Below are positions 1 through 64,000 of a stretch of DNA of 64,000 bases, in pieces. The DNA is from Raillietiella orientalis. Taxonomy: Eukaryota. The position numbers and the translations under genes were made by a program. The stretch covers positions 1,550,001 to 1,614,000 of the forward strand of contig JAYWIR010000039.1 of assembly GCA_036172245.1 (NCBI GenBank), given 5' to 3'. The stretch's first letter is position 1. Each line of letters starts with the position of its first letter. The notes below the pieces were generated by a model. That model had not been told where the DNA came from. It searched no databases and saw only the letters and a list, made by a program, of their open reading frames with translations.

Positions 1-840
1 AGTTTCTCCTGCAGCTCTGGCTGGCCGAGACATTCGGGCGTGGCACCGGCGGTGGATTAAGCCGGAGGCCCCGATGAAGGCCAGAACAATGGGAGTCGAC
101 CTTCGGGTCCTCCCAGGAATCAAGGAGTGGGGAGTTCCCCCTCCTGTTGCGCAAAGGAGAGCGGACCCCCCACCACCACCACCGGGGGACCCTCCGAGTC
201 GTGGCCTCTTCACAGAGTGCACAAGGAAGCGAGAGCGATTCCCTGCGGGAAGGTGCAGCGCCCCTTCTGAGTTTCGGAAGCGTCCCTTCGGGGTTCTCTT
301 CAAAGGAGTGAACAGAGCGGTTCCCTTGAGGGTTCCCTCAGGAGAAGAAATTCCTACAAGCGGATCCTTTCCGGGTTCCCTTCGGGGAAGTTGAAATGAA
401 GTTGAAATGGAGAGGACAGCCCCTCCCCATTGGTGGAGGGTGTCCTTCCGGAGAGAATGAGGAAGGAGATTCCCTTCGGGGCTCCCCTTCGGAGACAACC
501 AGGGTGGGAGATGCGATCCCCCCCGTCCGGGGAGATCCCTCCCCAAGAGTGAGAGGAACGGACTCCGAGCCCTTCCTGGATTCATAGGGCGGACCCCCAT
601 CCCGGGGTGCCCCCTATCCTGAAGAATTACACGCCTCCCTGCGGGTTGCCGCGGGCGGAGGGGCGTGGAAACAAAATAGTGTGTTTAATGTTTAAAAGAA
701 GAGCCACGTGCGCCGCGAGGCACGCGACCGGCTCTTAGGTACTTAGCGAACCAAAAAAAAGAAAACTCTTAAAAAAAAAAAAAAACTGAAAGAAAGCGAA
801 GAAGAACAGCGAAGTCAGAAGAAAAAGAAGAACCCAAAAG
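1..840 (+). mobile_element. SINE-like structured repeat, copy 1 body (cut by window edge, interrupted by a LINE at ~843)
   Basis: Colinear with ~44365-45185: shares GGGAGTCGACCTTCGGGTCCTCCC, CCTTCTGA.TTTCGGAAG, GAGCCACGTGCG..CCGCGAGGCA.GCGACCGGCTC, GGTACTTAGCGAACC and the A-rich linker ending AGAAGAACCCAAAAGG. Confidence 0.8.
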
Positions 841-842
841 GG

Positions 843-1847
843 ATGTTGCTTAACAACTCGAAAGGTCTGATGACTGCGCTGCTAGGCCAAGTAGGGGAGT
901 GGATGACCATCGACCCGACCTGGAGGAGGAAACAACTGCTGGTACGAAAGTACAAGATCAAGATCGTGCCAAGAAGCAGGGAACTCTGGCAACAGGAGTC
1001 CATCCTCGTGATCCCTTGGATGCTTCCGGTCCCGGACGATACCCGAGGATGGATCTACCGGCGGCACAGAGTTACCTTGCAACGAATCCAGGAATGGAGA
1101 AAAGGAGGCCACCTACATCATGCTCGTATACTTCGGTATATCGAGAAGATGCTAGGTAGGTTCACCCACCGGACCCGCGAAGTGTGGATAAACCACGATG
1201 ACTTTGCGTGGTCCAGGGTGACCAAAACAAACCTCCGAAGAATGATAAAGGATCAAGATGAAGACACCAGTGCCCTCCAGGAAGCGGCCAATCGCTACGG
1301 AAGCAACAGGATCAACCTGTTGGCGATCGGCACGACCCTATGGAGGAGTGACCTTCCGCCGGACAGCCAGGACAACCTCCTGATGTTTTATCACGGAGGA
1401 ATACTGAGCGGGTCCAGACTAAAGTACTTCACAAGAAGGAGAGGAGACGAAGACTGCCCAGCATGTGGAGACACGGATACCAGACTTCACATCCTGACGT
1501 GTCCCACATTGCTCCACGACTGGCTGATCCTTAAACGGATCATTGGACGCACCACCAGTTTCACGATGGAGATCCTAGCCGGGATGTTTCAGGGAGATGG
1601 TAATGTTCCCTGTTACAATCCCATGGTGAGGACGACCATTGTCCTCTTCATCACTGCCATTCTGGTGCGGTGGTGGAAGATGAGGAAAGCCAGGAGAGCC
1701 GCACCTCCGATGGAGATCCTGCAAGGACTCCTGAAGAAGGAAATCGGCATAAGAAATTGTGGAAGACGAGCAGCCTGGACGTACAGACTCATCCTTAAGA
1801 GGATTGAAGACGACGCTTGGGACCAAACATCCGCATACCCACCCTAA
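843..1847 (+). CDS. LINE ORF2 C-terminal fragment with RT-associated zinc finger (probably not translated on its own)
   Basis: C-x2-C-x8-H-x3-C motif followed by the helical ...ILVRWWKMRKARR... region typical of L1/Tx1 ORF2 ends; no endonuclease or RT catalytic motifs remain. Confidence 0.6.
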   Translation: MLLNNSKGLMTALLGQVGEWMTIDPTWRRKQLLVRKYKIKIVPRSRELWQQESILVIPWMLPVPDDTRGWIYRRHRVTLQRIQEWRKGGHLHHARILRYIEKMLGRFTHRTREVWINHDDFAWSRVTKTNLRRMIKDQDEDTSALQEAANRYGSNRINLLAIGTTLWRSDLPPDSQDNLLMFYHGGILSGSRLKYFTRRRGDEDCPACGDTDTRLHILTCPTLLHDWLILKRIIGRTTSFTMEILAGMFQGDGNVPCYNPMVRTTIVLFITAILVRWWKMRKARRAAPPMEILQGLLKKEIGIRNCGRRAAWTYRLILKRIEDDAWDQTSAYPP

Positions 1848-1994
1848 GTGCAGAACTTCAGTGAATCCCAAGGACTTCCAGTGAATACAGAACAAGTAGT
1901 GTATTGTATGAATGTGACTGTAGTGTGAATGATATTGAAAAAAAATGAAAATAAATTTACCCCACCCCTTGTGGGACTTGGGAAAAAAAAAAAA
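843..1994 (+). mobile_element. 5'-truncated L1/Tx1-type LINE (ORF2 C-terminus, 3' UTR, poly-A)
   Basis: Uninterrupted 334-codon frame with CPACGDTDTRLHILTC (zf-RVT-type CCHC), AATAAA at 1950, CCCAC-CCCTT-GTGGG hairpin, A12 tail at 1983-1994, near-duplicated flanks at 821-844 and 1995-2015. Confidence 0.8.
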
Positions 1995-2065
1995 GAAAGA
2001 GAAGAACCCAAGGATTTCCATCGTCCTAGGCCAATAGTAACGATCTCCTCGTGGGAGTCGCTACG
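1995..2065 (+). mobile_element. 3' tail of SINE-like copy 1
   Basis: GAAGAACCCAAGGATTTCCATCGTCCTAGGCCAATAGTAACGATCTCCTCGTGGGAGTCGCTACG is nearly identical to 15729-15789; its start matches 45232-45247. Confidence 0.8.
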
Positions 2066-2425
2066 CAGCGCGGATCGGAGCCAACGAGGGAAGGAACGAT
2101 GGCGACGCCATCCTGTTCGCAGTTCGCTTTCTGCAGATGGCATCCAGATGACCCCACCTGGACAATACACGGAACGACCTAGCCCACATCCTGAGAAGGA
2201 TGCAGCGGACTGTGATCCCTTCCCGGCCCTCCAAAGTGTTTTTATTTATTTATTTTTACTTATGTTTCTTTTTGATTTTTCACCATCCCCCCCGCTGCTG
2301 AGGTGAGCCCAGCCGGCCTGCGCACCACTGACCCGGCAGGCCAGTTGTAGGATTTGCCGTAATAGGGCCACGACAGTTGTATGTTGTATTGATCTTTAAT
2401 AAACGCTCCGGCGCACCCGGGTAAC
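2066..2425 (+). mobile_element. 3' end of a degenerate LINE (family B)
   Basis: AGATGACCCCACCTGG motif, T-rich UTR and AATAAACGCTCCG end are homologous to 6060-6470, 31700-32105 and 13410-13800 (-). Confidence 0.7.
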
Positions 2426-2429
2426 AATC

Positions 2430-4090
2430 GAACAGAGGTGGTCATCGAGGGATGCGCGGTCGATGGAGTCACGGACTCCAGGTTCCTCTGCCAACGGGAT
2501 CTTAGTGTGCATTGCTGCGCGTATCCCACTAGTTATCGAGAGCAGACTCGGGAGACAGGTTTCGTCTGAGAACAGGTGGACATCGAAGTCCGTTGCTCCG
2601 AGACGCTCCATCTACCCAGTGCGTCGATCACAGCCAGTCTCACTCCAGGTCCTCCAGAAAGTTTATGCTTATTCGGTAGGATTGGGAGTTCCAGGGCATG
2701 TGGACGTTTGTGATGACAAGAGTCAGACCGCTGGGGTGAAAGCTGGCCTGCCTGACCGACTTCGTAGAAGCGAATGCGGTGCACCATTCGCCCCACCTGC
2801 AACTCGAGGAGGGATGAGACCTTGCAAGCGTGTGTGTGCGCGCAGAGCCACCACTTCGCCCCGACGGTTCCTCTCGAGAATGATTTGGCCTCGTGAGCCA
2901 CCTCTGTGTGGAGGGAGAACTGCGCACCTCCTGAAGAAACGCGAGATCAAAACTTCTCGGCCATCGCGCGCCACTCAGCGTCGTTCCCACAGGGGCTGTC
3001 GGTGTTCCACGTAGCCGTGCGGGTCGCGCGAGAAGAAACAAATCCCCCTCCCCCTTTCGCCCCGGGGAAGGTGACACCGGTTCTCCCGCCTTTCTGCGCG
3101 GCGGGGGGAGGCCACCCTGCCGCGTGCAGAGCTGGCGCGACTGTGGGGCTTGAGGCTGCATCGTGGCCATTCATCGTTGCAACGGGAGAGCCTCTGCCTA
3201 CTCGTCCTTGGAAGAGTCAGGAAGGTGGGCTGTGCACGCTTCCTCTAGGACCGCGTCGGAGGAACTTGCCTTTCCCGACGTTTCATCACTGCGGACCACT
3301 TCCCTCCTGAGAGTTCTGGAACGCGATCGCTGGCTGGACTGCGTGGTTTTGTTCGCAGCCGTCGCACTCCCCTTTCCGGCGTTGGAGATCCTTGTTTCCG
3401 GTTTCCGAGCCCGAGATGATTCTTGGGGCAGGAGCTGACACTTCTTGTGGGAAATGCCGTCTCCTAAGGAGGTGCGCACAGACAGGGCAGTCTCCAAACG
3501 GCTCCCTATATATCGCCTGCGCCCCTTCATCCTTGGTGGTCACGTCGATCCCTCGTTCCAGCGAGAGCGGTTTCACTCCCTCTACGGTGTTTTTTGGAGC
3601 ACTTCCGTCTTTCTGTTTGCCATGCGACCGCCTATTCCGCCCAAAGCGGATGCGTCCCCTATGTCCGGTCCCAGGGACGCGCCGCTTCCAGCCGCTGCTT
3701 TTTCCGGCAGGTGGGGCAAATTAGTCCCTGTTCTTTTTTATGAGGAGGGGGGGGCGGTTTCTGCGTACCCTTTTCAATTGCGTCATCTTGGCACATGACT
3801 TGCACGCATCCAAGCTGATCGCAGCGGGTACACCTGGCTTTCGGAGGCACACCATTTTCAGGTTTTCCGTGGCTTTATGGAACCTGCAAAATTTGCGCTT
3901 GCCCGCCTACCACATACCGAGGATTTCATCATCGATGTGCAGCTGGGAAGCACCGATCTATTCGACACGCCGCAGCGGCCAGCCCACTGAACGTTTTCAA
4001 GGCACATGCAGCATGGAGCTGTTTCGCGCCACGTCGCATGAACAGTGCCGAACATAGTTAGTTCGGTCACCACCGCGTTCTTAGGCACAT
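2430..4090 (-). mobile_element. Degenerate LINE 5' portion: ORF1 (RRM-like plus zinc knuckle) and APE endonuclease
   Basis: Minus-strand motifs in the expected order: VVTELTMFGTV (ORF1), CTRCDQLGCVQVMC knuckle ~3791-3832, then RTATWNTDS ~2995-3022, FDLAFLQEVR ~2922-2951 and VITNVHMP ~2695-2718; frameshifts and stops present. Confidence 0.75.
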
Positions 4091-4174
4091 CAACAGTGAT
4101 GTCTCCCTCAGGTGCATCATCAATTTGTCCTTAGTATTAGAAAACACGAAACGCATTCCTTCCACTTTACGCAT

Positions 4175-4807
4175 ACTGGCGAGTTCAGTAGGCGGTGTAC
4201 CAACGGACCGACTCTACTACATTCGTGCGGCGTAGCTCCATTTCCTCGACCCCACCGAGCATTATCACAGCTTGGAGGTCTCCAGGGCGCACTCCAAGTC
4301 ACTGAAGTTCCTTAACAAACTCTATATATACGGATGTGGTTATTCAACCTACATTGAGCTAAGGTTGAGTTATACATTTGAGCCATGTAGACCCTGGTCT
4401 CCAAGTCGATCTACTCATCTGTGTGGGTGGAGGAGGTCACCACCTCCCAGGAGGCTCCCGATGCGGCTTTCGTCCCAGGAGCACCGTCGCCATCAACAGT
4501 GGCCTGCTCCAGGGAACTGGTCTGCTTCATTGTCAGGTGTTTGACTCTGACAATAAAGCAGTTTGCTCATCAGATTTCTTAGTAGGGATGTGGAGTCTTC
4601 CGTTGATCGTCCAAGACACACTAGAGTGAACAACCTCCACAAATGAGAAGTCACTGCACTGCCTCAGAGAAAAATCCAAGTTCAAGGGAGCGCTGCACTG
4701 TTCCGTCGTGACCAGGTGAAAACATGGGCTGCGAAAGCGACCCTAGAAGCCTAGACGGCCTCCATGGAGACGGAAAGTAGTAAGGTCAATGTGGCAGCCC
4801 AGCTACA
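4175..4807 (-). mobile_element. Degenerate LINE RT fragment
   Basis: LTLLLSVSMEAV*ASRVAFAAHV resembles LSPLLF...ME...AYADDV; 4175-4378 is a close reverse complement of 5190-5362. Confidence 0.5.
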
Positions 4808-5155
4808 GCCCGCGTCGGAGGCTATGTGGTTAAGGCTTCCGCGCGTGGCACCATGCGTGGTTCGAATACTTCGGCAGAAACTGACGCCACTGCGTCTTCG
4901 AGTTCCGAGTTTCTCCTGAAACGGCGCTGGTTGGCCGAGACATTCGGGCGTGGCACCGGCGGTGGATAAAGCTGGAGGCCCCCGATGAATGCCGGAACAA
5001 TGGGAGTTGACCTTCGGGTCCTCCCAGGAATAAATGAGTGGGGAGTTCCCCCTCCTGTCGTGCAACGGAGAGCGGACCCATCTCTCTTGCGGGGGTTCCT
5101 CCGAGTCGTCGCCTCTTCACAGAGTGCACAAGGAAGCAAGCGAGAGCGTTTCCCT
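4808..5155 (+). mobile_element. SINE-like element 5' fragment with tRNA-like head
   Basis: Starts GCCCGCGTCGGAGGC exactly like 43885; GTGGTTAAGGC at 4826-4836 and GGTTCGAAT at 4859-4867; UUCG hairpin at 5002-5025. Confidence 0.8.
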
Positions 5156-5189
5156 ACAGACCTGCAGTCAGCGGCTACATTGCTTAAGT

Positions 5190-6470
5190 GTATAACCCAA
5201 CCTTAGGCACAATGTAGCTCGAATAACCACATCCGTATATATAGAGTTAAGGAACTTTAATGACTTGGAGTGCGCCCTGGAGACCTCCAATCGGTGGGGT
5301 CAAGGAAATGGAGCTACGCTGCACGAATGTAGTAGAGTCGGTCCACCGCCTACTGAACTCGTCAGCACCTTACTTGGGATGGTCAACTGGGCCTCCTCAC
5401 GCTGGAGCGGATCAGCTCCAATTTTGACGATTGGCCCTTGCGGCGCCTTCATGCGCGCCAGCACGCACTCTCGCCAAGCGAGGAACCGGCTGCGACGGAC
5501 TGTCTTCGGTCTTCGTGTGGCTAACGAACGAATTTTGAGGCATTGTATGGCCTTCAAGTATGACAAATAGTTGCCTTAGTGGAAGAAGACAACTGGATCT
5601 CCTGCCTCGCCGCGAACTGCAGTGCCTGGCTTCAGGGGTCAGGAGTTTCCTCATGGGATAAGATCAACGGCTCGAGACAGGCGGAATACGCCTGCCTGTG
5701 ACTAGGCAGGAACGCTCGACGGTCGTTGAAGATTGTGTGCAACCCGCGCAAGATGCTGTGGGCTTCGTTCACCCCACTTGCCCCACTGCTGCCCTCCCTC
5801 AGGGAAGTGAAAGACAGCGTCATCTCAGCAAGGTGAATGTGTCCAGGTGCGCTACAGCAACAAAGGAACTTCTGGGTGGTGCGTGAACTCGGGAGATCAC
5901 GGGCGCTGCAACCCCGAGCGTCCCACTCAAAGGACGTCTAAGCTGCGACGAACTGCTCACAATCCCTCTGGAAGACGTGAAGTGACCCCAGCATGCCGGA
6001 ACAGTGGCATCTTTTGACGCCTTTTCGTGCGTGTCACACTGCCGCCAGCCGCGTCGCTGGCAATTCTCTACTGTCTTCGAGGGATAGTGGCGGCCTGGAA
6101 CGAGGGAGACGAGGCCCGAATGGAAGGGACATCATCTACTGGACGAGAATCCTTTTGAGGACCGCCATGAGATGGCCCCACCTGGGCAACATCCGGAGCG
6201 GACTTGCCAGCATCACTGACAGGATGCAGAGGGCGCCTCACAGCAAGCAGTGATCTCTTCCTCGTCCAGGGGGACGAGGAAGAGATCATTTGCCTGGAAT
6301 TTGTTTGCTTTTTTCTTTCTTTCTGTTTTTGGCTTTCCCTTCCCCTTCGCCGCCTAAGTGGGCCTCGCCAGCCTGTGTACTGGTAATGAGCAAGTTCAGT
6401 ACACGTGGTGGAACCGTGTTCTACCACAAAAATGTATTTTTGTTATTTCTAATAAATGCCCTGGCAAAAC
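5190..6470 (+). mobile_element. Degenerate LINE 3' part (family B)
   Basis: C-terminal ...RRGPNGRDIIYWTRILLRTAMRWPHLG aligns with RRGQNGRDAIHRTRIFLETASRWPHLG at 31735-31812; T-rich UTR; AATAAATGCCC at 6451. Confidence 0.7.
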
Positions 6471-8939
6471 TGAAAACCTCCTCTTCGCATCATCCTAATT
6501 TAGGACTGCAGAGGTTCGGTGAGAAGATCAGCTAGCATTTTGCGGCAGCAACGCACGGTTGCGTAAGGGGCTCTCTCCAAGATGGGAAAAAAACCGGTAG
6601 CCTGGAGGTCGCCCTCTGCTTGCTTCCTCACGTGCCAAAAAACCGTGATCAGGCGTTGCATAGCAGGATTGGTGTTTTCCTTGCAAGAACGCGCGGTCGC
6701 ACCTTTCTTGCGACCCCTTCCAAGGAAGCACTACGCTGTAGTGGAGGTGATGGAAGCCGAAGACTACCAAGTGCAAGCGATGCTCCGTGCGCGCGCGCAC
6801 CTTCGGTAAGGGAAGCGCGAAAGCGAATGGACCAACAAGAGAAAGTTTGAAGCAGACCTCTGCTTCCAGCTTCCTCGTTCCTCCCCAAAAAAAGGGCGGT
6901 GAGGACAGCAGGGACTTTCGGGCGAACAAAAAGAATGAAGAAAACCTCTCGTGCGCAGGGTTCGGTTCTGCTGAATTCGCAAGTGCTGATGCACGCTGCA
7001 ACTCCACGTGGGAGTGCCTCGCACGCGGTCTCCGATTCGACCCACTTTGTTGGCCGCTCCTTCCTCCTCTGCCTTTTGCAACCAAGACAACAAGTTCCAC
7101 GAAATTCAACGACAGCAGTTTCAACTTGCCATTCGGGTCCAGCACACACCAGTACTGCAGCGGAACTCTGACCCGCTTTCCCAGTAGCATTCATGCTGGC
7201 GCCGATCAGGGTTCCACCCAACCTCTCAGGCCAGAGACTACTTTTCCCACCAGCCACCCCAACCCAGTAGGGTGGCTCCGCCTCGCGCCTTTAGAAACAC
7301 CTCTGCCCTTCACAGGAATGCCGACCGAGATGCGAAAAGAGAATTCCAGATATTCGGTTGCCACGGATGCTTCATTACTTTCCCGCTGGTTTCGTTTTGC
7401 TTGTTGCACTGTTCGATTATTTCCGTGAACTTCGTCAAAAACTGATCCTTCGCGGCAATTGCGGTGCTCAGCTTCGGAGCTAAAATGACCATAGGCGATC
7501 GTTTGATATTTATCGCGGCTGGTTCCAGAGTCCTGGTTGCTCGCCTGTGCAGGAATCTTTGCGTGACTGTCTATTTCAGCAAGACCGCGCCACCGCGATA
7601 TCTGGCATCCGCTAGCAGGTTTTTCCACACCAGCGTTTACTTGTACTTAGTGAATGATAATAACTTCCGCGTTTCCGGGTCACGGGGCCACAAAATAGCT
7701 ACCTGTATACTGCGTTCCGTAAAGTTTCATTTGCGAGAGCATTGCGTGCAGAGGCTGAATATGGATCTGGGACTTTGCAAAACGCTTTGCATAGCCCCAG
7801 AATACATCCAAGAGACTTTACCTCTGATGGGTGGGGCCCGGACGACGCACTTGGTGACTCAATTTTCTCCGATCCGAGGAGTCCATCGTTGCCACTTCCA
7901 CTGCACGCAAATGCTTTCTCACAGTGCTCCGAAAATCGACTGGATCGCCACTCGACAGCATGGCGTCGCCCTGCTTAGATGAAGAGGAAGCTGCCGACCA
8001 GGAGAGCTGCAGCCCTGGCAGCACTCTGCGGATCCTTCTGCCGCCGATGCAGCAGCATCTGTTGCCTCGCCTAATTCGGATGGAGGAACATTTTGCTCGA
8101 GCTCCGTGGGTGGCTCGTCTTGAAGATTTCACTCACAAAAATCTACTCCAACATAAATAATCATCACCTTGACTACCAAATTCAGCAAAAGTACAAGGAA
8201 CATTTCAAAACAAATGGGATAAAATGAAACAGAATCCTGAAAACATTTGCAAGCAAGATACACTGTACGGAAAAGGTGACTAATGATATACAATGGCAAA
8301 TGAAAACAGCATCGTCACAAAGAATAGTAGACTTTCACAAGGCTCGAAGCAGTGCATAATCAATAACAGCATCGACTTGGAAAAACGAGAGAGAATATGG
8401 ACAATAGCCAGAGTAATTGCAAATTACTGAGGCTTTAGTTTGGGCTCCACAAGATTTACAAATAATCAGTGTAATTGGTATGGTGTTTTCAGTTTCATTC
8501 AACACGAGAAAACTTTTATTTTCACATATGTGCAGGTCTTACTTCTCTATTTAATTAAATGACATTATATTAGAATGTCTACCATCGCAATTTTCATTCG
8601 TTCATCTTACATAAACCTCATCACCTTCTAATTGACTCAATTTTCAATTGCGAAAACATTCCCATCGTTTCATAAAACCAGCTTGGCACCTCCTGACGCA
8701 TTGGAAACAGCAATGGGTCGCGAAATTCGTAACTTTACCTAATACCGTGAATTAATTTAGTTCCTTTTTGCTCCTTAAAACTTCCTGTTCCGATTTTCTA
8801 TCCATTTTTTCTGATGGGTGTCAAAAGTTCTTCTCCTGTACACTCATAATTTTTCTAGAGCTCACTGTAACTTACAGTTTTTCCGTTTTTCACTAAATAT
8901 TTAATCTACACTTCTGCTTAACCCTATTTACTTTTTGGT

Positions 8940-9043
8940 CGACTATTGCAGGCACGATCAAACGTAAAGTCTGGTTGATGTGTTGGTGCTTTTTGTGCCA
9001 GTAGCAGCCCAATGCAATACAAAACAAAGTAACACTCACATGG
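8940..9043. repeat. Diverged ~100-bp dispersed repeat, copy A
   Basis: ATCAAACGTAAAGTCT...TTGGTGCTTTTTGTGCCA...CAGCCCAATG...AAGTAACACTCACATG matches 11389-11491 in the same orientation. Confidence 0.7.
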
Positions 9044-10141
9044 CCTTGCGAACTGTAGGTCACCTTTGGTTTCAAATCGTAAAAGTAATTATTCATCAGT
9101 AGTATGACAGTAGTAAATCAGTCGTTGATTACAGAATTTATAACCAACTCATCAATGATTTAGGTATAAGCACGGTTATGGCTAAATTGAAATCCAATTG
9201 TAAAAAAACTTATTTATTTATATAATCACAAACATATGTGTTTATAAAGGTAACCATGTAGCTGTTCATCTACAACAGTGAAAGCTTACATCACTTTAAT
9301 TAATGCTAATGATTTAACACCTGGCAAATTTTTTCCCCACGTATATTCACAAAAGTTATGGAAATAAGATATGCAGTTCAGCTGATTAAAAGTTGAATCT
9401 TAATAAACACTATACATCTGTATTCTACTCTTGGACATTGGTTGTGTTTAGAAATTGAGATTCATATAAGTTTAAATTGATACCAATGCCTAAGTAATAA
9501 TAATGTGTATTCAAGTGCTGATAATTTTCAAGAGTATTGAAAGCTTCAATCACAACACTCTTGAAGGTAATGAGGAAGAATTACTACAAATTTTGAAACA
9601 GGCAATGATTATCATGAGTCAATGGGAATAGGCTTCAGTTGCAAAAAAAACAAAACGCCAAAGAAATTTTCATTTTTTCTTCATAAGTTTTGTCAGTATT
9701 ACATACATGAAATTTGATTTTCTTAATGCATTTTACTTATAATTATCTTTCATTATGTAATACTCTCTGCAACTGCAACAAGTAAATACCTTTTATGACA
9801 AAAGATTAACAATAAGATTCCATATCTGAGATCAATTCTTGTTCTTTTGAAACGTAAGTTCTGTTTCTATTCAAAAATTCCCTATGTAAGCTTATGCTAT
9901 CTCTGGAATATATGAAAACAATTTACGAATATGAAACTCCTTACATCTTCGGGTTTTGTAACACCGAGTGACACATCAAATCGGTTGACATTGGCAACCC
10001 ACGTTATCTCTGAAACTCTTTAGGATTAACAATAAAATACAACTTTGAAACTCTGTACGTATTAACATAAAGTTCATAACAATAAAACATCGTAAATACT
10101 GAACACTTCATATAAAGTCACACTTATAAATGATAACACCT

Positions 10142-10567
10142 TTAACGTGCCATTAAAATGTACCCTTCTTCAACTTCCAGTTTCCATAATTTTTCTAAAA
10201 GATCTTTTTGGCAAGTCCCATCAGTTACTTTTATGGCTTTAATAACCAACTGACCGGAAATGGTATACAGAAACCCGATAATCATACAATAGCATCCCTC
10301 TTTCAGCCATGAAAGATCACCAGGAACATCAGTGACACTCGAAACCTTAATAACATCAGTCCCATCATTTAAATATAATTCAGATTTGTTAATGTTCATT
10401 TTTGTTACGTTTCCTTGTATCCATATTTTTTCTACCTCAACGCTCTTGCCATTAACGTCGTAATTCCAAATTTGTCTATTTTTGACAACGTGGCCAACTC
10501 TACAATATTTTAAATCACATATTCTGAACTTATATGCTGGCACATCCAAGCGAGGCTTATAATTCAT
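10142..10567 (-). CDS. RMI2: RecQ-mediated genome instability protein 2 (single OB fold)
   Basis: ~141 aa with KIWIQGNV, LNDGT, GCYCMIIG, IKAIKVTD and LEKLWKLEVEE matching RMI2 motifs VWMQGRV, LRDPSG, GKYVMVMG, LQAVKMTD and ESMWELEVED; ATG at 10567 (alternative 10573), TAA at 10142-10144. Confidence 0.85.
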   Translation of the reverse strand: MNYKPRLDVPAYKFRICDLKYCRVGHVVKNRQIWNYDVNGKSVEVEKIWIQGNVTKMNINKSELYLNDGTDVIKVSSVTDVPGDLSWLKEGCYCMIIGFLYTISGQLVIKAIKVTDGTCQKDLLEKLWKLEVEEGYILMAR

Positions 10568-11388
10568 CTGCATTTTCAACTTGCACAATTACCCGGGCGT
10601 TCAGAAAACACAAAAGTATTGTGATCAACACTGGTAATCGCAGTTTTGATTTCCACGCAAGATGCAGAAGAAAGAAAACAATTGACTTAATCATTTACAT
10701 GATCACAGGCTTGGACAACAACAGCACGTTCTCTCCCACATGGAAGTAATGAGAAAGAAAAAAAAAGAACCCTTGTATTTACAATTCAGTGAAAGGGCGG
10801 TAACTGCTGCTGCTTAAGGTTTCCGTCACAGCAGTTCATTGCACTTTGACACCCCACCACGGCAACCACAGCTTCTCTGCGAAGAACATTTTACCAACAT
10901 GCCCTCGTGAAAAGAAAATTATTTTCATTTCTATTTCAAAAAATGTCGTAAGTAATATCACGAGGAATTACATTATGAGGAGGACGAATTGTAAAAGCAT
11001 CTATTTCTTTTCAGTTCCTTTTCATTTCATAAGGTTACTCACTAGGGAGTTTGGATGCGCGGATCATAAGGTAAAAAATAAAATTGGTAAGCCGAATCCC
11101 ATAAACATTACTTTTTGGAAAAGTCATCAAAACAGGAGAAATGGATAAACTCTTAAGTTAATTTATGCTCCCGATGTTTCATTCTACAGAATTTATATGA
11201 TTCTTTCTGCGTGGTTAAATATCACTGCAAAATTAGAAAAAAGTAGACTTTTTTGTTTTTTTTTTTAATTAAATTTTCCTTAGGGATCTCTAGCTTACGG
11301 AACTGAATCTACAAACCAACTCTTTGCTAGTATGTGAAGAAAATTTTTTTTGTCCCTAATGTCATGAATTAAATGCAAGATATCTGAC

Positions 11389-11491
11389 CGACTGTGTTGC
11401 AGCACTATCAAATGTAAAGTCTCATCAATGTTTTGGTGTTTTTTCTGCCATGCCAGCCCAATGAAGTACGAGAGCAAGTAACACTCATATG
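11389..11491. repeat. Diverged ~100-bp dispersed repeat, copy B
   Basis: Homologous to 8940-9043. Confidence 0.7.
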
Positions 11492-14281
11492 AAATAATTC
11501 AAGATAACTGAATGTAGCTTTTGATTTCCTTCTAATGCTTATAAATTCTTTGAAACTTTAACGTAACCTTCAATCACAATAATCACAGTACCTCAAACAG
11601 TATCATGGAACAACGAATGCTAGGCAATATGACGATATTGCCTTCGTTCTATAAACAGGGAAAAATGAATGAAGAATGAGAGTATATACTTGAGGATGGA
11701 TACAGTCATGTTTTCTAAATAAGAATTTATAAATATATTTATACAAAATACATTTATCGATAAATTTTAAATATCAAATCTATACAAAATCTATACGAAT
11801 CTATGCAAATTCATTTATATTTAAATACAGTATTTTGTCTTCATCTTAGATGACTTCTATGTTCTATGGTAATTAATTGTATCATGCTTCGATCTGATAC
11901 GTAAATTACGTATTTTTGGATCTAAGTTGTGCACAATATCCTCGAGAAGTAATGATGCGTTTAAATTATAATCACTAATTGGCTATTGCAGGAAGAGGCA
12001 TTTGAGAAGGAAATGAAAGCGTTCCGCGCTTTAGCACAGATATTTCGCTATAAATGCACTTTTAACAGTTATTCTATACTATTGGAAAATAAAAAAATTT
12101 TCAAACAAAAACTGTTAAAAAAAAAATATGTTTTTGAAAAAAGCTTGTATAATACTACTGCCTATAGAATAGTGTAATGGAAGCGTATTTATATGAGAAA
12201 TTAAGCTTTATCGGTAAATGTATCATGAAATTATCACGGCAATCCAGAGAACCACATAACATGAATTGCTGTTTTGAAACCGGAATAATTCATTGAAATT
12301 TTAGTAATCATACTGAATTCAGTTTTATGCTCAGTTTAAAGCCTGATTAATCAAAAATAGAACGGGATAATCCGAAACTTCTCAAAGGTTTTTATTGGTC
12401 CTACTTTCTTTAATAAATGATATAAGAAAATTTGAAGACGGAATCCAAAGACAATGAAAATAGAACTATTCTCTAAAGCTTTTGCAGTTTTCAATAATTC
12501 CACAAAAATCATAAAATGGGAGTTTAGGGCAAATAAAAATGAATACGGGAAACGTTTTAGGAATGAAAAATTTTGAAATGTTGAATGGGAGGTAATAAGT
12601 GGCATTATCACGTCAATCAGGCATTCTAGACAGCAAAACAGCAACTCTTCGGTATCAGCCTTTTAGAAACATATTTTAAGTCTTGGTTGATTGCTTCGTT
12701 CTGCTCCTATTTGAGGCTTTCTTCATCTGTTCCTATGAACTTACTTTTTTTTCTTTTTAATTCTCATAGGTAATTTAAGTATTCATGATTATTCGGTAAG
12801 CACATGAAACGTAAGAAAGATCAAATTTATAATGATATGAGTTCATTAAACTGAAGAGATTTGCAGAGATCTCTATTCTTAAAACTACTCTTCAGATAAA
12901 TGAAATTCGGGATGAAACCTTTCCTGGAATATGGTTGCCACATGCTTTCATGAAAAATGTTAGAAATATGAAGACAGAACTGAGAAAAAGAATTTAGAAG
13001 ATTCCATAAAGTATTATGAAGTTACAATTTAGTTTTATGCTTTGTTCTAGCCTTAATTATCGTAAGTCAATGTGTGATGTATTGTATCAAAAATGTTGGA
13101 TTTCAAACTCGGTATTTCCGAAAATTCTACATGCACCCAGAAAGTGAAAAAGATGTGCATACCACAAATGTGCAGGGTGTTATATGGTTTCATGAAATTC
13201 CCTTATTCTGTGAGTGCTGAAAAGGTAATTTATGAATGTTGTTTACCAGGCGTTAAGTAATGAGGAAGTAGATACATCTCCGAGTGATGGGAATGAATAT
13301 GGAGCTCGTGTTAACAGATTGGCGAGTTAGAGAACTGCACTGAATTTTTTTTTTATTCTCGAGACAGTTTTTGTGTGGGTTACTTTGTACATCTCATCAA
13401 CAGAATAGTTTCCACTCCATCACTTCGGAGCGTTTATTTTAAAAAACAAATAAACATGCTGGGAACGCAGTTCCCAGATAAAACAGAAACAAAAAAAGAA
13501 GTTCAAGGGATGGATTCACCGATACACAAATCGGAGCGGAAGGGAAAGAGACAATGAATAAATAAAAGGGAGGGTGAGCTTTGGCTGCAGTCGCTATTTT
13601 TTGGCCAGTACCGGTGCGGAATGCTGGTATTCTCCGAATTCTCCTTCCAGGTGAGGTCACCTTGCAGGCGTCCTCATGTAGGCGGCTGCCATGCGAGCGA
13701 CCTCCCTTTGTGGCGACCAAGACTCCAACACATGGGAGCGCGGCAAAGGTGCCACGGAGGTGATACATTGCAATCACGGTGCCTATCGGTAGTCCGCCGC
13801 TCTCAAAGAATCGCCGCGGCAATTGAATAGCAGTGGAAGCAAGTTTAGTACTTTTATTTATTTTCTCTTGTCAAGTAGGAGAAGCAGTAGCAAATTAAGC
13901 GGTCGAATAGCGGTAAGAGTACGTATAGAGGTTTTGGGTCGGACAGTTTTATTGTCTGAGTTTCGGACAAGCAGTGTTGTTGCTTGGGAACATGTATGGT
14001 ACGTCTTGTCTGTGAGACTTTGCAAGTTGAACAAACAGTTCTGGCAGTGAGGTTTGCCGGTCTGAATGAAACGCTGCTTGCCAATTACATGCCTTCCCCG
14101 CACTGTATGCTGGAGACAATCCTCGCATTTCACTCAAGCATGAGCAGCACTTAGTGGTCAGCAATCTTCTGTTGGTCGTTACATCTCTTGAGAGCTCACA
14201 TCGTGCTGAGGTAATGATGGCTATACGTGGGGAAAGGAGAAAGACTTCCACGACTGCAAATGCTTTCGAACAGAAGGTCGA

Positions 14282-14334
14282 AGTATAAGTCTTGTATAAG
14301 TCAGTATAAGTCTTGTCACAGTATAAGTCTTGTA
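14282..14334. repeat. Short tandem repeat, about 4 copies of GTATAAGTC(TT)
   Basis: agtataagtcttgtataagtcagtataagtcttgtcacagtataagtcttgt. Confidence 0.8.
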
Positions 14335-15654
14335 CGTACGAATCCAGATAACCCTCCCAAAACAGGTGTTCTGCCCCCACGCATATCCGAGCTACACAGA
14401 ATAACAGTTGAGAGACTATCACGGTCCAAGTTAGCTCGAAGCTCGTGACAGAAAGGGTTGTGTGTTGCAGGCTCACGCGCAAACACATACAAACTACTAA
14501 TTTCTGTCGGATGCCTGGCATCCGTGTCTCAGGAAGGAATCTTAGGCAGGAATTATTGCCTCGAAGAGATTTAAGACGAAGTCTGCTAGTTACATCCCAT
14601 TTCATTATCGCACTCCTGGTGAGCTTGTTTGAAGATCAAGTGGGCTGCATCACCTAATCCAGACAAGTTTAGACCAAAAGATCAAGGTTCTATTGAAAAT
14701 GATACTATAGGAACGTCACATATCCCAGGTCTGGGAGTGGAGAGTCAGATTTTAGCTTGTGCGTAGCCAAGGAGCTAGGTATAGCGTGAAATCCCTGGTG
14801 TCAGGGCGAACCGTCATTTGCTAGCTCCGTCTTGGATGCAGCAGGAACGGTGCGCTTTGCGGGCGCCTCTCGACCCTCGGGGATCCACGCTGTACCGTTT
14901 GCAGAACACGGTTCTTCATTTCGTGGTTCGTAATTCTCAACATGGAGATATCTGTCCACCTAGCAACTTGGTCTGGTCAGATCACTGACGTACCATATGG
15001 CTGGGAGGGAAAATGAAGTGGCATGAAGGAGAATGTAAGGCTCCGTTCCGCTGTCTCGTCCCGATTCCAGAGCTTTGTCGTCACTCGTAGGTTCATTGTC
15101 TTCGTCCAGGAGATTTGCCTCTGTATACACTTATTACACACACATGCACGTGCAAAAAGTGGTTCATTGTGCCCTCATCTCTTCCTGCATGAATCATGCT
15201 GGTCTTAGCTTCAAGAACGCGAGCTTAATGTTCACTTGTTTCACACTTCTTTCACTTTTTCTTTAGGGCATATGTGAGCTCGTATCGTCACCACCTGAAG
15301 CATGCAATGCTAGAGAGGATCTCGATGTCAGTTTTTTAAAATTTGGACTGGTCCCGACTAAACAAAAAAGATGACCGTAGAAAACGGGGAGATGCTTTGG
15401 TGCTCCGGTACTCTATTCCCGTCCCCTGATGGTGCTGTAGAGTGCCAATGCAGGTCTAAAACTCCGAAAAAGAATGGGCAAAATGAAAGATGCACCAGAA
15501 AGATGGTGCAACACCATCTTGCTGTCGCCGCAGAAAGTGCCTCGGTCCTCGTTTTTCCCGTAGGTGCGTCTAACTTCGCTTAACAGATATTCTGGAGAGA
15601 GAAAAAATCAGTAGATGGCACCCTGCGTCTCAGAGGGCAAGCAGATGTGAAATG

Positions 15655-15813
15655 GCTGACGCTGAAAGCGAAAAGGAAGCATGAAAAAAAAGCTGAAAGG
15701 AAAACAGCGTACAGAAGAAAAAAGAAAAGAACCCAAGATTTCCATCGTCCTAGCCCAATAGTAACGATCTCCTCGTGGGGGTCGCTACGGGCCTTTATAA
15801 AAAAAAAAAAAAA
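15655..15813 (+). mobile_element. 5'-truncated SINE-like tail with terminal stem-loop and poly-A, inside the minus-strand LINE
   Basis: A-rich linker, GAACCCAAGATTTCCATCGTCCTAGCCCAATAGTAACGATCTCCTCGTGGGGGTCGCTACGGGC, then A15 at 15799-15813; 5' boundary approximate. Confidence 0.75.
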
Positions 15814-17652
15814 CCCACCATGGATTGTAAAGAATCTCGTACTTCCACGTAGTTCAGGATCATCAGATCCAAGCAGCTGATAGTCAACTAGCAAAGCAGA
15901 ATCAGATGGCCATTCAGTGGCATGATAACTCGCTTTCGTGGTTGTACCGATACAAAAATGTGGTCAAGGTCCACAGTTATAGTGCTATCTGGATTTATAC
16001 GAGAATAAACATGACTGGCAGGTAACTGGCGTAGACCATCGATCCACCAAATGGTATCCATGTTGAGTTATCTACAAAGGAGTCATTGAGATCTCCATTG
16101 ATGTACGAATAGGATCTTTGCTGCTTGCTGATGAGAGATTTTGGTTCTCCCTTCGTAAGCTGATGAGTCAACGCTAGGGCTGGATTCACAAAAATTCTCT
16201 AAGCGCTCTTTTAGAGGCTCCCACCCACGGATTTCTTTAGTAAAAGGCCTAAGAAATACTCGCATAGAGCAGGAGCCCGAGCTCTCTGGATACCATCAGA
16301 ATGATCCATGTGGAGCCTTGTCACAGAAGGGCTTTGTAGATCCTAGCCTTGCTTCCGTTAATGTGCTCAGAAGACTTCTAGTCGAGGGAGAGCTGTCAAA
16401 CTTAGCCGAATGATGGCTCCCAAAATACCTTGTGTAGATGAAAAAAAAGCTTGAGAATAAAAGTACCCGCTCGTCATTTACGTCAAGTCTTTCTTCTACT
16501 TTCTCTACTTGATTGCTGCCAGTGTCCGAGACACATTGCTGGAATGCTTCGCTTTAATAAAAGATAGTAAACCTTGAAATAGAAAGGTGTGAGCACACAC
16601 CATTTATCTAGTATGTTTTCAAATTTAATCCTTACTTGTGTTTTCAGATGCTGTTTCGATAAAATTGTTCGGTATGAAATTCATCCCTTACTTTTTAGGA
16701 TCTCCAAGAAAAGGATCTTTTTTTCTCCTTTAATACATTATATAAGGTATGCAAATGGGACAATTTTAACACTACTACTCTTCTTGCATTCCACCTTTGT
16801 GTAAAGATAGGATCGAACTATTTCTCTTTTCGTCGCTCATTACGTATGCGAGTTCCCCTGCGATAAAAAAAATATTTCTGACGATATGCTAATATGGAAA
16901 GTCGCTTGAAATGCAGGGTGCTTCATGCATGGCACGATTGTTTCGAGAAATTTAAGGGAATGCAATCTCAACTTCATTAAAACCTATGGAATACAGAAGT
17001 GTGTTTCAAAGACTATGTAGTAAATGGATCAAGTCAAAACGAGTTCCAAAAGACAGCAAATGCATCAAAGTAGACGTAAAGTTGAATCGATAATATCTCT
17101 GCTGGGTCTTGAAAAAATTCACGGAATCCCTCTGAATGCTGTGGTCACTTAACATTCCAGGAAGATAAAAGCATCAGTATCGCTTTAAACAACAGCATTT
17201 GAATCATTTCTTATGCTCTACGAATCTAGCAAAAAATTAAGCTTAATAATCCATTAATCACTTTATGATACTGAACAGGGAAGTGTTGATGAGAGAGGAA
17301 AATTGAAATTTTGTTATATTGTTTTTTTTTTGTTATAAACAAACGAAACAAATGGAGAATAAAACCCTATCATATTGTATTTTTATCCGCAGTGGTTGCA
17401 ATCATACGCATTTCATCTTCACTCTTTGTGTGAAATCAACTGGGTTTGGATTTCACAACAATTATTCAAGTTCCTCCATATGCAAGTGTTAAATTGAAGA
17501 ATGCATTCCACGCATTGTTTTCTGAGTATTCACCTTATTGATTCACGTATAAGTGTCAAGACGGAGGCTATAAACATTGTATGAAAGAAGAAGTCAGTTG
17601 CATGCTATACATCATAAACAAATAAAATGAATACAGGATAGAATGTGAGCAT

Positions 17653-18134
17653 TTATTTCAACTCCTTCACTTGAAGACCTACAAAAAAATAAAATCGTAA
17701 TATTCCATCTTATAAAGTACTCCTTACCTGGTGGTAAAGACTGTTTCAGTTTCTCCACTTTTTCCTTATCACTAATTACTAAGGTATACAGATATCTGCT
17801 GCATCGCACCTTGAACTTCACAATATTTGGATTCTTTCTGTTCTTTTTAATTTTAACAGCTGCAACATGCTTAATTAGTCAATATATTAGTTACGCACTT
17901 ATCTTTACATTGTGCATCCTTTCTCCTTGCTGTGATGATAAAATCCTTAATATCTAGTATTTGTTTCGGCTAAAATACAAGATACCCGCATAAGCACGTA
18001 TATGCAGAAGCTGAGAAATTCTCAAATGCGATTTACGTTATACATTAAGAATAGCTTTATACTGCAAAACACAAACTATTTGTAACTTTCCTAAAGCGAC
18101 ATACCGCCGAAAGTACTAAAATTTTACTTACCAT
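17653..18134 (-). CDS. RPL38: 60S ribosomal protein L38 (eL38)
   Basis: Exons 18132-18134, 17909-17969, 17728-17859 and 17653-17678, all GT-AG, give [73 protein letters not shown]. Confidence 0.96.
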
Positions 18135-18157
18135 TTTCGACGATCTGAAAGCTCACA

Positions 18158-18167
18158 CGGGAAGCAA
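18158..18167 (-). promoter_or_regulatory. Putative polypyrimidine initiator (TCT/5'TOP-like start) of RPL38
   Basis: Minus strand reads TTGCTTCCCG about 25-30 nt upstream of the ATG; animal ribosomal protein mRNAs typically start in such a tract. Confidence 0.4.
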
Positions 18168-21100
18168 TTACGAATGCAGGATTCTCACGCTCACTGCAAA
18201 TGCATGTTACCATTCAATACGCATTCCATAAACAGATTAATTAGATCGTGAATACAATCACTAATTTCTGCTTATTATAATACTCATACTTATTCATTGA
18301 GTTATTAATAAATTAATAGCAGTATATAAATAAGAAATGCAGATAATTTCTTTCGAAGAAAATACTGGAAAGCTGTCAATTTAAAAACTTAAGATGAATA
18401 TTTATGGTCATTTAAGGAATTATTATTAATAGAGTACATAATAAATAAGAATTAAAGATATTTTCTTTCGAATAAAATATTGAAAAATCATAAGATCTGA
18501 ATAATGATCACAGATATGTTTTTTTTTTGGTTTGAAAATGTCAATTCTTCCATATGAAGTATTTCAGATGCATCGACTTCACAAATACTTCCTATCTACC
18601 TCTTTCAGAAATATACATCCGAGTGCAAACTAATTGAAATTCAAATTGTGAATATCTAGTGGTCCTATAAAACATGAGACTAATTTACTTTGTGAGCAAA
18701 CGACAGCTTCTAATTGATGTCTTCGGTCTCGTTCACTAATTTCAACATTGGCTGATTGGAGCTCAAGAAACTTTCAAGACTATTACAAGATGGACTCTTT
18801 CTAATGAGAATTATTTGAAATCGCAAAATGAAACTTTATTTCTAGGATATTTTTCTTTTTCTGGTCATGATGAAATCAACATATGAAACCAAATTTCGAT
18901 GTCAGTAGATACAATAATGGGACGCAATTACGAAAATTTGCTATGCAATGTGCTTGTTATGTATTAACTTTCTTTCCTTATAAAAAGCAACATCGCAAAT
19001 CAACAAATATAATGTAATAGAGTGATGTGTCCAAACAGTAGATTTGAAAATACAGGTGTATTGGTAGATGTCTTCTATTACTAAATTGCTTCTTATTCTC
19101 AAATTAGTGTCAATGAAATTAGCGTCCTGCATTTAATGTGTTCAAATAATTATTACCATAATGTCACTGTTAAGTAATATAGGAATACAGTGGGAATTTT
19201 ATTGGATGCGCATGTATTACATTTTAACTTCTTTTCCCCTTTTATTGGAACCAATCACATTAGGAACGAAAATCTTGCCCTACTGAAGTTTTAAGTCACA
19301 ACTTATTCGTATGACCTTTTTATTGGGGAAACTTATTTTTAAAAATCAGTGCGGAAATCTAAGGATCTGTGGTTTCTGATAAAATCCCAGAAAGGATATG
19401 ATACAGACATAAATGAGAAAATAGATAAGAAATAAACTGTAGGTCTCTAAAATCTAATTCATTACAATTATTACCTTGAATAAGTGAGGTAGGATCAGGA
19501 AGAAACTTTGGGGGGTTAATAACTTTTTGAGTCTGAAAGTGGTTTAAACACGGGCTACAAATGGACAGGGGTAACATTTGGTTTACGGAGTGACTTGTAA
19601 AAATTGGGAAGACTAAAAAAATTGTTTTGAATATTTAAATTATTTCTTTATTTTTAATCCTACTATTTAATTTACTGAGAAAGACAAGTATACAACCGAT
19701 TTATAGCTGCTGTTTTCTTTAAGAGTCAGCAATCTGACTTCCAAGTATAATCAGCAGTGTTCAACATTAGTCTGCTGGACACTTTGATGTTGAAGAAAAC
19801 CATATTAGCAACGTAAGATGTTTATTGTTAAATAAATGTCTTCATGGCATATTAGTGATGAAACATTAACATCAGCAAATTCATGAGACTTTTTTAATAA
19901 ATTCCATTCGAGTCTATCACTGTATGATGAATTTCTATAGAAGCTGTGGATGGTGACAGCCTGGCACATGAAAATACACAATTCGTTCCAGGATTATTCA
20001 TTGTATGTCTCAATTTTTAATGCACAATCAATGTTACAGACATTGCAATGGGAAATAATACAAATCACTGGCATGTTTCCATTCAGATTTCAATCACATG
20101 TTCACCGATTTTGATTATCTTTGGCATTATTCAGTAATTTCTCACTACATTAATGAACCCTGTTACTCACTGAGTTAATTACCATGCAACCTCTATTTTA
20201 AACTCAAGGAACAGATTTGCATTTCTTTGCACATCAATGTCTTGGTCATCTTGAATGCTTGGATCTTTAATAACAATGCTTTTATCTTCAGTTAATTCTT
20301 GTTGCACTATCCTGAAGATAACTTAGCTATAAAGCAGAATTGATTACTGAAACTGGTTTCTGGTTCAAAGCAATGTTTGATCTCAAGTGTGAATCAAAAA
20401 GATTGCTCACTTGCAATCCTTTTACATGTGTAGTCCTTGTCACATTTGTCATAGCTTAGGATGCACATATATCAGCATTGTAGCCTAGTAGATTCTTCAT
20501 CAGAGAAACGTTTCTCTGACGGGTGAAAAACCCAAAGTAAGGGTGAAAGGGAGGATTTCACACAAACCCTTTTCTATATGGGAGGTTTACATCTGTTTTC
20601 ACTGTTTTGGCATGGTTTCATATGGTTCTCAATGATTTTAATTGTCATTTTGCTTTCCTCGTCATTTCACAGAAATCATTTATAATTTCCATTTTGGGCT
20701 CAATCACATTGAGCACAAAGTCAGATTATATAAGATATGCATTTCTCACATTGCTCACACATCCTGATAATAAATTCTAAAACATAACTTCTCGGTGAAG
20801 TTGTGAGGAATGAGATCATCAAATTGTGCAGAACTCTAATACACAAACAGAGAAATGAAACAAATTTATGGGAAATTTTTGGCAATGTTTCTGAATCATC
20901 ACACAAATTGATGGTAAAAAGAACACTGAACATGATTGAACAACCAAACACGAGCTGAGCATGATTTCCGATAGATCCATGAAATCAACTGAACTAATGA
21001 AAATTAATCACAATAGAATTTAGAATCGAACTGAGATTTTATAGCTAACGATTATGAACACATGCAACTTTACACCAACCAGGTGAAGGGGCAAGAATGC

Positions 21101-21353
21101 TTAATGATGAATTCCAGTGCCTATGACACATCAATAAATCACAGAATTTATCAAAAGCAGTTCACTCATAAGGGCAGTTATTTTATAACAGAAACAATAC
21201 ACTTTTCGTCCATCACAATGTCTTTCTTCCAGATTGCAGTAACAAATAAAATGACAAATCCTGAACATAAATTCCTTATTCCAGAAATGTTTGTAGATCC
21301 AAAAGTTTTTGAGTCAGTTCCTGAATAACTATGAGTCACACTTAATATATTGA

Positions 21354-24300
21354 TTACAGTTAAACTGGCTTCGCTCCAAGTCCGTTAAAAGGCAATCAGT
21401 TAATAAATGTGGTGATAACTCTTGGTTTAGAAACTTGCTTACTAACACATGAGCTTCAAGACTACCACCATGTTTTAAAAAATTTTCTCTAAAATGCTCC
21501 CCACCTTGTCTGCTGAAGGGATCTTGCTACATAAAACTTTCACTAACATTTAATTGCTGGTAATTCATAAGTACCTGAAAGCATTTTTGCCAGATTGCAG
21601 CAGATAAAGCACGGGAAACTAAGTAGGAATAGTATTTAGCACCATAACCAACGAGATGACTGAATCTTAGCTGCCAGGCCTGAAATATTAGTTCAAGATT
21701 ACAAGACCCATCTCAAAAGTATCAAAGTTCCTTAGCACTGTATACTAACAGTTTGTGGAACATGTGGCAAAGCATAGTAATTATCTTGCAAATCCTTTAA
21801 AATTTCCGTAGTTGATTTGTGAAGTGGATGTGGTCCATGATATTTCTGATCTAGATGTGAATATAGTATCTAAATACATTATTTCTATAAAATGCATATT
21901 CAAGCTGCCGAACTTTACTTGCAGCTGCATCTCAGAGGCAGCAAATAAATGTTTGGCAGCACACATCTTGACTAATTCTGGCCAACTTAGAGGTTCCTGA
22001 GTTTTGTAATGAAAAGCAAAAGTGGAAAGCACCTTCAAATCATCAAAAATTGAATAAGATAACAGAGATCTTTTGAGCTTACCCTTGGATCACTGCTAAA
22101 TTTCTCCATTAGGGTTGATGGCACTTCAGCCAAATCAGTACTACAGCGTGTCCCTGAAACATGCTGATATGGTGGACGGGCCATAAGAGAATGCAAAGCA
22201 TGACCCATCTCATGGAATAAATTATCAATTGAAGCTGAGTGTAGTAAGCAAGGATAAGTGCCTGTGGGTGGATGCAGATTCAGCATAACAACAACCACAG
22301 GTAGCTAGTGAATAGAACAGAATTAAAATCTGTTTTTAAATAGCATCCCCAAACTCCAACAAATTTTCATCATTCTAGCATTTCTCCATGTGAATTCACT
22401 GAAAACACCATTCAATGAAGATGATTAACGAAAGCTGAATTTTTCCACAAAACAAAAGACCTTTCATTTCACGAGCATTAATAAATTTACCCACACAAAC
22501 AATATGAAATAATAGCCCCTTACAAGCAAATAATAGCATATCCACCCAAAAACTGGTGCACTCTACAGCAAAAGGAAAAAGTTGGGAAAATCATACAGAA
22601 TTTGCACATAAAACTGATCTGTCTGAATCTGAATAAATAACTTATATGATGAGTCCAAATGATTGCTCAACTTGGAAATATTTTTTTCTTTAAAGGGAAG
22701 AAGCATAAAACATGTATAGAATAATCAATGTGCACTTTTTGCAATCATGGCCAATAAAGTTGATGATAAGAATGGATAAATGTGTACAGAAAGAAGAGAC
22801 ACATACTTGAAGTAATTCTGACACCACTTACAACTGTTAATACAAAACCGAGATGCAATTACATTTGCTTTAAAAATTGGTGGCTAGTTTTTTTCAACTA
22901 GATACCAAGAAAAAATTGAAGTCACTATCAACAATATATATGTAAGAAAGTAAATATGCAACCAGAATCTTTATGCTACTTCAGCTGCTTTCCTTTATTG
23001 TCTGCAAAATCACAAACTGCTAATTATTACAAAACACAATTTATAATCGAGATTTCAAGGGTTACCTTCAAGAAATAAAAGAAAAAATTTTGAAAAGAAA
23101 GATGCTATTCCCCAAAATTATTTTTGTCCACACATCCATAAACTTGAGACTGCATGACTCACTAACCTATAATGTTCGAGGTCTTTATTTTTCAACTGTT
23201 AACTTGTAACTCTTTTGCATTCAGGTGCTTTCAGATTCTTTTTTTCTACCCAGGCATCAGGCTCACATAAATTTAAATTACAGAACTACAAAATGCTTGC
23301 ATTTTTTAATGTGTGATTTCACTGACCTCTGATCAATATTAACCACCCTGAATGTATACCAGATGAAAAAGAAATGTTCATCTGTAAGCATTCTAATTTG
23401 CTTATTTTGCCATAAATATCGAGTCCAAGAACCAATAATTAGAACACTGAAGAAAAATGAACTGTTCATGTTTCTTCAGTTTGCACAGTTTCAAGATAAT
23501 GTGCAGGTAAATGAACTTGGAGATATTATTGTGAATGAATACTGCTGAAAAGGCATGAGTGAACACACAAAAATCAGATATCCCTACAGAGTTATAATTT
23601 AGACTAAACAGAACAATAAAACATCAGAAGAGGTGTTTCTTTTTGGCTCTCCCCAAAGATGAGTGAACAGGGAGCTAAATAATACTAAGGCTGGAACATA
23701 GAGAAAATTAAATTTTCTCTGCAGAATGGAAAATAAGAAAACCTGCAAGATGAAACGAATCTGAGTAATCTTTTCATAATATTAATATAACGTATATTAC
23801 ATGAGATTTCTTCATATCACAAGAGTCAGGTTAACTATTCTGATAAACCACCAAGATTACATAAATATAAAACTTTTTGTTACAATTTTAAGAGATGCAA
23901 AATGAAAATATTTCAATGGATATCCATTTCAGAAAAGATACCTTTATGAAGAAAAATTATTTGGAAAAGTAAATATTAAATGCTGAGACTTCAGTTGTAG
24001 CATTTATTGTCCAAGTTAGAATTTCAGAAACTAATTGGATCGAGTTACAATTTCAGAAATAGTCACAAATAGTCATGTTAAAATCAACAATTTACTTATT
24101 ACCTGATAAGTGCCATCAGACAGCAGGCGGCCTCCTCTAATAGTGAAATGGCAATCCTGACTTGGTTTGCCTTCACGTTCATAGAAGTCACAATAAATAT
24201 AGCCAAGTAATTCGTTTTCATCAGAAACTATCTGCTAAAATAGATTTCACTAACAACAAGAGTATACAACCTGACAGCTTGTAAACAGAATCACACCACA

Positions 24301-26829
24301 CCTCTCCTGGCTTTGTATCTTCCAAGTGCATTTGGATTCCATACAACTTGTTCACCAGATTGTTCAATCCTTGCATGCACATTCCCAGAGAAAAGTATGC
24401 AGCCAATGCATGAACATTTTGTTGGAAATACATGTTCTTGGCAACATGTGTTAAAAAAGTTGTATCCCACATGCATACTTCCTGAAATTTATATTGTTTC
24501 AGTTGTATACAGATTCTTATAACTTACAAGTAAGAATAAAAATTGCACTCAATGAAAAGTTCTACCATACTTTTGATCTAGAATGCAAAAACAGTTTAGC
24601 TAAAATTTCAATTCCACGTGTACCCCTAAAAATATGTTTTCGGCCTGCAATCCATAAACTTGTGACAGTGTGAGTGATTCACTAACCTACAAATATCGAT
24701 AGTAGTTGGCAAAACAACTACAAACATTGATAGTAGTAGTTGTTTTGCCTTCAGATGCTTTCAGGTACTTTTTTTTGCTTCTCAGGGAGCCCTTTAGTTA
24801 TCATATTATATTTGCAATCAGTAATTAGTATTTTATACTACAAAAAAAAAAAAATTCTCTGTATGCAATTTCTTCTGATGTATTGGTTTGAAACAATAAC
24901 AAATCTTTTTTCTTATGTCCACATTTCCGGTTAAATTCTTTTTGCAATGCATTGACATTCTGACGACACTAATCTCTAGTCTCATTTCCTATTTAAAGAT
25001 TTTCATCTCCAGAATCCTAACTGAATTTCTGAAAACTACCCAAAGATTTTCTTGCAATTTTTATTTTTGGAGTGGAAAAACAAAAATCAAACGGAAACTA
25101 CTTCTTTTCAATAATTAGATTAAAGCATCTTAGATTGTCCTGTATTGGGTGTGACATGAGCATTTATAAATTTTTTGTTTTAGAAAAGACATGTCTACTC
25201 TATGATAATCTAATATTTTGAAATCAAAAGAGGTATTTGAAAATTTTCACCTTGAAAGATGAGGACACAAAACAGTCTATTAAACACTATTTCATCATGT
25301 TAATACTTCTGACTGCAAGACATTCAATCAATTCTTCCATACTACCTTATTCAAAGAACCATGCTGTTGCTTAAGTACTTTCATCTGCTGAAAATCCTGG
25401 AGTACACTTGAGTGAATGCATAAAGCAAGCTGATCCAAAAATTCTTTTACAAAGTCAGGGTTTCTTGCAAGAGTGCCTTTCAATACCCTGAAATAAGAAA
25501 AAAATTTTCAAGTTTCACAAGTCCATGAAGGAAGAATCATAAATTCTCAAAGGAAAACCTCACCTACTTGCAAAGGTATCAAAACCACAAAGCTTGGCAA
25601 GTTGATTTCTCTCTTCTAACAATCTGCACAAATAATAATCCTGAATTTCGTCATACGCTAAATATAATTTGTAAGCTGCCTCTCTAATCTCTTCATCAGC
25701 ACAATCACCATGTAATCCATCCACAAATACATTTATTCCATTAGATGGAAATCTAAACATTATAGAAATTAGTGCTAGAATCTAGAAACAAAAAATATAG
25801 TGTCTTTACTTATTCTTGAATTCATCAGGAAGTTGACTTTTGACAATAGTACGATGCTGGAATGCCCCATGCATAAACTTTTGACCGAGAAGCAAAATAT
25901 TTTCATTACAGTTCACAATGTTCTTTCTTGTAGTTTGGGGAAGATGAATTCCACTTTGCTCAAAATCGAAGAGGAATAATTCTCTAACATATTTATCCAC
26001 TTCTGACAGGTTTTGTTCTCCATTTGTTGAACAATTCTTCAAATAATAATACAATTTCTGATGTGTATTCAGCCTTCAAATAAAACAAAAAGCAAGATAT
26101 CCATGAGAAATTTTACTTCTCATGTGACTGATTCATATTGTAATCTATAAACACATAGGACTAACAAAACAAGATGAAACTGCTGTAATTTTTTTTTAAT
26201 CTCCATGCCATTAAAAGAAACAAATTTTTGATAATTTTCTCTCAGTGTACTGGTAGCTAAAAATTCTAAGTCTAATTCTAATTCTAATTTTTCTTCTTTA
26301 GAGAATGTGATCGTGAAAAAGAAAGGCACAAGCATGTTCAACTTACTTTTCAACCATACAGTTTACGAAAGTGCACACCTCATCCGCAACATTACTATAG
26401 TGCTTATTAGGATGTGCTAATCTCACAAATTCTGCAAGATCAGCAACCTGACATAAACTGTCTGACAATTCATCGAAGATTTCAATTCTTTTTTTCGCAT
26501 CATGAGATTCTTCTGATATCTGTATAAGAATGCTATCGACTTTTTTAACAAGATCTTCTTTTAGAGAATGAAAACTATGGGGGCTAGTCAATTCTTGAAT
26601 ATCCAAAAGTCCCTGCACGTTGGTATCAACAATATGAAAATCTGTTTTCCATACTTACCGAAGATTTCCGAAAGAATTCATAGTTTTTCGTTTTGGGATT
26701 GACATTAAAGGCTGTGGTTAAAGAGGGAAACGATGATGTCACGTAATAGCATTCCTCAACATGTTTAAGATACCTTAAACAGTTCTGAAGATTCCCACAA
26801 ATTTTCTTAACTCTTTGGCACATGAGCAT
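21354..26829 (-). CDS. MIPEP: Mitochondrial intermediate peptidase (M3A metallopeptidase)
   Basis: Exons 26659-26829 (alternative starts 26850, 26823), 26347-26612, 25810-26073, 25564-25752, 25346-25487, ~24271-24481, 24103-~24230, 22083-22304, 21919-22032, 21750-21869, 21575-21679, 21354-21526; motifs [50 protein letters not shown] (HEXXH), [28 protein letters not shown]. Confidence 0.95.
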
Positions 26830-29800
26830 CTTCACGGATAAGAAAATCATTCAGCATCATACAGTTAAAGGTTTAACAAACTCTTGGCATTCAAAACGAC
26901 CAGGAGAGCAAGATTATGGGGACTCGATAACATCGTCCAAGAAACACGGCGCAACAGAATTTGAATATCCGCCTGCACGAGGGCTTTGCTATGGCTCGAA
27001 TCCACGTGCATCACAACGTATTACCTAACCTTGGAATTGCTACCACATGGCATCATAAAAAATAAGAAATTTACAGCAGATTTCATGTGTGTTGATACAC
27101 AGATGTGTCTCAATCCCTTTGGGTTCCACCCAATTACATTTTATTGCAACGAATACCTCTCTGGGATGTCTAAATCTGATTAATTTTTCGTTCGTCCTTT
27201 GATACAATCATTGAAGAAGTAAATGTCTCTCATTTCACATTTCACATTACAGATTCAGCATGTGGTTTCGATGCAATATCTGCATCTTTTTTGCTGAAAA
27301 TTTCAAGTGATTTAAGCCATGCTAGTTTCCTTGGTTTTGGAGAAGGGTCCTTGACAATCAGTTTTGAAATGCAAGCTGAAACATAATTAGGCAAGATTGA
27401 ACTCTGATTTCATACACTATCGTGCACATTCCTCCTTGCTCAATATGTTGAAAGTGTTTACTAGCATTTGTTCAAAGGAAAATTTCTGAATCAAAATCAA
27501 ACTCACATTTTATCTTGAAAATGTGGGAATCACACCGGATTGAGGGTCTCCATCGAAGATTCTCAAGGAACACAAGCTCTCTGTGTGGAACGGAATTGAC
27601 AACAGAAAGGTCAGCAGAACGATGCCCGGAATTAATTGCATATACAAATTGAGAAAGTAATTACGAATCTAATTCTCATATTCTGGACGCAGCGATCCCA
27701 CATAGAGCATCCTAAACAACCATTAGCTTAATGAAATTGTGACGAGGTTCCGAGTCCTAACATCCCGTTACTTTCTTGAGGTTATTAACAAGCTTGGTGA
27801 AGTCTAGTTACAAATCATTATAGACGTCGAATGAAGTACAAAAGAAGTTACATTTAGGCATTTACATCGAACAGCAATCAAATGCCATCAAATCTTTTCT
27901 TGGAAAATGATACCATTACTATGAAAACACGTTGAACTCTTTTAGAGAAGAAATGCAGATGCTCTAGAGGGTTGCAATGTATGTGAATACATTGAGACCC
28001 TTTAGACTATTCTCCAGTATGATAAACAAGAGATTTTTTACTTCTTCAACTCACACTGAAGCGCCAACGTTGATAAACGAAGCATGAAAATGCAGAAAAG
28101 TCGTGCAAGGTCACACTGAATTCTTTTTAATTAGTTAAACTGGAACGAAAAAAATGCTGGATAATTGAAAGAATTAAAAAATAAAGACGATATGGATTCA
28201 GATTTTCATATGCATCAAAGTGCATCCTCGCATTAAGGAAAATACATCAAGGGTCAAGCAATTACTACAAGTTTTCTTCGTTTCTTAGCCAGTATAAATT
28301 TCTATGTAGTGTTTATGATTTTTCTCACGAAAAAATTTATACAATGATCACTTTAGCAATAGAAAAAGGAAATTACTATTTAGGAAGGCATCCAGCGAAA
28401 GTTAACGATAACCAATTTTCGGATCTGTTCTGTCCAGAGACATATTCTATATATAAAATGCAAATTATCTCAGAAATTAAAGGAATATCGGTTTGCATAT
28501 TTTTTAAATTAAAGATTAAATTTTGAATTACAGACTATTGAAGTATATACCTGGCAGCTCCTATTCCTGAACTAGCAAGATGACCGGAATGCATTTCTGA
28601 AAAACAGAGTACTTTTCAAATCAGCGTACAGTCCATAAATTTCTTAAATCTATTTCCTAAGGAGTCAAATTCACGAAGAGTTTCTATAAAGGAGGACATA
28701 CATGATAGTTATAAGCCTGAAACCAATTCAGGTCTTGTGTAAAGGCGGCTCTGTGGGCTTGTTTCCCCTATTGCTGTTCTTGCTCAAGGATTTCATGAAA
28801 TCATCAGTGAGAATAAGCATGAATTGACTGATATTTAACGGAACTGACTGCCACTCGCAATCGTTCCTCTTCTTAATGAAACTTCCATAGTATTGAGTGC
28901 TTTATTAAAGAATCTTGAAATAGACACACTCCTTCCCTTATCTAAGTCAGAATGCATTCCGATATTTGACCACATGATGGATAAGTTTGGCATTGCGTTT
29001 TATTTTCCTCTTTTTATATTCGAAGCTTTTAACAATAAAAAGCTCTTTCGAAATAAAGCAAAACAGTAAAGCATTTTGGCACCATGAAATGTATAAACTA
29101 ATCAAAGTGATGCATATTTTCAAGCACTAGCTTAACCAATATGTCCATTAAAATTTGTGACCTCTGAAAGGAATATATTTCACGAGTCAAGTCCGAGTCG
29201 GGTAAGCCAACTGAGAGGATCAGTTCAGATATTTCACGGACTTGAGACTGAAACAAGCATGCTACGAAGCAGCATATAGAGAGAAGGAGAGACACTACGA
29301 TCTACGGAAGAATTTGATAAGAAAGCAATGTTGATTGGAAAAACGACCAAAAATGTGCTCGTGTGTGAGTTGCTATTACGATACAGAGGCATTTCACGAA
29401 CAGAGAGACACTTGGTAGGGCATCTGAAGTATCCGTAGAATCCTACCACTGTGCATAGTTTCTCTCTTTTTCAAACCAAGTGCAGACTTCATACTTTGGC
29501 TTTCGGATCTTCTTCACTCTTTTTTCCTCAAATTCACCAGGTTTGCATTTTCTGGCAAATTCTCCACTTTTTTTGATCCATGTGCTGGAGGAAGAGACAC
29601 TTTATGATCTCTAAACAGAATCAAACAAACATCTTCTTGTAGACTAATGCCTATATAATGAGAATTTCTTGGAAGGCCTTAAGAATGTATGAACATCTGT
29701 TTTCGGAGACTACCCCATGATGGACTTTCGCCTCTGGCTTGCTTTGTTGATCTGTGAGCTCGTCATGTTCCAAACCACAGCGCCTTTTCTTCCAGCTGCT

Positions 29801-30099
29801 TCTTTCATGCTCATTCTTAGTCAGCCGCCTTCTTGGTATTCATTATTCATATCTTTCATTGTACAAACCCTAATGAATCTAAAATGTATGGGTGCATGTA
29901 CCGTTGTTTTCGATTTCTGATTTTGTGATCTTGTTCCGTGTGGATTTTCCATCATTTCGATTCTTAATAGGTGGACAGTCCAGGTATCAAATCTCGAATG
30001 CCTGAGTAGTTTGTTGATGCTGGAGCAATCCGCACTACCTCAGTACCATCGTTTTGTCTGTTTCCCATATTGAAAGCTTTTCTCCTCATCCGAGTGACC

Positions 30100-32105
30100 A
30101 AGCTGAATCCAAGCTCAAGAATAGTCACCAATGATCGTTCTCTTTAGTGAGGGACCCGAGAGTGAACCATAGGCAGGCAAGCCGCCGCTACGGCGCTCGT
30201 GTGCTTGCAATCCGTCTGCCCACCTTGCTGCAGAGTCTAAGAGACAGAGGCAACTCATCAGTGAGAATGAGGAGCAAGCTGCCACTGATCCCTGGAGGAT
30301 ATGGTTGCGAGAGATCTTTATCCACCTCTGGGCTCCCACATCCTCGATCATGACTCCGAAGCACGGAACAATGCGAGTCTTCTACTCTGGAACGGCTCTC
30401 TGAATGCAACTCCCTAATTCACATCATTGGACAGTATGATGGTGTGGTGATACTGTCCTCTGATGGATTCGGCGCGCAGCAAATGCATTACTGGAGACCA
30501 TTGTTCAAGACTAGAAGAAGCGCGATCCCTGAACGTGCGGGAGTGACTGGACTTCTGTTTATGATGGTGGAAAGTGTGCACTGTGGGAGATTGAGAAAGC
30601 AAGAGCGAGGATAAGGGGGAGAAATCTTTCTCTATCCTCGCCCTCTTCCTCTTCGTGTTCGACACCATCCACCCACCACTTAGAGTCAGTCGGCCCTTGG
30701 CCCTGAATATATAATCCTCGCAGAATCGCTTTCCTAATCTTCGTGTTCTGGATACGAGTAGATATTTTTCGAGACACTCCACGAGAACAAGAGGTTCGTA
30801 CAGGACATGCGCTCTATGACGGTTTCCGGGTTTTGCTGTTGTTCAGCGGTGGTTGGATTTAGGGTGGTACTCATGAAGAAACGCAGAAGCTCTCCATGAT
30901 TCCAAGGTTCGCTGGCGCCTCGACACGCAGCGACTTCGGTTGCTCAAATTCCTGGAGGGCATGTCGCTAGTCGATTGCTCTAAAGCTGCATAATCTTGCT
31001 GAGCCTCCCACGAGAGATCGGATCTCAGAGTTTAGAAGCACCACCACCAGGAAATCCCCGAATGTGATGACCTGCGATCGCATATCGGAAAGTCCAAAAG
31101 ATTTCTATTTTGCCGACCATGGTTCAGAACGAGTTTACAGGCGAGACAGAAAGGCTATGCGGGGCATTTGCTCTGCAGGTGCTGGAGCATTTCACCTTGC
31201 TCTTTCTTCAGGAAATACGAACGACTTGCAGAGCTCAGGAAAGGAAGGAGGCAGTCGTACAGCTTTTTCCTATAAATTCGCATCTTGCAAACCTCCTTGA
31301 TGACTACTGTTTGACCCCCCTTAGATGAAAAGCACTTTTGTTCTTTCAGGAAGGCTGATATGAGTGCACTGTCCAAGAAACAGTGTAGCACTGTCCAAAG
31401 CTGCTTTTGCCTCTTCAATACCTAATGTGACTCGTTGGCTGTCGCGTTCGTCCTGATATCGTTTTCCCTGGTTTGAAAATTGCTCTTACAAGTCTTCAGA
31501 GTACCCACTTGGTATGACCACTCTCCACTGAGATCCAAATGCTTACTAATTTGGTCTCCTATTCTATGGCTTCTTCCCTGGTCAAGCATGAGAGTCCCCA
31601 TCCTGAATATTCAAGGAGACGGCCCCAGGGACATTTTTAGGTGCCTCTTTACGCGTGCCGCCCTGCTCCCCGTCCGCGTCCATAGCAGTACTTTGCTGTA
31701 TTCTCAGAATCGTGTCCGCATGGAACTCATCCAGAAGAGGCCAGAATGGCAGGGATGCCATCCACCGGACCCGGATCTTTTTGGAGACCGCATCTAGATG
31801 GCCCCACCTGGGCAAGGAAAGGATGCACCTTGTTGGTATCCTGAACAGGATCTAGAGGATGTATCCGGGCGAACAGTGATCCCTACCCCGCCCTCCCCTT
31901 CCCCAAAGCATTTCCCTCCCTCTAGGTTTCACTTTTTGTTTCTTTTTGTTTGTTTTTCCCTTCCCTTTCGCCGCGGAACGGACCTCGCCGGTCTTTGGAG
32001 CGGTGACCGACAAGTTGCTGTTACGTGGTGACCCGCAAGATTCAGCACAGGAAAAATGTTATGTACTTTTATTCTTAGGAATAAATGCCCCGGCAAATCC
32101 GGGTG
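30100..32105 (+). mobile_element. Degenerate LINE RT to 3' end (family B)
   Basis: HYWRPL 30486-30503 (NWRPI-like), LFLFVFDT ~30643-30666, LSLPREIG ~31000, C-terminus and UTR homologous to 6060-6470, AATAAA at 32080; 5' boundary approximate. Confidence 0.65.
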
Positions 32106-35100
32106 AGAAAGCACGAGGGTCTCAGCTTTGAAGCTCCCCCTAGAAAGAGATGCAGCACATTGCATTGCATGATGCAGACGCTACCTTACTGGTGCACTCA
32201 TGGGTGTCCTGCACAGCCAGATAGACAGGCTGCACGTATTTGTACGAATGTTTGACTTGCGAAGATGTTCAAATATCGAGCCGTCACCTACATCGAAATG
32301 CCCTTTTCTCATTCACAAATTGGAAATGCCATTCGCAAAGTCGTTCGGTCGATTGTTCCTTTCCTTGCCCATCTCCAGAGCCATTGCGCCACAAAAGGTC
32401 GGCTGTTGGAACTTCGGGTGCGGAAGGTTCTGCCCACCATCTTGCAGAACGATGAATTCAAAGCGCTCACCCAAATTTCGAGCTCGGCGCTGAGAGCCAC
32501 GCGAGGGTAGGCTTGGGCTGCGCTCTGGTGCTAAAAATAGCAACTGTGCAGCGCGGGTGCAAGAGTTACGCCAACGAATTGGAATCGTGCAGAATTGCCC
32601 CTTCTGTCAACAAATAAAGAATAGTGCTCTTGAATTACGCTCAGCTGCTAATTACACTAAAGAGGAAAAATGCGGGAAACATGAGCTTACAAATATAAAC
32701 AGGAAAGGAAAAAGGAAAAAAAAAAAAACAGGTAATGATTTTGGAGCTACAGCTCCTGCATCGATTAAGTGACATACAATTATGGAGGTTATCAAAAAAT
32801 AAATAAATAAATCGTACTAGCACTTTGTGAAAAATTCCGTTTCAGATGAGTTCATCAGATTGTAATCTTTCATTTTTCGAATGATGCGTCTGAATAAACG
32901 ACCTTCTTGTTGGTAATTAAATTGATTCTTTCCCTTCATGCCATTCAGCTGTAGGATTCAGTCTTCTGCTTATGCACACATTTACATGGCATTCGATTCA
33001 GTGGTTTGTTTTGAAGTGGTGCATAAATAATTGCACTTGTTTTTTCGAGTTCAAAAGTGTTATTGCACAAGAGATCAAAAGCATTGTATGTTGGTGGTGC
33101 CACCTGAAACCACAACATTTTACAGTTCTCGGGAGTCAACACACAGTACTCATCTGCTTGTCTCTCGAATCTACTCAGTCTCTTTGTCACAAGCTGTTGC
33201 GAATCGCAACCGTGAACACCGGCTACCTTCTGAGCTATGGAAATAGAGGGAGAATTGTGGATCAGCTTGATGAGATGCAATCTTCGTCCCATGTAAATGC
33301 AGACCTGAGTTGCAGCTATCTCTTTTCTTCGTCGGCTAAAGTTCGATGCAGTCGTAGGTTTAGATCAGCACCGGTACCACAAAAAGTAGTCACACGATAA
33401 CAAACCGAGAAATGGGAGCCAGAGCGTGTAATCTGCATTTGTTGAAGGTAAACGCTAGATTCCAAAAACTGAAGATGAGCACGGATCCAGAACCGATGGA
33501 CCAATCCAGCATTGTAATCATGGATCTACTCTCGAGTTCGTGTTCTCCCAGTGAGCAAATTTGCATGACATGTACACTTATCCAGTAGTACAAAACAATG
33601 TTTTCTTCTTTCTTCTCCCCTTCTCTATGATCATTAATACAAAACAATCGCATTTCACGAAAACTTTTGCTATCTTCCATTTATCACCTTCCAATTATGA
33701 TTAAGAATTATGATTCTTCAGTACCATTTTCTATTAGCCGGGAAAGTCTGACCACAACATATTTGCAAAAATACCGAATCGATTCATTCTCTTCGTTCGC
33801 AGTAAAGCATCTTTCCATCATCTAGTAATCTACCTGAAGATCAAGGATCAAGAGTTTCTGAGTCCACGCAGCAATATGGTCCTCAGTTTGGGTTTCTCGG
33901 GAGTTTTTCTTGATAAATCATCGATTGCTACCTTCCCCCATCCCTCTTAAGCAATAATGCACAACTTCCAGTACAAATATTCTTATTTCGTGCGCTCAGA
34001 TTCTTGATTGGAGCTATTCATCATCTCATGTATCTGTCTCTACTTTGCTTTCAGTGTACGTAAATACATACATTGTCTCTCAATATTCTCAAAGAGATGG
34101 ATCTACAAGGAATGGGGCAAAGTCTCTCGGATATGCATACCAACGACTGGTTTTTTTTTTTTTTTTAGATTATTTGGTGTTTAGAGATTCAGGGTCATCA
34201 TGAACATCATCCTTTTGTTAGCAGAAATTACCGAAGCAGAAGGGACGGCGCTGAGGGCATCGGACGTCTCTATCCTAGCACAGATCCTTCATTTTTTTTT
34301 TTGCCTTAACATTCATCTGGGCAACTGTCTCGAAACAACGAAACTCAAAAAGGAAGCTGATGCGGGTTCTACGAAAGTTCTCAGAAACCCAAGACCACCG
34401 TTACCAAAGTAATCGTCAAAGCAAGAGAACCATTCGCCATTTCTTGACACCATAAGTGCTTGAAGAAGTTATACATACGATTTCAGAGTCTGAAGCAGCA
34501 GTGTTCATAACCAATAGTCCCATGATCTACTTCTGCGGACTTCGTTATCTCACCGAGATTGATATGCAAGATAAGTATAGACACCGTATGTAGTTGAGCT
34601 GTTGTCACCTGAGGTTGATTTACAGCCGGCAGATGCTCGCAAATGATTGCTGTCATGAACTTTGTTGACGTGGGCTGCTTCCCTGGAGAAAACATCCTCA
34701 TTCTCAGTGAGATGTGGGCAACACAGCATCCTCTTTACGGAATGAGTGTCAGAAGAGTGAGGAGACTCTCAAGAACAAATAGATCAGCAAGGATTACTCA
34801 TGTTGGTACCGACTATTTCTATATTTAAAAAAAAAAAAATATAATGTCCCTATGAGTCTATACATACAAAAAACATTTCATTTTTCCCATTTTTATTATG
34901 AATGATATTGAGTTCATAAAAGTTCTATCTCTCTTCATCTCAGAATGAGCATAACTTGCAAAACGTTCAAGGTAGCCAACTGCTAAACACGGAACAATGT
35001 ATTTTCCTCTATGCCATCTTTCGAATACATTGTATTATTTTTCAAGGCAAACTCTCATAAAGTCAGTCTCGACCATCTCGAAAATGATGCTTGAAGTTTC

Positions 35101-36695
35101 AAGAAAAAATAAAAAAAACTACAAGAAAATTCTGATGGATGCAGTAAAGAAAACCAAATTCTAAAAGAGGCAAAACGTTGCAAGAGCTTCATGAATAAAA
35201 TGCTGATGAGCACTCAATATAGATTTCCCGCATAGTGGAGACACGCTGCTATCGGGTCTCAGCCATCGTTCTCCATTACTAATTACAATTTTGCATTGAG
35301 AAATTCATGTGACTATGAATCCAATGCATTTTTAGTTGTGACCCCGACGTGTCTCCTGCCAAGTAAATCTTCATTTTACCGACACCAAGAACCCTACATC
35401 ATCAAAGCAGAGAGAACAGCAGCAGAGTGTCGGGGTTTGGAATGAAATGCGACTCCAGCCTGCAGTCCAGAACGGCAGGAGGAGGCATTTGTCTCAACGA
35501 CACAGAATCTCCCGAAAAAGGGAAATCTGCAACGCTCCTCGAGACTCGGTTGGACCCGATCTTCTATGGATTCCTTATTGCACCCATGTGTGTTCTGGGA
35601 CGAAGAGCATTCTTCTCGAGGATGGTTATGTGCTCTGCGGAATGTATTCATGCAGAATCGCGTGTATTTTTAGAAGACAAGGAAGCAGCTAGTTTGACTC
35701 CCTATGACCCATTCGGTTTTCCTCTCGTGGTATATTGAGGTTATACAAACGCGTGAAACCGATCGGACAGCCTTCGTTCTTTGTTTAGCCTTGATTGTGT
35801 GATGCTAGAAGTGGAGAGTTTGAAGTTTGGTACTGAGCAATGTGTTTGTCTTATGTACGAAGATTCGGATTTTCCGAATGTGACGCTTTATTTAGGCCGT
35901 AGAGCTCAATGTGAGTGCGCAAATCTTTGAGCCCACGGGAGAACCCCAAGACTAAGGAAATGAAGCAAAGCAGGTGATTGTGTTGAAAGGGACCATTTCC
36001 ACGTTTGGAAGCAAAGAAAGCAACGAGAGACTTAGGTTTTGATAGCAGAATCGGTTGAGGCCCCCTAGGAGAATGCTTCTTTATTTTATGTCCCTGATGG
36101 ACTGAAGGTTTTCGGTGAGACGAATGTTTTTGTTTTCGTTGCTCTTGTTGTTTTTTTTTCTTTCTTTTTGCACCAAATTCGATTTACAGTGATGCAAAGA
36201 GAGATTGTAGAGAATAATTTCAGAATTCTTTATTTTCGGATGTGTTGGTTTCGGTCCAGTCAAACATAGACTTTAGAAAACGTGAGATTTGCGTCACTAT
36301 TCAGTTTCGTCACTTTTGGCCCTCAAATAATCTGTGAATCAAATTTCTGTGTGCTCCTTCCCGTCCTTTTGATCATTCCGGAAATGTAAATTTGTGGATT
36401 TTTCGAAGCAGTGGCTCACTGCAATTGTACTTCTCAAGATCATTGCATTATACATTATTCAACTAAGGTGTACTGTTTGTACATAAAATACTAGAGAAAT
36501 TTCATTACTGAACGTTACCGTTACGGTCCACTCATCTCCTAGCCGAGAACATCTCAAAAGTGGGATCCGAGACAGGTTTGAGGAATCCATTAGCGTCATG
36601 GTTTTGTGGCGTTGGTACATTGGGCATGGGATCCCCTGCAACCCTTTGATGACTTGCATTTCTTCCAGCGTGGACTCCACCGCCACCCACGGGAT

Positions 36696-39600
36696 ATGAG
36701 AAAAGTGAAAGTAGCCGTCAGAATCCGACCGTTCACGTGGAAGTGAGTACCTGTACTGTTTATTAAAATGGACTGCGAATAAAATAATATCCTTTTTAAA
36801 TTACTGCACGATTTCATAGGATGCAATCCTTCGTTGTGTGCCACCAAATACGTTATTTAATCGAAATTTACTTTATACTTTCTGCAGCATATGTAAAAAA
36901 TATTTTCGCTGTGTATGGGATGGAACATAATACAAACTTACCAGCAGATACATCTTAAATTTCAAGCATTTGCCGATACATCTTAAACGTTTGTTTCAGC
37001 GATGCAAAATCCTTTAAAGAAGGAACACCTCGAAAGTACGCAGAAAAAGAGCAGTGACGACAGAGGGTAGTGAACCATTTTGACCGTCGTACCCACGGTT
37101 CCTTATACTTCCGCATAATTAAGGAACGATAATCCAGAACATTGTGAACAACCGAGGATTTAACGCTTTGGACGAAGCAAACGAAAATCTCCGCAAAAGC
37201 TGTTCCGAAAATTTTTCTGCCTGAGACGATCCCCAGTGCAAACTTGCAAACCATAATAACTCGGCGGTTGAGGAAACGTGTTGATTTCCATCTGCGAGCT
37301 ATTTCGAGAAGCAGATGAAGAGTGGGAAGCTGGAAAGGGAAGTGTTTTCTCAATGGATGCGTGAAGATCCGAACACAGATTCGGGTGCGCCGAGTACGAC
37401 GGGGAACTCACGACGAATCACCAAAGAAACGGAAGGGCTTCAGAAACGCTCGGAAAGGAAGGATGCGTGCATCGGCAGAAGCCAGTTTTCTTCTTCTGCC
37501 CAGCATGCGACCATCCAACCTAAGGGAATCGACGCCAGTGAAAAAGAAAGCAGCAAGCAAGAAGTAGAGGGAAAAACCCATTGAAAAGTTCTTGCTTCAT
37601 AAATGGGTGGGTGGGGGAGGGATACGAACCAAGAGAAGGAATTGCCGTGAAAACTTTGCACCATCGAACTTGCTCTAGGCGACAGCCGCTCTTCGTGAAA
37701 TGCTGACCAAGCATAGCATACGAACACGGACCCAGGAGGATCTTACTTATTCTTGATTTTGACAAAAGCAAGGGTCAAACAGTAAAGTTCAGGATCATTA
37801 GGGGATCACCAGTAGATTTGCTATAATAATGGATCCACTCAAATTTGCACTCGCCTACAAAATATGGCCCTTTGGAAGCAAATAAATCAAGAAAGACGAG
37901 TAATTGGAAATGAAAATACTCCAAATAATTAGTTTTTCCATGGAGAAATGTATTTCGAAACTTGGGATCGAGTCTCTGGAGAGAATCTCGGGATTTGAAG
38001 GTTTCAGGATACGTGCGAGCTGTTTGCGTAAATTGAACTGTTGGGAAAATAATGGCTTCACCTGTTGCTGAATTAAAAACAGAGCTACATATAAAATGCA
38101 ATTAATGATTTTCCAAAGTACAATGATGATGATATTTGTGAATGGGAAGCAAAGCGAGAAGCCTCAGAAAAGTTGCAGAAGGAGTGAAAATTCTCAGAAT
38201 TAGATTAGTGCATTTGAGTTGGAAGTAATGTCTTAAGCAGCAATCTCTTGCAACAGACGGTAGGTCTATAAAAGGAAGTTAATTAATCTCCGATGATAAT
38301 TAACTTAATGAGGTTTTCTTTTTTTTTTTTTTTTGCAAACATCACAGGTAGAAAATTTTTAGCTACCAAATAGTGCATTCGATACTAATCAAATAGTCTT
38401 CAATTAAAAAAATGCTGAAACCACGCTGTTGAAAATTCTTTCATCTTTTCCCTAATAGTTTGCGGCGTTTCAGTTTCCTGTATACACTTTCCCGTTTCAC
38501 ACCACAATCCAAAAGTTTCATAAAATGGCTTTTTTTAAAAAAAAAAAAAACACTTGTAAATATGACTGATCATTTGGTTCCTTTCGAACGAATGAAAAGT
38601 TTCGTCATTTAATTAAAACTACAAAAATTTAACCCAATTCCTGCTTAGTTAGGGCTTCCTGATTCACCGTAAGATTTATATGCATTCAAATTGATAAAAA
38701 AAAAAATAAAAATTTCACTGCAAAAGGTTTTATTGACTTGTATTATTTTTCATTCTACCATTTCCATTGTACATAGGACACCATAGTCATCATGATCTCG
38801 AGGTGTTTTTACAAAGTTTTTACAAGAATTTCTTTTATTTTCTTGTGCAAAAGTTTTCATTCGAAAATGCTTCGAAAAATACATTCCCAAGCTTCAACTG
38901 GAACTGATCCCATTTCGAAAACTCCATAAGAGATCCGCAGCACGGCAGCGGATGGGCCACTGGAACACCGGAAGATTTTTGATCGCAGCAACGGGCGTGT
39001 TTAAGCTGCTCTGCTGTTAGCAGTCGAGAGAAGCGTCGAAAACTGAAAAAAAAAAAGGCAAAAAGAGGGAAACATCCAGAACAAACTGCCGTAAAGCATA
39101 AACTGAGGATGCCTCTGAAAGCACAAGGAAACGAACGAAGATCTCAAGCCTTCGGAGGATCGGATACTCATAAACCGGGAATGTGATTTCATCTCGAAGT
39201 CAGGATCTCCAGGAATTTCAGGATACCCCCTCCCGAGAACGGAAAAACCTCGAAATATTCCTTTGAATTTATACCAGTTGTCATTTTCACTTCAGCCATG
39301 CAGAAACATCCCCGATGATCTCCCTTGAAAATCTGCTGCACATCAGTTGCTGTTCATTTTGAAATTTCTCTTTCAGAGAGAAAAAAAGGAAAGATAAGCA
39401 GATCATAGAGCCATGCCACAATTCGGTACAAATCACCAATCCCAAGGTAATCATTCTTTTCTCATCAACATTGCTTTTCAATAGTTCTTTAACTCAAATA
39501 GGCACCCTATTTATAAGTTAACTTGTGCTTTAAATACGAGGGAAGCCAAATCTGTCAGTTCCAAAGTTGCATGCCCCAAAGTTATGTGCTGTTGCTGTGC

Positions 39601-42600
39601 GAGCTGTGCTTGAAGACGTGCATAATAATAGAAGGGAAAAAAATCTACAAACGTGAAGAAAAAATCCTTTCAAATAGCACAGCTGTTCGAATTTGATCCT
39701 CAGCGCTTCTTTCCATTAGCAGTGAAAAATCACATATTTGATTCTTTTTTTTCTTCTCTTCTTCTCGGTACGAAAAGTACTCTGACCACGTGCGCCCATA
39801 AACAAATTGACTGAAGCACAGCAATGGAATTATCGTGAAAAAAAAAAAAAAATGTATCTTTGTTTAGAATGCAAAAATTACATACATTTTGATCGATTTT
39901 TCGCTTAAGGGTTTCTTTTTATCTTTTCTATGAACTTTCCATTCGAAATCACCGCAGGACTTGCTATTCCCTAAAGCAGTGTTTCCCAAACTGTCAATAA
40001 GTGGTCCGTGAAAAATTATGAAAATTACTATGTTTTAAATGCTCTGAGGTTTATTTTGCTATTTTCATGTGTTTTGTTTTGCATAATTAAAATTCGGGAA
40101 TTCAGGTTTGCTTTGTTTTCTTAACTTTTATGTTTACTAGCTTAATTTGTTTATTACTGACTCCTACCCACCCTATAAAATAGCCAAGGCATTCCGTTAT
40201 TAAAATTTCAGGATTTGTGCAAATGTTCCGTCATAGGGAAAGTTTGGGAAATGCATGCTCAAACATTTTCCTACGGTTTGCTTTAAATGACTCGAATGAA
40301 ATGAATAATCACAGCTGAATAAACGGTAATGGTTATAGGAAAGAGATATAAAAGGAAAAACATATTGCATTTATACAGTCAAATTGCATTATGCTGGATT
40401 CATACGCTGCTAATGTTTTCAATCATTCGACTCTATAATATTCATAAAGGACACTGTAATTGCAAACCCAATTATTAAAATGCATTCCTTTAAAGTAAAT
40501 CAAAGGTTAATTCATTTATGAGCTTAAAAGAAAAAAGAAAAAGGGCACAGTTTTAGTTAAATGTCAATTCTTACAAAGATTTCCTTAAGAAATTCATTAC
40601 ATAATCCAATGGATGAATGATATTTTTTGAACACGTATTGTAAGGAATGATGCAGAAGTGCCATCATTCAGAAAGAAGCAAATTATCAATATTAGCAAGG
40701 TTGAATGCGAAAATCACTGAATTGCTGAAACTGTTTTCTAAATTACTTCCAAGCATTTTTCAAGGTAGGCTTATTGCGTCGCGGAAAGATGCTTTTGTGA
40801 GACGCTTCATCATACGGGTCCAGCGTTCAAAACTCACTTCGATGAGAAATGTGGAAAAAAAAAAAAAATCACTGTGGTCAAGTAAATCTCAAACACTGAT
40901 GAAAACTTCACCTGACAAAAGCGAAAACGAACGATTTGGAATCAAAATGAAGTTTTTATCGTTGTTCGAAAGCATCTTTTTTTTTTTTTCCTACTGATTT
41001 GGAGCAAATGTTTTCCTGAGTTTGTCTCAGCTAACTGTAACTTCAAAAGAGCTTTTATTTGTTTGAATCGCCTCGATTCGATTCAAATGAAACGTACCGC
41101 ATTCTGTTCAAGATTTCCGGCAGTTCAGAGAAGGACAACAGGAAAAAGATGCACATATTCACATTTGATCGCATACTGTGTTCTTCGAGAAACCACAGCG
41201 TGGATGGCTGCACACAGGAAGAGGTAAGTACGAATTCTCGCTTCCTTGTCAGGGGTCAGGGAATATCAACAAATCCTCCAGCACAATAGTAATAATAATA
41301 ATAATAATAATGAGAAGGAGGAGAAAGGCAGAAGCGAATGCTTCCGAGCCAGCTTTCCATTTCGTGATTTCCTCTCTGCCTCGAAAACACATTCGTACAG
41401 AATGCACCCACCTGCTCCTCTTTAATATGCATCGATTGCCTCTTATTGATTAGACGCTAAAGTTGCATGCACTGACTGAAGGCTGGAGAGTTGTTGCTGA
41501 ATTCTGCGGCATTTCCGATGGTACAGAAACGAATCCATCAGTTAAAATGTTGAACAGTCTCAGTACCTTTGTCAGGCACCCTTCAGACTCAAAAGTAAGG
41601 TTGTTTCTGTATATGTAGTATCATTTCGGTTAACTTGTAAATGATGCTGAGATTGGAAGTAATGATAAGGATTATTTTTTTTTTCATCAGCTGTTAATAG
41701 GCTTGCATCTCTGTTCATTTCACCTGTCCTTAAAAAAAGCACCGGAAAATATGCTAGAGGATAAAACCTGTCTGTGCATCATCGGCTTAGGTTCCTTCCT
41801 CTAGAAGAGTGAACGGGGAAATCACATTCACACTTAAATTCAATTTTATCGGCAGATATATCATGAAATTGTCAAAATATGCCCGAAAGGGCGATTAGAC
41901 GAATCATGACCTTGACATAAGGGATGACTCCCTCGGAAGCCATCGGTAGGAGCACTGACAGAGTAGGTTTTGAGTAATTGGAATCAGAAAAGAAAGCGAA
42001 TATGCACGAAACGAAAGGGGAAACGGCTGTGCATGAATTTCGGGAAGCATTCCTTCGAATGCGGTTTCCGCCGGTCTGTGTTTCGCTCATTTTGCTCATC
42101 ACATGGCGAAAGGAGATTCATCCGAAAACGACAGCAGCGGAATTTATTTGCAACGCCTTTGCAGCTTTCCAGCGTGAACGACAAAAACGAATTCCCCCAA
42201 ACAACCACGCCCAACCACGAAACACCTTTCGAGCATCCAAAAATGATAAAATCGAGAACCATGGGTAATTAATAAATTAACGTGTGCGAGAGCATAAAGT
42301 AAGGAGCAGCTCTGAATCGCAGAGTCTGCAAATGTTCATCCTCTGCTAATTACAACTTGTGCCTTTTCGTCTATCTTTAAAAATCAAGTTTTTAAAATTC
42401 ATCATAGTAATTACTTGATCCTTTTTTTTTTTTTGGATTTATCGTTTTCTACGTGACCTTTCATTCCTAATTCCAAGTTTCGTGAATCATGTTCACTTCC
42501 CTTTAATATTATAAAAAAAAATGCGATCAAATTTGCGCGTCATTTAAATAAAAACCTTCCATTATCTTTTCATTATCATTAACCTATCATTTTCATTATC

Positions 42601-45600
42601 TGTGGATATATCACAGTTAATATTTGCAATGTGGTTATATCTCAGTTAACGCTTGTTTATTTTTATGTAATTATTATGGATATATCTCAGTTAATATGGT
42701 AATATGGTGACATCTCAGCTCATTCCTTAATAACTCTGTGGGTGGATATATCCATCTCGCTGAATCATTAAGGAACAATCATACAGAGAGGAAGAAGTCG
42801 ACTTTAGAGGAAAAAGACCTTTGATAGCTGTTGAAGATATGATGACAGTCCACAGAAATGCTGGAGGACTCACGAAGAGAAAAATGAATTCCTATGGATA
42901 GCAGCAGTCAGCAAAAGAGTGGAACACTCGCTGAAAGGGAAGTTTCGTAAAGAACACATTTGGAAAAGCCTTCAATTCCCGTTCGGTGTTCAAGCAAAAG
43001 CTGTTTGGAGGAATGGGAGGGATGTCAATTATTCTTCCACATGATGGTATCCAATGGTGAACAAACCAACCAGAACAGGATGCGAATTTGGAAATTTGTG
43101 AGGACGCCGAGCGAAAGACCTCGCATGCAACGGAGGCAAAGGAAGTCCGTGCACACTTCTTGCAAGAAGACTAATTTATGTTGAGGATGGGGAGAAATGT
43201 GACTGTACGAAAGCTTTTCATCTTGTGGACATCGACACTCCCAAGCATCCAGGGAGAGAGGTGTGCTCTGCATGGGATTCCCCAATGCAACGACAGCAAT
43301 GCCACCTCTTGCCACTTGGGGGGGAGAGTGCCACTGTCCCAACACGCTGGGGGCCACTTTCATTTTTCGCAACTTTCATCTCATCTTTTCATTTGTTGCA
43401 AAAAAAAAAAAAAAACGGCAAGTTTTTTTTGTGGAATTCTTCAGACTTCAAGCCTGGAGAAAAACGCTGAATCTCAAGTCTGCTATTTGACTTTTGAATC
43501 TGCTATAACGAAACAAGCCTTTGGAATGCCGATACTCGAATCCATTTTCTTCATCATGAATTGAATATTCCAACGAAAAGTGAATGAAAACAGTCGAGAA
43601 GGAAGAAAAAAACACACTTTTGAGAAACCATAAGCAATAAAAATGATGACAGGCACTAATTTTTCTTAATAGGAATGCGGATGGAAACGGAAACTCGATC
43701 TTCAAGTCTGCATCCAATGTGCAATCCACTCTTAATTTACAATACTTGAATGGACTATAAATGAAAAAAGTAATAAATAACATGCTGTTGTGCCGTGAAC
43801 TTCTATAGGAGACTAGAAGTTGCGTAGTAATTATCATAATACGGGTTGTGCAGAAAATTATCTCACAAGCAATGCTTAAATGTTGCCCGCGTCGGAGGCC
43901 GTGTGGTTACGGTGGTCTCCGCGCGTGGCACCATCATGCGTCGTGGGTGCCGAGTTCACCCCACAAGATGACGCTGGCTGGCCTGCATTCATTCGGGTGC
44001 GACACTGGTAGCGGTTCAAACCGGATGCCCCCCGATGAGGGCCGGGACAAATGGGAGTCGACCTCCGGGTCCTTCCAGGAATCACGGAGTGGGAGCTCCC
44101 CTCCAGTTGTGAAGGAGCGGACCCTCCATTCCGGGGGGGACCCCCGTGTCGGACTGATGGAGTAGGTGTGTCGCCACCACCTCTCCAGAGAGTGCAGAGA
44201 CGCTAGCCGATCCCTTCCGGGAAGCTGCGTCCTTCTGAATTTCGGAAGCGTCTCTTCTCCGCCCGCGTAGGAGACTTTGTGGATTAAGGCTTCCGCACGT
44301 GGCACCATGCGTCGTGGGTTCGAATACTCCCGCAAAAACTGACGCCATTGCGTCGTTGGGTTCCGAGTTTCTCTTGCAATGGCGCTGGTTGGCAGAAACC
44401 TTCGGGCGTGGCACCGGTAGCGGTTTAAAGCCCGGAGGCTCCCGATGAAGGCCGGAACAATGGGAGTCGACCTTCGGGTCCTCCCAGGAACAAAAAGGAG
44501 TGGAGAGTTCCCCCTACGGTCGTAAAACAGAGAGCGGACCCCCCACACCGGGGGGACCCCTCGGGTTTCAAGATGGAGCAGGAACCCTCACAGGCATCTC
44601 TCCAGTTGTTTAAAGGAGCGGACCCCCCTGTTGGGGGGGTTCGCTCGTCGCCTCCTCTCCAGAAGAGTGCAAGGAAGCTAGAGCGATTCCCCTGCGGGAA
44701 GCTGCAGCGCCCCTTCTGAATTTCGGAAGTGTCCCTTCAGAGTTCTCTTCAGAGTGAACAGGAGCGGATCCTTTCCGGGTTCCCTTGGGAGAAGATGAAA
44801 CGGAGAGGACCACCCCCCTTCCGGGGGGGATCCCTCCGGAGAGAATGAGGAAGGAGATTCCCTTCTGGATCCCCCTTCGGAGACAACCAGCGTGGAAGTG
44901 CGATCCGGGGGGATCCCTCCCCAAGCGTGAGAGAAACGGACTCCTAAGCCTTCCTGGATTCACAGGGCGGACCCCCCTGCTGGTGTGCCCCCCTATCTTG
45001 AAGAATAACACGCACCCTCCGCGGGTGGCGTGGAACAGTGTTAAAGAGCCACGTGCGCGCCGCGAGGCATGCGACCGGCTCCTGAGGTACTTAGCGAACC
45101 AAAAAAACGAAAACCTGAAAAAACTGGGAAAAAAAATGCTGGAAGGGAAAAAACAGCGAAGACAGAGAAGAACCCAAAAGGATTTTTCCATAATCCCAAA
45201 ACCGTGTCGAAGAACTGTGAAGACAGAAAGGGATTTCCATCATCCTAATTAAGCAATGCTTAAACGTTCTCGACTTTGTGGGGACACATCATACCGCGTT
45301 CTACTTCCGCTATAAACAAAAAATCAGGAAGTCCCCCCAGAAATGACATAATTTTCTGGTGAACACTCTTTCCAGGACGTTGTCCGAAAAATAGTTTTGC
45401 TCTCAGCGGACGTTGGAGTACGTCTGACGTAATCATCGAAGTCGCTTGAATGATTGTGTTCTTTCTTGATCCTTTCTGGTGGGTTTACTGAGACCTAATG
45501 CACTTCATGTGCTCGCGCACTAAGGTCATGAGGAGTACAAGTGGACCACCGTGCTGTCCTTTCTACACTATGATCCGCTTCCCCTCTAACAGTTCATCGC

Positions 45601-48600
45601 CCAGGAAATTCTTCTCTGAGACAACTTGAGTGGAGTTTCGGCTCTGCTGAATTTATCCGTCAAATATCGTAGGAAAGAGTGACGCTTTGTGGTGGGTGTC
45701 ATTGGTGAGGCACTTCCTGGTGAGTTTAGTTCCTATAATGTGCACGGAGCGTTCGTATCGTGAAGTCGGCTAGAAAACGTCTGTTCCCATGGATGCGTCC
45801 GACATTCTTCTTGGTAGCAGCACTTTCTGCTGTTGAAGTTTAACTTGGCAAGGTTTGATGCCACTCTTTAATGGTGCGGTGTACACTCTCTTGGTTGGCA
45901 GAAGCTGCCCTCTCTCTGAATGTTTCAAGAAAGGCGTACGATCACAAATAGGCTTCCATTTTAGTATCTGTACAGCCGAAGCGTGTAAGTAGGCTTCTAT
46001 TTGTGACGTATCAGATGTTGATGAAATGGTTATAGAAAATGTGTGGGATAGTGGGAAAAGAGGTAAAGGGATAATCATGGCTATTTCAATCTCTATTCAA
46101 ATCAGTGAAAACCGAATTAGTGTTCCATCACAACTCGCTGGTAGAAAGCGAGTACTTTTTTCAGAGGCTTTTTTCAAAGCCCCATAGCTGCGTGTTCGTG
46201 TTCAAAAATTATATCCCTGAAGCAAAAATCTGATTCTGCTACGTAGATGAAATCGCATCATCCTTAATTCGAATTGCGACTGCAAGGCACCAGAACTCGT
46301 GTTCATATTCAGTATGTATACATTCAATCAGCCGCATTAAATTGAAACCATAGTTAACCATAGTTTTAAATAACTACTGCAATTCCCCAAAATTTCTTCC
46401 CAGTGATAAACTGATTCCCATTTGGGTTCTCACTTACAAAGGAAATATGTATGAGCGAAAGGACTTTGTAGAATTTCTTTATACGTTTTTTGGGGTTGTA
46501 TCCCCTATCTGTTAGAATAACTTTACCCTGCGAATAATCCATCTGATACCCAGATCAGATCAAAATTGTTTTATCTACAAATTGAAGCATTTTGGAGATT
46601 TTCAATAACTGAGTTTATTTTTTAAAACCCTGTGTTTTCGAGTCCATATCATCACTGGTGTACTTCATTATATTCTGATACTCGGTTGACCTTGTTAAAG
46701 CCTTTGGTCAGTTTTGGGAGCCTCACGTCGATGTTTGGCTAACCAGGTCATTCTCCCTAAATATTCCTAATCTCTTTCGAAAGTGTTCTCAGTTGTTTGA
46801 GATCTCTATATGAAAATCACGTCAGTCATTGGTCCAGGTGGGTTTCGAAACAGAGTCCGGACTTTCGAATTCTACGGATTACTGTGTGGTTGAACGGACT
46901 GAAAAGAATAAGCAAATCGAGAAAATCTGAAATCTCTGACTAGAGCTGTGGTGCAATCTCTGGCCATAGCGACCAGGATCACATCTTAATAGGGAATTTT
47001 GATTTAAAGGACTCATGAATGGGTTCCCTCAGTCGTGCTTTTTAATTGAGGTGCTAATCGAAGGGAATTTCAGATCTCACTCTCATCATACTTGAAGAAA
47101 CCATAGAATTTTTTTTTTTTAAAAAAAAAGACCGAAATTCTAAAACACCGTACGGTTGAACAGTCCAGCAGTATATGATCTCAATGAGGACGGTGCAAAT
47201 GAACAAAAAGCCTGTTGAAAGCTTCATTTGCGATGGACTTGGACAGTGGAGTGGAGGAATAATGGGAGCAAATTTCGATAAATGTGGAATGCAGATAAGC
47301 AAATGGAGGCACCCGGGTCATCGCGGGAACGACGTGACGACTGGCAGGCAATCCTGCATGGCAAAGTGCATTCGCTGCAGCACACGTGCACAAATCTTGG
47401 GGGAATCCAGAATCCAGAGGACCCAGGAGCCGACTTCAAACTCGACCGTGAACGTGGGAAAATCACACAAATCCTGGGAGTCATTCGAATTCGGGCTAAA
47501 TGTGTGCACAGTCCCATTGGAAATGCTTGATTGAGATGCTGTCACGTTTCAGAGAGTAGCTTGGCATCTTTTTTCACGTTTCTTGGAGATTAAGCACACG
47601 GAACGCACAGACAGTGCGAAATTCGTCTGCCGGATGTTTTTATTTTCGGGCTGGTTGTTGTTGCCTTCTAGGTCTTCTAGGTGATACATTTGCCGCTGTT
47701 TGGCAGAAAGAGATGAATTTCAGCACGAATGGAACTTCAAGTCCCACTTAAGGAGCCGCAATTGCATCGCGGTCTTCACAGACGCCGTCGTCGTAAAGAC
47801 CGAAGAGTGTGGTCAAAAGGTTATCGCCAGTCCAAGTTCTCAAAACGAATCCAACTGCAAATTTCTAAAGAAATCTGTACTCTTGGTGTCCCCATCATAT
47901 GATCCATAACCAATCACTGCCAGAATTCTATTTTTTTTTCCAGCTTCTATGTGGGAAAACATTGCACTAAAACTGTCTCCAAACTGCTAATAACAGTGTT
48001 GAGAAAGACAAAGAACGATATACCAACGGAGTGATTTCATGGTGAATGCATTGGTACTATGGCATTTTTTTTGTTCGTCGGTGCAGTGATCCACGCTGAC
48101 CTGCATGAAGTTTTTTTTTTTTTTTTTCCTTGCTTACACTCTGCAGAGCAGATTTAGCCTTCACACGGAGCTTTCTCTGCTCCGGAATTTCCAAAGGATT
48201 TCGTACCTAAGATGCACATTTCCCGAGCATTGCGAAATCCGCGAAACATACGGAGAATACCAATGTGCTGCAGCTACTTGGATGGGGAAGAGAAATCCAA
48301 CGTTCCCTCAACCCCTTCCAAGTTCTTCCTTTCCTTCGTCGTACTCCGTCCGAGAGTCGTGTGCAGAAGGTTCATCCTCAACCAAATGTGGTTCTCTACT
48401 TGTTCGAGATGCAAAGTGGCTTTTTTTTTCTTTCGGAGATTCCAAAGTATTACTTCTGTATTATAAAGAGAAAACCATTCAATCCTGTTTCTTTTCCTTC
48501 TTCTTCTCGTCATTTGGTGTTCCACTGTCTTGTATGTCATGTAAATTTCGAAAAAAAAAAAGAAAGTGGGAAGTGATATGAAAGGTATTTGAACGAGTAA

Positions 48601-51558
48601 TGAATTAGTGTTCGGGATAAGTGAAAGATACAAAGTGTATAGTTTTTTTTTTTTTTCAAAGAACGAAAGGATGCTTTTCACATAATGATTTTCTTCTGTC
48701 TCAATTGCTAACACGAAGAATCCGCTCATCCAGAATCTTTCAGTTATTCATCAAAATAAACGAATGTTCCAGGTTTATGAAGATCTAGGAAGAGATGTAT
48801 TGATTGATTTCCTCAATGGCTACAATATCTGCATACTAGCTTATGGCCAAAGTGGATCAGGAAAAACATATACCATGGTAGGAAGCGAAGTAAGTGTCAT
48901 CGTCCGTAATGATTTTTAAGTGACTGATTGCCGTATAAGGTGCCGTGTGATGAAAGGGTGAGGTTTGGCTCGAAAACTCGAAAACGTGATGAGAGCTAAA
49001 GAAAGCACTGCGAAGTATGCAGAGCGGTTTCCATTTTCCGTAGAGTGATGTGTAGCATTTCAATGTTTTCAGCCAGTGACGAATGTTGCTCGGTGAAATG
49101 AAGCAAACGGTCGCATCTGAAGAATATCATCTGAAGCTGAAGTGCAACTCCTCAACCAGTCCTTGAAGCGTGCATCTGATCTCGCAGCTCATTTGCTTGC
49201 AACGGAACTCTTAAGGACGTTTCTCTCCGACGACTTCAACCAGAGAACTATTGCGTTATCTAGAAATTTTTTTCTTCGTACGGTCTTGGTGATCTGTACA
49301 CCCATGAGAACGTTACCCGCTCTAGCACACCAAGGACGAGCCAGTTATGCAAATTTCATCATTCATCCCCTGATCTCCCATAAATGAAAACGTAAACGGA
49401 AGCGGGTGATTCGAAAGTCTCGTTTGTATGGAGTGGTCACATCTCCAGGGAGCAACGCAGTTATTTTCATGTTGCGGGACCCATTTATTGCGTAGGTCAA
49501 GGCTCGCATCATGGGAAGCAAAATAACCATTTATTTTCAAGATGATACAAGCTGAGGCTCATAGGGATTTTTCGGGGAATTCCGGCAAATTCGTCTCGCG
49601 TTTGCTTAAGACTATATATGAACAAGAAAAGGGCGTTACTATTCGTTTCCAGATAAATCCCAAGAATTGAGTAAGTGGTGTCTAATATCTAGTGGGATAG
49701 AAAAACCTGGAACTAATCTACTAACTAGTTGAAGAGTTGCACGACAGTGGTGTGGTATCGTGGCGCTCAGGTAGAAACCTCGGTCTGTCGAAATAGAGAT
49801 TTGGTAGAGTAGGGATCCATTTCCCTTTTTGATTGACTTCCTGTGTCTTCTTTACGAAGCAAAGAAGAAACACGAGCACGCCGAACTGAATTTACCTCTG
49901 TTTTATTTATGTATTTTTTTTATAGGGCGCCCTTCTCTTTTTTTCCTTTTTCTAAGAAAAAGACTTCCATTTATGCGTTTCTTTGAAATTGCTATGAACA
50001 AGGTTTCACAGAGTTTAGAATTCCACTGCTCCATGTTTCGATTGCGTGAAAGCATTAAAGGATGCTTTGCTTCTGCCACTCTTGGAAAATTCCTGCTCAA
50101 CGAATTTCTCACAAGGCCTCGATCCTTCTGGATGGTCAGATGGGGCATGGAGAAAAAGATTTGTGAAGAGGATTCACTTCTTTACAGAAAGCAAAAGCCT
50201 TTCAGATCTCCATTCGTTTCACGGATGCAGATCGAACGGGCATCCATCTTCCGTGCAAAAGTATGCGAAGTATAAAATAAAGAAAATCTTGAAGTTCACG
50301 ATTTACTTATTCGGTTGAAAGCCGGCTGTGCTCCAAAATCATTTACTTTAGGAACGTACAAATCCAGCGAGTCAAAGTGGCAGTCACAAATTTCCATGGA
50401 CAGTTTGGCACGAATATTCTTTACGCGTTTTTTTTTGTATTGACATCTTCTGAGATTTTAAGTTGAGTTGTTAAGAATGATTTGAGAAGCAACAACGACA
50501 ACAAAAAAAAACTATTTCTTTATTGGAAACAAACCTAAAGTAGGAATTTATAACTCTCATTGTGTTTTAGAATGGAGAAGAAGGGATCATACCGAGGATC
50601 TGCGCTGATCTATTTTCTGAAGACAAAAGGAATGAGGGGAAACTGGGGAGAGTCACTGCTGAGGTCAGGCAAGTTTCCATGATGTTTGTCAGTTTTGAAG
50701 GAAAATTGCTGAAAAATCAAGCTGTACTACTTATGATAAACACGAAACCAGTAATGCATACTCAAAGAAGCGAAAACATCACCATGGGAAATCATTAATC
50801 ATTTTTACTCCTTACAACGCTGAAAGAAATCTGTTTTGATATATCACGGGGATGAAAGTGTTCGATATTGCAACGGAAAGATTCCAGCATTCGGTGTAAC
50901 AGATGTCGATTTCTCTTGTATTTCTTTGTGTTTCTTTCTATTTTCCTTCTGCTGTCTCTCTTTCACATTTTTCGTAAAGATGGTATAAGGAATTGATGCT
51001 CTTTGCATACGCCATGCGAGATTGATAGCTGAGAACAGGTTCCGGTGGAATGCAAAGAGTTCCTTGAGCTCCCATTCAGAGGAAGATTCTGTACCAAAGA
51101 TGATCCTTAAAATCAAGGTCACTCTGGAAGATAATGGTTATTGGCATGCGTGAGCATTTCTGAAGTGAAATCCATATTTTGAATACCCGGAAACGATAGC
51201 AACTTTCATTCAGGAGGAAATTCATTCGAACACATTCATTTCAGTGTATCTTCACTGAAATGCTTAGGTGGGTGAGTGTGAGGAAAATATTTCGTTTCAG
51301 TCTTCACGTTCAGTGAATATCAGGAAAGACGTTTTTTCCTACTTCACTGTGGAATCTTTGTGCTTCTTAAAACTGATTGATAAGTCCCACATGTACTTGG
51401 ATCTTGCAGTTGGGGTCTTCTATCAAAAAATATTAACAGCCGTATGGAATGGATTTATACAGATGAGTGATTCATTTTTGTCACCAAACCAGCATCATTT
51501 CGAAACGAGTAAAGAAAAGTAGGTTAACGGTACAGTCAACCTATACGTTCCTGAACTC

Positions 51559-51602
<44 letters not shown>

Positions 51603-54600
51603 ATAATGCAGAGGAAGTGAAGTTAGCCAAAAAGTCATGTGAACGAAAGGAATCAAAGAAACGTATCGAACATGGTAGAAAAAAGCACGGCTGCTGCTGA
51701 AGACTTCCATGGAATTGGGGTGCAAGCTGCTGCGAACCGAGCTGAAAGCTAAAGTTTCGCCTTCAAGAAAAGAGTCCATTGGAATTTAGAAGTACGAGAA
51801 ACCACAACGACTGCTTCTCTTCTAATCTCGAAACGAGATCAAAGGAAATGAGATTGTTCCCAGAACTCTTTGTGGGCAGTGCCTGCGTTTTTAACTGCAA
51901 ATTGAGCGAGGGAAGGAACCGCAGGAGTAGGAACACAGTGTACGGGAAATAAAATGTACATCTATGTAAAGAGGATGTACATTGACCCACCTTATCTCCT
52001 TCCACAGGCTGCACACACGACGGTTTGCATTCAACATCGAAGGGAGCTTGACATGGCGGATGACATCACGTGGGAGGAAATGAATTTTGGGAGAGAATCA
52101 CATCTTAACCTCAACGAGCGCGGTTGCTAGGAGAAGGATGATGGTTATTCAATGAATTGGGTTAAGGGAGGATGCGTGTGGGCCTGTTCCGGTACAGTGA
52201 CCGGAGACTGCAGACAGAAGCTATCAGGCAGATATTCTTTCCATGCTTTTCGAGGAGGGCATCCAAACGAGATCCAATTTCAACTCAATTCTGATAGGGC
52301 CAGGTTCTTCATAATGGGTTACTGAGTATGCAAAATAGTTCGATTCAGCCGGGCTCACCAAAATATATTCGAAATAAAGTAGAATACTTGGCCTAAAAAG
52401 AATGGGAGACGATAATATCCATAAAATTGCTTCCATTTCAGTTTTTTCGAGATTTACAATGAGAAAATAATCGACCTTCTGTGCGATTCCAAAGAAAATC
52501 AGAAAAAACAACTTCGCGTTCTGGACCATCCCAAACACGGATCCTCCATTCCAGGTAATGGCAACTTGCACGTATTTTTGAATTCCAGAAAAAACGAATA
52601 TCCCGAAGGAGGAAACCTGCTTTCAGAATTTCATGCCGGTTGTTTTTAATGCAAATTCCCAGCATGAAAGCGAATTTCGAATTCCCGTACACATTCGAAA
52701 CGGCAGAATGCTTGGAATCGAACCAATGGTATGACCTGATAATTCTGGTTCCAATTTGATGAACGGCTGTCGCGAAAATTAGTTAGGGTTTGTTTCAGAC
52801 GAATTCCTCGTCACCTTCTTGATCCGATCTGAGACGACGAGGAAGCATGTGTCTCCTCCATCTTATAAAAAGGAAAGTACCATCTCACAGAAAAACTGGC
52901 CTCTGGGCATGTTGTAAGTGGCGCTCTGGCAGGGGAGCTCCCCGCGTTAGAATCCGGTGTGCCGAAATACGGGAAACGCGTTTTGGACCGCCCACGCCCA
53001 TAGAGCTCCCGTCCCACTTCCCCTACTTGGAAATCTTGGGGAAAAAAACCTCCGTTGTATCGGCAGTCATTCCAGCCAAATAAATTCTCTCCTGCATGCT
53101 ACGGACATCACGGTTTCCGTGCAGAACTGTACAGCTTCTCTGAGGACTCTTTCTAAGGAACGAACGCTTCCATTTCGGGAATGTTTGTCGTTTCATACGC
53201 GAGTTCTGTAGGGGACTTCATCCCGTCCGAAAGAGTTTCCTAATGATCCGATCTCGAAAGAGCAGTGTAATCGCAGACAGCAAACCGTGATAAAGAAGAA
53301 GAAAAAAAAAATCATTGCAATTCCAAAAGATGGAGTCATCTACAAGGCAAACTCCCGAGCTGGAATAACAAGCGAGCGTTGAGAACTTCTAGACCGGAAA
53401 CTGGTAATCCAGTTTTCCTCGTTCCGGGACTTCTGAATGTCCTAACTGTACGAATGCGGCGGGCGTTGAAATCAAGCACCGCAGGAGTCGCAGAAACCGA
53501 GATGAATTTTGTCCAACTTTGCATTGCGGATGAGCATTTCTTCTTTGCCGAAGAACTTGATAGCTGGTGTCAGTTCAGTTGTTCGGATCCAGCTTTTTTC
53601 TTTTCTTTTTTTTCCATTTGGCCGTCAATGCCACTGTACCAAATGAAACAGTGCACGCCTAAAGTGACTTCTGCATTCCCCTCGGTTCCCTTTCGCTTCT
53701 CCCTTGCAGAATGCCAGCAGTTAAGACTGTCGTCGAGTTAATGAGCTTCTTCGACCCTTTCAGATCTAACCTACTTGACAATCGAGAATTTTCGCTCCTT
53801 CAACGCGATTTTGATAAATGGGATGAAGAGGCGGCATCAAGCTGAGACTCATTCTCATAAGAGAAGCAGTAGAAGCCATGCTATACTGACCCTGTGCTTG
53901 AAAAAACAGGATTCATCTCCGACTGTTAACAAGATGTACCTTGTAGACCTGGCCGGAAGGTAATAGGTCCAACCATTTGAATTTCTATGGCGCTTTCTAT
54001 GGCTTTGCAGTGAGAAACATGGAGGAGAGTGGGAGAAGTTGAGGAAAGAAGGGGCCAGTATAAACCGTTCCTTGGTCGCACTGGGCAACGTGATAAAGTC
54101 CCTAAGTAAACCCAGAATCGCCGACTCCAGTTCAACTGCTATTTCTTTGCCTCCTGCTCTATTGTTTAGGTTTAGAATCTCGGCGGAAATCAGGCAGCAG
54201 TAGAGACACCCACTTCGTACCCTACCGTGACTCCATACTCACTCGCATCTTGAAAGACGTCTTTGCAGGAGAAACGAGGATTATCATTGTCGCAAGTAAA
54301 GCAGTTCAGGGCATGCAAGCCAAACTGATTGTCCCTTCAGCTGTTTCTCCGTCTAGTGAATGCTACGGAGAGACCATGAGCACCCTCCGGTTCGCCTCAC
54401 GGGCTCAGGCCATACTCATCAAGTCCGTTGTCCACCGTCCCATCAAGTGCCACATATACGAGAGAATAAAGCAAGAGCTGTACAAGTTGAGATGCATTAT
54501 CCCAGCATCCTACTCGCACGTAATGATCTGTAATTTTTCCCTGCTCTCCGTGAGGTTCGATTCCTTGAACACTGGCTCGCAGGTGGACCTTTCGTAGCAC

Positions 54601-57600
54601 CTGAGTTGCTACCACCACCTCCGTGTCATCCGAACCCGAGTTCTCTTACTGTCTTTCCATGATCCCGAACCAGCGAAGTATTCTGTGATGTTTAGAAAGT
54701 GAATTGAGTCCCGAGGAATCCTCTCTCTCGAGCAAGAAATTTTCAAAGCTTGCCTCTAAGATGGTCTCCTTTCTCGCTGCTTCCTCGGTCTTTCTCGGAC
54801 TCCAGAAATTATTGGCACTTTGCATGCATTATGCGCGCACGTGAAGATTGGGGGAGGGGAGGGAGGGGGGCACAACGACTTCCCCCTTTCTATAACCTCG
54901 GCTAATGTGTGTTCCTCTCTTAAATCCGAAGAATGAACGTTGCGAATCTGCCATCGAAGCTAACTACCACCATATCTTGAAAAAGGGGTCCAAGAGTTTA
55001 GATGTATTAATCGACCTAGTGACGCAATGGGAGCATCAGCAGATGAAGAAGGAGAGGACCTCGGTTACGCAAGCAGCAGGACCAAATCCTCCGGTGAATA
55101 TTCACGATTTCCATTCTTTAATGCTACTGCGATAAGTTTTGTCTTACCGTGCATTGCTTGAATAATAAACCCGATGACTTTTGACACGACGGTCTGCCAG
55201 TGCAACATGCAAACATTGCCCTGGGAGCTAATTACTCAGATAGGGGCATTTTTCGAACTTGGAATGCTCCTTCATTCTATTCCCCGATTAGCCGAGTGGA
55301 GACGAACTCTCGCCAGCGCCAATGCTAGACAGTACTTCTGTACATGCTAACTGTCTTTCAGACTTTCAGTTGAAGGGTGGCCATTTTGCACATATAACGA
55401 TTCGCTAGGCTTTCGTGGCCCTTTTGATGGACCTGCATCCTCATGATTCATCTTTCCCGGTCCCAGATCGTGGAGACTGAGTTTGTAGCTTTTTGTCCGG
55501 CATCTTGCTAACATTCGCGTAATTCGAGTTGCTTGTTTCTTTGTACGAGCACGATGACTACTTTTTATGTTGCCAGAGCTGGTGGTGCATGCCTTTTGAA
55601 CTCCAGAGGCTCCGTCACCTCCTCTGGTCCAGTTTTCTTCCTCGTTTCAAGAAACACTCGTGTTGGATCTGAGGTGAATTTTCGAACCGAGCACGAACAT
55701 TACAATTTACCACTTGAACTTATAAGAGATATTCAACTTATAAGAGATTGAACCCGACGTGACACATCAGCACACGCATTTGGATGTTCGTGCAAAATTC
55801 TTCTAAACACGGAACGTCACTCAAATGAAATGAGAAGTACTTGGAAAGATAGTCGTACACTACAAAATTTCTGTTCTTTCTTTGGGAGCACTTCGAATAT
55901 GCAATAAGGAAACTCAGCAATTCGTCGTCTCTCATTGCAATTCATTTTATGTATTCTTGGTCCCACATCTTTTTAAGTACTACATGCTTGCCTTATGAGG
56001 CATTTAGAAACGTCCGAAATGAAAAAAAAAAAAAAAAAACAGCAGCAGCAATAGGAAATCAGAAACATTTAAGATTACTGCTGCCTCTTTTAAGTACATG
56101 ACCATCCTTTCGGAACGACCCTAGGTAACAGGTACGTATCCATTCGCTTTCCAGCAATGTCTTTTCTAATAGGAGAGAGCATATTGCTGTTGAGGAAGTA
56201 ATATTAATATTGAGTAATCAATAAGATTGTCGATTTTATTACTGTTTGTCTCGAATCGTACAACTGTATTGCTAGATGTCATTTTTGTAACCTGTGCTGT
56301 TTCAGGGAAGATCCATTGCATTTGCATTGCTGGCATCCAGAACCAGTACTAATAAGTACGTATAGTCATTTTTCGAGTTCTCTAATGCATTCGCTCACAT
56401 AATGCTTATGTAATTAATTACCTCAGTTGTATCTTGATGGCCATCTATCTCAGGAGTTATTTTCAAGCATGTGTGAATCTCGCTTCCGCTTTCCCGACCT
56501 TCCTCTTCGATCACATCCAGAAAGTTTGCAGATTTATATGCAGCATATCCCAAAACCGATTGCCGATGCAGAGTAATTCGTACTCATCTTCTCCCTTGAA
56601 TAGTTTAAACGCGAAAGTGCCGCTGCTATGTCCAAGGGCCGTGTAATTTTCACGTTAAAGCAGAGAACTCTTTCGTCACACGAGGCCAGAAGGAAGAAGA
56701 CTTTCTTGAAATCGCATGTTTTGGGCCCGATCTACCAGAAACATCACAACGAAAAGGCATCGTTAGAAAGAACTAAGAATCGATTTAGCTATCCCATCGC
56801 ATATGTTGATAAACACGCTTAAGAAAAGCAAATAATCTGAATTTCCTGTCTAAACAGTTTGCTTCTATGATTCATTCAGATCTTCCAAGATAACACCTGT
56901 GTGTTTTCCATAGGGAACGTGTCTGTGGGGATCCCGGGAAGCTGCATCTCTACAAACATCCAGAAATACTCAAGGCAGAGAGGGAGAACAGTCAGTTGCA
57001 TCTCTATGGTTTCGCGGTGCCTCCCTCTTCCAAAGAAAAACCGATGAAAACGCAATGCGGTTTTCCTCAAAGAGCTCCTCTCATGCTGGAGAACGACTGT
57101 ATGGATAATGGCACGAACCAGAGATCATGGGAAAGCAGTGTTGTGGATTCGGATCGTGCGAGCTCTTCGAGTAAGAAGAAGGATCCTCACGGAGAATTCA
57201 TAGAATTATCGTCGCATCCCAATAGTCTCGAAGATCCCAAAGGCCTTCAATCGGTGGAATCTCCATCATCTTGTTGTGACTCAAGTGCTCGCGTTTTTGG
57301 CCACCCTAAATTGGACGGAAAAGCAAAGAACCACCAACAGGGCTACCGAAGGAGGGCGGATTTTCAGAATTTTCCCTCTACACTTTTGAGAAACTGCCTT
57401 AGTGTTAAGAGGACCAGACTCTACCGGCTGCCGCCAGAAACATCTTGCCCATTTGGAAAACATCCTGATTTGCGTTCGAAGAACATTCAGTTAAATAGAA
57501 ACGCAGTCAGAATGGAAGGTTATCTTGCTGCACATGGTCGGGATGTTAAAATGGATGGCAGAATCCCTCACTTCGAAAATTCAGACCCAGCACACGAAGA

Positions 57601-60600
57601 TCGGATGCAGACAAGAATTCCCGATCAGAAACACACCTTAAATGGAAAACACGGAGATGTGAATGAGCAGGTGCAATCAAACGTGTGTTCTCTTTCTTTC
57701 AAGAACACGCGCAAGAGGAAAGAATGTCTTCCCAGTGCACAAGTGACCCTAGATGGCGATGCTGCCACACTCTTCAATCAACTGGACTGTGATTGGGTTT
57801 GCGAAGAACTTGGAGCAGTTAGAATCGGTCAGGATGCCGGCGCAGATGCCGTTGTCGCTAGATGCCTTCGATATGCAGCCAGAAGAAATGTCTCCTTCAA
57901 GCTGATTACGCTACTTGCCTTCTTCGAACAGATTACGGATGCAGAGTATTTTTCACGAAAGCATCTGTGCGACAGAGAACCTTGTTTTCTTCCGAAAATG
58001 GAAAGCGGTGCTAATTGTGAAGAAGATGCTTGTTGCATTGCCTTATTTTCCGTCGACCTAAATAGGAAACAACCTGCGCCGAATCGAAATAATCCCAGGA
58101 GGACGGTTTTTGAAACCATCACTACGATTTGTGGCAGTACATCTCAGGTTCATGAGTTGCCTGATTGGTTAGAACATACTTCCTCTTTTCCAATGCTACC
58201 ACGTGACGGCTGCCATTACGTCGAGGATTCTAATGTTGACGTGCCCAAGAATCCTTTGATGCACAAAGAGAGTCATAGTCCGCGGAAGCTGGAGATCACG
58301 GTTGCTGCTCATCCTGATGATGAAAGTACCAGTAAAAAATTCGAAAATCGCGCCGCCGTCTGTCAGAAAATTACTGGCAAAGAAATTCCTCATCACGCTA
58401 TTGATTCCAGTGCTTTGCGTAGTGCTGCTATTTGTTCAGATTCTCTGATAACTGACGCTTCCGAGGATGACATCGTGAAGAATCACAGCTTCGTTCCATT
58501 TCAAGAGATGGAATATGAAAGTACAATGCCGGATGAAGTAGACTATTGGGATCAGATTAAGGAGACGGAAGAGGTGTTTGTGGATTTCTCTTTCAAGGGG
58601 AAAGCATCTGATCGAGCAGATTCTGAGGAGCCTGAATTATTTGAAAGTGTCTCTAGGAAGCTTTGTCATGAAACGGATTCTTGCATCCACTCAGCAGAAG
58701 CGAAACCAACGAAAGCGAGCTCGTCGGCAGGTGAGAATTCCATGCTTCTTGACAACTGGATACAAGGAAGTGACCATTCATCGGAGCGTGAAGTGCATCC
58801 TGTCACCACCGTAAAGAGCAGGCTGGCGCCCTTGGCAGAGGATTGTAAACTACCTGCTTGCCGGGAGTGGACTTGCTCTGAGGACGCATCTTCCGCTAAC
58901 ACGCGGAACGTCTCCACGGGGATGCTGCTTGGGTCGTTTGCTCTCGATCCAAACTCTGCTCATGCAGTATCGTGGAATTTTGACGAGGAATCAAATTGGT
59001 GCTCGCACGCATACTCCAGCCTGAAAGCTCTCTTTGGAAGAAATGACGCCGTCTTATTATTCAGCCACCTCAATGTCACTGCAATCGACCGCAGCTCCCC
59101 AGATGTGTCAAAGGGTGATTTTAGCGAGGCGCCGAAATTGCCTTTTGCTTTCCAGCGATCACGACCAAGAGGTGTCGGCGTGTACTATGAGGGGAACTCG
59201 GTTGAAATTTCCGCAGATTTCAGGAAACCAGATTTGGATTTTCTCATTTGGCACGATGATTTGTGCAGCATTCCAAGCTCACGCGGAAGCCACGAGTCAG
59301 GGTTCTGCCCTTCAGAATGCAGAGGAAGTGATTTCGTTCCTTTTGAAGAATTGTTCGCGATTTTTTCGAAATTGGTGATGCCGATCGGGAAAATGGACGT
59401 CTTTTTTTCTGACAAAGAAGTTCTTCTTGAGAAGAACGAAAATGCACAGGACCCATGTAATCTGGACCTCATCTACAAAGTAGCAGCATCAATACCATTT
59501 ATGAATAATCGTTTTGAACGATTCTTCGTTCCACCTCTTCCTGGAAGCGAAATGATTCCCTCTTACTTTCAGAATGAGCAGATTGCTTTCAGAATTTCTT
59601 CGTGTCCTGTTACAACCCTCGGCATCGGAAAAGGATCAGGAAGACCGTCAACTCAAGCTTGTGATGCAATTCTAAGTTATGGGCTAGAAAAACGTATCGG
59701 AAGCGAGCTTAGTGGATCGAGATTTAATCAGCACGAGAGCAGATGGCACGCTTCCGAGCCGATGTTGTTGGAGTTTCTTCTCAGCAGCACTTCGCTGTTC
59801 GCATACCCCTTTTCCCCATTCCTAATTCAGCCGAGTTTCCAGTGTGGAGTAGGAAACCTTAGAAAGGAGCAGGTGGTTGCTCAGATGGATGCTACACGCT
59901 GGCTACCCGATGAACGTGCTGCTCCTGGTAAAACTGCCGCATTGCAGCCACACTTCGAGCTTTTTGCTATTCATTTTTCGTGTTTATCTGGAGGACAAAA
60001 GATCATCGACTTGCAAAATGTGTACTGTCAAGAGCAAAGGTTAAACATGACCACATGGCCGACTCTCACGAGAAGCAGGCACACAAGACTCACGAAGTCG
60101 ATGCCGGAAACCTCAGGGCTCGTTGCGTGCAGCCAGGTTCCTGATCGGATTTCACTGTTTCTGATGACTCATTCTTCTAAAGACAGAACTTCAGAGAAGA
60201 CTGAGAATCCTGCTAAAAAGCTGAGGAAATTGCTCGAATTTGGAGATACCCAAGAATTCCCGAGAAGAGCAAGTGCAGAAACGAGCTCGGAGAATCCGAG
60301 AATGGGAGATGACACAAAGATCTGCAGCACCCCAGTTACTCTGAGAAGCAGGAGCAAAAGCCTGTTGATCTCTAGAACTTACGACGTTCCCGGACTCGAC
60401 ACGCTTTTAACTGCATCTGCTTCTGAAATTTCGAAGCCCAGTGAAGAGAACTCGAACCTATCCGAGTTTATTTTGGATGCCTCTGTTCTACTGCGAAATC
60501 TGAAAACCATTTCCAGTCAGATAGGATACCAAATAAAAAAAGGGAACGAGTCAATCAGAAAAGCCGATCAGGATCTCAGGAAAAGGGTTCGGAGCAAAGA

Positions 60601-61216
60601 GAGAAAAACGACTGAAGAACGGGGAATCTTTGCTTCAGCACTCCAGTTGAAGTGTTGCAGAGAAAACGAACTGCCTGAGGAACTGTGCAGCTGCGGCTTC
60701 GATGAGCGTAGAACCAATTCTAGGGACAGCTTTTGTTCACCCGGCGATAGAAGTACTGAAGACACGCTAAATTGTGAGAGGGCTGGCAAGCAGCGGAATT
60801 CGAATGATTCCGAATTTTCAAAGCCTATTGAAGATCCTGAACTGAAAACCATAAAGGAGAGGAAAGCAGAATTACGACAAACTCTGTACAGGTTTTTGGT
60901 GCTGTCAGACATCAGGCGAACCAAAGAAGCCACTGACGAAACGCAAACGGATTTACGTCGTCGCCGTACACTAAGAACGCGATGCAGTGGTACTAGTCAC
61001 GAATGCTGCAGCATGGACCAGAAGAGTTTTCTTGAATCCACCGATCACTCGGATAAAAAACACAGCGTGTTGAAACATCTCACAAGTCCGTCCTTGCTGG
61101 AAACGAAAACTTCCATGATAAGCCTGCAGAACTTCTTATGCCCTTGTTTTTCTATTGAACAATACAGCGCTTATTTGCAGGAAATTAGAAGACAAGTCAT
61201 CCAGAACTCTGCTTAG
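36696..61216 (+). CDS. Kinesin-3 family motor protein, KIF16B/STARD9-like, divergent
   Basis: Motor exons 36696-36742 ([13 protein letters not shown]), 39377-39446, 41113-41223 (FTFD), 48773-48889 ([13 protein letters not shown]), 50571-50668 (GIIPRIC), 52442-52554 ([12 protein letters not shown]), 53764-53959 (SSRSH, LVDLAGS), 54011-54105 (EGASINRSL), 54170-54295 ([10 protein letters not shown]), 54341-54519 ([12 protein letters not shown]) join in frame; link to 56306-56355 and 56914-61216 is phase-compatible but tentative. Confidence 0.8.
39977..40257. mobile_element. Probable non-autonomous hAT (Charlie-like) MITE in kinesin intron 2
   Basis: CAGTGTTTCCCAAACT ... AGTTTGGGAAATGCATG imperfect terminal inverted repeats resembling hAT-Charlie ends; no clear 8-bp TSD. 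Confidence 0.55.
42601..42718. repeat. Degenerate minisatellite, about 4 copies of TGGATATATCTCAGTTAAT
   Basis: gtggatatatcacagttaat / gtggttatatctcagttaac / atggatatatctcagttaat / atggtgacatctcag. Confidence 0.65.
43885..45250 (+). mobile_element. Complete tRNA-headed SINE-like insertion with duplicated head, in kinesin intron 3
   Basis: TSD AAGCAATGCTTAAA(T/C)GTT at 43867-43884 and 45251-45268; heads at 43885 and 44261; GTGGATTAAGGC 44279-44290 and GGTTCGAAT 44317-44325; hairpin-rich body; no credible protein. Confidence 0.85.
51562..51601. repeat. (CA)n microsatellite, about 20 units
   Basis: Read directly from sequence. Confidence 0.95.
56914..61216 (+). CDS. 4.3-kb open exon, Ser/Glu/Asp-rich, no recognisable domain; probable kinesin tail
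   Basis: Frame open from 56894 to TAG at 61214-61216; acceptor TTTTCCATAG ends at 56913; charged helical stretches near the C-terminus. Confidence 0.75.
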
Positions 61217-61424
61217 AATGCGTGGCTCACGTAAAGGAGGATGTACTTCAGCAATATTCCTGATTGAGCTTCGACCTCAAATCGAAATCAAAAAAAAAAA
61301 ATCATCGTCTTTGATTCGAAACCTCCCGATTTGGGGAGGATCACACTTTCGAAATGTAGTCTCTTAAAGCACGCTCGTTTGTGCCTGCTTATCGTCTTCA
61401 ATACTACAAACTACTGTACCGTTC

Positions 61425-61430
61425 AATAAA
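61425..61430 (+). terminator. Putative polyadenylation signal
   Basis: AATAAA (overlapping a second AATAAA) about 210 nt after the stop of the long ORF. Confidence 0.5.
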
Positions 61431-63883
61431 TAAAAACCAAGAACTTGATCTCGATGCAAGTGTCTAAGTGTTCACCTAAGCATGCACAACACGCTCGAAA
61501 GCTGAAGCACCGAGTCTTGAAACTATTACTACCGATAACAGTAGACAAATGTACCGACCTGCGAGTTCAGATTTTCTCAAGTGCCAAAGCTTATTTAAGT
61601 GAAGGTTTGACAACGTAAGTGCGGAGGCTGTGTGACCTCTGGGCTAGATTTTGCCACAAAAGCCCGAGTGCACAAGAAGCGGTCATGTGCCCAAGTAGTG
61701 ATCGTGGATGCACGCGGTGCATTTCTGTGTGGATGACGACGCGGAGTGTTTGAATGGTTTGCCAAAAACACGTGACAGCAAATAAGTAATGAGACAGGTG
61801 TTGCAATCGAAAAACATGATAATATAGTACATTACGCAAGGATCGAGTACTACACCTCGACTTCAAACAAAACTTACACAGACCTCACTTCAGTTTCAGC
61901 CTCTTAAATGCACGGAAATAAAGCCCATGCAAATAGGAAAGCTACACCGCTGAATCGCGTTGCAGTGTCGAATTCGACTGCACGCTTTGATATGGAGAAC
62001 TATACATTAATTACTGGCTTTCATGTTTTTAACGAGTAATTCGAATGATGCTCCAGATTTCTACAGTTTATGATTCAGAGGAGCAATAATCCCGAACATT
62101 GCCTCAAATTAAGGAAGACATCCAAACTAATCCCATTGATATGCGAAGAAGAAATGATTAAATGCCATAATGACTCCGGGAACGTAGTTCGGAAGGCATC
62201 CAACTCGGCATCGATTCGATGCATCTTACACACAGGTCACGACCGTCGTGGAAAGTTTTGAAGGGTGTGTCGACTCGTTATCAATGAATCGTACACATCA
62301 GTTCCCTCGAAACCATAGAAATCGCTTTTCAGCAGTCTGAATAGAAATCACTGATAAAGCACGCGGGGTGCTTCCGCAATGGATCAGCATCCGCCTTCAG
62401 GCAAAGCCGAACAGCCGTATGAATGAAAAGGAGTGAGGATTCTGTGTATAGGGAGAAGGGATGCAGACGTGTTCGACACAAGTCCCAGTGGCACCACAGA
62501 TGTACGAATCACTAGGCGTAAAGATCTCACCAATCACTAATTTCAAATGGAAGATTAAGGACTTTTGCCATCCAAATACGCACCCGAAGAAAAGGATGGA
62601 GGTAATCTTCTAAAATGAGGGAACAGACAAAAGGGCACGATCTGCAGCTAGATATCCTGAAATACGCTGTGCACTTTGCAGGAATATGGAAAACATCCGC
62701 AAAGTTCGATTAGCACCTGCAAATGTGCGCTGACCCATGAAGTGTGATTGACACGCCCTTCCTCTCTACGTAGTCTACTTGATGACGAACCTTTGAATCT
62801 TTTCTTGTCAGGAGAGCAGGATTTAGAAGCTGACCTTTCTCGTCAGTCTGCCTCTTTTTTGGTCACTTTTGGATTTCGGTATTTCATCTCCCCATTACCT
62901 ATATCGCAATTGTATTCCCATGGCGAAAGCGCAGAATAGGAGAGGAACATGTGGTGATCAAAAATAATGATGAAATAGGTTGTCGTATGTTGCTGATGAT
63001 GAAATAGGTTGTTGTCTTATGGTTAATCGCGATATTGGTAATGAGACAAATTATTGCGGGATATCAAGAAAACCTCTCAGAAGAGCACGACGTGCAGAGC
63101 TTACAGAAGTCATGAAGTCCACTGCAAAAACAACTGAACAGCTGGCAGCGTTGCTTCTGCTTAGCTCCTCTTTCAAGAGATGGAGATCAAGCGATCATTC
63201 TGAAATGCTTATGGTTTGAATGAACGAATTCGTTGCTTTGTAAGTTCTCTGAGAATCACCTCCTCGACATAATGCATTGGATTTAACAAGATGACATAAT
63301 CGAACCGATGAAAGGCCATCTTCTTGTCTAACAGGAAATTTTCACAAAGTCCCGAACTGGATGATCGATTCTTTCAATGGGATGCACGAAAGTGATGGGT
63401 GGATTCGGGGAATATTATCTTGCATTCTTCCATAACACTGCTGAAATTTCTTAAAAGCTCCGTTTCTCCACAGTATTTAAAAAATCACGGCTCGGTTGAG
63501 GCTCACTGCACTTGATTGTAGTTAGATTACAACTTAAATGGATGGAACAATAAATTAAAGACTGATTATGATGGAACACAGGCGATTGATTGAAGTAGCT
63601 TTTTTCCTCTAGATGAGTTCTTCTCTTTCTTGCACACTGTCCACACGAGCATTCCATGTCCGAAGAAATGCACAAACACAATTTTGCAGGCGCTTTCGGC
63701 CAAACCCTCTTGAATTTCGTGCTTTTCTTTCCTGCTAACTCGAACAAAAATCGGAATTTCATCGAAACTGTTCACTGGCAAAAAATATGATCAGTTAATC
63801 ATTTTCTATGGGAGCCCGTTCAGAGGTTGCACGGAGTTTTGCCTTGCCAAGCTCATGTTGCAGTTTTCAGCGGCTTCGGGAGC

Positions 63884-64000
63884 AAGATTTTTTTTTTTGT
63901 CGCAAAATTTGTTTCAGGGTCAGGAACAGTTGATATGATCAGTTAATTACCTCCAAGTTCCTGACCCTGAAACAAATTTTGCGACAAAAAAAAAAATCTT
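63884..64000. repeat. Perfect 44-bp inverted repeat with 29-nt spacer, running off the window edge
   Basis: 63884-63927 is the exact reverse complement of 63957-64000. Confidence 0.9.

Follow-up and report, generated by a model that had tools for sequence, protein, structure and literature searches.

A probable long SINE family of Raillietiella orientalis with a tRNA-like head and copy ends suggestive of priming by its own terminal hairpin

The analyzed window, 64,000 nt of contig JAYWIR010000039.1 of Raillietiella orientalis, contains at 43867–45268 two nested copies of a dispersed repeat; all window features given below are on the forward strand. The preliminary description had treated 43885–45250 as a single element. 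We observe instead A-type sequence at 43885–44258 (reference positions 1–407), continuing at 45200–45247 (reference 737–785), and between these parts an inserted B2-type copy, 44261–45197 (reference 1–927), which replaces approximately 330 nt of the A host copy. This nesting also replaces the reading of the interval as a dimer, which was rejected. The 18-bp target-site duplication (TSD) with one mismatch was confirmed (43867–43884 and 45251–45268, 17 of 18 bases equal) and belongs to the A copy. The claimed 5' start GCCCGCGT is indeed located at 4808, 43885, and 44261, and all hairpins quoted earlier were found where they had been placed. In the copy starting at 43885 the internal head duplication has collapsed, with the first B box lost. 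Neither interval copy carries the true 3' end of the family (terminal hairpin, T-run, poly(A)), which is found in the window at about 2025–2066 and 15750–15815 and, genome-wide, by 53 matches of a 39-mer. Both terminate at the base of the terminal hairpin, which in the B2 reference lies at position 926.

The nested B2 copy is 5'-intact, with neither poly(A) nor TSD. It begins with a terminal rod hairpin with a UGGU-type loop (44261–44303), which covers an A-box-like motif (44272–44282) and has the same helix in the A, B1, and B2 folds, with pair-keeping changes. The second helix domain (44304–44389) has a duplicated T-arm-like segment, a B-box-like motif at tRNA spacing (44317–44327), and one two-sided change between A and B. 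The third is a long rod with internal loops (44390–44454), with a C-G/U-A change between B and A; its 3' strand holds CCGAUGA (44442–44448). This heptamer had been described as a loop, but its first four bases have an unpaired probability of at most 0.04 in all three consensus ensemble folds, and the small hairpin around it is possible as an alternative fold only. The body (44462–45035) comprises about a dozen related hairpins with a period of 40–42 nt, the unit having a purine-rich 5' arm, a pyrimidine bulge on the 5' side, and a C-run/G-run upper stem. It is followed by a GCGA-loop hairpin (45046–45081), present in the B subfamilies and missing from A, and by an A-rich linker (45098–45179), which has this length only in B and is a frequent site of 3' truncation.

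Folding yields a z-score of –3.3 against 20 shuffles. The interval holds three cUUCGg loops; in the A, B1, and B2 consensuses they number 2, 6, and 4 in the sense orientation versus 1, 0, and 0 in antisense. The reported tendency of indels to fall in loops is weak, as 57 of 128 short deletions begin at unpaired positions versus 35% expected. Open reading frames of the interval are stop-to-stop frames of 152–217 aa with no start required, and copies differ by frequent indels; for a 1440-aa ORF no homologue was found. ARAGORN predicted no tRNAs in the window, and U5 was the sole Rfam match there.

Several more copies are present in the window. A B1 copy, beginning 106 bases before the window, occupies 1–844 and is broken at about 844 by a 5'-truncated L1-like LINE with poly(A) (843–1994), sitting in the A-rich end of the B1 copy and encoding a protein 85% identical to that of the array LINE L118; the remainder of the interrupted copy, with most of the terminal hairpin, follows at 1995–2066. 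A B-type copy at 4808–5167 is 5'-intact and 3'-truncated, with an internal deletion, and a 5'-truncated copy at 15683–15815 (left edge set by eye) retains the whole terminal hairpin, TTT, and poly(A).

The family is dispersed over the genome: one B-type 19-mer has 508 matches, which means at least that many B-type copies, while its reversed control has none. The reference lengths are 823 nt for A, 971 nt for B2, and 1072 nt for B1, all exceeding the 75–662 nt spanned by the 175 SINE families described in SINEBase (PMC3531059), a range that is descriptive, not definitional. By its sequence the family appears dispersed, repeated, and non-coding, as in the SINEBase definition, and it is probably an L1-type SINE with a tRNA-like head, longer than all 175 families of that collection. 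We labeled the consensuses from 95 copies, whose choice was in part guided by similarity to two queries. The A and B masters are 14–17% apart and have copies of like age, with whole modules gained or lost between masters. In complete copies the terminal hairpin is followed by T2–4, poly(A), and a TSD, with T2–T4 ends in 40 of 47; none of the four references has an internal T4 run, and each has three to seven A4 runs. Most copies are 5'-intact (26 of 30 picked by motif, 24 of 26 young ones), and there is a strong excess of 3'- over 5'-truncated copies.

Searches elsewhere gave no relatives: a 29-nt motif had no matches in metagenome contigs, a 24-nt motif had none in viral contigs, and a 16-nt head motif matched at least 119 metagenome stretches, all by chance (best profile E-value 0.08). 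Neither the family nor integrated self-primed SINE copies were found in the literature as covered by titles and the starts of abstracts, subscription journals and repeat databases lying outside this scope. No telomere repeat was found at 20 contig ends. The tRNA, 18S, and HSP70 sequences of the genome are of animal type, and named relatives of its HSP70 belong mostly to insects and crustaceans, none exceeding 81%.

The family bears the hallmarks of retroposition, tail and TSD, and these are distributed unevenly among copy-end classes. In a pooled set of 125 5'-intact copies, TSDs (score 9 or more) were called in 22 of 37 complete copies, 13 of 51 upstream-truncated, 2 of 24 ending at the hairpin base, 1 of 7 inverted, and 0 of 6 ending in the hairpin, with 0, 0, 0, 1, and 0 in the respective shifted controls. 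An A-run follows the end in 26 of 37 complete, 1 of 24 base-ended, and 0 of 7 inverted copies (Fisher p = 3e-5). Ends at the base of the terminal hairpin, with neither tail nor duplication, occur in many copies; they are common in subfamily A, where 13 of 27 copies end within 19 nt at this site and one is complete (p = 9e-12), and rare in young B1 (1 of 25). The upstream-truncated class belongs with tailless retropseudogenes; most base-ended copies (TSD in 2 of 24) do not. Among young truncated copies 8 of 19 have TSDs, and junction overlap with the target is seen in L254, L259, and L265. A TSD is nevertheless present in one inverted copy (L275) and in some base-ended ones, namely the A copy of the interval and L412, and target priming therefore also reaches the hairpin-base site. 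Of 28 distinct loci taken in contig order, with classes corrected by eye, 12 are complete, nine base-ended, three have a short forward arm, and four are of the snap-back type.

Exact junction search (control 0) identified 11 loci, six of A, two of B1, and three of B2, in which the copy's own hairpin reappears as its reverse complement, beginning with the terminal U's. Each contains 9–28 nt of the arm of its own subfamily; the forward arm and poly(A) are missing in all 11, and one has a TSD. In a search with one A allowed at the junction, eight of 11 matches show at least two A's, the remaining three being forward hairpins. At one locus, L413, a whole A RNA is directly followed by the reverse complement of the body, beginning from the hairpin base. 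The inverted and base-ended junctions fit a model in which the 3' end of the RNA served as primer for its own reverse transcription. Extension of RNA hairpins by human L1 ORF2p has been shown in vitro, a uridylated hairpin derived from Alu being one of the substrates (PMC10830420), and tail-to-tail repeats are the arrangement expected from sense self-priming in the discussion of PMC3846280. The base-ended copies without tail or TSD, the 11 inverted-arm loci, and the whole RNA with its snap-back copy are new here.

We consider it likely that these sequences constitute a lineage-specific non-coding SINE of about 0.82 (A), 0.97 (B2), and 1.07 kb (B1), multiplied via three routes, one of them self-priming. 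Pol III would start at a fixed G1 from tRNA-type internal boxes and stop in the T-run after the terminal hairpin. By the first route, an L1-like LINE of the poly(A) type would reverse-transcribe A-tailed RNA by target priming, giving complete copies with poly(A) and TSD; the hallmarks of this route are observed, and the partner is a candidate. The host has many L1-like LINEs of the APE-RT type with poly(A). BLASTN found no tail shared with the array LINE, the best-scoring and only LINE family compared, and a 10-nt look-alike in the terminal loops of family and LINE was rejected, since a hand estimate puts it at the level of chance and A lacks it. By the second route, target DNA would prime inside the RNA, often at A-rich linkers, yielding copies that have no tail, part of which show a TSD and microhomology at the junction. 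By the third, which we infer from junction sequences, in RNA that lacks a tail, the 3' UUU-OH at the end of the terminal hairpin would slip onto the A at the hairpin base and prime cDNA synthesis along that very RNA; capture of the product would leave no TSD. Loss of the primer arm would leave a copy ending at the hairpin base, a second strand running over the arm would produce an inverted arm, and copying of the whole RNA-cDNA molecule, a tail-to-tail repeat.

A bolder version, which we put forward tentatively and hold at somewhat less than even confidence, is that the terminal hairpin is a built-in primer by which un-tailed Pol III transcripts self-prime independently of endonuclease, that a large share of germ-line copies (about half of subfamily A) arose in this way as a record of SINE self-priming, and that the 5' three-helix domain is a selected RNP-binding module.

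The strongest competing explanation, still unlikely in our estimation, is a long SINE of ordinary kind that moves solely by the poly(A) and tailless routes. On this view, insertion or repair would have involved fold-back of DNA, or a template switch, at the imperfect palindrome of the terminus, leaving inverted ends, and the hot spot at the hairpin base would reflect target priming within the RNA at its last open stretch, or else RNA trimmed by a nuclease. It gains from the few base-ended copies with TSDs, from the reported mapping of tailless copies to loops and single-stranded parts (PMC5322556), and from self-annealing of 3' overhangs at L1-made breaks, described as leading to inversions and inverted duplications (bioRxiv 10.1101/2024.12.14.628481). 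However, in all eight cases in which a single T would also have been accepted, the inverted junctions start at two or three terminal T's; such junctions never include a poly(A)-derived T-run and always lack the forward arm (11 of 11). The L413 snap-back adjoins the T's with no A tail between, and the tailless copies of PMC5322556 are defined there by TSDs, which base-ended copies mostly lack.

Selection for RNA structure had been proposed with emphasis on the 0.8-kb hairpin body; our results support it for no more than the first ~260 nt. Among private changes in copies, just 19–31% preserve pairing; copies decay neutrally, and therefore master-level tests were used for covariation. Given the fold of B1 alone, A substitutions in the first ~260 nt (split at column 265, chosen after the whole-length test) break three pairs versus 12.1 expected (p = 1e-4) and include four two-sided changes versus 0.98 (p = 0.011). 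In the reverse direction four pairs are broken versus 11.6 (p = 3e-4), with three two-sided changes versus 1.07 (p = 0.08), the signal being one comparison of two masters with three to four two-sided changes. Whole-length tests give 21 broken pairs versus 32.1 (p = 0.003) and 28 versus 40.8 (p = 0.001), with p = 0.014 and 0.58 for two-sided changes. Between masters, 13 Watson–Crick pairs of this domain changed to G-U and two to A-C, while the same ratio for rare changes in copies is 62:52 and 54:45; CpG decay, considered as a source of the G-U bias, was not seen and was rejected. The covariation term of RNAalifold is small (–1.85 kcal/mol, 5 of 57 pairs). The data support one RNA fold kept across subfamily masters in the first ~260 nt, suggesting RNA-level selection.

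It is rather improbable that all structure is a by-product of tandem-copied palindromic DNA units and neutral decay, with no RNA selection anywhere. For the body as tested this holds: column tests are null (18 broken versus 17.5 expected, 23 versus 28.1), the G-U:A-C ratio is 11:15, both strands fold equally, and hairpins recur at 40–42 nt. Sequence comparison shows that the body grew by tandem copying of a ~41-nt hairpin unit. (Tandem Repeats Finder reported only A-runs in L061, the period being visible by k-mer lags only.) The low rate of pair-keeping among private changes also accords with it. In contrast, the 5' domain has no 40–42-nt period, its sense strand folds 16–20 kcal/mol better, and its changes between masters preserve pairing and show a G-U bias specific to the strand.

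The earlier suggestion of a retroposing Pol III-type RNA is upheld as far as anatomy goes: fixed 5' start, A/B-box spacing, terminal T-run, poly(A), TSDs, and several subfamilies. Pol III transcription is predicted from A and B boxes read at tRNA spacing, the B box departing from the host consensus by an A for the C present in 59 of 61 host tRNAs. The B head scores 59 against host tRNA-Gly, with shuffles reaching at most 49 over 61 tRNAs; the A head, at 55 against a shuffle maximum of 57, is no better than shuffles. A tRNA-Sec origin was rejected (score 37, below the shuffle mean of 45; Rfam 15.6 bits, E-value 5.2). Rfam gave no match to 7SL or 5S, and nothing above chance at the gathering threshold or at E-value 10. 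In 120 copies, a minority of the family, the TATA-like upstream element (–36 to –20) is missing in 119, the one match being a TA microsatellite, and the upstream DNA does not match that of U6 or tRNA-Sec. The host genome has 48 U6 matches; a host PSE could not be defined from U6, U5, and tRNA-Sec flanks.

These observations bear on the suggestion that the copies are retrocopies of an unknown cellular ncRNA, more exactly of one or a few functional Pol III RNA genes, 7SK-, BC1-, or VA-like decoys or scaffolds with the bulged-hairpin array as protein sites. The RNA-level constraint on the 5' domain, the fixed terminator after the terminal hairpin with T2–4 and poly(A) ends as in small-RNA retrocopies, and the excess of 3'-truncated copies are in its favor, and L003 and L063, complete with long T-runs but with neither tail nor TSD, could be source genes. 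Still, the distant masters amplified at like times with modules gained and lost, the body has no selection signal, and upstream promoter elements and an Rfam family are lacking as above, so that we regard this origin as having only a slim chance. A UTR or LTR of an autonomous element is rejected by the unique flanks and the lack of similarity to the host L1 3' UTR.

It is highly improbable that the family is retrozyme-like and has a hammerhead, or another self-cleaving ribozyme, around CCGAUGA: a relaxed type I reading in B pairs eight of nine stem I positions, but has two mismatches to the hammerhead core, is equaled by 19% of shuffles, and is not at that place in A, while CCGA is paired in the ensemble, no Rfam ribozyme family appears even at E-value 10, and copy ends do not map to the site, leaving the earlier idea of self-cleavage unsupported.

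Self-priming of SINE RNA is an old proposal. It has been demonstrated in vitro with L1 ORF2p, and cytosolic Alu cDNA has been connected with it; that cDNA is portrayed as made apart from retrotransposition, while the present family offers integrated copies. Its junctions record the candidate primer to the base in three subfamilies and suggest a simple in vitro test. If the interpretation is true, they document SINE self-priming and integration in nature at single-base resolution, and the 5' three-helix domain would be an RNP-binding module under selection, carried by a transcript about 1.6 times as long as the longest SINEBase family. The family stretches the known SINE size range, and one molecule separates a structurally selected head from body hairpins made by tandem copying, a caution for scans that equate hairpin density with function.

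With tRNA-derived SINEs, as described in SINEBase (PMC3531059), the family shares dispersed non-coding copies, tRNA-type head boxes, a body of obscure origin, an A tail, subfamilies, and internal duplications. It differs in length (0.82–1.07 kb versus 75–662 nt in 175 families), in its own terminator after a terminal hairpin, in rods replacing the cloverleaf, and in that most copies are 5'-intact and 3'-truncated. The latter form, with RNA-internal priming, often at A-rich stretches, and with TSDs and junction microhomology, is shared with tailless retropseudogenes and SINEs of therians as characterized in PMC5322556. Here, however, the host is arthropod-like, tailless copies are the majority, and TSDs are mostly missing from the base-ended and inverted-arm classes; neither "self-priming" nor "inversion" occurs as a term in the main text of that paper. 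Hairpin-primed reverse transcription of Alu, a proposal noted in PMC3820591, is reported for human L1 ORF2p (PMC10830420, PMC8480932) either in vitro or from cDNA of the cytosol formed outside retrotransposition, the primer pairing with the oligo(A) tail, whereas in this family the primer would be a dedicated terminal hairpin and the products, integrated germ-line copies known from junction sequences. Finally, in Penelope-like elements of Adineta vaga self-priming was likewise inferred from inverted repeats with palindromic junctions (PMC3846280). Those elements are autonomous and their repeats mostly head-to-head, which is ascribed there to an antisense template, while our family is non-coding and tail-to-tail, the arrangement that the same account expects from a sense template.

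Within the interval 43885–45250 of the window, described preliminarily as a single element, we observe a nested pair of copies: an A-type copy (43885–44258 and 45200–45247), flanked by the 18-bp target-site duplication (TSD) that was correctly noted earlier, contains a B2 copy (44261–45197) which replaces about 330 nt of A and lacks both a tail and a duplication. In the A and the B2 copy alike, the sequence ends at the terminal-hairpin base; other copies within the window show the element's true 3' end. The motifs of the preliminary description are present in the window sequence where it had placed them.

By its tRNA, 18S, and HSP70 sequences, the host is probably an arthropod-like animal, with no close relative among the proteins compared. 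The element occurs in dispersed copies: in the 210-Mb genome a 19-mer at element nt ~195 has 508 matches at ≤1 mismatch (control 0), a count mostly omitting subfamily A, which differs within that 19-mer, and a 17-mer close to the 3' end has 288 exact matches. ARAGORN and Rfam do not recognize it. Subfamilies A, B1, and B2 were derived from 95 copies, with consensus identity of 83% (A–B1), 86% (A–B2), and 95% (B1–B2); copies diverge from their own consensus by 6–8%, and a young B1 branch is 95–99% uniform. Two loci, L454 and L455, each combine two different copies tail to tail at the hairpin bases, the hairpins being absent; in each pair the divergence of one member exceeds that of A, B1, and B2, and therefore further subfamilies exist (likewise L415 and L456–L458).

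The full references are 823 (A), 1072 (B1), and 971 nt (B2) long. From the fixed 5' start GCCCGCG, they comprise A-box-like and B-box-like motifs spaced as in tRNA, a duplicated T-arm-like segment, two further helices, a hairpin array, in the B subfamilies a GCGA-loop hairpin with an A-rich linker, and the terminal hairpin followed by a T-run. Forty of 47 complete copies end in T2–T4, mostly followed by an A tail, and an internal T4 run is absent from all four references. The tRNA likeness of the B head exceeds that of shuffles (59 vs. at most 49), while that of the A head does not. The B-box-like motif carries A at a position occupied by C in 59 of 61 host tRNAs. Comparison led us to reject tRNA-Sec as the parent of the head. 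Separately, a host tRNA (L122, G000 C7:1404522) has the Lys TTT anticodon in a body resembling host tRNA-Thr(TGT).

Because retrocopies decay neutrally, structure was tested on changes between masters, the source sequences of the subfamilies, rather than between copies. B1 was folded alone (pairs with probability >0.6) and A substitutions were laid on it, with random placement of the same substitutions as the null. Over the whole length 21 pairs are broken vs. 32.1 expected (p = 0.003), and 28 vs. 40.8 in the reverse direction (p = 0.001). Upon division at column 265, chosen after the whole-length test, the 5' part has 3 broken pairs vs. 12.1 expected (p = 1e-4; reverse, 4 vs. 11.6, p = 3e-4) and 4 two-sided changes vs. 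0.98 (p = 0.011; reverse, 3 vs. 1.07, p = 0.08), whereas the body shows no pair-keeping signal (18 broken vs. 17.5 expected; reverse, 23 vs. 28.1). Among Watson–Crick pairs altered between masters, the 5' part shows 13 changes to G–U and 2 to A–C; both directions were tallied, so a few pairs may have been entered twice. The corresponding figures are 11 and 15 for the body, and for the rare changes seen in copies 62:52 and 54:45. The sense strand folds better by 16–20 kcal/mol in the 5' part, the body about equally on both strands. Run on 23 sequences, RNAalifold again gives helices two and three and the first hairpin of the body; 5 of its 57 pairs differ on both sides, and the covariation term is small. 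It draws the first helix differently from the single-sequence prediction, and the beginning of the alignment is disturbed by two A rows that were poorly cut.

Selected RNA structure in the 5' part is thus quite likely, so that the selection proposed preliminarily for the element gains support there and, by the tests run, not in the body. Still, by eye, some body hairpins differ between A and B by bases added or missing on both arms at once; such changes are invisible to column tests, and hence selection on the body may exist. The body has a period of 40–42 nt. Its hairpins (e.g., 44462–44485) mostly have a 5'-side pyrimidine bulge, then G–C, then A–U or G–C, a layout that may resemble the arginine-binding bulges of TAR and 7SK; descent from a single unit would account for it equally well. 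CCGAUGA, formerly read as an invariant loop, makes up the 3' side of a rod. A hammerhead-like reading around it was rejected, as 19% of shuffles match it.

The majority of copies are 5'-intact and 3'-truncated: 26 of 30 motif-picked copies have an intact 5' end and 7 an intact 3' end (24 and 7, respectively, among 26 young copies). In a pool of 125 5'-intact copies from mixed selections, excluding duplicates, the focal locus, and 5'-truncated copies, TSDs are found in 22/37 complete, 13/51 upstream-truncated, 2/24 base-ended, and 0/6 copies ending inside the terminal hairpin (control 0 in each class), and in 1/7 inverted copies (control 1). Complete copies thus carry the marks of insertion in the L1 manner. 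Many APE-RT LINEs of the host end in poly(A); no tail common to the element and those compared was found.

Twenty-seven A copies were picked by the 5' part. Of these, 13 have their ends inside a 19-nt stretch at the hairpin base, and one is complete; some A copies run on into the hairpin's 3' arm in reverse complement. Searching the genome for this inverted-arm junction yielded 11 loci (6 A, 2 B1, 3 B2; control 0), 10 of them beginning ≤10 nt from the element 5' end. The inverted piece (9–28 nt) matches the copy's own subfamily and in B copies passes through the loop; the forward arm and poly(A) are missing in all 11 loci, and the TSD rate, 1/11, equals that of controls. The other strand gave three more loci, two with very short arms. 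The first pattern required two A's; when one was allowed, 8 of 11 matches had two or three A's, the other three being forward hairpins of diverged copies. At one locus (L413) the whole A RNA through its T's leads straight into the body in reverse complement, starting at the hairpin base, and three further loci have tail-to-tail joints without the hairpin. Among 28 distinct base-reaching loci in contig order (classes corrected by eye, one palindrome half and one duplicate removed), complete copies number 12 and base-ended copies 9; a short forward arm is present in 3, and the remaining 4 (one partial) are of the snap-back type.

The inverted junctions probably originated by self-priming: the last U of an un-tailed transcript would pair with A at the hairpin base, the remaining terminal U's would loop out, and reverse transcriptase would then extend the paired U on the element's own RNA. 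Human ORF2p extends RNA hairpins, including one that derives from Alu and is uridylated (PMC10830420), Alu cDNA in the cytoplasm is reported not to depend on retrotransposition (PMC8480932), tail-to-tail repeats are the expected product of sense self-priming (PMC3846280), and self-priming has been proposed for Alu (PMC3820591). The junctions could instead stem from DNA-level palindrome repair or from DNA ends folding back on themselves at L1 breaks, the latter also reported to yield inverted duplications (bioRxiv 10.1101/2024.12.14.628481). Palindrome repair, however, should leave one T or the tail. Twin priming, for its part, gives head-to-head junctions with poly(A) kept. Counting against self-priming are TSDs on some base-ended copies, including the A copy of the interval, and the rarity of the base-ended class in young B1 (1/25); as a major copy route it is conceivable, but we lean somewhat against it.

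A 5'-truncated L1-like LINE with poly(A), in sense orientation, lies at 843–1994, where it interrupts a B1 copy near its A-rich terminus; this A-rich target is apparently duplicated and the true LINE 3' end is visible. L1/Tx1-like LINEs, many with long open frames, form head-to-tail arrays ~5.5 kb apart (L153–L155; G000 C71, C150), and several contig ends lie within LINE sequence of this kind. In the G000 C7:652323 region (L255), the U6 3' half runs straight into the 5' end of a young copy, a U6–SINE chimera of the kind expected from template switching. U6 has 48 scored matches in G000; several of the eight examined resemble retrocopies, of which one bears poly(A) and another is 3'-truncated and flanked by a repeat. 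Truncated copies L248 and L196/L024 (both on C2) have a common 3' junction and ~160 nt of common 3' flank with differing 5' flanks; the common flank extends beyond T-runs, which makes simple Pol III read-through an inadequate explanation. A B-type copy on C23 (L159) directly adjoins a dispersed 18S rRNA fragment. The window also contains a U5 snRNA match (16165–16284, minus strand; Rfam, 61 bits), at 54106–61216 a kinesin motor exon and, after it, a 1440-aa open frame without homologues among the 7999 scored candidates, and two repeat pairs unrelated to the family, one inverted (4176–4396/5169–5365, 82%) and one direct (6002–6468/31626–32097, 66%).

Literature searches, covering titles and abstract starts with incomplete coverage, found neither such a family nor integrated self-primed SINE copies. 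The element is very likely a SINE; at 823–1072 nt it exceeds the 75–662 nt given for 175 SINEBase families in PMC3531059. Those of its upstream-truncated copies that have junction overlap fit the tailless route outlined in PMC5322556. Judged from sequence, the element agrees with the testable sequence-level characteristics of poly(A)-dependent tRNA SINEs and appears to work in the same mode.
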